Positions 1 to 64,000 of a DNA stretch of 64,000 nucleotides are shown one piece after another; positions within the stretch are counted from its first letter, which is position 1, and every line of letters begins with the position of its first letter. The stretch is from Escherichia coli O127:H6 str. E2348/69. Its GTDB lineage: Bacteria > Pseudomonadota > Gammaproteobacteria > Enterobacterales > Enterobacteriaceae. The notes under the pieces were generated by a model. It had not been told where the DNA came from and did no database searches. It worked only from the letters and a program-made list of their open reading frames with translations. Both the position numbers and the translations under genes were made by a program. The stretch is from NCBI RefSeq assembly GCF_000026545.1, contig NC_011601.1; one strand, 5' to 3'.

Positions 1-1448
<1,448 letters not shown>

Positions 1449-1470
1449 CCCTGGCTTATGTGAGGAAGCG

Positions 1471-2013
1471 ATGATTATCTATTTGCACGGTTTTGACTCT
1501 AACAGTCCGGGTAACCACGAGAAAGTCTTACAATTGCAGTTTATTGACCCGGATGTACGGCTAATAAGCTACAGTACGAGGCATCCGAAACATGATATGC
1601 AGCATTTGCTCAAAGAAGTGGACAAAATGTTGCAACTGAACGTCGACGAGCGCCCGCTCATTTGTGGTGTTGGTCTGGGCGGTTATTGGGCTGAGCGGAT
1701 TGGTTTTCTCTGTGATATCCGCCAGGTGATCTTCAACCCTAATTTGTTCCCTTATGAGAACATGGAAGGGAAGATTGATCGCCCGGAAGAGTACGCCGAT
1801 ATTGCCACTAAGTGTGTGACCAACTTCCGTGAGAAGAATCGCGATCGTTGCCTGGTGATTTTGTCGCGTAATGATGAAGCGCTTAACAGCCAGCGGACAT
1901 CTGAAGAGTTGCATCATTATTACGAGATTGTCTGGGACGAAGAGCAGACGCACAAATTCAAGAATATCTCCCCGCATTTACAGCGCATTAAAGCGTTCAA
2001 AACCCTCGGGTAA
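1471..2013 (+). CDS. ycfP: UPF0227 family esterase YcfP
   Basis: Internal ATG of ORF 1414-2013 giving [18 protein letters not shown]... (180 aa); synteny. Confidence 0.9.
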
Positions 2014-2015
2014 AT

Positions 2016-2140
2016 GCCCTCGTCGCATCAGGTAACCTTGCCGGTACCTGATGCGCTCCGGATTCTGTGGGTTGGATAAGGCGTTCCGCCGGATCCGACA
2101 GTCGAGCATCAATGCCTGATGCGCCTCTTATCAGGCCTAC
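2016..2140. repeat. REP/BIME-type repetitive extragenic palindromes
   Basis: Tandem imperfect palindromes of the gcctgatgcg...cgcatcaggc type in the ycfP-ndh intergenic region. Confidence 0.7.
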
Positions 2141-2411
2141 CGAACGCCCTCCATACACACCTCACTCTATATCATTCTCACAAATCAGCTCAAATAATAA
2201 ACAACAAACTCTGTTTTTTGATCTCACCCGGTAAAGTCGCCTATCTTTTCAGCAACAAAACTTGATTAACATCAATTTTGGTATGACCAATGCACCATTC
2301 ATGTTATTCTCAATAGCGAAGAACATTTTCATTGCTGTAACCTGTTGTTAATTAAGAGCTATGTTAATAACCATTAATTAACAATTGGTTAATAAATTTA
2401 AGGGGGTCACG

Positions 2412-3716
2412 TTGACTACGCCATTGAAAAAAATTGTGATTGTCGGCGGCGGTGCTGGTGGGCTGGAAATGGCAACACAGCTGGGGCATAAGCTGGGACG
2501 CAAGAAAAAAGCCAAAATTACGCTGGTCGATCGTAACCACAGCCACCTGTGGAAACCGCTGCTGCACGAAGTGGCGACTGGCTCGCTTGATGAAGGCGTC
2601 GATGCGTTGAGCTATCTGGCCCATGCGCGCAATCATGGTTTCCAGTTCCAGCTGGGTTCCGTAATTGATATTGATCGTGAAGCGAAAACAATCACTATTG
2701 CAGAACTGCGCGACGAGAAAGGTGAACTGCTGGTTCCGGAACGTAAAATCGCCTATGACACCCTGGTAATGGCGCTGGGTAGCACCTCTAACGATTTCAA
2801 TACACCAGGTGTCAAAGAGAACTGCATTTTCCTCGATAACCCGCACCAGGCGCGTCGCTTCCACCAGGAGATGCTGAATCTGTTCCTGAAATACTCCGCC
2901 AACCTGGGCGCGAATGGCAAAGTAAACATTGCGATTGTCGGCGGCGGCGCGACGGGTGTAGAACTCTCCGCTGAATTGCACAACGCGGTCAAGCAACTGC
3001 ACAGTTACGGTTATAAAGGTCTGACCAACGAAGCCCTGAACGTAACGCTGGTAGAAGCGGGCGAACGTATTTTGCCTGCATTGCCGCCACGTATCTCTGC
3101 TGCGGCCCATAGTGAGTTAACGAAACTTGGCGTTCGCGTGCTGACGCAAACCATGGTCACCAGTGCTGATGAAGGCGGCCTGCACACTAAAGATGGCGAA
3201 TATATTGAGGCTGATCTGATGGTGTGGGCAGCCGGGATCAAAGCGCCAGACTTCCTGAAAGATATCGGTGGTCTTGAAACCAACCGTATCAACCAGCTGG
3301 TGGTGGAACCGACGCTGCAAACCACTCGCGATCCAGACATATACGCTATTGGCGACTGCGCGTCATGCCCGCGTCCGGAAGGGGGCTTTGTTCCGCCGCG
3401 CGCTCAGGCCGCACATCAGATGGCAACCTGCGCAATGAACAACATTCTGGCGCAGATGAACGGTAAGCAGCTGAAAAATTATCAGTATAAAGATCACGGT
3501 TCGCTGGTATCGCTGTCGAACTTTTCCACAGTCGGTAGCCTGATGGGTAACCTGACGCGCGGCTCAATGATGATTGAAGGACGAATTGCGCGCTTTGTAT
3601 ACATCTCGCTGTACCGAATGCACCAGATTGCGCTGCATGGTTACTTTAAAACCGGATTAATGATGCTGGTGGGGAGTATTAACCGCGTTATCCGTCCACG
3701 TTTGAAGTTGCATTAA
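2412..3716 (+). CDS. ndh: NADH dehydrogenase II (NDH-2)
   Basis: TTG start giving (M)[26 protein letters not shown]...; FAD/NAD GxGxxG motifs; matches Ndh as recalled. Confidence 0.93.
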
Positions 3717-3724
3717 TCGGCTTG

Positions 3725-3815
<91 letters not shown>

Positions 3816-3942
3816 ATTCCTTCAGACTCCTCCGAATCCCTAAGTATTTCCAGCCATTCCCGCGCTTTTCATCTTCTGTCTGATAGCTGCTTTTCTCCTT
3901 CGCTTGCATGATTGGCATAACAGCAAAGAAGGAGGTATTCCC

Positions 3943-4482
3943 GTGAATAAGTCAATGTTGGCGGGTATCGGGATTGGTGTCGCAGCTGCGCTGGGCGTAG
4001 CGGCAGTGGCCAGTCTGAACGTGTTTGAACGTGGCCCGCAATACGCTCAGGTTGTTTCTGCAACCCCAATCAAGGAAACGGTTAAAACACCGCGTCAGGA
4101 GTGTCGCAACGTTACAGTGACCCATCGTCGACCGGTGCAGGATGAAAATCGCATTACCGGGTCGGTGCTCGGCGCTGTTGCTGGCGGCGTGATTGGGCAT
4201 CAGTTTGGTGGTGGTCGCGGTAAAGATGTCGCCACTGTTGTGGGGGCGCTGGGGGGTGGATATGCAGGTAACCAGATCCAGGGCTCTCTCCAGGAAAGCG
4301 ATACTTACACGACTACGCAACAGCGTTGTAAAACGGTGTATGACAAGTCAGAAAAAATGCTCGGTTATGATGTGACCTATAAGATTGGCGATCAGCAGGG
4401 CAAAATCCGAATGGACCGCGATCCGGGTACGCAGATCCCGCTAGATAGCAACGGGCAGCTGATTTTGAATAACAAAGCATAA
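3943..4482 (+). CDS. ycfJ: Glycine-zipper outer-membrane protein YcfJ
   Basis: GTG start giving (M)NKSMLAGIGIGVAAALGVAAVASL...; glycine-rich repeats; synteny. Confidence 0.88.
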   Translation: MNKSMLAGIGIGVAAALGVAAVASLNVFERGPQYAQVVSATPIKETVKTPRQECRNVTVTHRRPVQDENRITGSVLGAVAGGVIGHQFGGGRGKDVATVVGALGGGYAGNQIQGSLQESDTYTTTQQRCKTVYDKSEKMLGYDVTYKIGDQQGKIRMDRDPGTQIPLDSNGQLILNNKA

Positions 4483-4504
4483 CAAGGTTGTACTCTGCAA
4501 TTTA

Positions 4505-4538
4505 GCCCCTCATTCGCTCAAGCTGAGGGGCTTTTTTT
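4505..4538 (+). terminator. Rho-independent terminator downstream of ycfJ
   Basis: GC-rich stem gcccctca...tgaggggc followed by a T-run. Confidence 0.75.
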
Positions 4539-4543
4539 GCGAC

Positions 4544-5176
4544 TTATTTCAGCAGTTCCGGCCATAAACGCAAAGTCGTTCGGGCAATCTGCATCAGTTT
4601 TTCCAGCGATGCACCTTCGCGTGCGCTGATCGACATCCCCTGAATAATACAATTAAGGAATTCTGCCAGATGCGTCACGTCACAGTGGGGCGGGATTTCC
4701 CCGCGCGCTTGTCGTTGACATAAAAACTGCTGCAAAGTGCGCTCTTGCATCGCATGGCGTGATTTCAGCGTATTGGCGATATCTCCAGAATCCGGGGAGA
4801 GGGTGGTGCAGTTGTTGATCATGAAGCAGCCAGCCGGAGTGTCTTTGCTGGTAAAGCAGTTGGCGATGGCAGCAAAATAGTCAGCCAGCGCAGACTCCAC
4901 GCTTTTCTCTTCACAAAACAGCTGTGCTTCATGCTTGGCGGCAAAACGATCGATATAGCGGTCGAGTACGGCGCGGAATAACCCCTCTTTGTTGGTAAAT
5001 TCCGCGTATAGCGTGGGCGCTTTAGCTCCGGTCGCTTCAACGAGGTCCGCAAGAGAAGTCGCTTCATAACCGTGCTGCCAGAACAATTTCATGGCCTTAT
5101 CAAGCGCGGCATCCCTGTCGAACACTTTTGGGCGGCCACGGCTTTTTTTTACACATTGTGTTGAGTCAGTTGCCAT
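4544..5176 (-). CDS. comR: TetR-family transcriptional repressor ComR (YcfQ)
   Basis: MATDSTQCVKKSRGRPKVFDRDAALDKAMKLFWQHGYEATSLADLVEATG... TetR N-terminal HTH; divergent from bhsA as in K-12. Confidence 0.88.
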   Translation of the reverse strand: MATDSTQCVKKSRGRPKVFDRDAALDKAMKLFWQHGYEATSLADLVEATGAKAPTLYAEFTNKEGLFRAVLDRYIDRFAAKHEAQLFCEEKSVESALADYFAAIANCFTSKDTPAGCFMINNCTTLSPDSGDIANTLKSRHAMQERTLQQFLCQRQARGEIPPHCDVTHLAEFLNCIIQGMSISAREGASLEKLMQIARTTLRLWPELLK

Positions 5177-5416
5177 GATGCCGTTGTACCTGGTGACTGT
5201 GAATGAAAGGTTATTATAAAAATAATCACCTCCGTTCACCAGTCCACAAACCATAAAAATAATTGCTTTCTATTTAACTGAAATTTAAAGATTTTTAAAT
5301 TAATTAATGATTGTTATAAAAAATATCTTGTATGTGATCCAGATCACATCTATCATTTAGTTATCGATCGTTAAGTAATTGCTTGCGACGTCATTCATCT
5401 GCATAAGGCCACTATT

Positions 5417-5674
5417 ATGAAAAACGTAAAAACCCTCATCGCTGCGGCGATTTTAAGCTCAATGTCATTTGCCAGCTTTGCGGCTGTCGAAGTTCAGTCA
5501 ACGCCAGAAGGCCAACAAAAAGTCGGTACTATCAGTGCTAACGCGGGGACAAATCTGGGATCGCTGGAAGAGCAGCTGGCGCAAAAAGCGGATGAGATGG
5601 GCGCAAAATCTTTCCGTATTACTTCTGTAACCGGTCCGAATACCCTCCATGGAACAGCAGTAATTTATAAATAA
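5417..5674 (+). CDS. bhsA: Multiple stress resistance protein BhsA (YcfR), secreted DUF1471-type
   Basis: 85-aa ORF with signal peptide MKNVKTLIAAAILSSMSFASFA; synteny. Confidence 0.9.
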   Translation: MKNVKTLIAAAILSSMSFASFAAVEVQSTPEGQQKVGTISANAGTNLGSLEEQLAQKADEMGAKSFRITSVTGPNTLHGTAVIYK

Positions 5675-5713
5675 GTATTAACCCTCATTAATGCCTGCTA
5701 CTGCTGATTTTTT

Positions 5714-5747
5714 CCCCGCGACATGCCGTGTCGCGGGGATTTTTTTA
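5714..5747 (+). terminator. Rho-independent terminator downstream of bhsA
   Basis: Stem ccccgcgac...gtcgcgggg followed by T7. Confidence 0.8.
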
Positions 5748-5755
5748 TCCGAGCT

Positions 5756-6715
5756 TTACAGAGTTTGTGGGCTCACTTGATGACGGCGGACATCCACCGG
5801 CATCCCGGAACGGACATCCATCACATGTTGCATCACTTCAGCGTCAGTTTGTGCTGCATCTTTAAATGATTGCATTGCGCTATTCAGCGTAATTGGCAGC
5901 AGCTGCGGATCGTCATCAATCTTCTCAGACAGCGGCTGATGTACTTCAACCAGACGCGCACCGTTTGGTTCGGCAGAGACTTTTATCGGAGTGTTGATGA
6001 TATTCACTTTGGTGCCTGGGGTGACCTGGCTAAAGAGTGTTTTGATATCGTCATCCCGCAGACGAATACAGCCAGAACTTACCCGCATGCCAATGCCGAA
6101 ATCGGCGTTCGTACCATGAAGCAAATAAACGCCGCCATAGGCCGCCAGACGAATCGCATGATGGCCCATTGGGTTATCCGGTCCTGCCGGCACTACCGCA
6201 GGCAACTCAATTCCCTGTGCCTTATACCGCGCGCGGATGTTTGCCGTTGGCGTCCAGGTTGGGTTTGCACGTTTGTCTGAAACGGTAGTCACCATCGTTG
6301 GCGTCAGCGTGTCACCACCTAACTGACCAATGCCGATGGGATACACGGTTACCGAATTTTTACCCGGCGGGTAGTAATAGAGACGCAGCTCCGCAATGTT
6401 GATCACAATGCCTTCGCGCGGCGCGTCTGGAAGTAGGGTTTGCAACGGGATCGTTAACACGCTACCCGCGCGCGGTACGTAAGGATCAACGCCGGGGTTA
6501 GCCTGTAACAGAGCGAGAAAGCCGACGTTATATTTTTTGGCGATCGCTTCCAGAGAACCACCGTCATTTTCCACCACATGAAATTTGTTTTCACCAACCA
6601 GACGACTGCCCGCTGACGGCAGCGGCCAGGTGTTGGCTTTTGCCGGTAGCGCCAGCGCCACGGCAGCGGCGAACGTAAAAAACGTTAGCCAGCGAGAAAA
6701 ACGCGTTTTGATCAT
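5756..6715 (-). CDS. ldtC: L,D-transpeptidase LdtC (YcfS)
   Basis: Internal start giving MIKTRFSRWLTFFTFAAAVALALPA...; LysM segment and YkuD catalytic region (HGT...SSGCIRL). Confidence 0.9.
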   Translation of the reverse strand: MIKTRFSRWLTFFTFAAAVALALPAKANTWPLPSAGSRLVGENKFHVVENDGGSLEAIAKKYNVGFLALLQANPGVDPYVPRAGSVLTIPLQTLLPDAPREGIVINIAELRLYYYPPGKNSVTVYPIGIGQLGGDTLTPTMVTTVSDKRANPTWTPTANIRARYKAQGIELPAVVPAGPDNPMGHHAIRLAAYGGVYLLHGTNADFGIGMRVSSGCIRLRDDDIKTLFSQVTPGTKVNIINTPIKVSAEPNGARLVEVHQPLSEKIDDDPQLLPITLNSAMQSFKDAAQTDAEVMQHVMDVRSGMPVDVRRHQVSPQTL

Positions 6716-6860
6716 CACCAAAGTCCATAATAAATATAATGTTATTGTAATAAAAAGGTAAGTCTGAATTATGGAGGGTGACAGTGTCGGATAGTGCAGG
6801 GAAGTGCAAAGAATTTGTAAATGTTGCAGATGGGGGCGCAGAGACGCCCCCGATTTACCA

Positions 6861-9800
6861 TCAAGCGATCGCGTTCTCTTCCAGTTCACGCATAAACTGG
6901 CGTACCCATTCGATACGCGTTTTCCGCTCGCTCAAATCCTGAATAAACTTCAGACGCGTCGGACCATCAAGGCGGTAATGCTGCGGCTGTTTTTGCAGCA
7001 AACCAATCAACCAGGCTGGATTAACGTGATTCTTCTCGGCAAATTCGATCACGCCGCCTTTCTCATTACCTTCCAGCTTCCTGATCCCCAGTTTCTGCGC
7101 TTGCTGGCGCAGACGGGCAATATCCAGCAGGGTACGCGCCGGATCCGGCAGCAGGCCGAAGCGATCGATAAGCTCGACTTTGATCTCTTCCAGTTCGTTT
7201 TCCGTTTTGGCGCTGGCAATACGTTTGTAGAACGACAGACGCGTGTTCACGTCAGGGATGAAATCATCTGGCAATAGCGACGGCATCCGCAGCTCGACTT
7301 CTGTTTGCTGGCTGGTGAGATCTTCCAGCGACGGCTCGCGTCCGGCTTTCAGCGCATCGACGGCGTTTTCCAGCAACTCCATATACAGCGAGAAACCGAT
7401 GGTTTCCATTGAGCCGCTTTGTTCTTCGCCAAGCAGTTCACCCGCGCCGCGGATCTCCAGATCGTGCGTTGCCAGCGCAAAACCTGCACCGAGATCTTCC
7501 AGCGAGGCAATCGCTTCAAGACGTTTTTGCGCATCGGTAGTCATCGCTTTTGGATGCGGCGTCAGCAGCCATGCATATGCCTGGTGGTGCGAACGCCCGA
7601 CGCGACCGCGCAACTGGTGCAACTGTGCCAGACCGAAGTGATCCGCACGTTCAATGATAATGGTGTTGGCGGTAGGAATGTCGATCCCGGTTTCGATAAT
7701 GGTGGTACAAACCAGCACGTTGAAACGTTGATGATGGAAATCATTCATCACCCGTTCCAGTTCGCGCTCACGCATTTGCCCGTGACCGATAGCAATCCGC
7801 GCTTCAGGTACCAGTTCTGCCAGCCGTTCGGCGGCTTTCTGGATGTTTTCCACATCATTGTAGAGATAATAAACCTGTCCTCCGCGCAAAATTTCACGCA
7901 GGATCGCCTCCCGGACCACCAGACTGTCATACTCACGGACAAAGGTTTTAACTGCCAGACGACGGGCGGGCGGCGTGGCGATAATCGACAGATCGCGCAT
8001 TCCGCTCATTGCCATATTCAGCGTACGTGGGATCGGCGTTGCGGTAAGCGTCAGAATATCCACGTTCGCGCGCATCGCTTTAATGCGCTCTTTATGACGT
8101 ACCCCGAAGCGGTGTTCTTCATCGACAATCAGCAGGCCTAAATCTTTAAACTTGACGTCACTTTGCAGCAGTTTGTGCGTACCGATCAGAATATCAATTT
8201 TCCCTTCCGCCACTTCCGCAAGGATTTGCGTCTGCTCTTTGGCGCTGCGGAAACGGGAGATCATTTCGATACGTACCGGCCAGTTGGCGAAACGGTCGCG
8301 GAAGTTGTCGTAATGCTGCTGCGCGAGAAGGGTGGTAGGCACCAGCACCGCCACCTGTTTGTGGTTATCTACCGCCAGGAAAGCGGCGCGCATCGCCACT
8401 TCTGTTTTACCAAAGCCAACATCGCCGCACACCAGACGATCCATTGCCAGCGGCTGACACATGTCGCTAAGCACCGCATTAATGGCTTGAGCCTGATCCG
8501 GCGTGGTTTCAAACGGGAAGCTGTCGCAGAATAACTGATACTGCTCACGATCGTGTTTAAACGCGAAGCCCTCTTTGGCGGCGCGTTGCGCGTAGATATC
8601 CAGCAATTCCGCCGCCACATCACGCACTTTTTCCGCCGCTTTCTGCCGTGCGCGTGACCAGGCATCGCCACCAAGTTTATGCAGTGGTGCGTTTTCTTCT
8701 GCGCCACCCGCGTAACGGCTAATCAGATGCAGTGACGACACCGGAACATACAGTTTGGCGTCGTTGGCATAGGTGAGCATCAAATACTCGCCAGTAATGC
8801 CTCCAGCTTCGAGCGTGGTCATTCCGGCATAACGACCGACGCCGTGCTCCAGATGGACCACCGGCTGACCAATATGCAGCTCCGCAAGGTTACGGATCAG
8901 TGTATCGGGGTTGATGGCGCGGCGAGAATCCTGACGACGACGGGCAACGCGTTCACCGAGCAGATCGCTTTCGCAAATCAGCGCCAGATTACGTACCGTA
9001 TCGACAAAACCATGCTCTGCAGCGCCAATCATCAGATAACGCCCACGGTCGCTGGCTTCATCAAGACGCATAATGCGTTGCGGAGCAATTTTAATTCGCG
9101 CGAGCAGTTCACCCAACGCTTCACGGCGGCCTTCACTTTCTACCGAGAACACCACCGGACCGTCGAAAGACTCGAGGAACTTACGCAGCGCATCCAGCGG
9201 CGCTTTTTGTTGTGCCTGAATGGCCAGGTCTGGCAGTTTCTGGAAACCTAAATTGGCATTCGCTGCTTTTGTCGGTAAATGTTCAGTTTTTAGCTGCACA
9301 CGGGGCCAGTTTTTCAGCTCTGAGAAGAGCTCATCCACCCGCAGCCAGAGCGATTGTGGTGGCAACAGTGGGCGCATTGGGTCGACACCGCGATTCTCAA
9401 AACGCGCGAGCGTGTCAGCCTGGAAACGTTCGGCACTGTTTTCCAGATCGCCAGTATTTACCAGCAGCGTATTGGCAGGGAAATAACTGAACAGTGGCGG
9501 CAGCGGTTCGCTGAAGAATAGTGGCTGCCAGTACTCGATCCCGGCAGGTAATGTGCCTTTACTCACTTGCTGGTAAATATGTTCCGGATCGCGCTTCACT
9601 TCGAAGGTATCACGCCACTGGCTGCGGAACAGTTCAATTGCCGCTTTATCGGTCGGAAATTCGTGCGCGGGCAGCAGATTGATCGCATCTACTTCCTCCA
9701 GCGTGCGCTGGCTATCGACGTCAAACACCCGCAGGCTGTCGATTTCATCATCAAAGAAATCAAGACGATAAGGCAGCTCACTCCCCATAGGGAAGAGATC

Positions 9801-10307
9801 CAGCAACGCGCCGCGCGTGGCGTATTCGCCGTGCTCCATCACCTGGTCAACATGGCGATAACCGGCGCTGTCCAGTTGGGTTCGTAATGCATCTCGTGAC
9901 AGGCGCTGACCTTTTTTCATCACCAGCGCATGACCGTGGAGAAAGCTGTGCGGGCAAACGCGCTGCATAAGCGTATTCACCGGAACAATCAGTACGCCAC
10001 GCTGCATGGTCGGTAGCTGGTAAAGGGTGGAAAGGCGCGAGGAGATAATGTCCTGATGAGGCGAAAAACTGTCGTAAGGGAGGGTTTCCCAGTCCGCCAG
10101 ATTCATCACCATCTGATCGGTAAACTGGCTGATTTCATCATGCAAACGCAGAGCATTTTGCATATCTGGTGCAATGAGTACCACCGGACCGGCGTGACGT
10201 TCGGCAATTTCCGCTACCAGCGTCGCGCAGGCAGCGCCGGTTAACTCGCCCAGCAGACGCTGCTCACCCGCTTTGACGGGCAGCGTATAACGATATTGTT
10301 CAGGCAT
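6861..10307 (-). CDS. mfd: Transcription-repair coupling factor Mfd
   Basis: About 1148 aa from MPEQYRYTLPVKAGEQRLLGEL...; DEAD/DEAH helicase motifs (GDVGFGKTEVAMRAAF, DEEHRFG), TRCF domain. Confidence 0.95.
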   Translation of the reverse strand: MPEQYRYTLPVKAGEQRLLGELTGAACATLVAEIAERHAGPVVLIAPDMQNALRLHDEISQFTDQMVMNLADWETLPYDSFSPHQDIISSRLSTLYQLPTMQRGVLIVPVNTLMQRVCPHSFLHGHALVMKKGQRLSRDALRTQLDSAGYRHVDQVMEHGEYATRGALLDLFPMGSELPYRLDFFDDEIDSLRVFDVDSQRTLEEVDAINLLPAHEFPTDKAAIELFRSQWRDTFEVKRDPEHIYQQVSKGTLPAGIEYWQPLFFSEPLPPLFSYFPANTLLVNTGDLENSAERFQADTLARFENRGVDPMRPLLPPQSLWLRVDELFSELKNWPRVQLKTEHLPTKAANANLGFQKLPDLAIQAQQKAPLDALRKFLESFDGPVVFSVESEGRREALGELLARIKIAPQRIMRLDEASDRGRYLMIGAAEHGFVDTVRNLALICESDLLGERVARRRQDSRRAINPDTLIRNLAELHIGQPVVHLEHGVGRYAGMTTLEAGGITGEYLMLTYANDAKLYVPVSSLHLISRYAGGAEENAPLHKLGGDAWSRARQKAAEKVRDVAAELLDIYAQRAAKEGFAFKHDREQYQLFCDSFPFETTPDQAQAINAVLSDMCQPLAMDRLVCGDVGFGKTEVAMRAAFLAVDNHKQVAVLVPTTLLAQQHYDNFRDRFANWPVRIEMISRFRSAKEQTQILAEVAEGKIDILIGTHKLLQSDVKFKDLGLLIVDEEHRFGVRHKERIKAMRANVDILTLTATPIPRTLNMAMSGMRDLSIIATPPARRLAVKTFVREYDSLVVREAILREILRGGQVYYLYNDVENIQKAAERLAELVPEARIAIGHGQMRERELERVMNDFHHQRFNVLVCTTIIETGIDIPTANTIIIERADHFGLAQLHQLRGRVGRSHHQAYAWLLTPHPKAMTTDAQKRLEAIASLEDLGAGFALATHDLEIRGAGELLGEEQSGSMETIGFSLYMELLENAVDALKAGREPSLEDLTSQQTEVELRMPSLLPDDFIPDVNTRLSFYKRIASAKTENELEEIKVELIDRFGLLPDPARTLLDIARLRQQAQKLGIRKLEGNEKGGVIEFAEKNHVNPAWLIGLLQKQPQHYRLDGPTRLKFIQDLSERKTRIEWVRQFMRELEENAIA

Positions 10308-10434
10308 AACGGTTGTCAGATTCTCGTTAGGATATGCCTCAACATATGGGGGCATATCTCTGATAAGCAATGCTGTTCATTATCCGTAATCGGCATGGTT
10401 TAGCAAATTGAATCGCCCCGGCTGGGGCGATGAC

Positions 10435-11508
10435 TTAGCGGGAGTAACTGACGGTAGCGGGCAGAGAAGGCGGGGAGAACAACAGATCGCTGAATGCGCG
10501 CTGTGAAAGTTTTCTTACCAGCAAGCCCGCAACAGTACAGATGAACAAACTAACAAAGGGGTAAACCAGCAGGAGTGTCAGTTCGACTTGTGGCGACCAG
10601 CGTGCTGCGTTCATTTGCGCAAGCAGAGTTAAGCTGAATATTTCAACCAGAATGCGATGGGTGGTGTAGATAGCAATGGTGTTGGAGCCAATCACATTCA
10701 GCAGGCTGGTGGAGCGCATGCCGAAACGCTGCTCGTACTGATAAAACAGCTTCATGATTACCACAATCGATACCAGCGACAACAGCAGCGAGATATTAAA
10801 CAACCAGGCACCGACTGCCAGAACGGTCAGCAAAGAAGCCATCAGCAGATGGCGGCGCAACGGTACCGCTTTAACACAGGTCATTAATGTTGCGCCAAAC
10901 CATGCGCCAAGGCTGTAATAAGGCAAATTGCGGATCACACTGTTCATTCCCCACCACGGTGTGGGTACGAAATTAATAGTCACACTCATCAGTACAAACA
11001 GAACAAATAACGGCAGGGCCAGGCGGTTAAAAATTTTACATATCACGAAATAGACAATTAACGCATACAGATACCACAAGCTGGTGCTGGCGGTGATCAT
11101 CCCGTGCAGGAACTCGCCGGTGGAATCGGCATAAGCAGCATTGGAGGCATTGCTTAAATTGCGCTCAGGTGCCAGCCACTGATTTAGTGCACTTAGCGCC
11201 AGCCACTGCACCACGCCCCAAAGCGCCAGCACCCAGAAGATGTTCCAGATGCGTTTATCGAGACAATTTCCCCACGGTACGCTGTCGATATAGCGGCGAA
11301 TCAAATAGCCAGAGATAAAGAAAAAAACCGGCATACGAAAGGGTGCAAGGTAAAGATTGAAATAGATCCAGCATTTGCTCAGGACTTCTGATAACGGATG
11401 CTGGAAAGTGGTCAGATGCGGATAAAAGGTAATGACCGAGTGATAAATCACCACCAGACAAATACATAACCCTTTGATCTGGTTAATCCATAGCTCTTTT
11501 TGTTTCAT
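10435..11508 (-). CDS. ycfT: Inner-membrane acyltransferase-family protein YcfT
   Basis: 357-aa polytopic membrane ORF; synteny between mfd and lolC. Confidence 0.88.
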   Translation of the reverse strand: MKQKELWINQIKGLCICLVVIYHSVITFYPHLTTFQHPLSEVLSKCWIYFNLYLAPFRMPVFFFISGYLIRRYIDSVPWGNCLDKRIWNIFWVLALWGVVQWLALSALNQWLAPERNLSNASNAAYADSTGEFLHGMITASTSLWYLYALIVYFVICKIFNRLALPLFVLFVLMSVTINFVPTPWWGMNSVIRNLPYYSLGAWFGATLMTCVKAVPLRRHLLMASLLTVLAVGAWLFNISLLLSLVSIVVIMKLFYQYEQRFGMRSTSLLNVIGSNTIAIYTTHRILVEIFSLTLLAQMNAARWSPQVELTLLLVYPFVSLFICTVAGLLVRKLSQRAFSDLLFSPPSLPATVSYSR

Positions 11509-11657
11509 CAGGTCAACACGCTCTTTTTATTTAACATGCGGTTGATCCTGCGTGGCGAGTCGCGTGGTGTAATGCGTATCTGTCTGTATTTGGTTATTTT
11601 TCAGATAAAGATCAGGCCACATGGCCGATGATAAAATGAGGCACTTTAGCCGATTGA

Positions 11658-14906
<3,249 letters not shown>

Positions 14907-14934
14907 AGGCAGTACATTAAAACAAGGAGCGGCA

Positions 14935-15846
14935 ATGTATTACGGGTTTGATATTGGTGGAACAAAAATTGCGCTAGGCGTGTTTGATAGCGGTCGGCAG
15001 TTGCAGTGGGAAAAGCGGGTGCCGACACCGCGTGACAGCTATGACGCATTTTTAGATGCAGTGTGCGAGCTGGTAGCCGAAGCTGACCGGCGTTTTGGCT
15101 GTAAAGGTTCTGTCGGCATCGGTATTCCGGGAATGCCGGAAACAGAAGATGGTACGCTGTATGCCGCCAATGTCCCTGCTGCCAGCGGTAAACCGCTGCG
15201 TGCCGACCTGAGCGCACGTCTTGATCGCGATGTACGCCTTGATAACGATGCCAACTGTTTTGCCCTTTCTGAAGCATGGGATGATGAATTTACTCAATAT
15301 TCACTGGTGATGGGGTTGATTCTCGGCACCGGCGTTGGCGGCGGGCTGATTTTCAACGGTAAACCAATTACCGGTAAAAGCTATATTACCGGCGAGTTTG
15401 GCCATATGCGTCTGCCGGTTGATGCGTTAACCATGATGGGGCTGGATTTCCCGTTACGCCGCTGCGGCTGTGGTCAGCATGGCTGCATTGAAAATTATCT
15501 GTCTGGTCGCGGTTTTGCGTGGCTGTATCAACACTATTATCATCAACCGTTGCAGGCTCCTGAGATCATTGCGTTTTATGATCAAGGCGATGAGCAGGCA
15601 AGGGCGCACGTTGAGCGTTATCTGGATTTATTAGCGGTTTGTCTGGGAAATATCCTGACCATTGTTGACCCTGACCTGGTCGTCATTGGTGGTGGCTTAT
15701 CGAATTTCCCGGCAATCACAACGCAACTGGCGGAAAGGTTGCCTCGTCATCTCTTACCTGTAGCTCGTGTTCCGCGCATTGAACGCGCGCGCCACGGTGA
15801 TGCGGGGGGAATGCGTGGTGCGGCCTTCCTACATCTAACCGATTAA
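14935..15846 (+). CDS. nagK: N-acetyl-D-glucosamine kinase NagK (ROK family)
   Basis: [18 protein letters not shown]...; ROK zinc motif [10 protein letters not shown]. Confidence 0.92.
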
Positions 15847-15861
15847 TCAACAGAGGTTGCT

Positions 15862-16683
15862 ATGCTGTCGCGTCGGGGTCATCGGTTAAGTCGTTTTCGT
15901 AAAAATAAACGCCGCCTGCGCGAGCGTTTGCGTCAGCGTATTTTTTTCAGAGATAAAGTGGTGCCGGAAGCAATGGAAAAACCAAGAGTACTCGTACTGA
16001 CAGGGGCTGGGATTTCTGCGGAATCAGGTATTCGTACCTTTCGCGCCGCAGATGGCCTGTGGGAAGAACATCGGGTTGAAGATGTGGCAACGCCGGAAGG
16101 TTTTGATCGCGATCCTGAACTGGTGCAAACGTTTTATAACGCCCGTCGTCGACAGTTGCAGCAGCCAGAAATTCAGCCTAACGCTGCACATCTTGCGCTG
16201 GCGAAACTGCAAGATGCTCTCGGCGATCGCTTTTTGCTGGTGACGCAGAATATCGACAACCTTCATGAGCGTGCCGGTAACACCAATGTTATTCATATGC
16301 ATGGGGAACTGCTGAAAGTACGTTGTTCGCAAAGTGGCCAGGTCCTCGACTGGACCGGAGACGTTACGCCAGAAGATAAATGCCATTGTTGCCAGTTCCC
16401 GGCACCCTTGCGCCCGCACGTAGTGTGGTTTGGCGAAATGCCACTCGGCATGGATGAAATTTATATGGCGTTGTCGATGGCCGATATTTTCATTGCCATT
16501 GGTACTTCGGGGCATGTTTATCCGGCGGCTGGGTTTGTTCACGAAGCGAAACTGCATGGCGCGCACACCGTGGAACTGAATCTTGAACCGAGTCAGGTTG
16601 GTAATGAATTTGCCGAGAAATATTACGGTCCGGCAAGCCAGGTGGTGCCAGAGTTTGTTGAAAAGTTGCTGAAGGGATTATAA
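15862..16683 (+). CDS. cobB: NAD-dependent protein deacylase CobB (sirtuin), long isoform
   Basis: Sirtuin motifs [14 protein letters not shown], zinc-binding Cys pairs; internal alternative start MEKPRVLVL... Confidence 0.92.
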
Positions 16684-16694
16684 AGCGGGAAAAA

Positions 16695-16800
16695 TTGCCT
16701 GATGCGCTACGCTTATCAGGCCTACAAGGGGACGCAATTAATTGAATTTGCGGGTTTTGTGGGCCAGATAAGGCGTTCGCGCCGCATCCGGCATAATAGA
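16695..16800. repeat. REP/BIME element
   Basis: gcctgatgcgctacgcttatcaggcctac and ggcgttcgcgccgcatccggc palindromes downstream of cobB. Confidence 0.7.
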
Positions 16801-16820
16801 CGCACACTTTACTGCCTCTT

Positions 16821-17609
16821 TTACCGTTTACTCGTCAATAACAACGCGGCAATAAACGTACAGACACCAATCAGCCCTGCCCAGAGCGGCGATATTCTGG
16901 TAATTGCAAAGCTATTATCGATATACAGGCATAAAGCCTGATAGCCCATATTGGCAACAGTCATCGCCACTGCAAACTTTAATGCATAATTAAGGCGCGT
17001 CGTGTAGTTAAAAAATGCCGTAAAGACGATGAATGCAACCGCCCAGGCAAAAAGGCCTAATGTCGTGGTACTGCCGGGAGGATCATTCTCCTGCTGTTGT
17101 CCGGGATGCGGATAATATGTCAGTGGCGGCGTCGGTTGTTTTAATATCTGTGCTTGTAAAACAGCCAATGCATTATTGATTCCCTGATACCAGAGATCTA
17201 CATGTAAATAAGCCAGAGTGTGATTTTCTACCAGAAGGCCGAGATGTTTATCGTCCATACTGCTTTCGACCTGGCCGTTGGTTATCATAATTAACCGTGG
17301 CTCGCGGGTAGTAAAGAGTAACAGAACACTTCCTTTTACATTACTCATTGAAGATGCCGCATGCGCCAGCATCGCTTTGCCATTTTGCCTGAGACTGGCT
17401 TCATTATTAATGTCGGGTAAAACCACAATAAACGGTACAACTCCGGTTTGTTGGCGAAAAAGTTCGGCTTTATGCGCGATCTCTTCAGCATCTGGTACAG
17501 TACCGGTAACATCTGTAAAAAGAGTCTTCATTATTGGAATTAAGGGCTTACTGATTGCCGTCAGAGGCAGGAACATCAGTAAACTGAGCAGTATCATGAT
17601 TTTTTTCAT
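16821..17609 (-). CDS. ycfZ: Inner membrane protein YcfZ
   Basis: 262-aa ORF with signal/TM segments; synteny. Confidence 0.85.
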
Positions 17610-18076
17610 GGGCGGGACTTCCGTTTCCTGCGTGTCTTTTTAGAGGAGGGCATACTGATTAATAAACCGACGGCGATAAAAATAACGCCCATAATGCCGA
17701 TAAACCCCCATTTAAAAAAATTAACCCACAGGTTATTTATCTCAGCCTTTTCAGGATGTCCTGGAGAATAATAAACATTAACTTTATCGCCTTCGCTGTC
17801 TTCATAAAAATCGCTGCCAATACTCGAATTGAAAATTAGCGTGTAATCTGGCGTCGGACGAAAGGCAACGACGGGATACCACGAACCATTTTTACCCGTA
17901 CGATGAGAATGACTGGAGTGCCAGACGGTATCAACAATGACGCCTTCAGTATGAATCGCGTCTTTGCTATAGGTGAACTGGTTATAAAAGATAACAACAG
18001 AAATGAGGATCAGTACCAGACCGATACCGAAGAATATACGAAAGAAAACTCTACTGTCCTGGCTCATTAGCCACAT
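17606..18076 (-). CDS. ymfA: Inner membrane protein YmfA
   Basis: [31 protein letters not shown]...; stop overlaps ycfZ start. Confidence 0.85.
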
Positions 18077-18084
18077 CCTTGCTA

Positions 18085-18116
18085 AATAAAAAACGGGCGG
18101 TAATACCACCGCCCGC
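18085..18116 (-). terminator. Rho-independent terminator downstream of potD
   Basis: On minus strand gcgggcggtggtattaccgcccg followed by a T-run. Confidence 0.8.
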
Positions 18117-18124
18117 TTGCTGAA

Positions 18125-19171
18125 TTAACGTCCTGCTTTCAGCTTCTGATAATACTCTTCATAAATGCTGCTGGCGGAGCCTACGTCATTTTGCCATTCA
18201 CCATTTTTAATGGTTTCAGCATCCGGGTAGAGCGTTTTATCGTTCGCCACTTCCGGACTTAACAGCTTACGCGCCGCAAGGTTTGGCGTTGGATAACCGA
18301 TAGTTTCAGCAACCTGTTTTGCCACATCCGGGCGCAGCAGGAAGTTGATCAATTTCAGCGCGCCTTCTTTGTTTTTGGCATTTGCCGGGATCGCCAGGCT
18401 GTCCATCCAGAAAATGCCGCCTTCTTTCGGCCACACCACATCAATTGGCGTACCCGCCTGGCGTGCAACGAAAGCAGAACCGTTCCAGATCATGCCGAGG
18501 TTAACTTCGCCTTCCATATACGGGTTCGCCGGGTTATCGGAGTTAAACGCCGCGACGTTTGGCATCAGCTTTTTCAGCTCGTTGTATGCAGCTTCAATCT
18601 CTTTCGGATCGGTGGTGTTACCGGAGTAGCCCAGCTTACGCAGCGCCATCTGGAACACTTCACGGGCATCGTCGGTCAGCAGCAGGCTGCCTTTGTACTC
18701 AGGTTTCCACAGATCGGCCCAGCTGGTGACAGATTTCGGATCCACCGCATCACCGTTAACGCCAATCGCCGTTGCACCCCAGATATACGGAATGGAATAG
18801 TCGTTATTCGGGTCAAACGGCTTGTTGAGCATGTCTGGATCGAGGTTGCTGAAATTGCTTAACTTCGACTTGTCGATCTTCTGGATCATCCCTTCTTTAC
18901 GCATTTTATCGACGTAATAGGTTGAAGGAACCACCAGGTCATAGGCACCGTCTTTGTACGTTTTCAGCTTCGCGTACATGGTTTCGTTCGACTCGTAAGT
19001 CGAATAGATAACCTTAATACCGGTTTCTTTGGTGAACTGTTCAAGCAGTCCTGGCGGCACGTACTCGGTCCAGTTGTAGAAATACAGCGTGTTGTTGTCA
19101 TCGGCGTGAGCGGCGCTCATGCCCAGTGCCAGAGCACCCGCCGCGAGCAGGTGGCGTGACCATTTTTTCAT
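18125..19171 (-). CDS. potD: Spermidine/putrescine ABC transporter periplasmic binding protein PotD
   Basis: 348 aa with signal peptide MKKWSRHLLAAGALALGMSAAHA; synteny. Confidence 0.95.
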   Translation of the reverse strand: MKKWSRHLLAAGALALGMSAAHADDNNTLYFYNWTEYVPPGLLEQFTKETGIKVIYSTYESNETMYAKLKTYKDGAYDLVVPSTYYVDKMRKEGMIQKIDKSKLSNFSNLDPDMLNKPFDPNNDYSIPYIWGATAIGVNGDAVDPKSVTSWADLWKPEYKGSLLLTDDAREVFQMALRKLGYSGNTTDPKEIEAAYNELKKLMPNVAAFNSDNPANPYMEGEVNLGMIWNGSAFVARQAGTPIDVVWPKEGGIFWMDSLAIPANAKNKEGALKLINFLLRPDVAKQVAETIGYPTPNLAARKLLSPEVANDKTLYPDAETIKNGEWQNDVGSASSIYEEYYQKLKAGR

Positions 19172-19962
19172 TTAACGTCCCCTGTGTTACCTTTCGTTTT
19201 ATCACGAGCAATAAGCTGGCTGGCAATAACCATCACCAGCGACAGCACCAGTAATATGGTTGCCAGCGCGTTAACTTCCGGCGATACGCCGACTTTGACC
19301 ATCGAATAAATTTTTAACGGCAGAATTTCATAACTCGGCCCGGTGACAAACGAAGAAACCACCACGTCGTCCATCGACAGGGTAAAGCTTAACACCCAGC
19401 CCGCCGCTACCGCTGGCATTGCCAGAGGCAGAATGATTTTTCGCAGAATGGTAAATTCGCTGGCACCGAGATCTTTCGCCGCTTCCAGCATTCGCACGTC
19501 AAAACCTTTCAGGCGCGAATACACTGTCACCACCACAAATGGCAGGCAGAAGGTGATATGCGAGAACAGCAGCGACCAGAAGCCAAGCTGAATACCCAGC
19601 AGCATAAACAGCACCAGCAGCGAAATCGCCATCACGATATCTGGTGACATCATCACCACAAACAGCATTCCGCTAACGAACGGCTTACCACGAAAGCGAT
19701 AACGGTACAGCGCAACTGCCGTCAGTGAACCGATAAGCGTAGCAAACGTCGCCGAAAACACCGCCATTGTTAGTGAATGCTGCGCTGCCTGTAACAGGCT
19801 GTCGTTGTTCATCAGCAGGCTATACCATTTGGTGGTAAAACCCTGCCAGTTGATGCCAAAGCGCGAGCTGTTAAAGGAGTTCACAATCAAAATAATGATT
19901 GGGATATACAGGTACGCGTAGATAGCGGTCATAAAACCGCCGCGAAGCAGTCGACCGATCAT
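19168..19962 (-). CDS. potC: Spermidine/putrescine ABC transporter permease PotC
   Basis: 264 aa MIGRLLRGGFMTAIYAYLYIPIIILIVNSF... Confidence 0.95.
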   Translation of the reverse strand: MIGRLLRGGFMTAIYAYLYIPIIILIVNSFNSSRFGINWQGFTTKWYSLLMNNDSLLQAAQHSLTMAVFSATFATLIGSLTAVALYRYRFRGKPFVSGMLFVVMMSPDIVMAISLLVLFMLLGIQLGFWSLLFSHITFCLPFVVVTVYSRLKGFDVRMLEAAKDLGASEFTILRKIILPLAMPAVAAGWVLSFTLSMDDVVVSSFVTGPSYEILPLKIYSMVKVGVSPEVNALATILLVLSLVMVIASQLIARDKTKGNTGDVK

Positions 19963-19969
19963 TCGAGTT

Positions 19970-19983
19970 CCACCTTCTTATTC
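19970..19983. repeat. attL core: 14-bp direct repeat CACCTTCTTATTCA (prophage left junction)
   Basis: Identical 14-mer recurs at 60768-60781; bacterial potB-3'-end-like sequence (…aag aag gtg gaa ctc gaa tga = NKKVELE*) lies on the potC side. Confidence 0.75.
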
Positions 19984-20128
19984 ATAAGGCGGGACACTTT
20001 CAGGATTTTGAATTTATTCAATTTTTTCCTTTCTCCAAAATCTCTCCAAAACGTTTCCCCAAAACTAGGCCACGCATTTTACAACACTTTTTTCCTGAGA
20101 TGGTGACGGATATTCCATATGGTGTTTA

Positions 20129-21247
20129 TCAAATAACCAACTTAACCCATTCCTGACCTCGAGTATCGTTATAGCGATCGGTGGTTGCCTGGACTTTATG
20201 TCCTAGTAATGTTTTTGTATCAATACCCTGTGCACGGTACAGCCGTTCTGATAGAGAGCGTTGTTCATGAAATGTTGGCGGAGTTTTTCCTGCTGGTGGA
20301 ATTATCCCAGCCAGATCCCGTGCTTTGGCAAAGTAGTCGCTCAGGTTGTCTTTACTCATCGGCTTCGGTTGTTTCTGGTGCCGACTATGGATTAGATATG
20401 GACTTAATATTCTGTCTCGGCACCCATCAATAACTTCTTTTAACGTTATCCCAATGGCATCACAGCGTAGTGTAAGCGGTAACGCCAGACGCATTCCGGT
20501 TTTTCCCTGGGTGATATGCAAGTGTTCGTTCCACACATCTGAAAAACGCATGTGGCAAATGTCATCACGGCGCTGACCAGTAACAATCGCAAGAAGCATT
20601 GCGTTACGGATAAAGTGTTTTTCAGGCGTTGCATTGTAAATTTTTTGCCAGTCTTCCATGGTGAGCCTGGCTCTGGTTACTTTAGGGATCGGTTTACGGG
20701 TAGCCTCCGGAGGATTCCATCCAGGAGGAACTTCCCCTGCATGCTGTGCTTCTTTATAAATATCAACCCATAATCCACGATTTACTCTCGCTGTGCTGAC
20801 CATGTCTTTATCCAGCCACTCATCCAGTATTAATGCAAAGTCTCTTACTTCCAGTTCTTTCAATGGGTGGTTTCCCAGACGGGAAACCAGGTATGCAGCC
20901 ATTCGGGTTTTTTCTTTGTGAGTTGTAGCTGCAATATCTCCATTTTTCAGTCGCGTGTCCTGTATTTTCAGATATCGATCAACCCATGCCTTTAATCTGA
21001 TACCCTGACGTTTTGTTGCTGACGGACTTTCATCAATTTTGCGCATGAAATATTCAGCTTCTGCTGCAGCTATTCGCTGATTGGCTGTGGAAGCGATTTT
21101 TTCTGCCTTACCTTTGTCTGTTCCGAGTCCGTGAAATTTTCCAGTCACAGGATTTTTATACTGGTAGTAAACTCTGCCAGTTCTGCGATCAAACTTTTCG
21201 TAAAGACCGGCTACGTCAGTGCTGTTTTTTCGTGGCCTCGGTGACAT
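20129..21247 (-). CDS. int: Phage integrase, lambda Int family tyrosine recombinase
   Basis: 372 aa; catalytic region with conserved R...H..R...Y context (…FHEQRSLSERLY…LLGHKVQATTDRYNDTRGQEW) resembling lambda Int. Confidence 0.9.
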   Translation of the reverse strand: MSPRPRKNSTDVAGLYEKFDRRTGRVYYQYKNPVTGKFHGLGTDKGKAEKIASTANQRIAAAEAEYFMRKIDESPSATKRQGIRLKAWVDRYLKIQDTRLKNGDIAATTHKEKTRMAAYLVSRLGNHPLKELEVRDFALILDEWLDKDMVSTARVNRGLWVDIYKEAQHAGEVPPGWNPPEATRKPIPKVTRARLTMEDWQKIYNATPEKHFIRNAMLLAIVTGQRRDDICHMRFSDVWNEHLHITQGKTGMRLALPLTLRCDAIGITLKEVIDGCRDRILSPYLIHSRHQKQPKPMSKDNLSDYFAKARDLAGIIPPAGKTPPTFHEQRSLSERLYRAQGIDTKTLLGHKVQATTDRYNDTRGQEWVKLVI

Positions 21248-21494
21248 GAGTTAAAATCTCCTTCAGTGCATCATCATCGCCAGTATGAATTTCCGGCGCA
21301 ATTCCCGTTTCACCAGGCCCAACAAATACTGCTCGGCGATCTATCAGCCAACGCCCACGAATTTTTTGTGGTCTTGGAACGATGTATCCTAGTTTTCCGT
21401 ATTTCACCAGGGTAGTGTTTGTTATTGGGAGACTGAACCGTTTTGGTTTCCACTCGTCGAGCGTTATCAGGTACTGTTCGCTCATGGCTATCAC
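21216..21494 (-). CDS. xis: Excisionase-like protein
   Basis: Small basic ORF immediately upstream of and overlapping int, typical xis position; start codon uncertain (21494 or 21485). Confidence 0.6.
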   Translation of the reverse strand: MIAMSEQYLITLDEWKPKRFSLPITNTTLVKYGKLGYIVPRPQKIRGRWLIDRRAVFVGPGETGIAPEIHTGDDDALKEILTHVTEATKKQH

Positions 21495-21546
21495 TCCGGA
21501 ACGCGCCAGTTGCAGAATATCAACGACAACTGGCGACGGTTGAACA

Positions 21547-24018
21547 TTAAAAATCAGCCTGATTCGGGATCAGTTTTTGCCAGATAGCTGAAACGTATTT
21601 TGCCTGGTGACGAGCGTCATCAAGTGCATTATGGCGCTCACCTTCGAATGGAATAGCCGTTCTGGCATCGAAGTCTATGGCTTTCCCCAGCTCAACGATT
21701 GTGCGTACATCGCGATCGTTGTAGTAACGCCACGGGCAGGGGATCCCCTGCCGTTCGTATGAACGGCGCAAAATCGTGTTGTCGAAGTTGGCTCCATTTC
21801 CCCAAACCTGAACAAAAAATTCACCGGAGTTTTCGTCGATAAATTCCCGCAATTGTAACAGTGCATCATCTAACGGGATTTCATCGGTCATAATGGCAGA
21901 TTGCGCTTCGCGTGATTGCTTAAGCCACCATTTAATGGTGTCCCGATCAATGACTCCGCCAGCAGTTTCCAGATCGATAGTCTTACTAAATTCCGGTCCC
22001 ATATCTCCGGTTTGCGGATCGAAAAATATTGCACCTATTGAGATGATCGGGGCATCAGGATTTTTTCCCATGGTTTCAAGGTCGATCATTAGATGGTCAC
22101 ACGTCCTGCTGGTGGATGTGATTTCGTGATGACCGTTCACCTTAATTGAGTGATCTGCCGTCTCGCCAGTCTCATTATCGCTATTGTGATGCTGATTGCC
22201 GCCAGTGTTCTCCTTGTGTGGATGCTCAGCGCCTTCCATTTCCTCCGGATCATCTTCCTGAACTTCAACCTGATACTCTTCATCGAATGTTTCCTGGTAT
22301 GTTGCGTCGCCCATCACCGCACCACAATCAGGGCAGTTGCCGCCGCCGGTCTGACCGCAGGCGGTGCAGACTTTTTCCACTTCCTGTTGCACTACTGGTT
22401 CAGGTAGTTTCGTTTCTGGCTCGTTTTGTTGCGTATTTGGGCTGTTTTGTTCCGCTTTCTGGTCGTTCTGTTCCGTTTCTTGCTGGTTCTGGTTCACAGA
22501 ATCGCGGGTTTCAATCCCCTTCACCCATTTCGGATCATTCGGATCGCTAATCCCTGCAACAAATTCACCACGTGATACTGCAAGCAGTTCATCGGCGTCA
22601 GGCTGGCTGATATTGGCTGCCTGCATAATTTTGTTTACTTCGTCAGCGGTAACTTTTACCGGCCCTGGTTGTGCGGTCGTGTCAGATGCACCAGTATTTT
22701 GTTGTGAACCTGAGTATGTACCGTTTTTGCGGGCGAAATATTCTTCTTTCGTGATTTCAGTAGCCCCTGCAGCCAGTGCCTTATCCAGACCAGAAAGTTT
22801 GTTTGCGCGACCGTATTTTTCGCTATCCTTGTCGGTGAAGAGGAAGTAGAACGGCCCTTCACGCTCTACAGATGGTTCGACTTCCACTTTGCATTCGGTT
22901 TTTTCGTTGTCCGGAATTGCCGTTTCCACTGCATCAGTTTCTGGTACTGGCGACGAGAGAGTATCAGTTGCGCTCTGATTTGTTCCTTCATCTTCAAACA
23001 CGCCCTTTGTAGTCAGGTATTCAGTAATGTATTTGTTCAGTGCCACAGGGTCTTTGTGAATGTCGATCGGACGTTCACGGACAAGGCCAAAAATAGTCTG
23101 GCGGTCGTAGCGAAGGGCATCAGGCTGTTTGCGCATTGATGCCGAGATACGCTTCCAGTCTTCGCGGTAGTTGTCGATAACTTCATTTTTTGCCCAGCGA
23201 TGGATGCTGCCGTCAATGTTTCCGGCATCCACATCACCAGGCCAGAGAGCGTAGGCCAGTTCGTCATCCAGTGTTTTCCATGTCTGCTTGTATTCGCGAT
23301 GAGTGGCAGCAATGACCGGGCTGATTTTTCCTGTTGAATTTTCAGTGTTCTGTTGATTGGCTCTGGCGCGGGCGAGATCAACAACAGACGTGTATTTTCC
23401 GGTTTCCTTGCGTTCACCTTCGCGACGTTTTTTCCAGATGCGCATCTCTGCCTGAATTTCGGGCCATTTGGCACCAGGCTTACATTTATGCTTAACCCAC
23501 CCGATGGCATGCAGCTTAAGCTCCGGATACATGGCGTTAACTTCTGGCATTTTCATCAACGCTTCAACGATATGTCCGTCGAATGTTGCCATGTCTTCCT
23601 GCAACAATTCCTGTGCGCTAATCACCATATCAACGGTGATGTTTTCACATGTGTCGAACTTAACCATGACAGCGTTCTGTACTTCAGGGGCCAGCTTGTC
23701 AAAAGTGACGTTCATCGGATCGGATTCAGTCTCAACCGGGACAAAAGAAGCAGAATCCTCATCCCAGCGGTTTTCCTGCATATATTCAGCATCCCATGAA
23801 TCGAGGGCAGGGCGGGGTATGCCAGGTTTATCCTCGCAGACAATAAATTTATAAGCGCAGTCCTGAGCAGCCGGATAATGTTCCAGGAATTGCCAGTGAA
23901 ATTTTGCTCGAGCACGGCGTTCGTCGCCAGCTTCAATGGCTGTGGCTACAGCCACAGCGCCTTCTTCCCTTGTTGCCAGTTCGTCAGGAATAGCGGCGCA
24001 AATAAAGACTTTACTCAT
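21547..24018 (-). CDS. RecE-like protein with C-terminal DEDDh-type 3'-5' exonuclease domain
   Basis: Segment LLAVSRGEFVAGISDPNDPKWVKGIETRDSVNQNQ resembles RecE (exonuclease VIII) as recalled; acidic linker; C-terminal DLETMG...NGANFD...HNALDDARH DnaQ-like motifs. Confidence 0.7.
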   Translation of the reverse strand: MSKVFICAAIPDELATREEGAVAVATAIEAGDERRARAKFHWQFLEHYPAAQDCAYKFIVCEDKPGIPRPALDSWDAEYMQENRWDEDSASFVPVETESDPMNVTFDKLAPEVQNAVMVKFDTCENITVDMVISAQELLQEDMATFDGHIVEALMKMPEVNAMYPELKLHAIGWVKHKCKPGAKWPEIQAEMRIWKKRREGERKETGKYTSVVDLARARANQQNTENSTGKISPVIAATHREYKQTWKTLDDELAYALWPGDVDAGNIDGSIHRWAKNEVIDNYREDWKRISASMRKQPDALRYDRQTIFGLVRERPIDIHKDPVALNKYITEYLTTKGVFEDEGTNQSATDTLSSPVPETDAVETAIPDNEKTECKVEVEPSVEREGPFYFLFTDKDSEKYGRANKLSGLDKALAAGATEITKEEYFARKNGTYSGSQQNTGASDTTAQPGPVKVTADEVNKIMQAANISQPDADELLAVSRGEFVAGISDPNDPKWVKGIETRDSVNQNQQETEQNDQKAEQNSPNTQQNEPETKLPEPVVQQEVEKVCTACGQTGGGNCPDCGAVMGDATYQETFDEEYQVEVQEDDPEEMEGAEHPHKENTGGNQHHNSDNETGETADHSIKVNGHHEITSTSRTCDHLMIDLETMGKNPDAPIISIGAIFFDPQTGDMGPEFSKTIDLETAGGVIDRDTIKWWLKQSREAQSAIMTDEIPLDDALLQLREFIDENSGEFFVQVWGNGANFDNTILRRSYERQGIPCPWRYYNDRDVRTIVELGKAIDFDARTAIPFEGERHNALDDARHQAKYVSAIWQKLIPNQADF

Positions 24019-25312
24019 TTGTTTTAACCTCATGACAGATTTAAGGATGAACAAATCCCTGCCATTGCTGGCATATAAGAATGAAACCGGATATTTATTA
24101 CGGAACTGTTTTAAAGACCTGCCGGGATTTCGATATTATCCTGGTGAATAACTTTATCGACCGGGTAACAGTTACCGGGAATTTTCTGTTCGGTTGCTGC
24201 AGTCATACACTACTGCATTGTCCTGTGAACACTGACTGCAATATCAACTGGCTCTCCGGAAACAAGAAAAACTGTCAGAACAAGCACAAATGCTGAATTC
24301 ATTGTGCACATCCTTTTGGCATCAGACGTAAACGAGCCAGCATTGAAACAATGCATATTTTATTTAATAGCTCCCGTTCTTGTTTTCTCTTGTTAATGGC
24401 ATCTTCAGTAAATACTGGGTTACTGATAGTGACACCAATTTCAAAACAACCTTCAGACGTATTAACGTTTGGTAATAACGTTTTCATTATCGCGTCCTCA
24501 ACAATGAATTTTGTGATGCAGTGCCTGGTGCCTCCAGGTGACGTTAACCAGTTAACAATTAACGCCGGATACAGAGAATCCACCCATAACACTGTTTTTG
24601 GTTTTAACTGTTCCGCGTGCGCTCAGCCGCATTCACCACATCACAAAATTCACTTTAAAAAGGGCGGCAGAGCAGTCACGGAGTAAAACTGATACCGCCA
24701 AACGTCACCAGAAAATTGATAACAGAGGGCGTTGCAGCGGGGTTGTCACTTAAGCGTATGGTCAACCTGACAACCCGGTGTCCTCAACGGGGGAAGGAAT
24801 AACCCCGCCATACTTACCGCCGCGCCATTTCGCGGATTGCCACAACCGGAAGCGCACGGTCGACGAAAATTTAACGACAGGCTATCTATGAACCAGCTAC
24901 CTCGCCGTGCGCTTTCGCGTTATGGTCTGACTTTTCAGGGAAATATCCTTTCAGTAAACTGTCAGTGCCGGATGCTCACCCGTGTCCGGCGCACGCACTC
25001 CACCTCATCCGTGGAGAACTCCTTAATTACCAACCTTAGCTTCGTTGGTTAGCTATTAACGCGGGTATGTAATCATTCTGGCAATGCTTAATGTCGCTGC
25101 TTTTTCCAGATTAGTGATATCCTGCTCCAGAGCGGACAGATTTTCAGCCTGCTTAGCCCTGGCTTCATTGGCCCATTTCAGATCCTGCGCTGCATTAATT
25201 TTCTGGCGCATCCACTCATAAAGTTCATCATCGGTATAGTCTGGCGCGATGATGACGGGTTCTCGTTTCTGCATACTGATTCCTCGCGGTGCTGTTTCGC
25301 TTATCAGCCGTT

Positions 25313-25682
25313 AGATTTTGCCGAACTGGAAAGTGCCTGTTTAAATTCGCTGAAGCTGAGAGCTTCTTCGCCTTCGGCAAGACCTTCGAAGTATTCTTCG
25401 TAAGCCTTTTCCATGATTGTGTCGAAATCCATATCACCCACCTGAATTTCTTTCCAGCCAGCGACGCGCTCCAGATTCGGTTTTAAACGTTTTGCTTTTG
25501 GTATACGTCATCGCGGTGAACGTACCGTCCTGGTTGGGGAACACGCCACATACCAGAGATTCGCTGTTGCCAAGATCGATAGTATCCATGTTGACCTCAT
25601 TTCCCCTTAACGCCGGGGTAGCGGAACTGTTTGCTGAGAACACCGTGCGGTGTCTTGATGGATCGTAATTTAGTTTTCTCAT
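25313..25682 (-). pseudogene. Phage early-region ORF apparently split by a frameshift
   Basis: Two adjacent minus-strand reading frames (25434-25682 and one ending near 25313) read coherently only if a frameshift occurs near 25490-25510. Confidence 0.4.
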
Positions 25683-25780
25683 GAATATTGATCAAGTGCT
25701 TTTGATGATAAAACTCAATATTTAATGCAAAATAAAGCCAATACATTGAAATGTAAGGCTTTAAAATTTGTGAAGGGGGG

Positions 25781-26188
25781 TTATTGATGTTTGTTACGTT
25801 TGCGAGCTTCTAGTAGCTCGGTGAATAGGCGATTAAAATTCTCAACGCGGGCACGGAGTTCGCTGATTTGTGCTTGCTGCTCTGATTTTGGAAGTGCGCG
25901 ATACAATCGCAACATCTCCAACTCATCTTCCGATAAGTCTAAGGCGCTGTTGAGTGCAACTGGTGGATCTGGTGTTTTATCCTCGTCACCAAACAGTATC
26001 CAAGTTGGTGAACATTGCAATACCTCAGCCAGGCGATGCAAATTTTGCCCGCGCGGGGCTGTATGGTCGCTTTCCCATAGTGAAATTGATGAGCCAGATA
26101 CGCCAGCAGCTTTGCTTAAATCGTTTTGACTTAAACCAACCTGTTTGCGTCTTTCTCTAATTCGTTGACCTAAAGTTTTCTCGTTCAT
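25781..26188 (-). CDS. Prophage repressor, XRE-family HTH (RacR/CI-like), no S24 peptidase domain
   Basis: 135 aa; N-terminal HTH (LGQRIRERRKQVGLSQNDLSKAAGVSGSSISLWE); divergent from the cro-like gene. Confidence 0.8.
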   Translation of the reverse strand: MNEKTLGQRIRERRKQVGLSQNDLSKAAGVSGSSISLWESDHTAPRGQNLHRLAEVLQCSPTWILFGDEDKTPDPPVALNSALDLSEDELEMLRLYRALPKSEQQAQISELRARVENFNRLFTELLEARKRNKHQ

Positions 26189-26209
26189 ATTTAGATATCT
26201 TAATAACCC

Positions 26210-26239
26210 TTGACTTGAGATTCCTTGAGTGATTACTAT
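26210..26239 (+). promoter_or_regulatory. Candidate rightward early promoter/operator region (PR-like)
   Basis: TTGACT (26210-26215), 18-bp spacer, TACTAT (26234-26239); repeated CCTTGA operator-like motifs; RBS ggagg before the ATG at 26266. Confidence 0.4.
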
Positions 26240-26265
26240 TGAGAAAACTCAACTTTGGAGGGGTG

Positions 26266-26493
26266 ATGTTTAAATCAGACGTAATTAATTTTTATGGGAC
26301 GAAAGCCAAAGTAGCGAAAGCTGCTGGTGTTGATCCATCTGCTGTTTCTCAATGGGGGGAACTGGTTCCTGAAGGTCGCGCGATGCGCCTGCAAGAGGCA
26401 TCCGGCGGGGAACTTCAGTACGACCCCAAAGTTTATGACGAATATCGTAAGGCAAAGCGGGCGGGGCGGTTGAACAATGAAAATCACCCCTGA
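26266..26493 (+). CDS. Cro/YdaS-like small DNA-binding protein
   Basis: MFKSDVINFYGTKAKVAKAAGVDPSAVSQWGELVPEG... HTH; first gene rightward of the repressor; the upstream TTG at 26239 lacks an RBS. Confidence 0.7.
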   Translation: MFKSDVINFYGTKAKVAKAAGVDPSAVSQWGELVPEGRAMRLQEASGGELQYDPKVYDEYRKAKRAGRLNNENHP

Positions 26494-27028
26494 ACAGGTT
26501 TGTGAGGCTCTGGATGCCTGGGTATGCCGACCAGGAATGACACAGGAGCAGGCGACGATATTAATCACGGAAGCATTCTGGGCTCTGAAAGAACGCCCGA
26601 ACATCGATGTTCAACGCGTCACGTTTAATGATGGCGAGGTTGATCAACGGGCGCTGTGCGTTAACCGGGTGAAGATATTCGAACGCTGGAAAGCTATCGA
26701 CACCAGGGATAAGCGGAAAAAATTCACGGCGCTGATTCCGGCAATTATGGAGGCTATCCGAATTAGTGATTTCAGGCTGTATCGTGAGATCAGTGATGGA
26801 AAAAGCATTACGTACATGATCGCCGGATTAAACAAAGAATATGGCGATGTGGTGGAGTCCGGGCTGCTTTTTGCGGATCCATCTGTTGTGGAACGTGAGA
26901 CTGACGAGCTTATAGAAAAAGCTATTGCTTTCAAGCATGCGTATCGTCAGCAATATCAATATTACTTTGCAGATAAACAAATGTCTGCCAGGGGTTCGTA
27001 TGAGTATCGATGCACTACGATGGGCTAA
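26477..27028 (+). CDS. YdaT-like protein (CII-position gene)
   Basis: 183 aa; segment ALIPAIMEAIRISDFRLY resembles Rac-prophage YdaT as recalled; follows the cro-like gene as in Rac racR-ydaS-ydaT. Confidence 0.55.
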   Translation: MKITPEQVCEALDAWVCRPGMTQEQATILITEAFWALKERPNIDVQRVTFNDGEVDQRALCVNRVKIFERWKAIDTRDKRKKFTALIPAIMEAIRISDFRLYREISDGKSITYMIAGLNKEYGDVVESGLLFADPSVVERETDELIEKAIAFKHAYRQQYQYYFADKQMSARGSYEYRCTTMG

Positions 27029-28040
27029 AAAGGTGAAAACCGGCAGTTCATCCAGTAAGTCTGTATTGACCTGGCTTGCTGATATGTGCGGTGCCGATTT
27101 GTGTGCATACCCGTCTGTATCTGCACTGGCAGAAGTAACGGAACTGAACAAAAAGACTGTGCAGGACAGCTTACGACACCTGATGGAGATTGGGTTAATT
27201 GTTGATACCGGTGAGAGAAAAGGCAGAACAAAGCAAATTGTGGTGTACCGACTTATCGGTGTAGAAGAAAGTGTTGCCGAGCCTGAATACACCCAAAAAC
27301 GGGAGTCTTTAAAGGTGGGTAAAATCGGTGCTGTTAATAAAAACAGTACCGAAAATGGTTATGTTTCAGCACAAAACAGACCCAAAAACGGAACTCTTAG
27401 CTGCATGGAAAATAACCAAAGACACCCAAATTTTCCATCAAAGACACCCAAAAACGGATCACGGAACCCAAAGGAACCCAAAGAGCTAAACCCCACACAT
27501 AACGCACGCGAGAGTGCTCCGACCAGTGAGCAGAAAGTTTTGTCGTTACAGGCTGCACCTCCTGTATTCCTGGATGGCCTGAGCGAACCCATCGAAAAAT
27601 TTCCGATGACCGATAGCTGGTATCCGTCACGGGATTTTCGACGACGGGCTGCGTTGTGGGGGATGGCTTTGCCGGAGACAGAATTCACACCTGCTGAACT
27701 TGCCGCCTTCCGGGACTACTGGGCTGCTGAGGGGAAAGTGTTTACGCAGATTCAGTGGGAGCAGAAATTCGCCCGTCACGTAAATCACGTCAGGGCGCAG
27801 GTTAAACCAGTCAGCAAGGGGGTAAACCATGCAGCAGCACCAGGTGACACCGCATCACGGGCAGTTCAGGAAATTCGGGCAGCACGTGAGCAGTGGGAAC
27901 GTGAAAACGGATTTATCAGCGACGGAAACGGCCTGGAAGCTGTGGGAACTCATGGGGGAGGTTTATTCGAACCGCTGGACCCAGAAGAACGGGGCCGCAC
28001 CTTCGAAGCTCTGGATTGCACAGATTGGTGCGATGACTGA
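27000..28040 (+). CDS. Replication initiation protein (O-like / primosomal) with N-terminal winged-helix domain
   Basis: MSIDALRWAKKV...SVSALAEVTELNKKTVQDSLRHLMEIGLIV HTH; immediately upstream of the P-like gene. Confidence 0.55.
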   Translation: MSIDALRWAKKVKTGSSSSKSVLTWLADMCGADLCAYPSVSALAEVTELNKKTVQDSLRHLMEIGLIVDTGERKGRTKQIVVYRLIGVEESVAEPEYTQKRESLKVGKIGAVNKNSTENGYVSAQNRPKNGTLSCMENNQRHPNFPSKTPKNGSRNPKEPKELNPTHNARESAPTSEQKVLSLQAAPPVFLDGLSEPIEKFPMTDSWYPSRDFRRRAALWGMALPETEFTPAELAAFRDYWAAEGKVFTQIQWEQKFARHVNHVRAQVKPVSKGVNHAAAPGDTASRAVQEIRAAREQWERENGFISDGNGLEAVGTHGGGLFEPLDPEERGRTFEALDCTDWCDD

Positions 28041-28494
28041 GCAGAAAATCCGACAGGTCTGCCGCCAGTGCATGGACCGCTGCCGGGCGGGTGAAACATG
28101 GCCTCCGGACCTGGCTGAGTTTGTGGCGCTGATTTCTGAAAGCGGAGCCAATCCATTCGGTCTGACGGTGGATGCCGTGATGGAGGAGTACCGTCGCTGG
28201 CGCAACGAGTCCTGGCGATACGACGGGAGCGATAAATACCCGTGGTCTCAGCCTGTGCTGTATCACATTTGCCTCGAGATGCGTTCAAAGGGGATTGAGC
28301 GGCAGATGACCGAAGGGGAGTTAAAACGGCTTGCAGAACGGCAGCTGACGAAATGGGCAAAGCATGTTAGTAACGGCCTGAGTGTTCCGCCAGTCCGGCG
28401 ACAACTGGCGGCACCCAAACGCCCGTCGGGGCCAACGCCAATTGAGTTGCTGAAACAGGAATATGAACGCCGGAAAGCGGCTGGGCTTGTCTGA
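27952..28494 (+). CDS. Replication protein P-like helicase loader
   Basis: Colinear similarity to lambda P C-terminal half as recalled (YPWS..., ...GELKRLAERQL..., ...KWAKHVSNGLSVPPV); start uncertain (27829, 27952 or 28033). Confidence 0.6.
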   Translation: MGEVYSNRWTQKNGAAPSKLWIAQIGAMTEQKIRQVCRQCMDRCRAGETWPPDLAEFVALISESGANPFGLTVDAVMEEYRRWRNESWRYDGSDKYPWSQPVLYHICLEMRSKGIERQMTEGELKRLAERQLTKWAKHVSNGLSVPPVRRQLAAPKRPSGPTPIELLKQEYERRKAAGLV

Positions 28495-28526
28495 GTTGAG
28501 AAGTAATTTTTACCGGGAGGAAATTT

Positions 28527-28801
28527 ATGGAGACTGTTTTTGACGCACTGAAAGCAATGGGAAAAGCCACATCCATAGAACTTGCTGCGCGCGTGAAGAA
28601 GTGCTGAACGAACTATGGGAACTGAAAAAGGCTGGTTTTGTTGATAAAAGCGCGTACACCTGGCGTGTGGCTGATAACAACGTTCAGCAGGAACAGCCAG
28701 CGCAGGCAGAACTGCCGGAAGAAACCACCACAATGAGTGAAGTTATGCAGCGCATACTGGCATTTTATCAGGGAAATGTTCGATATTTTAGACGTTACTA
28801 G
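28527..28801 (+). pseudogene. Small phage ORF apparently interrupted by frameshift/stop
   Basis: ATG at 28527 gives [26 protein letters not shown] and the sense continues in another frame (ORF 28601-28801). Confidence 0.35.
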
Positions 28802-29240
28802 ATTAAAGAGCATTAGTTCAGATGTGAATTGACATTGTGTGGCACAGGGTTGGGCTAGCGTGGGGGTTTGCTTTGTGTAAGAAACGGATGCTCTGCAAAT
28901 TACTACTAATGCTTAATGTTAGTCTGATCTGCTCCCCGATGATTAATACACCGCTATGTTAGTAATGTCTGTAGATCGCTGTGTGTTGCATCCATCGGTT
29001 GACCCCACAGTCCAAACCAGACTGTCAGCTTTGATTCGATTCTATCTACTCAACCTGTCAGGTAATGTCTGAGCTAATACACAGAGTACGGCTATCGCGA
29101 ACTTTAAGCTAGGTATCTGATACGCACCGTTCACTTGGTCGTACTTCTTGCACTGACTAGCTATCGTGCGCAGTTATTTATAGGTAATCTCCAGTGTATA
29201 ATTTTCCAACTTATGGGAGATTGTAAAACAGGAGGAATAT

Positions 29241-30083
29241 ATGAGGAAAAAATCGTTTGGACGTTGCCCGTTTGATTTCGACGAAGATGTAAAAAAAATA
29301 GCCGCGATAAATAAATATATCCATGCGAAATTTGAGAGGCATAAAAATAAAATAGATAACCTAAAGGGGGTGGAACAAAAATTGATGGTTTTACATTACT
29401 TTAATGTACTGAATGAACTTAGTAATCAGGCTATATTTTCTTTGAGTACCGGAGCCTTTTCAGCATCGGAAGTATTAACTAGAGTTATAATGGAACAGGC
29501 TGCCAATCAATTTTATATAGCAATTGATGATGGAAAAAATGCACAAGCATTACTCAAGGGTAGTAAGAAATTAGTTCATAGTAATGGGAAACGGTGGCTG
29601 GAGTGTTTAAAATCCAAAGAAATGACTAATCCAGCAGCAGATGAAAGGATTCGTATCGGAAAAGAGCTAACTGATATGTTTAATAGATTGTGGCCAAATA
29701 CACCTGAATATCCTGGAACCAAAAAGCTTTTCGAAGTAATTGGCTGGGAAACACACTATCATGCCTATTACGTCCCTCTTTGTGATTCAATACATACATT
29801 CTCTGATGATATGGCAAATATAGTATCTCTATATAATGCAATCCAAAGCGATAAAACTACTGCTATCGAACTCACTCTTGCAGTTAAACAAGAAAATAAA
29901 CGGCTGGCAATTTATAATGTCGTAATTGCTATTGGCCTGCGGTGTGAGGCCTTAGTAAATGTATTTAACTCTTTAGGTTATCGAGATATTATAACTGAAA
30001 TGGCGCCAACAATAGATGCAGTCAACCAGATTATAATTCGATATGATGATTTCGAACATTCCAGAATTTTTTATTGTCAATAA
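29241..30083 (+). CDS. Uncharacterised 280-aa protein in AT-rich accessory island
   Basis: Clean ORF with RBS aggagg 8 nt upstream; visibly AT-rich codon usage; no motif I can assign. Confidence 0.7.
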   Translation: MRKKSFGRCPFDFDEDVKKIAAINKYIHAKFERHKNKIDNLKGVEQKLMVLHYFNVLNELSNQAIFSLSTGAFSASEVLTRVIMEQAANQFYIAIDDGKNAQALLKGSKKLVHSNGKRWLECLKSKEMTNPAADERIRIGKELTDMFNRLWPNTPEYPGTKKLFEVIGWETHYHAYYVPLCDSIHTFSDDMANIVSLYNAIQSDKTTAIELTLAVKQENKRLAIYNVVIAIGLRCEALVNVFNSLGYRDIITEMAPTIDAVNQIIIRYDDFEHSRIFYCQ

Positions 30084-30140
30084 TTAATTGGCAGAATTCG
30101 TACATGCACAACAACTAGTTATAGTTGACCTATTTCGCTC

Positions 30141-30710
30141 TTGAGAGACAACCATACTCAAATCTTCCACATTGCAGGAGATTTGAGTATGAATACGTCA
30201 CCGAGGAACAAAGACAGTATCATAGGCCCAAAAAGACCACTTCAGATATCTCATATCTGGGGGCTCCAAATCCGGCTTGAACTGGAAGGTAAAACGCGTG
30301 ATTTAGCTCGGTTTCAAGCAGAGCTACGGTGCTGCAACTGAAAAACTGGCAGTCCTATCCAATTTGAGATAACCAAAGGGACAAGAGAAGCTGTTTCTGC
30401 ATTGATAAAGCTTGGCAATTTACGCAGTAAAGACTACTTGTTCCGATCTCGGGTCGGTACTAACCAACACATATCAATCCTGCAATATAACCGAATCTTT
30501 CATAGGAGGGAGAAAAGCTTGGTCTCGAAGATTCGCTTTACAGCACACATTCCATGAGAAGAACAAAACCTTGCCTTGTCTGCAAGAAAACTAAGAATCT
30601 CCGGGTGATCCAACTTCCGTTGGGCCATAAGAAAACGGAAAGCACAGTTCGTTATCTGGGTATAGAAGTTGATGATGCATTAGAGATCTCTGAATCGATC
30701 GAAGTCTAAA
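30141..30710 (+). pseudogene. Degraded tyrosine recombinase/integrase
   Basis: Three short frames with recombinase hallmarks: GPKRPLQISHIWGLQIRLELEGKTRDLA (N-terminal) and HSMRRTKPCLV...LPLGHKKTESTVRYLGIEVDDALEISE (box II His/Arg and catalytic Tyr region); interrupted by stops/frameshifts. Confidence 0.6.
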
Positions 30711-31121
30711 GCTGTCAGGGCTGCAGCAGCAGCCCTGTGCCAAGAGCGTACCAATATATGTCTCAAAAAATTGGGCACAGGTCAATATCAATACCAACAA
30801 CTCTGATTGTGCTCATGTGATTTACTCCTGTAGAAAACGCAGACAGTAAAAATATTTCACTGGCTGCTTCAGACAGGGCGTCCATCATATCATTACATAA
30901 CAATAGCGGGGCACGATATCTAGACATGCAGCAACGATGGACATAGAATGAGTACAATCAAAAGCATGTTTAACTACTTTAATTTAAAAATCTTAGAATC
31001 TTAGGTGTAGAGTTCAATACTTAGTTACATACCCTTTTGAAAGCATCACAAATCATAACTATGAGCCTGTTAAAGGCATAGGTATTCTTAATTAAGAGCA
31101 TTTTAATGAGAGAAAAATAAA

Positions 31122-32495
31122 ATGAAAAGACTATATTATACCCATCATGATAGTCGAACCTTAAAACTTGCTATAGAAGGTGATGTTTCTGATAATGCGA
31201 ATATTTTTACAGTAATTGTAGGTAAAAATGGCGTTGGAAAAAGCAGATTGTTATCTCAGATTGCTAAAGACTGTATTCAAGATATTCATTTCTTGAAAAC
31301 TTTTAATCCATTATTTGACAGAGAAATAACACCAAAGTTAATTGCCGTATCTACCAGCCCATTCGATAAATTCCCTCCAGGGCGTAGGTCATTAAATCAC
31401 CAAAGGAAAGAAAATAATTATCGCTATGTGGGTATGCGTGGAGAAGGCCCCTTCGGCGTATCAAATGCCGTATCCCTTTTATCTTCAGCAGCGAGAGGTT
31501 GGCTAGAGAAACTTGCTTATTCAGAAAATCCTGCAAATTTACTCGATGTTTTTCATTCTATTGATTTTGAGCCCCATATAGAGTTTGTATTTAAACCAAC
31601 TTACAACGGACCGGACACTCCTGACTATAACTTCATTGGTGTATATTCAGATGAGATATTAACGGAAGTTAAGGAGTTATATTTAAAATACAATATAAAA
31701 ATTGACAGGAAGAATATTGAGAGTCTCTTAAAGTTAAACTCCGAATCACGTCATGATATTTACGAAGCACTGGTTGAAATTAATCGATTTGAACCTGAAC
31801 GTAGGGCTGTAACCTTGTCAGTCGATTTTACCAATGGTGAAACATTGGTTGGCTCGACTTATGCGAATAATTATTTTTCTAGATCAATTCTTAAACTTAT
31901 GAACGCTGGCTTCATGAGATTGATGGATATGCGACTCATAAAAAAAAGCTATGGTCCCATGTCACTTAAACGTGCGAGCTCGGGAGAACAATGTTTATTA
32001 GTGATGTTGCTTGGAATTGCAGGGCATATAACTGATGGTTCTATAATACTAATTGATGAACCGGAAATAAGCTTGCATCCTCGATGGCAGGAAGAGTTTA
32101 TCATTATGTTAACAAAAGCATTTTTAACTTACTCAGGTTGTCAATTCATAATTGCAACTCATTCACCACAAATAATATCCAATTTGCCGAATAAAGGTTG
32201 TTATATAACATCTTTGTCGAAAAGTTATCTTTATAAAGCAAAATACTTTAGCAACCGGTCTGCAGACTATCAACTTGCGGAACTATTTGATGCCCCTGGC
32301 ATTATGAATGAATACATTGCCAGATTAGCTTTCAATTTACTTTCAAAAGTTAAGACTGCTAAGTTAGTAACAGATGATAATTGGCGTGAATTAAAACAAC
32401 TCCAGCTTCTCCTTGAAAACGTTAATAGTAATGACCCTATTAATGAACTCGTAAATTCCGTATCTCAGGTGTGTGAAATTTATGCCAAAAATTAA
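31122..32495 (+). CDS. ABC/AAA_21-type ATPase, Septu PtuA-like
   Basis: Walker A VIVGKNGVGKSRLL; Walker B + D-loop IILIDEPEISLHP; H-loop IIATHSPQII; 457 aa; overlaps downstream HNH gene. Confidence 0.75.
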   Translation: MKRLYYTHHDSRTLKLAIEGDVSDNANIFTVIVGKNGVGKSRLLSQIAKDCIQDIHFLKTFNPLFDREITPKLIAVSTSPFDKFPPGRRSLNHQRKENNYRYVGMRGEGPFGVSNAVSLLSSAARGWLEKLAYSENPANLLDVFHSIDFEPHIEFVFKPTYNGPDTPDYNFIGVYSDEILTEVKELYLKYNIKIDRKNIESLLKLNSESRHDIYEALVEINRFEPERRAVTLSVDFTNGETLVGSTYANNYFSRSILKLMNAGFMRLMDMRLIKKSYGPMSLKRASSGEQCLLVMLLGIAGHITDGSIILIDEPEISLHPRWQEEFIIMLTKAFLTYSGCQFIIATHSPQIISNLPNKGCYITSLSKSYLYKAKYFSNRSADYQLAELFDAPGIMNEYIARLAFNLLSKVKTAKLVTDDNWRELKQLQLLLENVNSNDPINELVNSVSQVCEIYAKN

Positions 32496-33117
32496 AAATC
32501 CAATTAGATTCAGCGCAGAGTCATTAGATATTATTGAGAAAAAATTGTCTTCTCCAGATTTTAAGCATACCAACTGGGGAGATGATGATTTGCAAGTTCT
32601 CCGTGCAGAAATTAGAAATCATTACAGAGAAGAACAAAAGCTAGAATGTGTATATTGTCATGAGCCTATTGGGGTAAGAGCTGCACAAGCTGCTCCTATA
32701 GAGCATATTGTGCCAAAATCTCAATATCTATGTTTTATTTTTGAACCTAAGAATCTATGTGTAGTATGTCCTGACTGCAATGAATTCAAAGGTAAAAATG
32801 AAGTGTTATTTGAACCCGTAATAAATGGGGGGCGGCGCAAAAACTATCCAACTGCATCTGCATCATTTCGCATCGTTCATCCACATATAGATGATTATGA
32901 GATGCATATTATAAAAGCAAATCGTGTTTATGTGGACAAAACACCTAAAGGGCACTATACCATTGGAATATGTAAACTAAATAGATTTTTTCATTATTTT
33001 GGGATGTGTGATGAATTTGTTAATGATGCAAAAATTGCTGAGGCAAATGAAAATTTTTTCAAAAAAGGTAGTATTACTACTAATGAATTATTGGATGATG
33101 ACATTCATTTGATTTAA
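32473..33117 (+). CDS. HNH endonuclease, Septu PtuB-like
   Basis: HNH/zinc motif CVYCHEP...IEHIVPKS...CVVCPDCNEFKGKN; 214 aa; start overlaps ATPase gene end by 23 nt. Confidence 0.75.
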   Translation: MKFMPKIKNPIRFSAESLDIIEKKLSSPDFKHTNWGDDDLQVLRAEIRNHYREEQKLECVYCHEPIGVRAAQAAPIEHIVPKSQYLCFIFEPKNLCVVCPDCNEFKGKNEVLFEPVINGGRRKNYPTASASFRIVHPHIDDYEMHIIKANRVYVDKTPKGHYTIGICKLNRFFHYFGMCDEFVNDAKIAEANENFFKKGSITTNELLDDDIHLI

Positions 33118-33371
33118 CTATGAATTATTATATTGTAAAGTAATCAGGTAAGATATGTTAGACAGTGAGACTATTGCCTTACAGAATTCATTATTCTTAT
33201 GGATCGCCTTTCTGACTGATTTCATATTGGCGGGGTAACGGGAGTTAAGTAGAATGGCTGCGGGTGCTTGAGGCTATCTGTCTCAGGCATGAACACCAAA
33301 GGCAGATAGAGAAAAGCCCCAGTTAACATTACGCGTCCTGCAAGACGCTTAACATTAATCTGAGGCCAATT

Positions 33372-34460
33372 TCATGCTAGACACATGTAGGTTAGCCTCT
33401 TACGTGCCGGAAGGCAAGGAGATGTATGGGTCCACCACATATTGCAATTTTTATTCTCTTTTAAAATATATTCCACGGGCGTCATTAGTGCGAGCGCCTT
33501 GTGGGGTCTTTTGCTGTTATACAGCACCAGATATTCCGCCAGCTTCTGGTTAAATAGCGCCAGATCTTCAAAGAGTAAAATCTCATTAAATTCAATAAAC
33601 TGCTCTCTTAACGTCCGGTTAAAACGTTCACAGATAGCGTTCATTTTTGGCGTGTAGGGATAGGTCCAGAGGTGTTTGATAGCGGCTTCCTGCAGCGTTT
33701 TGTCGAAGTTTCCCAGGAACTCTTTTCCGTTATCTGTGATTATCTGGCTGATACCGACCGGGAACAACCGGGCTGCGCGGCTGAAGAAGTGATTGACGAT
33801 ATCACTGTTGAGTGACGGCACAGCCAGCGCCAGCGCGTAATTGCTGCATTCGTCGATCATGGTGATGACATAGCGACGCAGTTCGCCCATTCTGAGCTCA
33901 ATGGCGTCCATCCCAATGAGCTCACCTGTCTTTACCGGGCGGTAGTGCTTTGGCCTGCGGGGTTTGGCAGACCGCTTTTTGACAAGCAGTGCCTTCCCCC
34001 GCGATCCCAGACGCACAGGTATCATCCGCATTTTATCATGTGCGGCAGCGATCATTCTGCCGATGGTGGAAACACTCGGACAGGCCAGATAGCGCTGTTC
34101 GCACCAGGGCTTCAGGCGAACAAAAATCTGCTCTTTACCGAGGTTCGGCAGCTCTGTCCTGAGGCGTCGAATCTCTTTCAGCACATCGGGATGCCAGTGT
34201 TTTTTTCGTCGCACCAGAGGTGCCTTACTGTGCGGGATTAGCCCCTCAGGTCCTTCCTTGTTCAGTAACTGACGCCACCAGTAAAGCGTGCGGCAGGACA
34301 CGCCAAAGGCTTCAGAAGCTGCAGAAATACCGTGTTTATCCCAGAAGTGCAGAGCCTTCATTCTCATTGTTGCTATATCAGCCATCACTGAAAGCCTCAA
34401 CGCATAATCGGCCGTTTGGTAGTACTTAGGATAGCCAACCATCAGATGCTGCATTTGCAT
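33372..34460 (-). CDS. IS481-family DDE transposase (integrase-core/rve domain)
   Basis: 362 aa; N-terminal HTH (...CRTLYWWRQ...), DDE core, C-terminal ...YNSKRPHKALALMTPVEY typical of rve transposases. Confidence 0.7.
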   Translation of the reverse strand: MQMQHLMVGYPKYYQTADYALRLSVMADIATMRMKALHFWDKHGISAASEAFGVSCRTLYWWRQLLNKEGPEGLIPHSKAPLVRRKKHWHPDVLKEIRRLRTELPNLGKEQIFVRLKPWCEQRYLACPSVSTIGRMIAAAHDKMRMIPVRLGSRGKALLVKKRSAKPRRPKHYRPVKTGELIGMDAIELRMGELRRYVITMIDECSNYALALAVPSLNSDIVNHFFSRAARLFPVGISQIITDNGKEFLGNFDKTLQEAAIKHLWTYPYTPKMNAICERFNRTLREQFIEFNEILLFEDLALFNQKLAEYLVLYNSKRPHKALALMTPVEYILKENKNCNMWWTHTSPCLPARKRLTYMCLA

Positions 34461-34490
34461 AGTGCAATCTCCCCTTACTTATCCGGAGGC
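33372..34490 (-). mobile_element. IS481-family insertion sequence (approximate limits)
   Basis: Single-ORF DDE transposase; imperfect terminal inverted repeats ccggaaggcaaggagat (about 33406) and revcomp of atctccccttacttatccgg (about 34467-34486); exact ends not resolved. Confidence 0.6.
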
Positions 34491-34531
34491 AATTGCAATA
34501 TCTCTGTGAACTTACACAGGAGAAGCAGGCT

Positions 34532-34687
34532 ATGAAGCAGCAAAAGGCGATGTTAATCGCCCTGATCGTCATCTGTTTAACCGTCATAGTGACGACACTG
34601 GTAACGAGGAAAGACCTCTGCGAGGTACGAATCCGAACCGGCCAGACGGAGGCCGCTGTCTTCACAGCTTACGAACCTGAGGAGTAA
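34532..34687 (+). CDS. hok: Hok/Gef-family type I toxin
   Basis: MKQQKAMLIALIVICLTVIVTTLVTRKDLCEVRIRTGQTEAAVFTAYEPEE, near-identical in pattern to Hok/Gef peptides as recalled. Confidence 0.9.
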   Translation: MKQQKAMLIALIVICLTVIVTTLVTRKDLCEVRIRTGQTEAAVFTAYEPEE

Positions 34688-34756
34688 GAGACCCGGCGAG
34701 GGAGAAATCCCTCGCCACCTCTGATGTGGCAGGCATCCTCAACGCACCCGCACTTA

Positions 34757-34777
34757 ACCCGCTTCGGCGGGTTTTTG
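34757..34777 (+). terminator. Rho-independent terminator downstream of hok
   Basis: cccgcttcggcggg stem-loop followed by a T-run. Confidence 0.7.
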
Positions 34778-34903
34778 TTTTTATTTTCAACGCGTTTGAA
34801 GTTCTGGACGGCGCCGGAATAGAATCAAAAATACTTAAGTAGCGCGCAGGGATAAGAGGGATGGTCCCTTAAAGGGGAGAGCTAATTATCCGGAAGGATT
34901 CTG

Positions 34904-35155
34904 ATGATGAACATCGAAGAACTGCGTAAAATTTTTTGTGAAGATGGCCTCTATGCTGTGTGCGTTGAAAATGGAAATCTTGTTAGTCATTACCGCATTA
35001 TGTGTTTGCGAAAGAATGGGGCTGCGTTAATTAATTTTGTGGATGGTCGAGTGACAGACGGATTTATCTTGCGCGAAGGTGAGTTTGTCACTTCATTACA
35101 GGCACTGAAAGAGATCGGAATAAAAGCAGGCTTTTCAGCTTTTGCAGAAGAATAA
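34904..35155 (+). CDS. Hypothetical phage protein (83 aa)
   Basis: ORF with plausible spacing in the nin region; no recognisable motif. Confidence 0.45.
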   Translation: MMNIEELRKIFCEDGLYAVCVENGNLVSHYRIMCLRKNGAALINFVDGRVTDGFILREGEFVTSLQALKEIGIKAGFSAFAEE

Positions 35156-35429
35156 ACTCATCTACAATCTTGCGCGGGGCTGAACTCCCGCTGAGTAACA
35201 CCGTGCCACCGGAGAAAACCGATGGCACGCAACGTAAAATATTACAATTCTGATAATTCGCCCGTTCTTGCCTGCACGCACGAGCGGTATTCTCACGCAT
35301 TCAAGTCTGAATGGTTCCAACACCCTCCATGTACTGAAGAGCAGGCTGAATGGACAATTCAGTGTTACCGCAGGCGCGGATACGAGGTTAAGAAAGCCCT
35401 CAGCCTCGATTATCGTCACTGGATAATCT

Positions 35430-36560
35430 ATGTCAGGCTCCCTTATTCCGAACGCTCACCGCGCCCATCCCGCACATACCAGCAACGGATCTGGAGGTAA
35501 CGTGCGGATATTACTTCGACCTGTTCTGGTACCGGAACTTGGGCTGGTGGTCCTTAGGCCGGGCCGTGAATCCATGCAAGTATTTCATAACCCTCGAGTG
35601 CTGGTGGAGCCTGAACCGAAAAGCATGCGCGGTCTGCCGTCCGGAGTCGTCCCTGCCGTTCGCCAGCCGCTGGCGGAGGATAAATCATTACTGCCATTTT
35701 TCAGCGATGAGCGGGTGATTCGTGCTGCTGGCGGCGCTGGGGCACTGTCTGACTGGCTGTTGCGTCATGTCAAATCCTGCCAGTGGCCTCATGGTGACTA
35801 TCATCACAGTGAAATCGTCATACATCGTTACGGTACCGGCGCGATGGTGTTGTGCTGGCACTGCGACAACCAGTTGCGTGACCAGACATCCGAATCACTC
35901 GGGCAACTTGCTCATCAAAACCTGTCAGCATGGATGATTGACGTCATACGCCATGCAGTGAATGGCACGCAGGAGCGGGAATTATCGCTGGCTGAATTGT
36001 GCTGCTGGGCTTCTGTAAATGATGTAGTGGATGCCATGACCGAAAATATGGCGCGTCGAATCCTGAAGCTTCCGGGTGAAAAAATCCGCTCAGTATACCG
36101 CGAGAGCGACATCGTACCGGGAGAGCAGACCGCCATCAGCATACTGAAGCAGCGCACAAAAAATATTGCGCCGTTGCCTCACGCCCACCAGCAACAGAAT
36201 CCACCACAGGAAAAGACGGTGGTCAGCATTGCCGTTGATCCGGAGTCACCGGCTCAGTATCTCCAGCGCCAGAAACCACAACGGGAAGAGATGCCTGTAT
36301 ACACGCGCTGGGTAAAAACGCAGAAATGCATGACGTGTGGCAATCAGGCAGATGATCCGCATCACATCATTGGTCATGGACTGGGAGGGATGGGAACAAA
36401 GGCTGATGATTTGTTTGTTATTCCGCTGTGCCGTAAATGCCATAGCGAACTACACGCCGGGGTAAAAGATTTTGAAGAAAAACACGGCAGCCAGCTGTTG
36501 TTGCTGATTCGTTTTTTAATGCACGCGAGAAATTCGGGTGTCCTGAAGTGGAAAGCATGA
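35430..36560 (+). CDS. nin-region protein with C-terminal Cys/His cluster (DUF968-like)
   Basis: C-terminal CMTCGNQADDPHHIIGH...LCRKCHSELH zinc-finger/HNH-like motif; precedes rusA; start uncertain. Confidence 0.6.
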   Translation: MSGSLIPNAHRAHPAHTSNGSGGNVRILLRPVLVPELGLVVLRPGRESMQVFHNPRVLVEPEPKSMRGLPSGVVPAVRQPLAEDKSLLPFFSDERVIRAAGGAGALSDWLLRHVKSCQWPHGDYHHSEIVIHRYGTGAMVLCWHCDNQLRDQTSESLGQLAHQNLSAWMIDVIRHAVNGTQERELSLAELCCWASVNDVVDAMTENMARRILKLPGEKIRSVYRESDIVPGEQTAISILKQRTKNIAPLPHAHQQQNPPQEKTVVSIAVDPESPAQYLQRQKPQREEMPVYTRWVKTQKCMTCGNQADDPHHIIGHGLGGMGTKADDLFVIPLCRKCHSELHAGVKDFEEKHGSQLLLLIRFLMHARNSGVLKWKA

Positions 36561-36926
36561 ATGACTGAACGCATAGAATTTGTTTTGCCTTACCCGCCAA
36601 CGGTGAACACTTACTGGCGACGTCGTGGCAGCACATATTTTGTATCAAAAGCCGGTGAGCGTTATCGCCGTGATGTGGCGCTTATTGTTCGCCAGCAGCG
36701 GCTGAAATTAAACCTGTCCGGAAGGCTGGCGATAAAGATTATTGCAGAGCCACCGGATAAACGTCGTCGTGACCTGGACAATATCCTGAAAGCACCACTG
36801 GATGCGCTGACGCATGCCGGACTTCTCATAGACGACGAGCAGTTTGATGAAATCAATATTGTGCGCGGTCAGCGCGTTCCTGGGGGGCGGCTGGGCGTGA
36901 AGATTTACAAAATTGAGAGTGAGTGA
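36561..36926 (+). CDS. rusA: Holliday-junction resolvase RusA
   Basis: 121 aa; ...PPDKRRRDLDNILKAPLDALTHAGLLIDDEQ... matches the RusA catalytic core (RRDLDN) as recalled. Confidence 0.88.
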   Translation: MTERIEFVLPYPPTVNTYWRRRGSTYFVSKAGERYRRDVALIVRQQRLKLNLSGRLAIKIIAEPPDKRRRDLDNILKAPLDALTHAGLLIDDEQFDEINIVRGQRVPGGRLGVKIYKIESE

Positions 36927-37477
36927 TCGTAAATATGATATATCCGGAAATTACAGGCAAAAGCGGCGAGCATTTACGTCTAAAAACGCTGGAAGCCGTC
37001 TGGATCCAGGGGAAATTACGGATGTGGGGGCGTTGGTCGTATATAGGTGGTGGCAAACCAGGAAATATGTTCAATCAGTTGCTGGCATCCAAAAAACTGA
37101 CAAAAACCGCGGTCAATGAAGCCCTGCGTAGAATCAGGGAGTCAGGGATTGATAAACCAGAGCTGGAAGCATTCTTGCGAGAGATGATCGCTGGCAGACA
37201 GAAGAGCTGGTTGTCTCACTGTACTGATGCAGAGGCGTTACGCATTGATGGGGTGATAAGTAAAGCGCTTGCACGTTATCCTGGATTGATTGATATCCTG
37301 CGGCAAAGGTACGAAGGGCGGGGGATGAGTAAACGCAAAATGGCTGAATTGTTGAATGAGGTTCACCCTGAGTGGTGCTATGCAACATGCCGCAATCGTA
37401 TAGATATGTGGCTGAGAATAGCTGAGTTTATTCTGTATCCACTGATGCGAGATGCATTTTCTTTTACTGACGCTTAG
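36923..37477 (+). CDS. Putative late-gene antiterminator (Q-like)
   Basis: 184-aa ORF overlapping the rusA stop, last gene before a strong terminator, as for Q/pR'/tR'; family assignment from position plus loose similarity. Confidence 0.5.
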   Translation: MIVNMIYPEITGKSGEHLRLKTLEAVWIQGKLRMWGRWSYIGGGKPGNMFNQLLASKKLTKTAVNEALRRIRESGIDKPELEAFLREMIAGRQKSWLSHCTDAEALRIDGVISKALARYPGLIDILRQRYEGRGMSKRKMAELLNEVHPEWCYATCRNRIDMWLRIAEFILYPLMRDAFSFTDA

Positions 37478-37643
37478 AATCTGGAGGGCGTTTGTTGTTG
37501 CACGAAGAGGATTTTTGGCTGGTAGTAAGGTTTGTGCAGTTTTAGAAAAAAAGCTTGTATTTTTAGCCATAAACTGTTTCAATCCAGCTACGCTTCGCAA
37601 AGCTGTACCGCGAGGCGAATAGCAGACATGGACACCTGAAAGA

Positions 37644-37668
37644 ACCCGCTTTATGCGGGTTTTTTTTA
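37644..37668 (+). terminator. Rho-independent terminator, candidate tR'
   Basis: acccgctttatgcgggt stem-loop followed by T9, about 170 bp downstream of the Q-like gene. Confidence 0.7.
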
Positions 37669-37790
37669 TGCCTGAAAAACGGCACAGAACATTAAACGCG
37701 CTGGTTGTTGTGAATACTGGTCTTTCAGCTTGCTGGCTTTTTCGACAAGAGGTATTGGTATGTCACGTTAACCGGAAAAGGGAAAAAGGC

Positions 37791-37988
37791 ATGCTAAAAC
37801 AGCTGGATATGACCGAAACCGCCAGAGTGGTGTTTAATGAATTAAGCGTCACCGAACCGGCGACCGTCGGGGAAATTGCGCAGAATACTTACCTTTCACG
37901 CGAACGCTGCCAGTTAATACTGACTCAGCTTGTTATGGCGGGTCTGGCAGATTATCAGTTCGGTTGTTACAGACGCCTTCCGCAGTGA
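37791..37988 (+). CDS. Small hypothetical protein
   Basis: 65-aa ORF MLKQLDMTETARVVFNELSVTEPATVGEIAQ... with possible winged-helix character. Confidence 0.35.
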   Translation: MLKQLDMTETARVVFNELSVTEPATVGEIAQNTYLSRERCQLILTQLVMAGLADYQFGCYRRLPQ

Positions 37989-38138
37989 AGGCTTTTTAAT
38001 TTGTGGTAATGGGCGGCTGGTGGGTGTTAGCGGCACCTGCCAGCCATCTGCTCATGCGTTGGGGTCACAAGCAAACCTCAGGCCCATCTGCTTTGCGCAA
38101 AAGCGGTATGAGCCTATCAGAGAAGTGCTTATTGATCT

Positions 38139-39188
38139 ATGATTAATACTGTAAAAATATCCAGTTGTGAGTTAATCAACGCTGATTGCCTGGAATTTAT
38201 CCAGACCTTACCGGAAAACTCTGTCGATCTGATAGTCACAGACCCGCCATACTTTAAAGTGAAGCCCGAGGGCTGGGATAACCAGTGGGAGGGCGACGAT
38301 GATTACCTGAAATGGCTGGACCAGTGTCTGGCGCAGTTCTGGCGGGTACTGAAGCCTGCCGGAAGTCTTTACCTGTTCTGTGGTCATCGCCTGGCATCTG
38401 ACACCGAAATCATGATGCGTGAGCGCTTTAATGTGCTGAACCACATTATCTGGGCGAAGCCGTCCGGACGCTGGAACGGGTGCAATAAGGAAAGTCTGCG
38501 GGCGTATTTTCCGGCAACAGAGCGCATTCTGTTTGCAGAACATTATCAGGGACCGTATCGCCCGAAAGATGATGGCTATGTGGCACAGGGGCGCGAGCTA
38601 AAACAGCACGTCATGGCCCCGCTGATTTCTTACTTTCGTGATGCGCGTAAATCACTGGGAATAACGTCAAAACAGATAGCGGAAGCCACCGGAAAGAAAA
38701 ACATGGCTTCGCACTGGTTTGGTACCAGTCAGTGGCAGTTACCGAACGAGGGTAATTACAACAAATTGCAGGCGTTGTTTGCGCGTGTTGCGGCAGAAAA
38801 ACATCAGCGCGGGGAACTGGAAAAGCCACACCACCAGCTGGTCAGCACATACAGTGAGCTGAACCGGCAGTATACGGAACTGCTGAGTGAATATAAAAAT
38901 TTGCGGCGGTATTTCGGTGTGACGGCGCAGGTTCCGTACACCGATGTCTGGACGCATAAACCGGTGCAGTACTATCCAGGGAAACATCCGTGCGAAAAAC
39001 CGGCAGAAATGCTGCAGCAGATAATCAACGCGAGCAGTCGTCCGGGAGACCTGGTTGCAGATTTTTTTATGGGTTCAGGTTCAACGGTAAAAGCGGCGAT
39101 GGCACTGGGGCGTTGTGCGATTGGTGTTGAGCTGGAGACAGGACGTTTTGAACAGACAGTCAGGGAAGTTCAGGATTTAATCGTTTGA
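38139..39188 (+). CDS. Orphan DNA methyltransferase (N6-adenine/N4-cytosine, beta class)
   Basis: Motif IV TDPPY (LIVTDPPYF) near N-terminus and AdoMet-binding FxGSGST (FFMGSGSTV) near C-terminus; no adjacent restriction gene. Confidence 0.85.
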   Translation: MINTVKISSCELINADCLEFIQTLPENSVDLIVTDPPYFKVKPEGWDNQWEGDDDYLKWLDQCLAQFWRVLKPAGSLYLFCGHRLASDTEIMMRERFNVLNHIIWAKPSGRWNGCNKESLRAYFPATERILFAEHYQGPYRPKDDGYVAQGRELKQHVMAPLISYFRDARKSLGITSKQIAEATGKKNMASHWFGTSQWQLPNEGNYNKLQALFARVAAEKHQRGELEKPHHQLVSTYSELNRQYTELLSEYKNLRRYFGVTAQVPYTDVWTHKPVQYYPGKHPCEKPAEMLQQIINASSRPGDLVADFFMGSGSTVKAAMALGRCAIGVELETGRFEQTVREVQDLIV

Positions 39189-39237
39189 AACGGATGGGAT
39201 TGCAGAATTAATTACGCACCATTATTATTCTGCTACC

Positions 39238-39313
39238 GGCCCTTTAGCTCAGTGGTGAGAGCGAGCGACTCATAATCGCCAGGTCGCTGGTTCAAATCCA
39301 GCAAGGGCCACCA
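39238..39313 (+). tRNA. ileZ: tRNA with CAU anticodon, Ile2-like (ileZ-type of lambdoid phages)
   Basis: Hand-folded cloverleaf: acceptor GGCCCTT/AAGGGCC, D-arm GCTC..GAGC, anticodon loop CTCATAA, T-arm GCTGG TTCAAAT CCAGC, CCA end; resembles E. coli tRNA-Ile2 as recalled. Confidence 0.85.
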
Positions 39314-39320
39314 TCACATA

Positions 39321-39397
39321 CCGCCATTAGCTCATCGGCAGAGAGCGTCAGCTTTCGAAACTGGCTGTGTGGGGCCCGGGTCCCCGATGGCAATCCA
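39321..39397 (+). ncRNA. Degenerate tRNA-like element (possible pseudo-tRNA, argN-like position)
   Basis: U8A9 + D-arm GCTCATCGGCAGAGAGC and CCA end, but mismatched acceptor, 9-nt anticodon loop and atypical T-loop. Confidence 0.3.
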
Positions 39398-39410
39398 TTA
39401 TTTGCATTAT

Positions 39411-39487
39411 GCGTTGTTAGCTCAGCCGGACAGAGCAATTGCCTTCTAAGCAATCGGTCACTGGTTCGAATCCAGTACAACGCGCCA
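39411..39487 (+). tRNA. argO: tRNA-Arg (anticodon UCU)
   Basis: Cloverleaf: acceptor GCGTTGT/ACAACGC, anticodon stem ATTGC/GCAAT with loop CTTCTAA, T-arm ACTGG TTCGAAT CCAGT, CCA end. Confidence 0.9.
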
Positions 39488-39597
39488 TATTCATTCTTCC
39501 AGATTTCTTCCGGCAGAGCCTTATACTGGAATATACCTGGCTCAGGATATTGTTGAAAATATTATATGTTTGTCAAAAATAAAAGTTCTGTTAAGTA

Positions 39598-39951
39598 TTG
39601 ATTGAGTGTTTGTTATACGGTCTAATGGTTTTTTCAGTATTAAATATTTATCATTCATATGGTGTGGGTAGAGTGAATATTGATGAGGCGTCGGGGTGTT
39701 TCATCCTTAGGCAGCGTATTGATATAGTCAATGCAGCACGAGCAAAGGCCTTCAGCCGTTTGACAGTTTTGTTCTGTACTCCTGATCGTCTTTCGGGAAG
39801 AGACGTTATTCTTCTGAATAGTGATGCTATACAGAGGGTTTGCGATGAGTTCATGGTTGCTAATTCAGAATTATTTGCTCTTGTTCAGGAGTACAACAGA
39901 ATAGCCAGGACCTGTGGTATGGATGAACTTCGGATTACTCATCTGGGGTAG
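39598..39951 (+). CDS. Hypothetical protein (117 aa) at the position occupied by stx in Stx phages
   Basis: ORF directly downstream of the tRNA cluster; hydrophobic N-terminus; no recognisable family. Confidence 0.45.
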   Translation: MIECLLYGLMVFSVLNIYHSYGVGRVNIDEASGCFILRQRIDIVNAARAKAFSRLTVLFCTPDRLSGRDVILLNSDAIQRVCDEFMVANSELFALVQEYNRIARTCGMDELRITHLG

Positions 39952-40979
39952 ATACATATCTGGATTATCACCTGTTACGGTAAAAAGTGATTGCTTACTG
40001 TTTTTGTGAATGGCATTGCAGCAGCCGGATAATGTCAGTGCTGGCTGACTGTGTACTGGTGGCGGGTGTGGTGGTTGTTGCTTTCCCGTTGCTGAAAAAG
40101 AAAACGCCAGACTGTTAGCCGGAGAAATTTTTAAATACTTCACAATTCAGGCGGTTGACTGTTGTCTGGTTTGCGGGGAGTTTGTTAAAAGAAACTGGCA
40201 TGGTGAATCCACCTGTGCGGAGGGGCAATCAGCGAGTAGGTATATGGGATAATCGCGGATTCAGGTGCTGGTACTGAATTCACCGGGAGGCACCCGGCAC
40301 CATGCAATGGCACATAGCGCCACTCTCCAGCCCCTCTCCGGAGGGGCTGTTTATATTGATTTTGTCAGATGTGAGTAAACTCCTTATGGACTTTGTTGTT
40401 TTAGTCCATAAGGACATATTTGCAGAGTGCAACGGTTATTAAAGCATTCATTCAATACGTTATCTGTATTTGTAGGGCATTCCTGGCTGTTTTTGATTAA
40501 ATTCCAGAATGTTTTATTGAATGGTACTACGTTGTAAATGGTTACAGGTAGCACTTTGTTATTGAGCATGATACCTGTGTGAGTCAGTGTAAATATACTT
40601 TCAGGAGGTAAGAAAGCATCCGATTGATACCAGATTATTAATTTTATTTTACTCCATATGACTGAAAAAGATATTCCGCATGATGGCTGGATAACTGTAT
40701 CAATCACAATCCACTTCATTTAGTTTCCTTGTTTATGCCTTGCTGGTGATGTTCTGAAAAGTATAAATGATATTTTTGATTGTAAACCATAGAGCAGAAT
40801 TATTTTTCTGATGTTGTTTATTGTTTATTTAAATGCAGGGTGGTTTATATCTCGTCTTGTAGTTTATCCATGCATATCTGCTTGATGATGAGGTTTTTAT
40901 TTAAGGTATGGTTTTGTGTTTTTTCTGTATTACATGTCAGGTATTTTAAAGAATTATTTTTCAGATGGTGGAAAGAACC

Positions 40980-42830
40980 ATGGCATTTAAACACTATGAT
41001 GTTGTCAGGGCGGCGTCGCCGTCAGATCTTGCGGAAAAGCTGACACATAAACTGAAAGAGGGCTGGCAGCCGTTTGGTAGTCCGGTGGCCATAACCCCTT
41101 ATACCCTGATGCAGGCGATTGCAGCAGAAGGTGATGTGGTCGTCAGTGGTGCAACTGAGCCAGAGTGGTACTACGTCATCGTACTGGCCGGGCAATCCAA
41201 TGCCATGGCTTACGGTGAAGGGCTTCCGCTTCCGGATTCATACGATGCGCCCCATCCGCGCATTAAGCAACTGGCCCGTCGTAACACAGTGACTCCCGGT
41301 GGTGAAGTATGCGTATTTAACGACATCATTCCTGCTGACCATTGTCTGCATGATGTTCAGGATATGAGTACGATTAACCATCCCCGGGCTGACCTGAGCA
41401 AAGGGCAGTACGGCTGTGTCGGACAGGGCTTACATATTGCCAAAAAACTGCTTCCGTATATCCCTAATAATGCGGGGATCCTGCTGGTACCATGCTGTCG
41501 TGGTGGTTCGGCATTCACCCAGGGCACGGAGGGGACATTCAGCGAGTCCACGGGGGCCAGTCAGGATTCGGCTCGCTGGGGAGTGGGTAAGCCGTTATAT
41601 CAGGATCTGCTTTTCCGCACGAAGGCAGCATTGCAGAAAAACCCGAAAAACGTTTTGCTGGCGATATGCTGGATGCAGGGGGAATTCGATATGACGAATG
41701 CCAGTTACGCCCAGCAGCCAGCAGCATTTCTTGCAATGGTACAGCAGTTCCGTGCTGACTTTGCCGGGCTGGCGGCGCAGTGTCACGGTGGAAGTCCGGC
41801 ATCAGTCCCCTGGATTTGTGGCGACACGACATACGCGTGGAAACAAGAACACGGTACGCAATATGAAGTGGTATATGGTGCATATAAAGGTAAAGAATCC
41901 CAGCAGATTTATTTTGTTCCCTTTATGACCGATGGTAGCGGAGTTAATACACCGACAAACAACCCGTCAGAAGATCCTGATATTGCCGGGTCTGGTTATT
42001 ACGGTTCGGCATCCCGAACGAACAAAAACTGGGTATCATCAAATCGCCCGACGCATTTCAGCTCATGGGCGCGTCGTGGCATTATTCCCGATCGTATGGC
42101 AACTGCTATTCTGAACGTAGCCGGTCGCACCTTAGCCTTCATTAGTGGTAAGGCACCGGAAATCAAACCCTCGCCCGGCGGCGACACGCCATCGGGGCCG
42201 TCTGAAGATGCATCCGTACGCACAATCTCCCTGTTGCCGACAGCCGGAGATGCTGCTGCGCAGGGCTGGAGCATTAAGAATGGCGGAATTCAGTTGTCAG
42301 ATGGTGTATTTAAGATCACCAAGCAGAGCAATAAAACCTGGTCCCTGATGCATCCGGTGGATGACGCAATTACCCTGCTGACACAGGGCGGCAGACTGAC
42401 CTGTAAGTTCCGCCTCTCAGGCGCACTGACCAACAATCAGTTCGGGCTGGGGATTTATCTGTATACGGACGCTCCCGTTCCTGATGATGTGGCGATGACG
42501 GGTACTGGTAATCCGTTCCTGATGTCTTACTTCACTCAGACCACTGACGGCAGAGTGAATCTGATGCATCACAGGAAAGCCGGAAACACGAAGCTGGGGG
42601 AGTTCGGCGATTACGGTAACGACTGGCAGACGCTGGAGCTGGTGTTCACCGCCGGCAGTGCCACGGTTACTCCGAAACTGAATGGAGTGGCTGGCCCGGC
42701 ATTCCAGGTTATAAAAGACAGTCTGACACTGGGACTGAATGCGCTGACGCTGACGGATGTTACAAAAAATGCAGCGTATGGCGTTGAGATAGAAAGTCTG
42801 GTGCTGGAGATAAATGCACCGGCAGCATAA
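40980..42830 (+). CDS. NanS-p-type sialate O-acetylesterase (DUF1737 + SASA domains)
   Basis: N-terminus MAFKHYDVVRAASPSDLAEKLTHKLKEGWQPFGSP and GQSNAMAY esterase motif match the Stx-phage nanS-p/yjhS-like protein family as recalled. Confidence 0.85.
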   Translation: MAFKHYDVVRAASPSDLAEKLTHKLKEGWQPFGSPVAITPYTLMQAIAAEGDVVVSGATEPEWYYVIVLAGQSNAMAYGEGLPLPDSYDAPHPRIKQLARRNTVTPGGEVCVFNDIIPADHCLHDVQDMSTINHPRADLSKGQYGCVGQGLHIAKKLLPYIPNNAGILLVPCCRGGSAFTQGTEGTFSESTGASQDSARWGVGKPLYQDLLFRTKAALQKNPKNVLLAICWMQGEFDMTNASYAQQPAAFLAMVQQFRADFAGLAAQCHGGSPASVPWICGDTTYAWKQEHGTQYEVVYGAYKGKESQQIYFVPFMTDGSGVNTPTNNPSEDPDIAGSGYYGSASRTNKNWVSSNRPTHFSSWARRGIIPDRMATAILNVAGRTLAFISGKAPEIKPSPGGDTPSGPSEDASVRTISLLPTAGDAAAQGWSIKNGGIQLSDGVFKITKQSNKTWSLMHPVDDAITLLTQGGRLTCKFRLSGALTNNQFGLGIYLYTDAPVPDDVAMTGTGNPFLMSYFTQTTDGRVNLMHHRKAGNTKLGEFGDYGNDWQTLELVFTAGSATVTPKLNGVAGPAFQVIKDSLTLGLNALTLTDVTKNAAYGVEIESLVLEINAPAA

Positions 42831-43042
42831 TAAAAAAAGCCAGCGCCCACTCTGAAGGACGCTGGCTAAAACGGGTAGATGTACTTCACATGATACTTAT
42901 ACTTGGCAGTACATTTTCTGACAGACAGTGACGGATGTTGTCAAGATATTGTGTCATTTATAACCTGAATCAGGGGTTGGCCGGAATGTTATCTGGCATT
43001 TTTAGCAGAGCCTGAATGCCATAATCACGGCTCCCGGCGTTG

Positions 43043-43073
43043 GCCGTCAGTGGGTGACACTGGCGGCTTTTTT
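43043..43073 (+). terminator. Rho-independent terminator
   Basis: gccgtcagtg...cactggcggc stem followed by T6. Confidence 0.6.
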
Positions 43074-43085
43074 GTGCACAGAAAA

Positions 43086-44663
43086 CCCCCAGCTAGGCTC
43101 TGTCTCTTATACACAAATCCCCACCCGGGGATTTGTGATGTCTGTCAGTCTGCTTTAGGGGGACTCTTTCCATCCGGTAGTTTCCTTCCTCCCCGGCAGC
43201 GATTTTTTGAACTTTTTCCTCACCCGTTGATCTTCTCTTATATTTCATTTTCTTCGGGTCTGTTATGGTACTTTCTGATTGTTATTCATGGGCTAACGAG
43301 CAGTTTGGACATGCCCGTCTCGGTGATCCGCGTCGTACACGACGCCTTGTGTCACTGGCCTCTTCTCTCGCTCAGCATGCAGGTCTTTCTATTGTGAAAT
43401 CATCCCAGTCCACTGCTCAGGTTGAAGGTGCGTACCGCCTGATACGTAACCCGTCTGTGTCCCCGCAAGCCATTGCCGAAGCCGGATTTACCGCCACTGT
43501 AAGGGCATGTGAGGCTCATCCGCTGCTCCTCGCGCTGGAAGACACCACCACCATTAACTTCAGTCACAGTACGGCATCTGATGACCTGGGGAATACCACC
43601 ACTAACCCGAAGACGCGCGGGCTGCTGGCTCACTCTGTCCTGATGTACGCCCCCGACAGCGCCCTGCCAGTCGGTCTTATCGAACAGCAGCGCTGGAGTC
43701 GTGCCACGGACACCTACGGTGTTAAGCACCAGCGAAAAGAACGTCCCTATGAAGAAAAAGAAAGTTACCGCTGGCAGCAGGCTTCGGAGCGCATGGCCGA
43801 ACGGCTGGGGGAGATACAGAAACGGGTAATCACTGTCTGTGACCGGGAAGCGGATATCTGGCATTACCTGCATTATAAAGTCAGCCACGGGCAGCGCTTC
43901 GTGGTGCGTGCAGCACAGAATCGCCGGCTGGAAGAAGCACCCGGCAAGCTCTTCGAACTGCCGGAAGTCCTGGCAACCGCGGGAAGCCACACGCTGAATG
44001 TGATGCAAAAAGGCGGGCGGGCAGCCCGCCAGGCCCGGATGTTCATCAGTTACAGCGAAGTCAGCATAAAAAATCCCGACAACAGCGGCCAGGCGCTCCC
44101 GCTCACGTATGTCTGTTGCCGGGAGCAGGCAGAGGACGGCGCCTGCTGGCATCTGCTGACGTCAGAAAAAGTGGCGAGTGCCGCCGATGCGCGACGTATC
44201 GTCAGCCATTACGAGCGACGCTGGCTGATAGAGGAATACCACAAGGCGTGGAAAAGTGGTGGTACATGTGTGGAATCGCTGCGAATGCAGACCCGGGATA
44301 ACCTCGAGCGCATGGTGGTTATCAAGGCGTTTATCGCGGTGCGGGTGCTGGGCCTGCGGCAGGGCGGTATCAGTGAAGAAACACAAAATGACAGCTGTGA
44401 GAAAATACTGACGCCGACAGAGTGGAAACTGCTGTGGGTTAAGCTGGAAGGAAAACCGCTTCCGTCACAGATGCCGACACTGAAATGGGCCTGTCTGAAA
44501 CTGGCGAAACTGGGGCGATGGCATGACAGCAAACGCACCGGTCGCCCCGGTTGGGTAGTCATGTGGGATGGCTGGTTCAGACTTCAGGATATGGTTGAGG
44601 GTTACCTGGTGATGAAGTCTCTTGATCAGGAGATCTGATCAAGAGACAGAGCTAGGCTGGGGG
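43086..44663 (+). mobile_element. IS4-family (IS50-like) insertion sequence
   Basis: Imperfect terminal inverted repeats CCCCCAGCTAGGCTCTGTCTCTT (43086) and revcomp of aagagacagagctaggctggggg (44639-44663), containing the CTGTCTCTT motif of IS50 ends; Tn5-Tnp-like transposase inside. Confidence 0.8.
43265..44638 (+). CDS. IS50-like DDE transposase
   Basis: 457 aa, colinear with Tn5 transposase as recalled (LGDPRRTRRLV..., ...YERRWLIEEYHKAWKSG..., ...NLERMV...). Confidence 0.85.
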   Translation: MVLSDCYSWANEQFGHARLGDPRRTRRLVSLASSLAQHAGLSIVKSSQSTAQVEGAYRLIRNPSVSPQAIAEAGFTATVRACEAHPLLLALEDTTTINFSHSTASDDLGNTTTNPKTRGLLAHSVLMYAPDSALPVGLIEQQRWSRATDTYGVKHQRKERPYEEKESYRWQQASERMAERLGEIQKRVITVCDREADIWHYLHYKVSHGQRFVVRAAQNRRLEEAPGKLFELPEVLATAGSHTLNVMQKGGRAARQARMFISYSEVSIKNPDNSGQALPLTYVCCREQAEDGACWHLLTSEKVASAADARRIVSHYERRWLIEEYHKAWKSGGTCVESLRMQTRDNLERMVVIKAFIAVRVLGLRQGGISEETQNDSCEKILTPTEWKLLWVKLEGKPLPSQMPTLKWACLKLAKLGRWHDSKRTGRPGWVVMWDGWFRLQDMVEGYLVMKSLDQEI

Positions 44664-53842: not shown

Positions 53843-56800
53843 ATGGGTAAAGGCAGCAGTAAGGGGCATACCCCGCGCGAAGCGAAGGACAACCTGAAAT
53901 CCACGCAGTTGCTGAGTGTGATTGATGCCATCAGCGAAGGGCCGATTGAAGGTCCGGTGGATGGATTAAAAAGCGTGCTGCTGAACAGTACGCCGGTGCT
54001 GGACAGTGAAGGTAATACCAACATCTCCGGTGTCACGGTGGTGTTCCGGGCCGGTGAGCAGGAGCAGACACCGCCGGAGGGATTTGAATCCTCCGGCTCT
54101 GAGACGGTGCTGGGTACGGAAGTGAAATACGACACGCCGATCACCCGCACCATCACGTCGGCAAACATCGATCGTCTGCGCTTTACTTTCGGTGTGCAGG
54201 CACTGGTGGAAACCACCTCAAAGGGGGACCGGAATCCGTCGGAAGTCCGCCTGCTGGTTCAGATACAGCGTAACGGTGGCTGGGTGACGGAAAAAGACAT
54301 CACCATTAAGGGTAAAACCACCTCGCAGTATCTGGCCTCGGTGGTGGTGGATAACCTGCCGCCGCGCCCGTTTAATATCCGGATGCGCAGGATGACGCCG
54401 GACAGCACCACAGACCAGCTGCAGAACAAAACGCTCTGGTCGTCATACACCGAAATCATCGATGTGAAACAGTGCTACCCGAACACGGCACTGGTCGGCG
54501 TGCAGGTGGACTCGGAGCAGTTCGGCAGCCAGCAGGTGAGCCGTAATTATCATCTGCGCGGGCGTATTCTGCAGGTGCCGTCGAACTATAACCCGCAGAC
54601 GCGGCAATACAGCGGTATCTGGGACGGAACGTTTAAGCCAGCATACAGCAACAACATGGCCTGGTGTCTGTGGGATATGCTGACCCATCCGCGCTACGGC
54701 ATGGGGAAACGTCTTGGTGCGGCGGATGTGGACAAATGGGCGCTGTATGTCATCGGCCAGCATTGCGATCAGTCGGTGCCGGACGGTTTTGGCGGCACGG
54801 AGCCGCGCATCACCTGTAATGCGTACCTGACCACACAGCGTAAGGCGTGGGATGTGCTCAGTGATTTCTGCTCTGCGATGCGCTGTATGCCGGTATGGAA
54901 CGGGCAGACGCTGACGTTCGTGCAGGACCGGCCATCGGATAAGGTGTGGACCTATAACCGCAGTAATGTGGTGATGCCGGATGATGGCGCGCCGTTCCGC
55001 TACAGCTTCAGCGCCCTGAAAGACCGCCATAATGCCGTTGAGGTGAACTGGACTGACCCGGATAACGGCTGGGAGACGGCGACAGAGCTTGTTGAAGATA
55101 CGCAGGCCATTCTCCGTTACGGTCGTAACGTCACGAAGATGGATGCCTTTGGCTGTACCAGCCGGGGGCAGGCGCACCGCGCCGGGCTGTGGCTGATTAA
55201 AACAGAACTGCTGGAAACGCAGACCGTGGACTTCAGCGTGGGTGCCGAAGGGCTTCGCCATGTACCGGGCGATGTCATTGAAATCTGCGATGATGACTAT
55301 GCCGGTATCAGCACCGGTGGTCGTGTGCTGGCGGTGAACAGCCAGACCCGGACGCTGACGCTCGACCGTGAAATCACGCTGCCATCCTCCGGTACCACGC
55401 TGATAAGCCTGGTTGACGGAAGTGGCAATCCGGTCAGCGTGGAGGTTCAGTCCGTCACCGACGGCGTGAAGGTAAAAGTGAGCCGTGTTCCTGACGGTGT
55501 TGCTGAATACAGCGTATGGGGGCTGAAGCTGCCGACGCTGCGCCAGCGACTGTTCCGCTGCGTGAGTATCCGTGAGAACGACGACGGCACGTATGCCATC
55601 ACCGCCGTGCAGCATGTGCCGGAAAAAGAGGCCATCGTGGATAACGGGGCGCACTTTGACGGCGAACAGAGTGGCACGGTGAACGGTGTCACGCCGCCAG
55701 CGGTGCAGCACCTGACTGCCGAAGTCACTGCAGACAGCGGGGAGTATCAGGTGCTGGCTCGATGGGACACGCCGAAGGTGGTGAAGGGCGTGAGCTTCCT
55801 GCTCCGTCTGACCGTGACAGCGGATGACGGCAGTGAGCGGCTGGTCAGCACGGCCCGGACGACGGAAACCACATACCGCTTCACGCAACTGGCGCTGGGG
55901 AACTACAGGCTGACGGTCCGGGCGGTAAATGCGTGGGGGCAGCAGGGCGATCCGGCATCGGTATCGTTCCGGATTGCGGCACCGGCAGCGCCTGTCACTA
56001 TTGAACTGATACCAGGGTATTTTCAGATAACAGCGGTCCCGAAACTGGCTGTATATGACCCGACGGTGCAGTTTGAGTTCTGGTTCTCGGAAAAGCGGAT
56101 TATCGATATCAGGCAGGTTGAAACCAGCGCGCGTTATCTTGGTACGGCGCTGTACTGGATAGCCGCCAGTAGCAATATTAAGCCGGGTTATGATTATTAC
56201 TTTTATATCCGCAGCGTGAACACCGTAGGTAAATCGGCATTTGTGGAGGCCGTCGGTCGGGCGAGCGATGATGCGGAAGGTTATCTGAATTTTTATAAAG
56301 GGTTGATCAATAAAACGCATCTCGGCAAGGAACTGCTGGAAAACTTTGAGCTGACGGAAGATAACGCCAGCAAACTGGAGGAGTTTTCGAAAGAGTGGAA
56401 GGACGCTAACGATAAATGGAATGCCATGTGGGGCGTCAAACTTGAGCAGACCAAAGACGGCAAACATTATGTCGCGGGTATTGGCCTCAGCATGGAGGAC
56501 ACGGAGGAAGGCAAGCTGAGCCAGTTTCTGGTTGCCGCTAACCGTATCGCGTTTATTGACCCGGCAAACGGGAATGAAACGCCGATGTTTGTGGCGCAGG
56601 GCAACCAGATATTCATGAATGACGTGTTCCTGAAACGCCTGACGGCCCCCACCATTACCAGCGGTGGCAATCCACCGGCATTTTCCCTGACACCGGACGG
56701 AAAGCTGACTGCTAAAAATGCGGATATCAGTGGCAGTGTGAATGCGAACGCCGGGACGCTCAACAACGTCACGGTAAATGAAAACTGTACGATTAAGGGC

Positions 56801-57256
56801 ATGCTGGAGGCGACTCAGGTCAGAGGTGACTTCGTTAAAGCTGTATCCAAATCATTTCCGAAACAGGCTGGTACGTGGGGTAACACGGAAACACCAAACG
56901 GGACGGTTACAGTCACCATCAGCGATGATCATAACTTTGACCGTCAAATCATTATTCCGCCCATTATCTTTAACGGAATAGCGTATAGCTATCCGGGAAG
57001 TGGTAATAACCCGGGAGGTACAAGTTACACGGGTTATGGTTTTGAAGTTCGCAAAAACGGTGTATTAATCGCATCCAGAGAAACTAAAGGGGCCATTCCC
57101 GGTAGTTACAGTGCAGTTATTGATATGCCTAGTGGTGGTGGTAGCGTCACTCTGGAGTTTAAGATTTTCCAGAAAGGCAATCAGGGGGCAGGCAATATCA
57201 CCGACTGTACGGTGATTGTGACCAAAAAAGCGGCTTCCGGCATCAGTATTCGTTGA
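53843..57256 (+). CDS. J: Host-specificity/tail tip protein gpJ-like
   Basis: 1137 aa, lambda J-like size and position, fibronectin-type repeats. Confidence 0.9.
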
Positions 57257-57275
57257 AATTGTTATAACCCATATA

Positions 57276-57303
57276 AGGGCACCAGAAATGGTGCCTTTTT
57301 TAT
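57276..57303 (+). terminator. Rho-independent terminator downstream of J
   Basis: agggcacc...ggtgcct stem followed by T-run. Confidence 0.75.
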
Positions 57304-57325
57304 TGCAGAAAAGCGAGAGGTAATT

Positions 57326-57925
57326 ATGCGTAAAGTTTGTGCAGCCATTTTGTCCGCAGCCATCTGTCTGTCCGTATCCGGTGCGCCTGCATGGGCGTCT
57401 GAACATCAGTCCACACTGAGCGCGGGGTATCTTCATGCCCGGACGAACGCTCCCGGTAGCGATAATCTTAACGGGATTAACGTGAAATACCGTTATGAAT
57501 TTACGGACACGCTGGGGCTGGTGACGTCATTCAGCTATGCAGGAGACAAGAATCGCCAGCTTACCCGTTACAGCGATACCCGCTGGCATGAAGATTCCGT
57601 GCGTAACCGCTGGTTCAGCGTAATGGCGGGGCCGTCTGTGCGCGTGAATGAATGGTTCAGCGCGTATGCGATGGCGGGTGTGGCTTACAGCCGTGTGTCG
57701 ACTTTCTCCGGGGATTATCTTCGCGTAACTGACAACAAGGGGAAAACGCACGATGTGCTGACCGGAAGTGATGACGGTCGCCACAGCGACACCTCTCTGG
57801 CGTGGGGAGCTGGCGTGCAGTTTAACCCGACCGAATCCGTGGCCATTGATATTGCTTATGAAGGCTCCGGCAGTGGCGACTGGCGCACTGACGGTTTCAT
57901 CGTGGGTGTCGGTTATAAATTCTGA
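57326..57925 (+). CDS. lom: Outer-membrane protein Lom (Ail/Lom family beta-barrel)
   Basis: Signal peptide, beta-barrel pattern ending ...[10 protein letters not shown]; position after J as in lambda. Confidence 0.88.
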
Positions 57926-57951
57926 TTAGCCAGGTAACACAGTGTTATGAC

Positions 57952-57978
57952 AGCCCGCCGGTTCAGGCGGGCTTTTTT
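57952..57978 (+). terminator. Rho-independent terminator downstream of lom
   Basis: gcccgccggttcaggcgggc stem-loop followed by T6. Confidence 0.75.
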
Positions 57979-57983
57979 GTGAG

Positions 57984-59303
57984 GTGAATATGGCAGTAAA
58001 GATTTCAGGTGTACTGAAAGACGGCACAGGAAAACCGGTACAGAACTGCACAATCCAGCTGAAAGCAAAACGTAACAGTACCACGGTGGTGGTGAACACG
58101 GTGGCCTCAGAAAATCCGGATGAAGCCGGGCGTTACAGCATGGATGTTGAGTATGGCCAGTACAGCGTCACCCTGCTGGTTGAAGGTTTTCCTCCTTCGC
58201 ATGCCGGGACCATCACCGTGTATGAAGATTCTCAGCCGGGTACGCTGAATGATTTTCTCGGTGCCATGTCGGAGGATGACGTCCGTCCGGAGGCACTGCG
58301 TCGCTTTGAACAAATGGTGGAAGAGGCAGCGCGTCACGCCGGGGAGGCGAAGAAGAATGCCGGAGAGGCGGAGACGTCAGCGAGGAATGCCGGCATATCA
58401 GCCAGTCAGGCAGAAGAGAGCGCGGCAAATGCTGACACTTCAGCAGGGGAGGCATCGGAGTCAGCCCGGCAGGCGGCAGAAAGTGCAGCCGCTGCAAAGA
58501 AGTCAGAGGAAGCGTCCTCGTCCTCGGCCTCTGAGGCCGCTCAAAAAGCCAGTGAGTCATTACAAAGTGCAGCAGATGCTGAGTTGTCAAAAAAGACGGC
58601 AGAAAGTGCAGCCGGTAATGCAGCCAGGGATGCAACGACCGCAGCAGAAAAAGCCCGGGAGTCAGCAGAAAGCGCACAGTCAGCGGAACAAAGCAGGATA
58701 GCGGCGGAAGACGCCGTAAACCGAATCCCCACCGTGGTGGGACCTCCCGGGCCAAAGGGAGAACCGGGGCCCGCGGGTCCTCAGGGGCCGAAGGGAGATA
58801 AAGGAGAGCGTGGCGACACCGGTCCTGTCGGGGCAACCGGTGAGCGGGGACCGGCAGGTGATGCTGGTCCGGCAGGCCCGCAGGGGCCGAAAGGCGACAG
58901 GGGAGAGCGGGGAGAGACCGGTCTGACGGGAAATGCAGGTCCACAGGGTCCAAAGGGAGATACCGGTGCGGCAGGTCCGGCAGGCCCACAGGGACCGAAA
59001 GGAGAAACAGGTGCGGCTGGCCCGGTGGGGGCAACCGGACCTCAGGGACCAAAGGGCGACCCGGGGGAGACACAAATCCGTTTTCGTCTGGGGCCGGCGA
59101 GCATTATTGAGACAAACAGCAATGGCTGGTTCCCGGGTACAGATGGTGCGCTCATCACCGGACTGACCTTTCTTGACCCCAAAGATGCCACACAGGTTCA
59201 GGGGCTGTTTCAGCATTTGCAGGTCAGGTTTGGTGACGGGCCGTGGCAGGATGTTAAGGGGCTGGATGAAGTGGGCAGTGATACAGGCAGAACAGGAGAA
59301 TGA
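57984..59303 (+). CDS. stf: Side tail fibre protein (Stf-like) with collagen-like Gly-X-Y repeats
   Basis: N-terminus [26 protein letters not shown]... matches lambda Stf; central [26 protein letters not shown]... collagen-like tract. Confidence 0.88.
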
Positions 59304-59304
59304 C

Positions 59305-59574
59305 ATGAACGTACTAAAAAAACTTATGCAGCGTCTGTGCGGGTACGGAAAGCATGATGACCGTGAACACGGGGAGTTACTTACAGCACAACTGCGTCTG
59401 GGGCCGGCAGACATCCTGGAGTCAGATGAGAATGGTATTATTCCGGAGCAGGCCAGGGTAATCACGCAGGTGGTGATACTGGATACAGATAAAAAGCAGA
59501 TACAGTGTGTGGTAAGACCGCTGCAAATCCTGCGTGCTGACGGGACGTGGGAAAATATTGGCGGGATGAAGTAA
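59305..59574 (+). CDS. Hypothetical tail-fibre-associated protein
   Basis: 89-aa ORF starting 2 nt after the stf stop; central segment resembles the Stf C-terminal segment (LRLGPADILESDENG vs [15 protein letters not shown]). Confidence 0.5.
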   Translation: MNVLKKLMQRLCGYGKHDDREHGELLTAQLRLGPADILESDENGIIPEQARVITQVVILDTDKKQIQCVVRPLQILRADGTWENIGGMK

Positions 59575-59590
59575 CCCGACGGGTTCACAA

Positions 59591-59616
59591 AAACCGGAGT
59601 CCGGCTCCGGTTTTTG
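59591..59616 (+). terminator. Rho-independent terminator
   Basis: ccggagtccggctccgg stem-loop followed by T5. Confidence 0.7.
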
Positions 59617-59617
59617 T

Positions 59618-59952
59618 TGTCATGTCCGGTGGATGTTTGTTATGACTCCCTATATTTCCAGACATCTGTTATCACTTAACCCATTACAAGCCCGCTGCCG
59701 CAGATATTCCCGTGGCGAGCGATAACCCAGCGCACTATGCGGATGCCATTCGTTATAATGCTCGAACGCCTCTGCAAGGTTCTTTGCTGCCGTTAACCCG
59801 TCTGGTTTAGGCATGATACTGATGTAGTCACGCTTTATCGTTTTCACGAAGCTCTCTGCTATGCCGTTACTCTCCGGACTCCGCACCGCCGTGTTCTTCG
59901 GTTCAAGCCCCAACATCCGGGCAAACTGCCGTGTTTCATTAGCCCGGTAGCA
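59618..59952 (-). mobile_element. IS2 remnant (3' end of the insD/orfB transposase gene and right end only)
   Basis: Minus-strand translation ...[43 protein letters not shown]...[29 protein letters not shown] equals the IS2 InsD C-terminus as recalled; no upstream part of the IS present. Confidence 0.75.
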
Positions 59953-60507
59953 CGGACCATAACAATTTATAATCTGCTGGCCGGAACTAATGAATTTATT
60001 GGTGAAGGTGACGCATATATTCCGCCTCATACAGGTCTGCCAGCAAACAGTACCGATATTGCACCACCAGATATTCCTGCTGGCTTTGTGGCTGTTTTCA
60101 ACAGTGATGAGGCATCGTGGCATCTCGTTGAAGACCATCGGGGTAAAACGGTTTATGACGTAGCGTCAGGGGACGAGTTATTTATTTCTGAACTCGGTCC
60201 GTTACCGGAAAATGTTACCTGGTTATCGCCGGAAGGGGAGTTTCAGAAGTGGAACGGCACAGCCTGGGTGAAAGATGCAGAAGCAGAAAAACTGTTCCGG
60301 ATCCGGGAGGCGGAAGAAACAAAAAACAACCTGATGCAGGTAGCCAGTGAGCATATTGCGCCACTTCAGGATGCGGTAGATCTGGAAATCGCAACGGAGG
60401 AAGAAAACTCGTTGCTGGAAGCCTGGAAGAAGTATCGGGTGTTGCTGAACCGTGTTGATACATCAACTGCACCTGATATTGAGTGGCCGACTTCACCTGC
60501 AGAGTAA
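59953..60507 (+). pseudogene. tfa: Tail fibre assembly protein (tfa) lacking its first codons and start
   Basis: [87 protein letters not shown]... colinear with lambda Tfa from about residue 10; homology ends abruptly at the IS2 remnant. Confidence 0.8.
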
Positions 60508-60739
60508 TCAACGGCGCAGGGATGATATTTTGTGCTTGAAGTGCCTCCCCGACCATTCAGATAGTCGGGGAGGGGGTATTGGGATTATACGCAATCAGTT
60601 TTAGTAAAAGACCGAAGCTCTCGAAAAATCTTTCTCCAAAACCAGAATGCAATTGATTGATTTTGATAGGATCTATAACGCCGTTACCTTAAACGGCAAA
60701 ACCACTCAAAAACAAACCTAATGTATTGAATATAAAGGA

Positions 60740-61603
60740 TTAATCATCTAATTCGCTCACCTTCTTATTCAGCAGACGAGAAGCGCGCCAGTAAACCAGC
60801 AACATCAGGCCCATTACGATAGTCAGCGTAATGCTGGTGGCTGCACCAAACGGCCAGTCACGAATATTGAGGAACTGTACCTTGATGACGTTACCGATCA
60901 GCAGGTTTTTCGCACCGCCCATCAGGTCGGACACATAGAACAGGCCCATCGCTGGCAGCATCACCAGCAGACATCCGGCAATAATTCCCGGCATCGTTAG
61001 TGGGATAATGATGCGGATAAAGGTCTGCAACTTGCTGGCACCGAGATCGCGCGCCGCCTCAAGCAACGGCTTATCCAGTTTTTCGATACTGGAGTACAGC
61101 GGCATCACCATAAACGGCAGCAGAATGTAAACCAGACCGATAATCACCGCACTAGGCGTGAACATGATGCGAATTGGTGTATCGATAACGCCCAGCCAGA
61201 GCAAAAACTCGTTGAGATAGCCTTTGGTGCTGAGGAAAATTTTCAGCCCGTAAATACGAATCAATGAGTTGGTCCAGAACGGAACAATCAGCAGAAACAG
61301 CAGCAGCGGACGCACCTTGTGTGGCAGCTTCGCCAGAAACCAGGCAAAAGGATAGCCCAGCACCAGGCAGGCGAGGGTGGCGATCAGCGCCATATTCAGC
61401 GAGTGCAATAGCACTTCAAAATAGAGCGGATCGAGCAGACGCGTGTAGTTATCCAGCGTAAAGACCATTTTGACGAAACTGGCGTCGTCGCGGGTCAAAA
61501 AGCTGGTGCCAATGATCATCAGGTTGGGCAGAAAGACAAACAACACAAGCCAACCGACAATAGTGACAATCACTACATTCTGGAACTTACTTGTGTTCTT
61601 CAT
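60740..61603 (-). CDS. potB: Spermidine/putrescine ABC transporter permease PotB (3' end remodelled by prophage junction)
   Basis: 287-aa ORF ...[17 protein letters not shown]; the terminal codons derive from phage-side sequence while the ancestral-type ending NKKVELE* is found next to potC at attL; N-terminal start uncertain. Confidence 0.9.
60768..60781. repeat. attR core: 14-bp direct repeat CACCTTCTTATTCA (prophage right junction)
   Basis: Identical to 19970-19983; lies inside the 3' end of potB. Confidence 0.75.
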
Positions 61604-62723
61604 CAGCCAGTACGACCTCCCAGCTTTCTACCCAATTAATGGCCATTTTTTGGTCGAGAGAGTGGTCAAAGTCAGGATCGTCTTCATTGAAGAATTCGCT
61701 GACCATCACCATCTTGCCATTTTCCAGCTCAACAACCGACTCCAGCGTCATGCCTTTGTAGTTACGCTCGCGAACGTAACCAATCAGCCCTTCGGCGTGG
61801 TTGTCGTCGTTAATCTCTTCAACACGTAAGTCTTCCGGGCGCAGCAGAACATGCAGTTTTTGCCCCGGTTCAACGGCGAAGTTAACGTAGATATTACATT
61901 CGCGGCCTTCAACGTTGGCGCGTACGCGCTGCTCGTCGAGACGTTCGATGACAGTGGCGTTAAACATATTGATTTCGCCAATAAACCCGGCAACAAACAG
62001 GTTTTTCGGCTCTTCGTAGATTTCACGCGGCGTGCCGTCTTGCTCAATGCGACCATCGCGCATCACCACAATCCTGTCCGACATGGTGAGTGCTTCTTCC
62101 TGGTCGTGAGTTACGAACACGAATGTAATGCCAAGCTTACGCTGTAATGCTTTCAGCTCGTTCTGCATTTGCTTGCGCAGTTTGTAATCCAGCGCTGAGA
62201 GCGACTCATCCAGCAACAACAGACGAGGCTTGTTAACCACCGCGCGAGCAATGGCGACGCGTTGCTGTTGACCACCAGAGAGCTGATGCGGTTTGCGTTG
62301 AGCGAAGGTTTCCAGCTGCACCATCCGCAGGGCTTCCATCACGCGGGGCGTAATTTCAGCAGCGGGGGTTTTTTGCATGCGCAACCCAAAGGCCACATTT
62401 TCGAATACGGTCATGTGGGGGAAAAGTGCGTAGCTTTGGAAAACAGTGTTCACATAGCGGTTTTCCGCCGGAACGTGGGTGATGTCCTCGTTATCCAGCA
62501 TGATGCGTCCGGAATCAACAGTTTCCAGACCTGCAATCAGGCGAAGAACGGTTGTTTTACCGCAGCCAGAAGGGCCAAGCAGCGTGAGGAACTCGCCATT
62601 GTTGATAGTCAGATCCAGCTGGGGAATGACCTCTTTACCATCAAAGCATTTGCGAATTCCCGCCAATTGCACCAGCGGTGAAAGCGAACTCGGTTGTTTA
62701 TTCAATTTTTTACTCTGTCCCAT
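61587..62723 (-). CDS. potA: Spermidine/putrescine ABC transporter ATPase PotA
   Basis: 378 aa; Walker [10 protein letters not shown], signature LSGGQQQRV, Walker [13 protein letters not shown]. Confidence 0.95.
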
Positions 62724-62972
62724 GTAAACGCAACGGATGGCTTACCGATGCGGGGTTTGTGGTTAACCACCTTGGTGACTCTTAATGAGGGCGGTAATTC
62801 TACGGCAAACTGCTTGAATCGCCAATCTTTGTTGTGAATTACTGGCTTAGCTTTATATTCATTAAGGTAATGCTGATAAATATTCCCGCTTGCAGGGCTA
62901 AAAGTGACCTGACGCAATATTTGTCTTTTCTTGCTTCTTAATAATGTTGTCACAAAAAGTGAGGGTGACTAC

Positions 62973-64000
62973 ATGGATAAACTACTTGAGCGATTTTTGA
63001 ACTACGTGTCTCTGGATACCCAATCAAAGGCAGGGGTGAGACAGGTTCCCAGCACGGAAGGCCAATGGAAGTTATTGCATCTGCTGAAAGAGCAGCTCGA
63101 AGAGATGGGGCTTATCAATGTGACCTTAAGTGAGAAGGGCACTTTGATGGCGACGTTACCGGCTAACGTCCCTGGCGATATCCCGGCGATTGGCTTTATT
63201 TCTCATGTGGATACCTCACCGGATTGCAGCGGCAAAAATGTGAATCCGCAAATTGTTGAAAACTATCGCGGTGGCGATATTGCGCTGGGTATCGGCGATG
63301 AAGTTTTATCACCGGTTATGTTCCCGGTGCTGCATCAGCTACTGGGTCAGACGCTGATTACCACCGATGGTAAAACATTGTTAGGTGCCGATGACAAAGC
63401 AGGTATTGCAGAAATCATGACCGCGCTGGCGGTATTGCAACAAAAAAACATTCCGCATGGTGATATTCGCGTCGCCTTTACCCCGGATGAAGAAGTGGGC
63501 AAAGGGGCGAAGCATTTTGATGTTGACGCCTTCGATGCCCGCTGGGCTTACACCGTTGATGGTGGTGGCGTCGGCGAACTGGAGTTTGAAAACTTCAACG
63601 CCGCGTCGGTCAATATCAAAATTGTCGGTAACAATGTTCACCCGGGCACGGCGAAAGGAGTGATGGTAAATGCGCTGTCGCTGGCGGCACGTATTCATGC
63701 GGAAGTTCCGGCGGATGAAAGCCCGGAAATGACAGAAGGCTATGAAGGTTTCTATCACCTGGCGAGCATGAAAGGCACCGTTGAACGGGCCGATATGCAC
63801 TACATCATCCGTGATTTCGACCGTAAACAGTTTGAAGCGCGTAAACGTAAAATGATGGAGATCGCCAAAAAAGTGGGCAAAGGGTTACATCCTGATTGCT
63901 ACATTGAACTGGTGATTGAAGACAGTTACTACAATATGCGCGAGAAAGTGGTTGAGCATCCGCATATTCTCGATATCGCCCAGCAGGCGATGCGTGACTG
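62973..64000 (+). CDS. pepT: Peptidase T (tripeptide aminopeptidase), 5' portion; continues beyond window
   Basis: [47 protein letters not shown]...; M20 family motifs; no stop within window. Confidence 0.92.

Follow-up and report, generated by a model that had tools for sequence, protein, structure and literature searches.

Between the tRNA-Ile and the tRNA-Arg gene of a lambdoid prophage in Escherichia coli E2348/69 lies a 77-nt element that is very probably a non-functional pseudogene of argN, the tRNA-Arg(UCG) of the lambdoid ileZ-argN-argO cluster. The element reads as an argN homologue because it occupies the slot between ileZ and argO and because it aligns with argN over its full length without gaps. 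That it no longer functions is a reading of sequence alone: hallmarks of tRNAs have been lost, detection scores are below threshold and constraint appears relaxed.

We refer to the whole stretch of DNA that was analysed, 64,000 nucleotides, as the window. The region is 100% identical to the E2348/69 chromosome. In the RefSeq annotation the upstream part has, in this order, a DUF968 protein, RusA, a DUF1133 protein, a small ORF and a DNA methyltransferase, and the downstream part has tRNA-Ile, a gap without any feature, tRNA-Arg, a DUF3927 peptide, IraM, a SASA-family esterase and an IS4-like element. The cluster is located downstream of a Q-like gene and the DNA methylase, within the late transcription unit. 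Coordinates are given in Table 1.

Table 1. Features of the tRNA cluster and other features located in the window.
Feature	Position	Strand	Sequence or evidence
DicF match	24662-24713	-	Rfam
sok antitoxin RNA match	33262-33428	+	Rfam
DNA methyltransferase	38139-39188		RefSeq
Putative sigma-70-like promoter	39200-39228	+	TTGCAG 39200-39205, 17-nt spacer, TATTAT 39223-39228; 9 nt before ileZ
ileZ-type tRNA, anticodon CAT	39238-39313	+	ARAGORN; Rfam 72.5 bits; RefSeq tRNA-Ile
Plastid-ycf2 (RF04354) match	39238-39311	-	Rfam 36.3 bits; threshold 65.7
Spacer 1, between ileZ and relic	39314-39320	+	TCACATA
Degenerate argN, probable pseudogene of tRNA-Arg(TCG)	39321-39397	+	CCGCCATTAGCTCATCGGCAGAGAGCGTCAGCTTTCGAAACTGGCTGTGTGGGGCCCGGGTCCCCGATGGCAATCCA; CCA 39395-39397; Rfam, ARAGORN, alignment to PA12/933W
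Spacer 2, between relic and argO	39398-39410	+	TTATTTGCATTAT
argO-type tRNA-Arg, anticodon TCT, reads AGA	39411-39487	+	ARAGORN; Rfam 70.1 bits; RefSeq tRNA-Arg
Sequence type after argO	39488-39560	+	TATTCATTCTTCCAGATTTCTTCCGGCAGAGCC...
Next terminator-like site	39787-39805	+
STnc100 sRNA homologue	40169-40358	+	Rfam 123.6 bits; ~680 nt downstream of argO
ISEc13 transposase, IS4-like	from ~43265	+	RefSeq
STnc490 match	44643-44766	+	Rfam
IS009 match	60269-60467	+	Rfam

The earlier note had described a 77-nt segment that lies between two canonical tRNAs and ends in CCA, and this is exact: the element begins 7 nt 3' of the tRNA(CAT) and ends 13 nt 5' of the tRNA-Arg(TCT), both of which are called by ARAGORN. 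When the element is threaded onto the cloverleaf, the defects that had been noted are found again. The D-arm, described as good, is unbroken (GCTC/GAGC). The acceptor stem has five of its seven pairs, and the mismatched end consists of the two outermost ones, C1·A72 and C2·A71. In the anticodon stem the innermost pair, C31·A39, is mismatched, and this opens the loop to what is formally the 9 nt that had been counted. Within it the core of the 7-nt loop, TTTCGAA, retains U33, the anticodon TCG and A37. Five pairs, a G·U among them, form the T-stem. In place of TTCRAnn the T-loop has CCCGGGT, so that of T54, T55, C56 and A58 only C56 is retained. The D-loop is ATCGGCAGA as compared with ATCGGGACA in intact alleles, by which either G19 or A20 is lost. 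At the 3' end there is a discriminator T followed by the encoded CCA, as in argN.

With its three broken pairs the element has a cloverleaf energy of -16.9 kcal/mol, compared with -28.3 to -31.3 kcal/mol for intact alleles. The minimum free energy fold of the isolated 77-mer is a four-way, tRNA-like junction. Its stability does not exceed that of shuffled sequences, neither with short flanks (z = -0.09) nor for the 77-mer alone (z = +0.10). The shuffling z is non-significant for every allele, including intact argN (z = -1.06), and the folding z-scores are therefore uninformative on function here.

The Rfam tRNA model (RF00005) aligns to the element end to end (model positions 1-71) with 22.2 bits and E=0.022 in a search of 321 nt. 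This is below the gathering score of 29 bits, and the element is absent from a scan at the gathering threshold. Intact argN alleles reach 55-58 bits, about 33 above the element; the scores of the flanking tRNAs are found in Table 1. On the whole window ARAGORN calls just the two flanking tRNAs, and in RefSeq/PGAP no feature covers the element. The earlier note had allowed that prediction tools might return a canonical tRNA with a standard 7-nt anticodon loop, and no such call was made on the window allele. Its suggestion of a decaying tRNA gene is strongly supported by these scores, by the loss of near-universal positions, and by the argN homology and the continuing decay in related prophages that are described below.

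The homology to argN is seen in Stx-converting phages, which are about 92% identical to the 321-nt cluster region. In the same slot the Stx2 phage PA12 has three annotated tRNAs, which ARAGORN identifies as Met(cat), Arg(tcg) and Arg(tct). The GenBank record of 933W (AF125520) lists ileZ (AUA), argN ('CGH; CGG?') and argO ('AGA; AGG?'), with a terminator after the three tRNAs and in front of stxA2. Before them it places 'pT; putative tRNA promoter', which is positionally equivalent to the site at 39200-39228 in the window, and we infer that the latter would serve as promoter of the cluster. Its -35 element matches the consensus at three of six positions and is therefore missed by a consensus scan. 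In most sampled clusters TATTAT keeps this distance from ileZ and has a TTG-type -35 (TTGCAG/TTGCGG or TTGATT) on its 5' side, and the sequence farther upstream differs among them.

In a three-way alignment ileZ is identical and argO differs at one base, and the middle element differs from that of PA12/933W at 13 of 77. The remaining 64 positions are identical and there are no indels. This gap-free homology rules out a chance resemblance to a tRNA: judging from the alignment, the element is homologous, base for base, to real argN genes. A coding origin can also be set aside, as the overlapping ORFs are short (62 aa antisense and 26 aa sense) and run through the tRNA genes, and they are thus spurious.

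Transitions account for 11 of the 13 substitutions. Two changes are found in the D-loop, of which one is G19C. Pairs are broken by G39A (31-39) and by G71A and G72A (two acceptor pairs), while C27T and C49T leave wobble pairs; C32T and a C to T change in the variable loop are found in addition. In the T-arm T54C, T55C and A58G alter the loop, and T63C turns a G·U into a G-C pair. Some of these changes (C27T, the variable-loop change, T63C and even A58G) also occur in otherwise functional-looking alleles. Confined to the lineage of the window are G39A, C49T, T54C, T55C and G71A/G72A as well as both changes in the D-loop. The anticodon TCG is at the homologous position, within TTTCGAA in the window and CTTCGAA in intact alleles. 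Among the alleles sampled, the closest one that still looks intact has 11 differences to the element.

With the 97 nt from ileZ to argO as query, blastn finds 251 phage records at 85.6-86.6% identity, and argN or tRNA-Arg is annotated in 10 of the 15 listed. The window-type allele is absent from the INPHARED phage records, where identity does not exceed 86.6%. A copy with 90% identity or more to this 97-nt query is present in 88 records of complete E. coli genomes. Among the matches listed, both records at this level of identity have no annotated feature there, and copies at 80-90% identity are annotated as tRNA-Arg, bar one partial match.

In general there is a close resemblance between the element and the argN of 933W, Stx and other lambdoid phages: they share the slot, the length of 77 nt, the TCG anticodon, the discriminator T with CCA and a pT-like promoter, and the identity to argN alleles of deposited phage records is 80-87%. 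Unlike argN of 933W and PA12, the element carries the 13 substitutions, falls below the thresholds of tRNA detection and has neither an stx operon nor a terminator downstream of argO (RefSeq annotation and sequence of the window). With tRNA pseudogenes of bacteria and phages it shares homology to a tRNA, the loss of invariant positions and stem pairs, and a substitution rate above that of the neighbouring functional tRNAs. In contrast to these it is of full length and is flanked on both sides by intact, strongly conserved tRNAs of its own operon, and instead of being a truncated integration-site remnant it circulates as an allele among prophages.

Not all features of the element speak for a pseudogene. 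It still folds into a four-way, tRNA-like structure and has kept U33, TCG, A37 and the CCA end. It could accordingly be asked whether it is a still working, unconventional tRNA-Arg(UCG), which tolerates the mismatches and the odd T-loop. The retained TTTCGAA core, D-stem, T-stem, length and CCA agree with this, as does the cloverleaf-like fold of the isolated 77-mer, and a C1·A72 mismatch is natural in the E. coli initiator tRNA. Further, ARAGORN accepts a closely related sister allele, found in two loci (L050 and L055), as tRNA-Arg(tcg). However, T54, T55, A58 and one of G19 and A20 are all replaced. In practically all elongator tRNAs the elbow is built from these positions, and A20 also serves ArgRS as an identity element in E. 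coli. Two consecutive mismatches at the end of the acceptor stem together with the one at 31-39, a score some 33 bits under that of intact alleles, the silence of PGAP on the element and the apparent lack of purifying selection in its family make a working tRNA highly improbable, and a pseudogene remains the preferred reading.

We studied the argN slot in a larger sample of clusters, obtained by scanning IMG/VR with an exact pattern consisting of the ileZ 3' end, 85-115 nt of any sequence and the 5' part of argO. The scan gave at least 120 loci, and those listed, together with the window, PA12 and mEp460, make up 123 clusters with 55 distinct middle sequences. The loci in IMG/VR do not represent independent samples, which makes the family frequencies rough and the proportions only indicative. 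Five groups can be distinguished, see Table 2.

Table 2. Groups of middle elements in 123 ileZ-argO clusters; counts refer to loci among the matches listed.
Group	Loci	State of the middle element	Rfam tRNA score	Called by ARAGORN
I (intact)	62	0-1 broken pairs in all but one allele	55-58 bits in six representatives, 44.4 in a seventh	62 of 62
A	23	A6·A67 and A52·C62 mismatches, A58G	~43 bits	23 of 23
W (window type)	10	3-4 broken pairs; T-loop CTCGGGT or CCCGGGT	22-23 bits or no hit	2 loci
M (mEp460 type)	23	anticodon arm rewritten	no hit	never
D	5	17-nt deletion in the anticodon arm	no hit	never

The T-loops of group I are mostly TTCGAGT, TTCAAGT or TTCGGGT, and two single-locus variants are of a GTCG type. 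The exceptional allele of this group (L026) is frameshifted with six broken pairs and is called as tRNA-???(cg). In about 30% of the sampled clusters, among the matches listed, the middle element is rejected by ARAGORN.

Groups A, W, M and D have different haplotypes of the spacer before argO and also differ in their D-loops; we therefore read them as independent decays of argN. No structure is common to the decayed families: W and A have a broken acceptor stem, A and D a broken T-stem. Since mEp460, deposited as a phage genome, has the form of group M, decay is not simply a by-product of prophage degeneration.

The relic of mEp460 (mEp460_ev081, LR597641) resembles the window element in that it is a decayed argN in the same slot, unannotated and undetected as a tRNA. 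It differs in belonging to an independent lineage, in its length of 80 nt and in its perfect 7-bp acceptor stem; a 7-bp hairpin with a triloop takes the place of the anticodon arm, and D-arm, T-arm-like hairpin and CCA are present. In the mEp460_ev081 locus (L002) it lies at ~3124-3203, and the type is found in 22 other loci of IMG/VR; expansions of a G-run are seen in the T-loop in some copies of this type. Relics of group D are found in L005, L006, L039, L094 and L095, and in these the spacer after ileZ is shortened.

Taken over all clusters, and as far as these alignments tell, ileZ (AUA) and argO (AGA) are almost invariant and argN (CGA/CGG) varies and has repeatedly been inactivated, the isolated phage mEp460 being one case. 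The ileZ-type tRNA of the window, a lysidine-type Ile2 that reads AUA, is 100% identical to the copy in PA12, and the same sequence is found in 101 of 119 sampled copies among the matches listed. The argO gene is identical in all 10 loci with a window-type relic, again among the matches listed.

Within the window's own family the difference between the relic and its neighbours is clear. Among the matches listed, the 10 loci of group W have 8 variable sites in the 97 nt of relic and spacers, and none in 95 nt of ileZ and argO (Fisher p=0.007), where the latter are the positions of these two genes that were left free by the search pattern. The changes within the family include G18A, C25T, C27T, A29T and G42A (both of which break a stem pair), T55C and a CCA end that has turned into CTA. 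In spacer 2 the window has one substitution relative to the PA12 type and also relative to the other members of the family. On this comparison, the family is evolving without purifying selection of the tRNA type, as would unconstrained sequence between constrained genes.

Further, among the matches listed the W allele is found with three types of upstream and three types of downstream flank. Some loci with an intact argN are 96% identical to the upstream flank of the window and 82-85% identical in the middle. A faster divergence of the element than of its flanks was considered as an explanation and set aside, since the W allele occurs on several flank types; this diversity is taken as mosaic recombination, with crossovers probably in the invariant ileZ and argO.

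The relic has persisted in its own family to a divergence of 1-6% and has moved between backgrounds, which would also agree with a transcript that has been co-opted as a regulatory or decoy RNA, be it a bait for anticodon nucleases or tRNA-binding factors, an sRNA or a sponge. The region is in addition rich in prophage small RNAs, as STnc100 is encoded downstream in the window (Table 1) and AgvB or AsxR anti-sRNAs flank STnc100 in related loci, although neither reaches the gathering threshold in the window. However, an Rfam scan at E up to 10 gives only noise from non-tRNA families over the element (YrlA, 13.9 bits), the conservation does not go beyond that due to argN homology, independent lineages decay to unrelated sequences, and variation within the family is spread over all parts of the element. 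We consider a co-opted RNA extremely improbable.

The earlier note had also proposed a structured RNA or processing signal retained in the cluster, and here the outcome is divided: excess stability and a structure common to the decayed lineages were not found, but the element is never deleted in the sample. In the 2.9 million viral contigs of IMG/VR there is no match with ileZ and argO spaced by 5-35, 36-66 or 67-84 nt, compared with more than 120 at 85-115 nt, about 30% of which have a middle element that ARAGORN does not call. That no sampled cluster has lost the element could hint at constraint on its presence, which would speak against a plain pseudogene. The relic might thus be kept as a tRNA-shaped spacer, or as a handle for RNase P or RNase E in the maturation of the ileZ 3' end and the argO 5' end.

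The absence of short spacings can also be expected without any such role, as a deletion within about 100 nt that spares both selected neighbours is a rare event, and families M and D do show smaller indels. In favour of such a role, conservation in most decayed families is highest in the 5' 18 nt, the 3' strand of the acceptor stem and CCA, and the mEp460-type relic folds as a cloverleaf without an anticodon loop, with its acceptor stem and CCA complete. In the window allele, in contrast, the two acceptor pairs beside the would-be RNase P site are broken, and the new changes within family W break more pairs and the CCA. In the W lineage the stems of the acceptor and the T-arm have changed at about the rate of other positions (~4 substitutions in 24 stem positions as compared with ~9 in 53 others) and show no depletion. 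Group D has a compensatory change in the acceptor stem at 7-66, from T-A to C-G, which would speak for a retained role; this change may pre-date inactivation, as the intermediate T·G is found in an intact allele.

Together with the z-scores and the differing structures of the decayed families, this leaves a retained spacer or handle very unlikely. The more specific claim, that the tricistronic precursor requires an entry site for RNase P or RNase E or a spacer and that lambdoid phages keep a tRNA-shaped relic of about 77 nt for this reason, is given no better chance. If it were true, the need of the precursor for the relic would explain that the tRNA function is lost in several lineages and the element in none of those sampled.

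Returning to a pseudogene of argN, its history may have been as follows. Selection on argN would have been relaxed in the lineage leading to this allele. Point substitutions, mostly transitions, would then have accumulated, and the T-loop, one of G19 and A20, both terminal acceptor pairs and the pair that closes the anticodon stem would have been lost to them. In its decayed state the allele was carried between prophage backgrounds, probably via recombination through the invariant flanking tRNA genes. Today the relic is probably co-transcribed with ileZ and argO, both from the upstream promoter and by late read-through, and RNase P, by cutting at the 5' end of argO, would set it free together with the trimming of the trailer of ileZ. 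In bacteria, tRNA quality control degrades defective tRNA-like fragments rather than maturing and charging them, and the released relic would likewise be degraded instead of being matured or aminoacylated.

Why argN should be the dispensable member of the cluster can be discussed in terms of codon use. AUA and AGA/AGG are the rarest codons of E. coli and are served by scarce tRNAs. CGA and CGG, on the other hand, are already read by the tRNA-Arg(ICG) and tRNA-Arg(CCG) of E. coli, and a phage tRNA-Arg(UCG) should therefore add less. In a crude count over long ORFs near the clusters, the share of CGA and CGG among Arg codons is 0.25-0.29 in all families and shows no difference between them. The low added value of tRNA-Arg(UCG) as the reason for the decay is thus an argument and not a result. 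The repeated loss of argN suggests that the supply of tRNA-Arg(UCG) adds little in E. coli, and the pattern fits what is known about codon use and tRNA supply in this species.

The ileZ-argN-argO cluster of Stx phages has long been known and annotated, and tRNA pseudogenes are a familiar category. Papers on Stx phages describe three tRNAs (two Arg and one 'Met') near stx2, in the order Q, methylase, tRNAs, stx. In the literature and annotation on ileZ, argN and argO and on the tRNAs and rare codons of 933W, nothing was found that describes this decayed allele. The element is a decayed allele of a known cluster, an ordinary tRNA pseudogene and not a new kind of element. In E2348/69 an annotation as argN pseudogene is appropriate for the segment, and it would apply equally to about 88 further records of complete E. 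coli genomes, in which the copies among the matches listed have none. Further, it calls for caution, as the 'three tRNAs' of such prophages cannot be counted by synteny alone.

A few observations concern the surroundings of the element. One locus with a W-type relic (L050) has an additional tRNA at 3548-3619 (-), with 59.9 bits and about 1.2 kb from the cluster. Position 37 of argO is G in PA12 and A in the window, and some argO alleles have compensatory changes in the T-stem, from CACTGG/CCAGT to CAGTGG/CCACT. In 10 IMG/VR loci argO is cut off just 3' of the anticodon loop and continues into unrelated sequence. Most sampled clusters, those of Stx phages included, have a terminator consisting of a GC-rich hairpin and a T-run directly after argO; the sequence type that follows argO in the window is without it, and the next terminator-like site on the strand is the one given in Table 1.

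The Plastid-ycf2 match antisense to ileZ is found at the same place in all related loci. At about 36 bits it is well below its threshold, and it seems to arise from the model, which is similar to an antisense tRNA, and not from biology. In the late region of the prophage, the ISEc13 transposase starts a short way beyond the SASA-family (NanS-p-like) esterase. The matches to DicF, sok, STnc490 and IS009 elsewhere in the window fit the presence of at least one lambdoid prophage with a module of the hok/sok type.

Follow-up and report, generated by a model that had tools for sequence, protein, structure and literature searches.

A predicted NanS-p-family sialate O-acetylesterase encoded in the late region of the degraded prophage PP5 of Escherichia coli E2348/69

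Described relatives and the esterase gene of PP5

Among the described relatives of the gene considered here are nanS-p of phage 933W (L0105 / z1466) and vb_24B_21 of phi24B (gp84), in which DUF1737, SASA and a lectin-like C-terminus follow one another in this order and the gene lies after the Q/tRNA/stx region and before the holin. Activity has been published for NanS-p alleles of EDL933 and O104:H4, of which seven and five, respectively, were assayed, as far as this is summarised in a review (PMC8065619), and a 2026 preprint combining cryo-EM and proteomics describes DUF1737 as the capsid-docking module of phi24B, with the SSP-containing linker motifs of gp84 proposed as self-cleavage sites; an earlier sequence-only reading of the present locus did not include this evidence. 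The chromosomal NanS (YjhS; structure 3PT5) is a single-domain enzyme of the NanR-regulated nanCMS operon, with neither DUF1737 nor a C-terminal lectin domain. Block V of NanS reads R-x-SHFS (R-S-S-H), and the acid role is played by a main-chain oxygen, with no catalytic Asp (PMC10792757). NanS-p genes have been recorded in EPEC, ExPEC, EAEC and commensals, and “3 long” nanS copies of E. coli E2348/69, E2348C_1246 among them, were catalogued in 2013 (PMC3658417).

We analysed a window of 64,000 nucleotides of the EPEC O127:H6 strain E2348/69, in which E2348C_1246 (NC_011601 1288980..1290830 in the original annotation) lies in PP5, a degraded lambdoid prophage flanked by potC and potB. The open reading frame is intact. 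From its first ATG it extends from 40965 to 42830 on the plus strand (621 aa); the start at 40980, giving 616 aa plus the stop codon, is the one used both in RefSeq (WP_000874298.1) and in the original E2348/69 annotation, and it has GGTGGA 7 nt to its 5′ side, a motif with no counterpart upstream of the ATG at 40965. The prophage gene of which E2348C_1246 is an intact copy is well known, and E2348C_1246 itself is already known, as are its family, the enzymology of the latter, its genomic slot and its presence in E2348/69; the RefSeq annotation is correct. The sequence-only reading, which had proposed a NanS-p-type protein of 616 aa with a DUF1737 N-terminus and a SASA/SGNH region, carried in the late operon, holds up well in these respects: ORF, RefSeq and original annotation agree exactly on the gene, the domain search returns PF08410 and PF03629, with DUF6645 in addition, the family identity is borne out by homology to NanS 3PT5 and NanS-p 6YP6 and by a catalytic Ser and His that are both intact, and the gene does have a Q-type antiterminator on one side and the lysis genes S/R/Rz on the other.

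PP5 has lambda-type packaging genes (terminase, portal) and a Qin/DicA-DicC-type immunity region (RefSeq), and is heavily degraded, with several pseudogenes, four IS elements and deleted head genes. Next after the portal gene stand an S49 peptidase and an NlpC fragment, both truncated (RefSeq); no major capsid or decoration gene of the lambda type was found in PP5, and no 933W-type head marker in the window. The late region of PP5 is syntenic with those of 933W, phage 86, YYZ-2008 and FDAARGOS_1290 (Table 1). In it, the antiterminator candidate stands upstream of the esterase gene on the same strand, the STnc100 element to the 5′ side of the latter ends in a terminator-like hairpin (40328-40349), and the iraM-like gene occupies, by synteny with 933W, the slot of the stx genes in Stx phages, in a segment not homologous to one relative (L004). 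No promoter-like site on the plus strand was found in the 260-bp gap 5′ of the esterase gene. Two IS elements (42845-45390 of the window) separate this gene from the holin, displacing the lysis genes by 2.5 kb of IS DNA, and homology to an uninterrupted relative resumes at 45391.

Table 1. Features of the esterase locus, in coordinates of the window
Feature	Position	Strand	Basis
Q-type antiterminator candidate (DUF1133 / Phage_antitermQ)	36935..37477	+	Pfam PF06576 E=1.7e-101, PF06530 E=2.4e-6
STnc100-family sRNA element	40169..40358	+	Rfam RF02076, 123.6 bits vs gathering score 47
iraM-like anti-adaptor gene	40384..40719	-	NCBIfam NF007393 E=4.7e-48
nanS-p-type esterase gene E2348C_1246 / WP_000874298.1	40980..42830	+	ORF; RefSeq and original annotation; Pfam, PHROG_143 and PDB matches
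DUF1737 N-terminal domain, aa 3-50	40986..41129	+	Pfam PF08410 E=1.7e-15, 57 bits vs cut-off 24
SASA/SGNH esterase domain, aa 59-379	41154..42116	+	3PT5 alignment E=1.7e-121
Block I GQSNA, aa 71-75, nucleophile Ser73 (assigned)	codon 41196-41198	+	motif position
Block II RGGSAF, aa 174-179		+	motif position
Block III MQGEFD, aa 232-237		+	motif position
Block V RPTHFS, aa 356-361, base His359 (assigned)	codon 42054-42056	+	motif position
C-terminal lectin-like domain, aa 421-616 (DUF6645)	42240..42827	+	Pfam PF20350; 6YP6
3′ end and 3′UTR of esterase mRNA, antisense to pasC	42785..42960	+	PMC8550237 supplementary table
PasC sRNA gene	42832..42909	-	Table S6 of PMC8550237, NC_011601 1290909->1290832
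ISEc13 (IS4 family); 25-nt inverted repeats 43084-43108 and 44641-44665; transposase 43265-44638	43084..44665	+	NCBIfam IS4 E=2.6e-154; RefSeq name
IS200C copy; 5′UTR RNA STnc490 44643-44766; tnpA 44776-45234	44643..45350 (right end approximate)	+	Rfam RF01405; NCBIfam IS200 E=6.7e-43
Lysis cassette: P21-type holin, lysozyme RrrD, Rz	45394..46531	+	Pfam PF04971, PF00959, PF03245; RefSeq

Domains, active site and selection

The Pfam matches to DUF1737, SASA (PF03629, aa 66-261, E=4e-12) and DUF6645 (PF20350, aa 467-577, E=4.3e-17) all exceed their gathering scores, and PDB sequence searches match the NanS/YjhS structure 3PT5 to aa 59-379 (E=1.7e-121) and the structure of the NanS-p C-terminal domain, 6YP6, a lectin-like jelly roll, to aa 421-613 (E=6.9e-29). 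These matches are far beyond chance; an NCBIfam search with the protein gave no match. The catalytic residues were assigned via PMC10792757 and the alignment to 3PT5, and all four NanS-type SGNH blocks, mapped on the definitions of that paper, are intact. The sequence-only reading had held that a lack of catalytic Ser-His-Asp residues on alignment with characterised NanS-p proteins would tell against it. Ser73 and His359 are present and the Asp is absent, no DxxH Asp standing three residues before the catalytic His in E2348C_1246, where block V is R-P-T-H; but the expectation was itself mis-specified, because NanS has no catalytic Asp, and membership of the NanS/NanS-p family is not defined by a Ser-His-Asp triad. 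The RPTH variant of block V has been flagged as atypical (PMC10462455) and is common to E2348C_1246 and phage 86.

Outside the active site, the DUF1737 of E2348C_1246 carries a ‘TPYTLMQ’ loop variant and, in alignment with the 933W/phi24B type, is joined to the esterase domain by a short linker without the SSP motif; the linker reads EGDVVVSGATEPEW, and the SSP tripeptide occurs nowhere in the protein. The N-terminus is without a hydrophobic segment (maximum KD(12) = 0.28). One of the four proposed sugar-binding aromatic positions in the C-terminal domain (F488, Y493, F518 and L584) is a Leu. The dN/dS, estimated from comparisons with relatives of 99% and 88% nucleotide identity, is about 0.20 over the whole gene, 0.14 in the esterase domain, about 0.15 in the N-terminus, where the sites are few, and about 0.39 in the C-terminal domain; E2348C_1246 is under purifying selection.

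Transcription and the Pas sRNAs

Published RNA-seq gives a baseMean of 46.7 for E2348C_1246, as opposed to 3.0, 8.4 and 0.9 for E2348C_1249-1251 (PMC8550237), and these data indicate low basal transcription of the gene in the lysogen. E2348C_1249-1251 are the first genes past the two IS transposases.

PasC, a validated sRNA, is convergent on the esterase gene, with its 3′ end 2 nt from the stop codon; its probe matches exactly at 42860-42884, and the terminator scan places its terminator hairpin at 42838-42867, followed by a U-run (fold z=-2.96). The 3′UTR of the esterase gene is a major RIL-seq partner of PasA, with 668 chimeras (PMC8550237). The PasA target site in the esterase 3′ region was matched at 42788-42818, and the duplex of the two RNAs comes to -42.9 kcal/mol, a strength reached by none of 500 shuffles. 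Other candidate assignments were rejected: the STnc100 match is not PasD2, nor is the hairpin at 43042-43068 PasA, as the PasD and PasA probes are both absent from the window and Table S6 puts both sRNAs in PP2; and the transposase-interrupted arrangement of about 4,881 bp in the Zhu preprint is not the PP5 esterase locus, the sRNA here being PasC.

We consider it possible, with the odds rather against it, that the esterase transcript runs past its stop codon across pasC, and that nanS-p mRNA is an Hfq-associated sponge or co-degradation partner of PasA/PasC-family sRNAs, or their target. The read-through 3′UTR would be a perfect antisense match to PasC and would be complementary to a large extent to the PasC paralogue PasA of PP2, and the late-region transcription of one prophage would in this way be coupled to the sRNA network of another. 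What is documented of this scheme is the pairing and the chimeras. Should the interplay between 3′UTR and sRNAs prove regulatory, it would exemplify crosstalk between prophages at the RNA level.

Proposed function, alternatives and relation to known systems

The interpretation that we prefer, with a probability of roughly 0.85 for the explanation as a whole, is that E2348C_1246 encodes a sialate O-acetylesterase of the NanS-p family, is a late-region gene of PP5, and has a DUF1737 whose docking role is orphaned. The central SGNH/SASA domain carries the active site of NanS, with Ser73 of GQSNA assigned as the nucleophile and His359 of RPTHFS as the base and, as in NanS, no Asp. Judging from characterised homologues, the enzyme would remove the 9-O-acetyl group from Neu5,9Ac2, either free or on mucin O-glycans, the resulting Neu5Ac would be catabolised by the nan pathway of the host, and the C-terminal lectin-like domain probably directs the enzyme to glycans. 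Because the protein has no signal peptide, it would act within the cell or following lysis. By homology, its DUF1737 would be a capsid-docking module, left without this role in PP5 because the capsid genes have been lost. On its sequence, E2348C_1246 is a predicted esterase and a divergent allele compared to the tested 933W enzyme.

The sequence-only reading had seen in the gene a mark of relationship to Stx/EHEC-type phages and a potential fitness factor. The first of these was overstated: it is only the late region that resembles Stx phages, other regions do not, and the host is an stx-negative EPEC. Among 5426 complete E. coli genomes, 2233 (41%) have a member of the NanS-p family, many of them without stx, so that the family is no marker of EHEC phages. 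A contribution to fitness is plausible but would be redundant here: E2348/69 also has the chromosomal nanS and two other long copies (PMC3658417; these copies were taken from that paper and from the annotation file in PMC8550237), so that the growth benefit of E2348C_1246 alone may be nil.

Such redundancy speaks for a decaying, functionless relic kept by chance in a dead prophage, and so does the state of PP5, with its pseudogenes, its lost head genes, its four IS elements and its displaced lysis genes. We find this very unlikely, since the 616 codons and all catalytic blocks are intact, dN/dS is about 0.2, the gene is transcribed, and the 90% cluster to which its protein belongs is very common (representative P0003, 3161 member sequences). 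Just as improbable is a natural substrate other than host sialic acid, namely the O-acetylated polysaccharides of bacterial surfaces (O-antigen or capsule), whose deacetylation would aid phage adsorption. This was raised as an open possibility in a review (PMC8065619), and no part of the protein varies more than the C-terminal lectin domain (34% identity between types and the highest dN/dS), as expected of a module tracking variable glycans; but all assayed family members, as that review summarises them, deacetylate Neu5,9Ac2 and mucin glycans, and the esterase domain of E2348C_1246 has 66-70% identity to its counterparts in NanS and 933W NanS-p and the same blocks I-III.

More room has to be left for proteins of this type being primarily virion components, with DUF1737 sitting on the capsid hexons and esterase and lectin displayed outward by the phage, to bind or penetrate mucus, although we still doubt it. 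Any benefit to the lysogen would then be secondary, and the PP5 protein would be an orphan or would decorate the capsids of other resident prophages. The phi24B gp84 preprint favors this, and so do the purifying selection on the N-terminus and the distribution of domain types in a sample of 13 loci (small and not phylogenetically independent), where the N-terminal type separates short-tailed 933W-type from long-tailed phages and the types of SASA and C-terminus are reassorted independently; phage 86, for example, joins a 933W-type N-terminus to an esterase and C-terminus of the E2348C_1246 type. Even so, DUF1737 variant and head module show only a coarse split across these loci, 933W-type N-termini going with Traversvirus heads, and two elements do not inform the comparison, since L012 is a recombinant that has lost its head genes and the stretch examined of L014, an element of 109 kb, contains none that can be recognised. 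The fold of DUF1737 is indicated by the Pfam match and by 60% identity to the N-terminal domain of 933W/phi24B, but the anchor loop of the E2348C_1246 type is 3 residues shorter, and the SSP linker motifs are absent; in the alignment, a comparison of sequences only, the Tyr42 ‘tooth’ of phi24B falls in a 3-residue gap (TAGYGAEF vs TP---YTLM) adjoined by Y41, a possible equivalent. Furthermore, this N-terminus (about 95% identity), of the type that the long-tailed phages PhiR12_4 and YYZ-2008 and the FDAARGOS_1290 prophage also have, accompanies three unrelated head modules (lambda-type, distant lambda-like and Pankowvirus-type), which makes specific co-adaptation to a single capsid protein less likely, and PP5 has no capsid gene, a cognate 933W-type (T=9) major capsid protein included.

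As a discovery E2348C_1246 matters little, the finding being correct but ordinary. What the present analysis contributes is corrections, namely that the family has no catalytic Asp, that it is no EHEC marker and that this allele is a divergent variant, and the label ‘fitness factor’ misses two recent layers, the docking of DUF1737 to capsids and the Pas sRNA genes flanking esterase genes.

Compared to the 933W/phi24B type, E2348C_1246 shares the order of domains, the SGNH blocks I-III with the catalytic His, and the genomic slot, at about 52% identity overall (N-terminus 60%, esterase 70%, linker 28%, C-terminus 34%). It differs in block V (RPTH instead of RASH), in a linker about 14 residues shorter and without the SISSP motif, and in its prophage, PP5 being of the long-tailed lambda type and 933W/phi24B Traversvirus podoviruses. 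The chromosomal NanS aligns over 321 residues, with the same GQSNA, RGGSAF, MQGEFD and catalytic His, and likewise no Asp. The closest relatives in the phage database are orf3 of the Stx2 phage 86 and nanS-p of Stx1a phages, YYZ-2008 and JLK-2012 among them, at 87.6-89% protein identity. Phage 86 orf3 agrees with E2348C_1246 in block V (RPTH), in the linker (100%) and in the type of C-terminus (88%), whereas its N-terminus is of the 933W type; YYZ-2008 nanS-p shares both the N-terminal (95%) and the C-terminal type (97%). In these phages stx lies directly 5′ of the esterase gene, where PP5 has the iraM-like gene on the opposite strand. Within E2348/69 itself, the PP2 copy, E2348C_0688, has the same length of 1851 nt, is also a PasA RIL-seq partner and shows the same layout of esterase, convergent sRNA and holin, but its flanks are different: PasD2 upstream and PasA downstream, with the holin directly after, as opposed to STnc100 and iraM upstream, and PasC and two IS elements downstream, of E2348C_1246.

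Identity and distribution of the esterase gene

E2348C_1246 belongs to a well-studied family, of which it is an ordinary member that had been annotated and catalogued before. The ORF listing gives 621 aa from the first ATG (window 40965..42830, + strand); the ATG at 40980, which yields the 616 aa claimed by the sequence-only reading, has GGTGGA 7 nt on its 5′ side, a motif that ATG 40965 lacks, and is the start used both in RefSeq WP_000874298.1 ('SASA family carbohydrate esterase') and in the original annotation. The predicted NanS-p-type esterase identity also holds, given three Pfam domains above gathering score (see the table) and PDB sequence matches to NanS/YjhS 3PT5 (aa 59-379, E=1.7e-121) and to the NanS-p C-terminal domain 6YP6 (aa 421-613, E=6.9e-29); PHROG_143 aligns over the entire protein. 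The N-terminus shows no hydrophobic signal-like segment, and therefore the protein should be cytoplasmic, unless cells lyse.

In NanS (3PT5) the catalytic blocks are GQSNA (Ser19), RGGSAF, MQGEFD and R-x-SHFS (His301), and the role of the acid falls to a main-chain oxygen rather than to the side chain of an Asp (PMC10792757). The blocks of E2348C_1246 match this set, which supplies both the Ser and the His, and an Asp is not to be expected: of the Ser-His-Asp residues proposed earlier as a check, Ser73 and His359 are in place, whilst demanding the Asp was wrong and would 'refute' NanS itself. Block V is the RPTH variant, found among Stx2a phages only in Stx2 phage 86, the other alleles being RSSH or RASH (PMC10462455); these substitutions are conservative.

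By megablast, the gene occurs in 2233 of 5426 complete E. coli genomes, with the match spanning at least 80% of it in 1391 of the 2233, and positive genomes carry it in a median of two places (maximum 14). The three-domain architecture is found throughout Escherichia in the protein database, E. albertii included. Long nanS copies are known in EPEC, EAEC, ExPEC and commensals, and this very strain is listed as 'O127:H6 E2348/69: 1 short, 3 long, 0 stx' (Vimr 2013, PMC3658417). Hence the gene was already catalogued and is not diagnostic of an EHEC/Stx phage, contrary to the earlier claim that it marks PP5 as a relative of such phages. The same count makes E2348C_1246 functionally redundant, and with it the plausible role as a fitness factor, there being three other nanS-type genes in E2348/69, the stx-negative prototype strain of EPEC O127:H6. 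Nei-Gojobori dN/dS against one 99% and two 88% relatives indicates past purifying selection: it is 0.20 for the whole gene, 0.14-0.15 for the esterase domain and 0.34-0.39 for linker and C-terminal region together. In published RNA-seq of uninduced EPEC cultures (PMC8550237) its baseMean is 46.7, against 102 for the copy in prophage PP2 (E2348C_0688) and 11.7 for the iraM-like E2348C_1245. The useful yield of this work lies in such corrections and in connecting the gene with published work on capsid decoration and on Pas sRNAs.

The carrying prophage

The supplementary annotation of PMC8550237 places E2348C_1246 at NC_011601 1288980..1290830; this makes the window NC_011601 1,248,001-1,312,000 and identifies the prophage as PP5, which lies between potC and potB (roughly window 20,130-60,700). 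The gene's location in the late operon is confirmed, as it stands between a Q-type antiterminator and the holin/lysozyme/Rz genes.

Features of PP5 and of the E2348C_1246 protein (window coordinates unless aa is given; numbers follow late-region order)
Feature	Position	Strand	Evidence or remark
DicF antisense RNA	24662-24713	-	Rfam; Qin-like dicB/dicC/ydfABCD immunity region
Septu pair: PtuA (AAA ATPase), PtuB (HNH nuclease)	31122-33117	+	PADLOC; PtuA E=1.9e-165, PtuB E=1.1e-83
sok antitoxin RNA	33262-33428	+	Rfam; adjoins hokD
1 DUF1133/Q-type antiterminator	36935-37477	+	
2 DNA methyltransferase		+	
3 tRNA-Ile2, tRNA-Arg	39238-39313, 39411-39487	+	
4 STnc100-family sRNA	40169-40358	+	Rfam, 123.6 bits
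5 iraM-like anti-adaptor gene	40384-40719	-	NCBIfam E=4.7e-48
6 esterase gene E2348C_1246	40980-42830	+	
7 PasC	42832-42909	-	
8 ISEc13	43084-43108, 44641-44665		inverted repeats
9 IS200C	44643-44766, 44776-45234		STnc490 5′UTR RNA, tnpA
10 P21-type holin, lysozyme, Rz		+	
IS009	60269-60467	+	Rfam; near right end of PP5
DUF1737	aa 3-50		Pfam
SASA	aa 66-261		Pfam
DUF6645	aa 467-577		Pfam
Block GQSNA	aa 71-75		Ser73
Block RGGSAF	aa 174-179		
Block MQGEFD	aa 232-237		
Block V, RPTHFS	aa 356-361		His359

This order is the 933W layout (Q, tRNAs, stx, nanS-p, S), but without stx. Where Stx phages carry stx, PP5 has the iraM-like gene, flanked by the tRNA/STnc100 terminator and the esterase gene; the closest relative (locus L004) has nothing that corresponds to window 40352-40978. 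The STnc100-family sRNA ends in a terminator-like hairpin (40328-40349). The first phage tRNA is tRNA-Met (CAT) by ARAGORN, whereas its homologue is tRNA-Ile2 (ileZ) in the RefSeq and 933W annotations; PP5 has one tRNA-Arg (TCT) where 933W and FDAARGOS_1290 have two, and its tRNA genes lie farther apart than theirs. A Septu anti-phage defence pair also sits within PP5, and the low G+C of this segment (0.38-0.40) suggests a separately acquired cassette.

PP5 is clearly degraded: it has four IS elements, and ydfD, a recombinase gene and a gene with DUF1627 are pseudogenes. In FDAARGOS_1290 (98.8% nucleotide identity), the closest uninterrupted relative, about 150 bp separate the esterase gene from the holin; this 143-bp spacer is replaced in PP5 by window 42845-45390, holding ISEc13 and IS200C. 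The left end of the IS200 overlaps the right repeat of ISEc13, so one element inserted at the other's edge. The first genes beyond both transposases, E2348C_1249, E2348C_1250 and E2348C_1251, are almost silent in the published RNA-seq (baseMean 3.0, 8.4 and 0.9). The head-gene block is deleted: between the portal and the tail genes stands a fusion of two truncated pieces, an S49 prohead protease and an NlpC/P60 tail-tip fragment (window 52789-53237; 31810-32258 in the coordinates of locus L001). A search of PP5 for a major capsid or decoration gene found none remaining, and the scaffold and most tail-shaft genes are missing too, so PP5 cannot make particles: the prophage is dead.

The RNA layer at the 3′ end of the gene

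Five prophage sRNAs were validated in E2348/69 by Pearl Mizrahi et al. 2021 (PMC8550237), whose Table S6 places PasC in PP5, on the opposite strand between E2348C_1246 and E2348C_1247, at 1290909->1290832. This is window 42909->42832, an Hfq-dependent RNA convergent on the esterase gene, whose stop codon is 2 nt from the PasC 3′ end. The Northern probe matches exactly at 42860-42884, the PasC terminator is the one found independently on the - strand at 42867-42838, and folding of the 79-nt RNA yields a GC-rich hairpin of 11 bp with a U-run (fold z = -2.96).

The same study reports 668 RIL-seq chimeras between PasA, from PP2, and + strand RNA of window 42785-42960, i.e., the last esterase codons and the 3′UTR antisense to pasC. 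Within that RNA, the published target motif occupies 42798-42808. The PasA fragment given in the study agrees with PasC at 23 of 26 positions, and its duplex with the esterase 3′UTR reaches -42.9 kcal/mol, a strength attained by 0 of 500 shuffled targets. Transcription of the esterase gene that reads on across pasC thus accounts for the chimeras, and may have regulatory consequences. According to a 2026 preprint (Zhu, Shabalina and Storz), esterase, pasA/pasC, holin and lysozyme form a conserved arrangement, PasD/STnc100-type sRNAs are found upstream of esterase genes, and PasD is homologous in structure to STnc100.

Capsid decoration and the domain mosaic

The NanS-p family protein gp84 of phi24B is a capsid decoration protein by proteomics and cryo-EM, its DUF1737 hexamers sitting on the central hexons of a T=9 capsid through a Tyr42 anchor, whilst its esterase and lectin parts are apparently cleaved off near SSP motifs (2026 preprint). 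In the alignment, the DUF1737 type of E2348C_1246 (window-type) has a 3-residue gap where the loop with Tyr42 stands (TAGYGAEF vs TP---YTLM), next to a Tyr (Y41) that may or may not be its equivalent; its linker is ~14 residues shorter than in the 933W/phi24B type, and no SSP motif was found across the protein. Head modules were classed by local tblastn over 13 loci, a small and non-independent sample. Heads of 933W-type go together with the 933W-type N-terminus (933W, Stx2_EH1965), phage 86, which also has it, being a Traversvirus by taxonomy; the window-type (84-100% identity) occurs with lambda-type, distant lambda-like and Pankowvirus-type modules, and so is not paired with any single capsid protein. 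On this survey the N-terminal type therefore splits short- from long-tailed phages, with the other two domains shuffling freely, a split which, within so small and non-independent a sample, fits a link to the virion. Because of the several head types, the small sample and the lack of a capsid gene in PP5, decoration is taken here as a second function that is plausible for the family and no more than putative for the window-type; within PP5 it has no way to work in cis.

The NanS-p family is mosaic. A divergent homologue of 637 aa (identity to E2348C_1246 43% in the N-terminus, 60% in the esterase) lies at 20001-21914 of L014 (phage CMS-2020a, CP054387), a 109-kb circular, phage-plasmid-like element, where it adjoins integrase and cobaltochelatase/porphyrin-type genes and is not in a lambdoid late region. 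The proposed phi24B sugar-binding aromatics Y510/Y515/Y540/F611 correspond to F488/Y493/F518/L584 in E2348C_1246. Identity to 933W L0105, which shares its D1/CTR1 domain types with phi24B vb_24B_21, is ~52% overall (N-terminus 60%, esterase 70%, linker 28%, C-terminus 34%). Phage 86 orf3 is closer (87.6%), as are the alleles of Stx1a phages and of JLK-2012 (88-89%). Phage 86 joins a 933W-type N-terminus to a window-type esterase, linker and C-terminus, whereas several Stx1a and Stx2c phages combine a window-type N-terminus with a 933W-type C-terminus.

Follow-up and report, generated by a model that had tools for sequence, protein, structure and literature searches.

The stretch of DNA analysed here (the window; 64,000 nucleotides, to which all positions refer) is a 100% match for the EPEC strain E2348/69 (O127:H6). 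Between potC and potB it carries a defective lambdoid prophage in which J and lom are followed by the side tail fibre gene stf and, directly after it, a small gene for a protein of 89 amino acids (Table 1). Because most of the head and tail genes are missing from this prophage, the present copy would be unable to act on virions of its own. The same pair of genes occurs in phage 434, in VT1-Sakai and in more than 140 phage records. The region singled out in a preliminary description of the sequence (58737-59303), which does cover the collagen tract and the C-terminal PfC domain of Stf but leaves the echoing open reading frame (ORF) outside, very likely belongs to a side tail fibre gene of the EPclA type, of which it is the distal part, lying beside its conserved partner gene. 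Given the 95% identity to characterised EPclA genes, the assignment of the fibre to that type appears unlikely to be refuted.

Table 1. Features of the fibre locus and its flanks, by position in the window
Feature	Position	Strand	Details
Terminator-like hairpin between lom and stf	57952..57973	+	8-bp stem, 7 G-C pairs, T-run
stf, EPclA-type collagen-like side tail fibre, 437 aa	57990..59303	+	ATG 57990; RefSeq WP_000279191.1
PfN domain, aa 1-133, putative collar anchoring the fibre to the tail tip	57990..58388	+	PF08400, E=7.8e-70
PCoil, 116 aa, aa 135-250, Ala/Glu/Ser-rich	58392..58739	+	Predicted trimeric alpha-helical coiled coil
Collagen domain, 37 Gly-X-Y triplets without interruption, 111 aa, aa 251-361	58740..59072	+	PF01391, E=2.9e-18
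PfC domain of Stf, aa 363-426, trimerisation domain and predicted distal knob	59076..59267	+	PF06820, E=3.5e-36, model 1-64 complete
DNA echo (family D4), copy 1, in the PfC part of stf	59085..59125	+	71% over 41 nt with copy 2
DNA echo (family D4), copy 2, in the small gene	59395-59435	+	71% over 41 nt with copy 1
Shine-Dalgarno GGAG within the end of stf	59295..59298	+	6 nt before the small-gene ATG; phage 434 RBS at the same place
PfC-only gene, 89 aa, homologue of Sp5 ORF68	59305..59574	+	PF06820; phrog_576; RefSeq WP_001101709.1; NCBI name "phage tail fiber C-terminal domain-containing protein"
Intrinsic terminator-like hairpin ending the stf/small-gene unit	59587..59619	+	dG -22.9 kcal/mol, z=-5.0
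IS2 fragment, 313 bp, 3' part of the transposase gene	59648..59960	-	97-98% identity to IS2 copies; rve_3 domain
Lambda-type tail fibre assembly gene tfa, 5'-truncated	59951..60507	+	PF02413 Caudo_TAP, E=2.2e-45

The phage 434 record has a terminator annotated at the equivalent of each of the two hairpins that bound the unit. The motif TGTTATGAC, just upstream of the first hairpin, was considered a putative promoter by Ghosh et al. (2012; PMC3368898); our promoter scan of 57200-60700 returned no sigma-70-like site. Downstream of the unit, the IS2 fragment, a pseudogene in the RefSeq annotation, is the scar of a rearrangement, and the truncated tfa, whose start is derived from the IS according to its translation and whose junction occurs in only two records, is a relic of another fibre module that lies outside the EPclA pair.

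The collagen-type fibre and the duplicated tip domain are thus real, yet both had been noticed earlier and were already known, and because the prophage is defective and its genes are ordinary members of their families, nothing new is at stake for the window itself. What is added here is the near-obligate pairing of the two genes, the strong purifying selection on the PfC domain of the small gene, the age of the duplication and the apparent resemblance of the PfC fold to the tip of the Mu fibre. The fibre as such is understood. EPclA-type fibres are found in many lambdoid and Shiga-toxin phages, including the classic phage 434, and a single EHEC or EPEC genome often has several copies; their presence in toxin-phage genomes gives them a bearing on the spread of toxin and effector genes among E. 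coli strains.

Architecture of the side tail fibre

Stf consists of the same four parts, with the same lengths, as EPclA (e.g., ECs2717 of O157:H7 Sakai; PMC3368898), that is, 437 residues divided into PfN, a 116-aa PCoil, a 111-aa collagen domain and PfC at residues 363-426. Its gene shares 95% nucleotide identity with the copies in phage 434, VT1-Sakai (H0004) and many Stx phages, and the copies in the Sakai and Stx phages occupy the same genomic place after J and lom; in contrast to the EPclA of EHEC, the E2348/69 copy resides in a defective prophage of an EPEC strain and carries a few amino-acid substitutions, the structure being otherwise alike. An in-frame GTG is located at 57984, upstream of the stf start codon.

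At the N terminus, the first 93 residues align with the Stf chain of Ur-lambda in PDB 9e7m (E=4.7e-52). The N-terminal collar domain of the lambda-type side fibre binds gpV/gpM in the virion (PMC12617516) and, by homology, the corresponding domain of Stf would be the collar that attaches the fibre to the tail tip. The length and composition of the PCoil, as read from the translation, agree with EPclA, in which this segment was reported to have a length that is a multiple of 7, to measure 116 aa in most copies and to trimerise (Ghosh et al. 2012; PMC3368898), the coiled coil being known from this homologue alone. Proteins with the EPclA architecture are homotrimeric dumbbells about 50-60 nm long. 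In recombinant ECs2717, three identical chains form a genuine collagen triple helix (CD maximum at 220 nm, Tm of about 42 C), recombinant PfC covering the same residue range is trimeric by SEC-MALLS, and within the trimeric dumbbell of EPclA the PfC domain both trimerises and, once the collagen triple helix has melted, nucleates it anew (Ghosh et al. 2012; PMC3368898). Judging from the roughly 95% nucleotide identity of its gene to EPclA-type stf genes such as VT1-Sakai H0004, the Stf of E2348/69 probably forms a triple-helical homotrimer as well.

The preliminary description had proposed a side tail fibre with a collagen-like tract, and the Pfam match to this tract bears it out; every peptide that it quoted is present as given. 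The run of Gly-X-Y triplets is uninterrupted, as it had said, but measures 111 residues in the translation rather than about 115. The coding DNA of the tract is triplet-periodic with 70% G+C, which agrees with its description as GC-rich, but it is less repetitive than that description implied: the repeats are degenerate, with no more than 60-75% identity within the 45-nt and 67-nt families, and no exact direct repeat inside the tract is longer than 14 nt. Two antisense ORFs on the minus strand across this tract (58213-59073 and 58680-59588) were attributed to the stop-poor GGN-CCN periodicity, as by-products.

How stable, then, is the length of the collagen domain? Repeat number is not invariant among relatives: lengths of 45, 81, 90, 93, 96, 108, 111 and 114 aa were found, differing by in-frame indels that sit at repeated GPQGPKG/AGP motifs, and variants of 63-144 aa had already been tabulated (Ghosh et al. 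2012, Table 3; PMC3368898). A tract said to be prone to slippage and recombination might be a hypermutable contingency locus, at which frequent slippage switches the length or the frame of the fibre as an adaptive phase variation, and such in-frame variants among close relatives, together with the G+C-rich periodicity, the broken stf frames of several draft-genome copies and the likewise broken "EPclA*" entries of Ghosh et al. (2012), would fit this idea. Nevertheless, we consider it highly unlikely. Exact internal repeats do not exceed 14 nt, homopolymer or short-unit tracts were not found in the collagen DNA, and the indels are large (3-30 aa) and confined to few motif pairs, as expected for rare unequal recombination; 62 of 76 distinct full-length genes encode exactly 111 aa despite synonymous divergence of about 10-19%, and 37 triplets appear to be a strongly preferred state. 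Degenerate DNA repeats combined with so dominant a length argue for occasional unequal recombination and against a hypermutable contingency tract; in all likelihood, the degenerate triplet repeats now and then recombine unequally but in frame, which changes the length.

A constrained partner gene carrying a second PfC domain

The ORF that follows stf had been noted as an echo of the Stf C terminus, and this similarity is clear at the protein level: BLASTP aligns the two PfC copies with 23 of 62 residues identical (37%; E=7e-14), and the whole 64-position model of PF06820 (Phage_fiber_C) is matched independently by Stf and by the 89-aa protein. At the DNA level the self-comparison returned the weaker echo listed in Table 1, with an exact run of 14 nt, CGTCTGGGGCCGGC. 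The ORF was correctly taken for a duplicated C-terminal module, but its start is the ATG at 59305 and not the TTG at 59173 of the mechanical ORF list. Its product consists of a 27-aa leader, with a short helix predicted at residues 3-12, and of PfC at residues 28-89 (nt 59386-59571), which is its sole domain (PF06820, E=2.7e-34); phrog_576 matches it over residues 1-89 of 89 (E=1.3e-58). The leader, MNVLKKLMQRLCG, was considered as a possible lipoprotein or signal peptide; on inspection it contains neither a hydrophobic core nor a lipobox.

The stop codon of stf (TGA, 59301-59303) and the ATG of the small gene are separated by a single nucleotide, an arrangement that appears suited to translational coupling, and the 89-aa protein would be made together with Stf. 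All 84 copies examined keep this TGAnATG spacing, 82 of them in combination with a length of 89 aa, and an intact small gene was present 3' of 72 of the 75 scorable PfC-ended fibre genes, which makes the two a near-obligate pair. A programmed frameshift joining them was rejected: the small ORF lies in the +1 frame, and what extends it to 59173 is simply stf read out of frame. No frameshift signal was found by Mondal et al. (2016; PMC5155283) either. The free PfC copy is under much stronger purifying selection (pN/pS 0.048) than the PfC domain of Stf (0.233), and the leader of the small gene stands at 0.295. The small ORF is conserved in hundreds of genomes, and a profile search of 1.84 billion representatives yielded 94 matches only, mostly Escherichia and Citrobacter fragments; multi-stretch matches in very long proteins (e.g., P0136) reflect CarboxypepD_reg-type repeats and were treated as spurious. 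In view of the BLASTP score, the end-to-end PF06820 matches in both proteins and this selection and conservation, the notion that chance or composition accounts for the echo and that the ORF is not a gene, which could have appealed to the shortness of the ORF and to the roughly 30 residues of similarity first quoted, is already refuted, and we leave it virtually no chance.

When a divergent module (L084) is compared with that of E2348/69, the small ORFs are 62% identical to each other and the fibre PfC domains 40%, whereas cross comparisons give 30-38%; the two copies therefore group by type, and the sequences point to paralogues that arose by an old duplication. One locus (L083) has stf, then a chimeric ORF composed of small-ORF residues 1-40 and the Stf PfC tail, and then the small ORF, which is the product expected of an unequal crossover between the PfC paralogues. 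Exchange between the paralogues is rare, to judge from their low identity (37%) and from the way they group by type in divergent modules.

Mondal et al. (2016; PMC5155283) proposed that recombination of this kind varies the fibre tip; the small ORF would then be chiefly a silent store of sequence, supplying stf with a spare C-terminal cassette, and not a working protein. This published hypothesis would account for the shared 41-nt stretch (71% identical, with its 14-nt exact core) and for the chimeric ORF. However, a cassette needs neither an ATG nor a Shine-Dalgarno sequence, an 89-codon frame or a constrained leader, all of which are conserved here, and the small gene is the least variable part of the module. 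With the divergence and type-wise grouping of the paralogues, and with no invertase or diversity-generating element found nearby, we regard the proposal as very unlikely.

The fibre tip and the role of the 89-aa protein

The preliminary description suggested a receptor-binding or chaperone module. In experiments, PfC is a domain of trimerisation and folding nucleation (PMC3368898), and receptor binding by it is putative. A sequence search of the PDB found no solved PfC structure, and with the 89-aa ORF as query it gave nothing credible (best match, bacterioferritin, E=0.22). The AF2 monomer model of the 89-aa protein has a mean pLDDT of 77.7, with 84-93 across the PfC domain; an attempt at a single-chain linked trimer, run with a 12-row alignment and with Gly-Ser linkers of 25 residues between the three copies, reached a pLDDT of only 27.7 and was discarded. 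Six of the top 10 BFVD matches to the model are annotated tail fibre proteins, the other four being unnamed, uncharacterised or YomR, and the predicted PfC fold appears similar to that of the distal tip in the tail fibre of phage Mu. Alignment of the PfC family with Mu S and S' by hhalign gave low probabilities, placing PfC on residues 269-325 of the 327 of S' at an E-value of 0.15, below significance, and supports only the location of the structural match. Because the fold predicted for PfC seems to match the very tip of the Mu fibre, at its C-terminal end, as well as other phage fibre proteins, we propose that PfC would form the distal knob of the fibre.

The small gene occupies a position that in sister fibres holds a tip partner, namely tfa in lambda and a gp38-type adhesin gene after the EPclD-type fibre of Stx2-converting phage 86. 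The lambda/Ur-lambda Stf-Tfa system shares with the present locus the collar domain, a trimeric side fibre, the place after J and lom and a small downstream gene, but its shaft is made of Phage_fiber_2 repeats and a gp37-like distal region without collagen, and its partner, which has no relationship to PfC, is a chaperone of the Caudo_TAP family (PF02413); the truncated tfa in E2348/69 is a relic of that kind. Phage 86 (gp21/gp22) likewise has a PfN-collagen fibre followed by a small tip-partner gene; in contrast, the C terminus of its fibre is an intramolecular chaperone domain (Peptidase_S74), and the fibre is not paralogous to gp22, which contains Gp38_N (PF21721), a tip-attachment domain that Pfam did not find in the 89-aa ORF. 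The Mu tip and its TfaMu (PDB 5YVQ, 8JU3), with their sub-threshold sequence relationship to PfC, differ in that the Mu fibres contain no collagen, Tfa stays bound to the tip and a free-standing copy of the tip domain is absent. A close counterpart of the small gene is ORF68 of phage Sp5 (phrog_576; PMC5155283), which has the same 89 aa with a single PF06820 domain and directly follows a PfC-ended collagen-like fibre gene (ORF67/ECs1228), although that fibre is of the EPclB type with two collagen domains and belongs to a short-tailed phage, whereas the E2348/69 fibre is an EPclA within a long-tailed, lambda-type tail module.

The 89-aa protein probably trimerises via its own PfC domain, and it is most likely an accessory partner at the fibre tip, perhaps a cap, an adhesin or an assembly helper. 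Mondal et al. (2016; PMC5155283) noted the PfC-only ORF68 and listed it among the late genes that are non-essential on K-12, whereas deletion of the essential fibre gene ORF67 abolishes infectivity; this result was obtained with a short-tailed phage, an EPclB fibre and one rough laboratory host, and it may not transfer to long-tailed EPclA phages. A partner at the tip may be useful in nature, yet dispensable for infection of K-12. The small gene is among the most constrained of the module, yet dispensable in the sole laboratory test.

Might the 89-aa protein instead be a dedicated and required assembly chaperone, an equivalent of Tfa or Mu gpU that folds or trimerises the PfC tip and so zips up the collagen helix? 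Its gene fills the tfa slot directly 3' of stf with apparent translational coupling, the protein bears the name "tail fiber assembly chaperone" in the record of phage 434, where the EPclA module has no Caudo_TAP gene of its own, and the part of the Mu fibre that is bound by TfaMu is the tip, an apparent fold relative of PfC. The combination of a variable leader with a conserved C-terminal oligomerisation domain also recalls the two-domain layout of Tfa proteins, reportedly described by North et al. in 2019. Nonetheless, an essential chaperone is contradicted by EPclA expressed alone in laboratory E. coli, which gave correct trimers with a collagen CD signal, and by isolated PfC, which trimerises unaided (PMC3368898), as well as by the non-essential listing of ORF68 beside a fibre gene whose deletion abolishes infectivity (PMC5155283). 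The 89-aa ORF also has no PF02413 similarity in Pfam, and we find a required chaperone improbable.

We tentatively raise a further reading, on balance unlikely, in which the accessory protein belongs to an undescribed class, a free-standing mimic of the trimerisation/tip domain of the fibre that stacks on the PfC knob or exchanges into it. If this were true, it might control chain registration or cap or uncap the receptor-binding surface, unlike Tfa chaperones and gp38 adhesins, and the link to the Mu tip, weak but consistent, would connect a widespread fold of fibre tips with a very small Pfam family confined to Escherichia. Whether the 89-aa protein caps, extends or assembles the tip matters for host recognition by these phages and, because PfC already serves as a folding nucleus, knowledge of its partner might be useful for engineered collagen-like trimeric scaffolds. 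As regards a role as the tip receptor-binding protein, receptor-binding tips are usually variable, whereas the 89-aa protein is nearly invariant.

Architecture and prophage setting of the side tail fibre

The collagen-like tract of the side tail fibre gene stf and the sequence echo in the small gene directly 3' of it are both real and far beyond chance. The tract consists of 37 unbroken Gly-X-Y triplets (Pfam Collagen, E=2.9e-18), although translation, which confirmed the peptides quoted in the preliminary description, gives a length of 111 aa instead of the about 115 residues mentioned there. The Stf C-terminus is echoed in the next ORF, as had been noticed, at 23/62 identities (E=7e-14), and the PF06820 (Phage_fiber_C) model is matched over its whole length by both Stf (E=3.5e-36) and the small-gene product (E=2.7e-34); at the DNA level the echo is a 41-nt stretch of 71% identity. 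The N-terminal 93 residues of Stf match the Ur-lambda Stf chain of PDB 9e7m (E=4.7e-52), the N-terminal domain of which is the collar holding the trimeric side fibres on gpV/gpM at the tail tip (PMC12617516).

We noted that Stf has, residue for residue, the same architecture as EPclA, a class of prophage collagen-like fibre protein that Ghosh et al. 2012 defined (length 437 aa, PCoil 116 aa, Col 111 aa, PfC at 363-426) and found in most lambdoid prophages of O157:H7 (PMC3368898). With all the sequence-defined features of this class, Stf is, as judged from its sequence, a plain EPclA member. Recombinant EPclA forms trimers that give the CD signature of collagen and melt with a Tm of 42 °C; in EM it appears as a dumbbell ~50-60 nm long. 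It contains two trimerisation modules, PCoil and PfC, the latter of which accounts for the fast refolding of the triple helix after melting (PMC3368898).

Features of the stf region (window positions; residues where stated)
Feature	Position	Remarks
J	53843-57256	
lom	57326-57925	terminator between lom and stf
stf	57990-59303	
Stf PfN	residues 1-133	PF08400
Stf segment after PfN		116 residues, Ala/Glu/Ser-rich
Stf collagen domain	58740-59072	111 residues
Stf PfC	residues 363-426	PF06820
small gene	59305-59574	89 codons
strong terminator hairpin	59587-59619	dG -22.9 kcal/mol, z=-5.0
IS2 fragment	from 59648, minus strand	313 bp; adjoins tfa, both 3' of hairpin
tfa, lambda-type	up to 60507	5'-truncated; directly before potB

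The window matches chromosomal sequence of enteropathogenic E. coli E2348/69 at 100% identity, and a lambdoid prophage inserted between potC and potB (~20.1-60.7 kb) has the stf region at its right-hand end. At ~52789-53237, a partial S49 peptidase gene (lambda gpC-like) abuts a partial NlpC/P60 gene (gpK-like), which indicates that the head genes past the portal and most of the tail genes (V, G, T, H, M, L) have been deleted. I, J, lom, stf and the small ORF are still intact in this defective prophage; because most head and tail genes are lost, the stf/small-gene copy found here cannot equip virions of its own. In the IS2/tfa region (59648-60507), the annotated start of tfa is IS-derived. The junction of the two, seen in no more than 2 records among the complete E. 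coli genomes, resembles a scar left when the EPclA module, or IS activity, displaced an older stf-tfa module. The prophage body (~20100-52000; NZ_CP059840.2 2862000-2894589) carries IS200C, ISEc13 and IS481-family insertions, a frameshifted second integrase, tRNA-Arg, tRNA-Ile, iraM, hokD, a SASA-family carbohydrate esterase gene and a Qin/Rac-like dicB/dicC/ydfABC cluster.

Length variation in the collagen tract

The collagen-coding DNA had been regarded as repetitive, GC-rich and prone to slippage and recombination. Its G+C content is indeed 70%, but the repetitiveness is weaker than claimed, with 60-75% identity within the repeat families and no exact repeat above 14 nt inside the tract. 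Among 76 distinct full-length stf sequences, obtained from 160 loci sampled from IMG/VR, the length of the tract varies: it is 111 aa in 62, 108 aa in five, 81 aa in three, and 45, 90, 93, 96 or 114 aa in one sequence each, and in one further sequence it is interrupted (78 + 33 aa). Lengths of 63, 78, 81, 111, 114 and 144 aa had already been tabulated by Ghosh et al. 2012 (PMC3368898). The indels are all in frame and located at recurring GPQGPKG and AGP motifs. The tract is thus not of invariant length, the outcome that would have counted against the preliminary description, but a single length dominates; because 111 aa predominates although synonymous divergence is ~10-19%, the pattern fits rare unequal recombination together with selection for fibre length, and not a hypermutable tract. 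Two minus-strand ORFs that overlap the tract (58213-59073, 286 aa; 58680-59588, 302 aa) are most likely not genes but a consequence of the GGN/CCN periodicity, in which stop codons are scarce.

Conservation and history of the small gene

Earlier publications already cover the architecture, the variation in collagen length and the domain echo; what remains new is an unexplained, highly constrained paralogue of the fibre tip domain, to which we add here its near-obligate pairing with the fibre gene, strong purifying selection, an apparently old duplication, recombination between the paralogues and the tiny size of the PF06820 family. The small gene itself was noticed before as ORF68 of phage Sp5, where a frameshift signal was not found at ORF68 and where the fibre gene ORF67 (EPclB class) is essential, its product being located at the tail end (Mondal et al. 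2016, PMC5155283). By sequence, the small gene is an ordinary representative of this ORF68 / phrog_576 family. As candidates for its product, a Caudo_TAP chaperone and a gp38-type adhesin were both rejected, neither domain being found with Pfam.

Copies of the pair at ~95% identity are carried by phage 434, VT1-Sakai and over 140 phage records, as well as by 692 of 5426 complete E. coli genomes. In a search begun from the fibre C-terminus, an intact small gene was present at 72 of 75 scorable loci, and the pairing is thus almost obligate. Its start lies exactly 1 nt past the fibre stop codon (TGAnATG) in 84 copies, of which 82 have 89 codons. A GGAG stands 6 nt 5' of the ATG of the small gene. 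The small gene is under strong purifying selection, with a pN/pS of 0.048 in its PfC domain and 0.295 in its 27-aa leader, compared with 0.233 in the PfC and 0.44 in the PfN domain of Stf.

How might this paralogue have arisen? One divergent locus (L084; GCA_008387015.1, AAKHPG010000016.1, 110-974) encodes a 212-aa non-collagen fibre ending in PfC and then a 79-aa PfC-only ORF, the two overlapping by 14 nt; NleG-like and SopA-like effector genes lie downstream. Because identity is higher within each type (62% between the small ORFs, 40% between the fibre PfC domains) than across types (30-38%), the sequences indicate that the PfC duplication is old. In another locus (L083; GCA_005381265.1, BDKZ01000033.1, 1382-3246), stf (437 aa) is followed in tandem by a chimeric ORF of 92 aa and then by a normal 89-aa ORF. 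The chimera, which joins small-ORF residues 1-40 to the C-terminal part of Stf PfC, is the expected product of unequal crossover, and therefore the PfC paralogues can recombine.

Fold of PfC and possible role of the 89-aa protein

No solved PfC structure was found by PDB sequence searches. The AF2 monomer model of the 89-aa protein (mean pLDDT 77.7; 84-93 across the domain) predicts a small beta domain, preceded by a disordered linker and, at the N-terminus, a short helix. Six of its ten best matches among predicted viral structures are annotated tail fibre proteins of varied phages, the other four having no informative name, and a profile alignment, not significant by score alone, places PfC on residues 269-325 of the 327 of Mu S', the extreme distal tip. 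This moderate evidence suggests that PfC is a fibre-tip fold, which is consistent with the C-terminal knob of 7 nm that Ghosh et al. observed (PMC3368898).

In the most likely model, the following parts of which have direct support, the PfN collar anchors the Stf homotrimer to the tail tip, a predicted coiled coil and the 37-triplet collagen helix form the shaft, and PfC trimerises and nucleates folding of the helix from the C-terminus. The distal knob would be PfC, given the predicted-fold match to fibre tips. The 89-aa protein is probably made along with Stf, by co-translation, and its own PfC domain would allow it to trimerise.

In sister systems, the slot 3' of the fibre gene holds a tip partner, such as Tfa in lambda. 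In Stx2-converting phage 86 (L167, 7174-10056), the EPclD-type fibre gp21 has PfN, a long collagen region and, as an intramolecular chaperone domain, Peptidase_S74; the next two genes encode, in this order, a gp38-type adhesin with a Gp38_N domain and a Cor superinfection exclusion protein. We consider that the 89-aa protein is probably an accessory partner at the fibre tip. That it is an essential chaperone is unlikely, because EPclA folds alone (PMC3368898) and Sp5 ORF68 is listed among the non-essential late genes (PMC5155283). Mondal et al. suggested an intragenomic reservoir for tail fibre variation (PMC5155283); a purely silent reservoir is, however, unlikely, because the start codon, ribosome-binding site, length and amino-acid sequence of the small gene are all conserved.

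Phage 434 (L001, OL657226.1, 4757-7615) shares the EPclA fibre and the 89-aa gene; immediately 3' of the pair it has cargo resembling type III effectors (an NleB-like pseudogene, NleC-like genes and an NleH fragment) and an IS1414 fragment. Of 1.84 billion proteins, 94 cluster representatives belong to the PF06820 family, and their sources are essentially Escherichia, E. albertii and Citrobacter rodentium. A phage-type protein from the profile search (P0152, 565 aa) contains four tandem ~75-aa repeats followed by a collagen-like region, each repeat resembling the second half of PfC (VVVLDAD...GILRVRRADGTW..IPA; PF06820 positions 29-63 only), which suggests that PfC may have arisen from a smaller repeat unit.

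Follow-up and report, generated by a model that had tools for sequence, protein, structure and literature searches.

We analysed a 64-kb stretch of DNA (hereafter the window), in which the RefSeq annotation places a lambdoid prophage of about 40 kb between potC and potB. The integrase and excisionase genes adjoin potC at about window position 20,000, and the tail-fibre end adjoins potB (60740..61603, minus strand; RefSeq), the chromosomal gene that flanks the prophage on this side. Over positions 59300-60760, the sequence matched the E. coli E2348/69 chromosome (NZ_CP059840.2, reverse strand) at 100% identity. This whole stretch was covered in 1 of 5,426 complete E. coli genomes, namely that of E2348/69 only, and the junction between IS2 and the tail fibre assembly gene tfa was likewise present in 1 of the 5,426.

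The prophage is clearly defective. At about 52789-53237, the N-terminal fragment of an S49 head protease gene overlaps a C-terminal fragment of gpK (NlpC/P60), and this overlap marks a large internal deletion. Because the protease fragment is fused to the gpK fragment, most of the head and tail genes are gone. Several other features were observed in the prophage. Three further insertion sequences occur at 43265-45234 and 33372-34460: IS200C and ISEc13, which lie between the holin gene and a SASA-family esterase gene, and an IS481-family element beside hokD. An AAA ATPase and HNH endonuclease gene pair (31122-33117, plus strand) matches the Septu defence system in PADLOC (PtuA, 1.9e-165; PtuB, 1.1e-83) and adjoins a frameshifted second integrase gene (~30189-30709) and a DUF5677 gene, an arrangement that suggests a small island nested in the prophage.

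The tail-fibre module lies to the left of the IS2/tfa site. It contains the gene for a 439-aa collagen-like fibre protein (57984-59303, plus strand), followed by the gene for an 89-aa protein (orf89; 59305..59574, plus strand; RefSeq WP_001101709.1) with a Phage_fiber_C domain (Pfam PF06820, 2.7e-34), which is the last intact gene of the module. Within 57984-59574, the 439-aa protein was seen to have collagen-like repeats and Phage_fiber_C at its own end, and the 89-aa gene constitutes a second, free-standing copy of this domain. The inverted repeat and the RNA fold revealed a terminator-like hairpin (AAAAACCGGAG-TCCGG-CTCCGGTTTTTGTTG; 59587..59617, plus strand) followed by a T-run, which closes the fibre genes, precedes both the IS2 scar and the tfa remnant, and is conserved in relatives. 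Folding of 59575-59630 gave -26.7 kcal/mol (z = -3.8), and 0 of 200 shuffled sequences were equally stable. A consensus terminator scan missed this hairpin after the 89-aa gene; it was seen by folding.

The IS2 fragment and its two junctions

The IS2 fragment (59648..59952, minus strand) corresponds to nt 1018-1322 of the 1331-nt element and was delimited by blastn, an ungapped match, Pfam and a RefSeq pseudogene. Blastn of a full IS2 from another genome against window positions 59648-59960 gave 306/313 identities (E = 4e-157), and the ungapped match to IS2 nt 1018-1322 was identical at 300 of 305 positions. The fragment encodes InsD residues 202-301 plus the stop codon (59650-59952), with zero amino-acid differences from the full copy and a match of the InsD tail to Pfam rve_3 (2.4e-19). 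The preliminary description, made from the sequence alone, had recognised about the last 100 codons of IS2 orfB (insD) on the minus strand; the number is exactly 100. RefSeq lists the fragment as pseudogene H4J01_RS14375 ("integrase core domain, missing N-terminus"). No further IS2 sequence was found in the 64-kb window, in which closer alignment revealed no full-length copy, no left inverted repeat (IRL) and only this single 305-bp piece; as had been stated, the rest of IS2 is missing together with the first codons of tfa (codons 1-9). The E2348/69 chromosome contains a second match to the 3' part of IS2.

Compared with IS2, a member of the IS3 family with orfA and orfB (insC and insD), the fragment shows 98% nucleotide identity over 305 bp and keeps the identical C-terminal 100 residues of InsD and the inner 32 bp of the right inverted repeat (IRR; 59648-59679). 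However, it represents only 23% of the element and lacks the IRL, orfA, the first 201 orfB codons, the site of the programmed -1 frameshift between orfA and orfB, and the terminal 9 bp of the IRR (TGGATTTGC). The DDE triad is incomplete, with both catalytic Asp residues lost, as the motifs that contain them (near residues 132 and 198) precede the break. Having neither end tips, IRL, orfA nor either catalytic Asp, the piece is unable to transpose. There is no target duplication at the fragment, and both of its flanks are deletion junctions, whereas the full IS2 copies in two comparison loci (L005 and L018) do show 5-bp duplications.

The right junction was placed by a three-way comparison of the window, IS2 and intact tfa. 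This alignment to a full IS2 copy and to intact tfa genes, which had been proposed as a check, defined the junction within AGCA (59949..59952), a sequence common to IS2 (GGTAGCA followed by TGAACCAT) and tfa (ACAAGCA followed by CGGACCAT). At this point, IS2 reads ...CCCGGTAGCA and continues with TGAACCATTATCC, intact tfa reads ...GAACAAGCA and continues with CGGACCATAAAAATT, and the window reads ...CCCGGTAGCA and continues with CGGACCATAACAATT. Around the junction, 10 of 12 bases are alike in IS2 and tfa. On the IS2 side, the breakpoint is internal to orfB (nt 1017/1018) and within the 4-bp microhomology. On the other side, tfa homology begins at 59949, codon 9 (GCA) falls within the microhomology, and the codons can be assigned to tfa without ambiguity from codon 10 (CGG, Arg) on; the earlier placement of the meeting point at about codon 10 (R-T-I-T-I-Y-N-L-L) thus holds.

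The left junction lies in CCCT (59648..59651), which is common to the native sequence (GACTCCCT followed by GTGT) and to IS2 (TTGCCCCT followed by ATAT), as seen when the window was compared with sister loci L009-L012. This CCCT is the end point of a 65-bp deletion. The canonical right end of IS2 on the displayed strand is TGGATTTGCCCCTATATTTCCAGAC, and the window at the left junction reads ...GTTATGACTCCCTATATTTCCAGAC. Homology to IS2-free prophages, O157 Sakai Sp17 among several, runs through ...TGGATGTTTGTTATGACTCCCT up to 59651, which makes 59575..59651 native prophage intergenic DNA. Because the native homology reaches 59651, the join falls in CCCT and the last 9 bp of IS2 are missing; for the same reason, TGGAT at 59631-59635 is native DNA that mimics the IS2 tip and not the tip itself. 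The preliminary description had the right end of the IS present and the feature starting at 59618. Neither point survived: the terminal 9 bp are lost, and IS2-derived sequence begins at 59648-59652. Its end point of 60100 was arbitrary, as the tfa remnant runs to 60507.

A match of at least 4 bp has a probability of about 0.016 at a random join, and such a match is found at both junctions (AGCA on the right, CCCT on the left). A short sequence identical in both partners, as in microhomology-mediated (illegitimate) deletion, is thus present, and the position of the right breakpoint within 4 bp of microhomology points to illegitimate recombination or slippage. Inversion was rejected as the origin of the right junction on logic, because the joined segments are in direct order and therefore only deletion or intermolecular exchange could have joined them.

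An IS2 insertion followed by an adjacent deletion had been proposed for this site. Part of this account stands, in that IS2 was once present and was mostly lost together with the tfa start. A transposase-mediated adjacent deletion that followed an IS2 insertion in or beside tfa and left the right end of IS2 intact is nevertheless very improbable. IS2 sequence and truncated tfa do abut, and the right-end tip TGGATTTGC is present in sister strains (L009-L013), as such an event would have it. However, an adjacent deletion made by an IS keeps the element whole; here the IS is not whole, the junction is inside orfB rather than at an IS end, the right end in the window is without its 9 bp, and both junctions lie in 4-bp microhomologies. 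The state of the right end also differs from that account, since it was eroded by the separate 65-bp deletion.

We propose instead that the tail-fibre genes were once followed by an IS2 in minus orientation, and that nt 1018 of this IS2 would have been joined to tfa codon 9/10 within AGCA, either by deletion or by illegitimate recombination between phages. This event would have removed about 1 kb of IS2, the tfa translation start and everything between, and would be common to the whole lineage. A full minus-strand IS2 ancestor with an intact downstream region was not found among the complete genomes searched with a palindrome-bearing query, where only E2348/69 and L018 matched.

The second of these two routes, illegitimate recombination of two phage genomes, is a variant of this step and not exclusive of it. 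An Sp17/O157-type phage with a short collagen-like fibre and IS2 would have recombined with a resident potB-site phage with a long Stf and Tfa, giving a hybrid right arm. The window was 97% identical to the O157-type module of L005 up to 59651 (J, lom, the 439-aa fibre gene and the 89-aa gene). Against the potB-site phage L002, it was 98% identical from 59949 on and 92% identical over lom and the start of stf, with no match between, and in potB-site relatives a 1131-aa Stf gene is followed by tfa directly. With an O157-type match to the left of the scar and a potB-site phage match to its right, the right arm is a mosaic. The same mosaic could, however, have arisen in two steps, with the fibre module first exchanged by homologous recombination and a cis deletion later running from IS2 into tfa, and we regard the inter-phage route as possible but unlikely.

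In the best reading, the IS2/tfa site is a scar without function that marks the right end of this defective lambdoid prophage and is bounded by a microhomology junction to either side (probability about 0.8). A scar of this type is ordinary prophage decay and an already known kind of feature, of little biological consequence in a prophage whose head and tail genes are mostly gone as well.

Coding state of the tfa remnant

The remnant comprises codons 10-194 plus the stop codon of a lambda-type tail fibre assembly gene (59953..60507, plus strand; Pfam PF02413). The Caudo_TAP domain is intact (PF02413, 5e-45, profile positions 1-131 of 131), and 542 of 555 nt are identical to the intact tfa at the same potB chromosomal site in L002, with 5 amino-acid differences. 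Compared with lambda-type tfa genes (tfaR and tfaQ of K-12 prophages, and the tfa of L002), codons 10-194 of the remnant are collinear and 98% identical to intact tfa, and, as in the potB-site prophages, the remnant is the last prophage gene before potB. It differs from them in the loss of codons 1-9, the ATG, the Shine-Dalgarno sequence and the normally coupled upstream stf. The first 8-9 tfa codons with the ATG and Shine-Dalgarno sequence are absent, and the remnant has neither a start of its own with a ribosome-binding site nor the full length of about 194 aa. An intact tfa lies directly after its cognate stf; here, the remnant is preceded by an unrelated short fibre module, the terminator and the IS2 scar. 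The cognate long fibre gene was absent from this position, where in relatives at the potB site the 1131-aa stf immediately precedes tfa. Truncated tfa pseudogenes are also found in the cryptic prophages of E. coli K-12, likewise as remnants at the edge of a decayed prophage. The E2348/69 locus differs from these in that the junction partner is an IS2 fragment and the breakpoints are lineage-specific.

RefSeq annotates a coding sequence at this site (WP_072131109.1, "tail fiber assembly protein", 193 aa; 59926..60507, plus strand), which is a chimeric frame that starts at a CTG inside IS2. Its first 8 codons are antisense insD, and its codon 9 (GCA) lies in the junction microhomology. Other annotations of the locus give a 139-aa product from GTG 60088. 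A mechanical 162-aa open reading frame on the minus strand (59650..60138), which begins on the antisense strand of tfa and extends into the end of InsD, appears to be an incidental product of the fusion.

The tfa frame is open from 59797, after an upstream stop at 59794-59796, and runs for 237 codons without a frameshift or stop. From 59797, no in-frame ATG, GTG or TTG occurs until GTG 60088, which bears out the earlier statement that tfa was left without its own start codon. All in-frame ATG, GTG, TTG, CTG, ATT and ATA codons within 59797-60088 were scored against the anti-Shine-Dalgarno sequence. The nine candidate starts gave duplex energies of -1.5 to -4.5 kcal/mol (CTG 59926, -2.5 kcal/mol), and none had a Shine-Dalgarno match, whereas the real starts of J, lom, stf, orf89 and intact tfa gave -5.6 to -7.4 kcal/mol. 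An alternative in-frame start with a ribosome-binding site, which would have spoken against the earlier statement, was thus not found among these candidates, the RefSeq CTG included. No promoter-like site was found in 59200-60800.

Judging from these missing signals, the tfa remnant is almost certainly not expressed. It is probably a pseudogene, and the RefSeq protein an annotation artefact, as there is no Shine-Dalgarno match, no promoter-like site and no cognate fibre gene, a terminator lies upstream, and the prophage is unable to build particles. A remnant still at work, translated from CTG 59926 or GTG 60088 and serving as a chaperone for the fibres of other prophages, would fit a frame without internal stop or frameshift, an intact Caudo_TAP domain, the additional listing of Caudo_TAP_N for the product, the replacement of only 9 of 194 residues and the RefSeq coding sequence. 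Because the frame is otherwise undamaged, a small chance of residual expression is left. Such a role is nonetheless improbable: CTG is a rare start, the translation and transcription signals are missing downstream of a terminator, and the prophage has lost most of its head and tail genes. WP_072131109.1 ought to be flagged as a pseudogene in RefSeq.

Left-side alleles in sister strains

An exact look-up found the 193-aa chimeric product on 15 contigs and the 139-aa alternative call on 13. The identical IS2/tfa junction was present at all 16 loci read (L009-L017, L019-L022 and L024-L026) of these 28 contigs with the product. The sister loci are draft-genome and metagenome contigs, and the gene adjoins potB where the flank is long enough. 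Apart from the left-side differences described here, L009-L012, L014 and L015 were 100% identical to the window over 59575-60760, and L013 was 99.6% identical. For L019, L020 and L026, the check was confined to the exact junction and the allele sequences. One metagenome contig (L021, 1-378) was set aside: it holds the junction but carries unrelated DNA upstream of window position 59756, inside the IS2 fragment, and is probably a chimeric assembly at a repeat.

Three left-side alleles were read. In the first (L009-L012), the minus-strand IS2 fragment abuts, at its right end, a solo IS2 right end on the plus strand (...GACTCCCTGTGTTTGGAATGAATATTTAATAACAGATGTCTGGAAATATAGGGGCAAATCCAG meeting CTGGATTTGCCCCTATATTTCCAGACATCTGTTATCACTTAA...), and the two ends form a perfect palindrome; in L012 (187-256), it consists of 35 + 35 nt that are 100% complementary with a 0-nt spacer, 70 bp in all. 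In the second (L013, L019 and L020), the centre has lost 17 bp, which leaves the IS2 tip intact and arms of only 19 nt, separated in L013 by a 15-nt gap. In the third (the window, L014, L015 and L026), a 65-bp loss runs from the native CCCT to the CCCT within the end of the minus-strand IS2, and no palindrome is left in the window. The palindrome belongs to the strains of assemblies GCA_025635745.1, GCA_026486405.1, GCA_019500085.1 and GCA_033384875.1, and the 17-bp loss to that of GCA_001286505.1. None of the 5,426 complete genomes searched contained the 70-bp palindrome. The 17-bp allele is not a perfect palindrome and still holds parts of both arms, which argues against an assembler artefact.

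Since neither the 65-bp nor the 17-bp state can regenerate the palindrome, we take the palindrome as ancestral and as resolved on two or more occasions. A 35-bp solo IS2 right end would have faced the right end of the minus-strand IS2 head to head, creating the perfect 70-bp palindrome. The E2348/69 sublineage would then have undergone a deletion of 65 bp between the two CCCT repeats that took one arm and 9 bp of the other, and in another sublineage 17 bp would have been lost at the palindrome centre. The sequences and allele states were read directly; from them we infer the order of these events and a mechanism of replication slippage or hairpin processing. As the 17-bp deletion has no microhomology, the mechanism of resolution was not uniform.

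Palindrome-stimulated deletion in E. coli involves hairpin formation, processing by SbcCD and slipped mispairing between short direct repeats. The allelic series resembles it in that the ancestral allele is a perfect 70-bp palindrome and the derived alleles have lost the centre of symmetry, one of them between 4-bp direct repeats. It differs in that the series is natural, occurs in wild strains rather than in an engineered construct, and includes a 17-bp deletion outside any microhomology. Palindromes are described as known sites of deletion and instability in E. coli (PMC3315005).

IS2 insertions in the spacer after the fibre genes

The spacer of about 45 bp after the fibre-gene terminator has been hit repeatedly: different strains show no fewer than three IS2 insertions that arose independently. 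Sakai Sp17 (L004, ~3245-3282) and L006 each carry a solo 32-bp IS2 right end there. In L005 (3260-4590), a full plus-strand IS2 lies inside the solo end with an ACAGG target duplication, and in L018 (4066-5396; strain SCPM-O-B-9504), a full, divergent minus-strand IS2 lies about 40 bp upstream with a CTCCC duplication. L018 was considered as the full minus-strand ancestor and rejected, being an independent insertion of a divergent IS2 in another context.

The L018 insertion bears on a further account of the left junction, in which a minus-strand IS2 inserted directly at ACTCCC^TGTG and then lost 12 bp of the IS tip, with no palindrome involved. L018 holds a full minus-strand IS2 at that exact point, and a 12-bp deletion there would recreate the window sequence. 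Yet its IS2 is divergent (95% identical), it sits in a different prophage context and it has no tfa junction, whereas the palindrome loci L009-L012 combine the exact IS2/tfa junction with 100% identity to the window. A direct insertion is accordingly highly unlikely, and we retain the decay of an ancestral palindrome as the origin of the left junction.

IS3-family elements reportedly insert next to sequences that resemble their own ends, a behaviour said to have been described for IS911 as "targeted insertion" by Rousseau et al. in 2008. Insertion of this type would explain the head-to-head ends 2 bp apart. The IS2 of L005 landed inside the solo right end, and that of the L009-L012 ancestor would have landed 2 bp from its tip; the L018 insertion, in contrast, lies about 40 bp away with no solo end present. 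The Sp17/O157-type spacer may therefore be an IS2 hot spot or a case of insertion targeted to an inverted repeat (IR). More specifically, the solo right end could have made the spacer a recurrent landing pad for IS2, with formation of an IRR-GC-IRR palindrome of which enteropathogenic E. coli (EPEC) keep the intact, the 17-bp-lost and the 65-bp-lost states; we hold this tentatively, at somewhat less than even odds.

The IS2/tfa junction is a lineage marker for E2348/69-like EPEC, and the three left-side alleles subdivide this lineage. A single result is of mild interest: the natural series of alleles at a palindrome composed of two IS2 ends, which provides a clean natural example of the removal of a perfect palindrome built from two IS ends. 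If the landing-pad account is true, the spacer would document, in nature rather than in the laboratory, both IR-targeted IS2 insertion and the decay of a palindrome.
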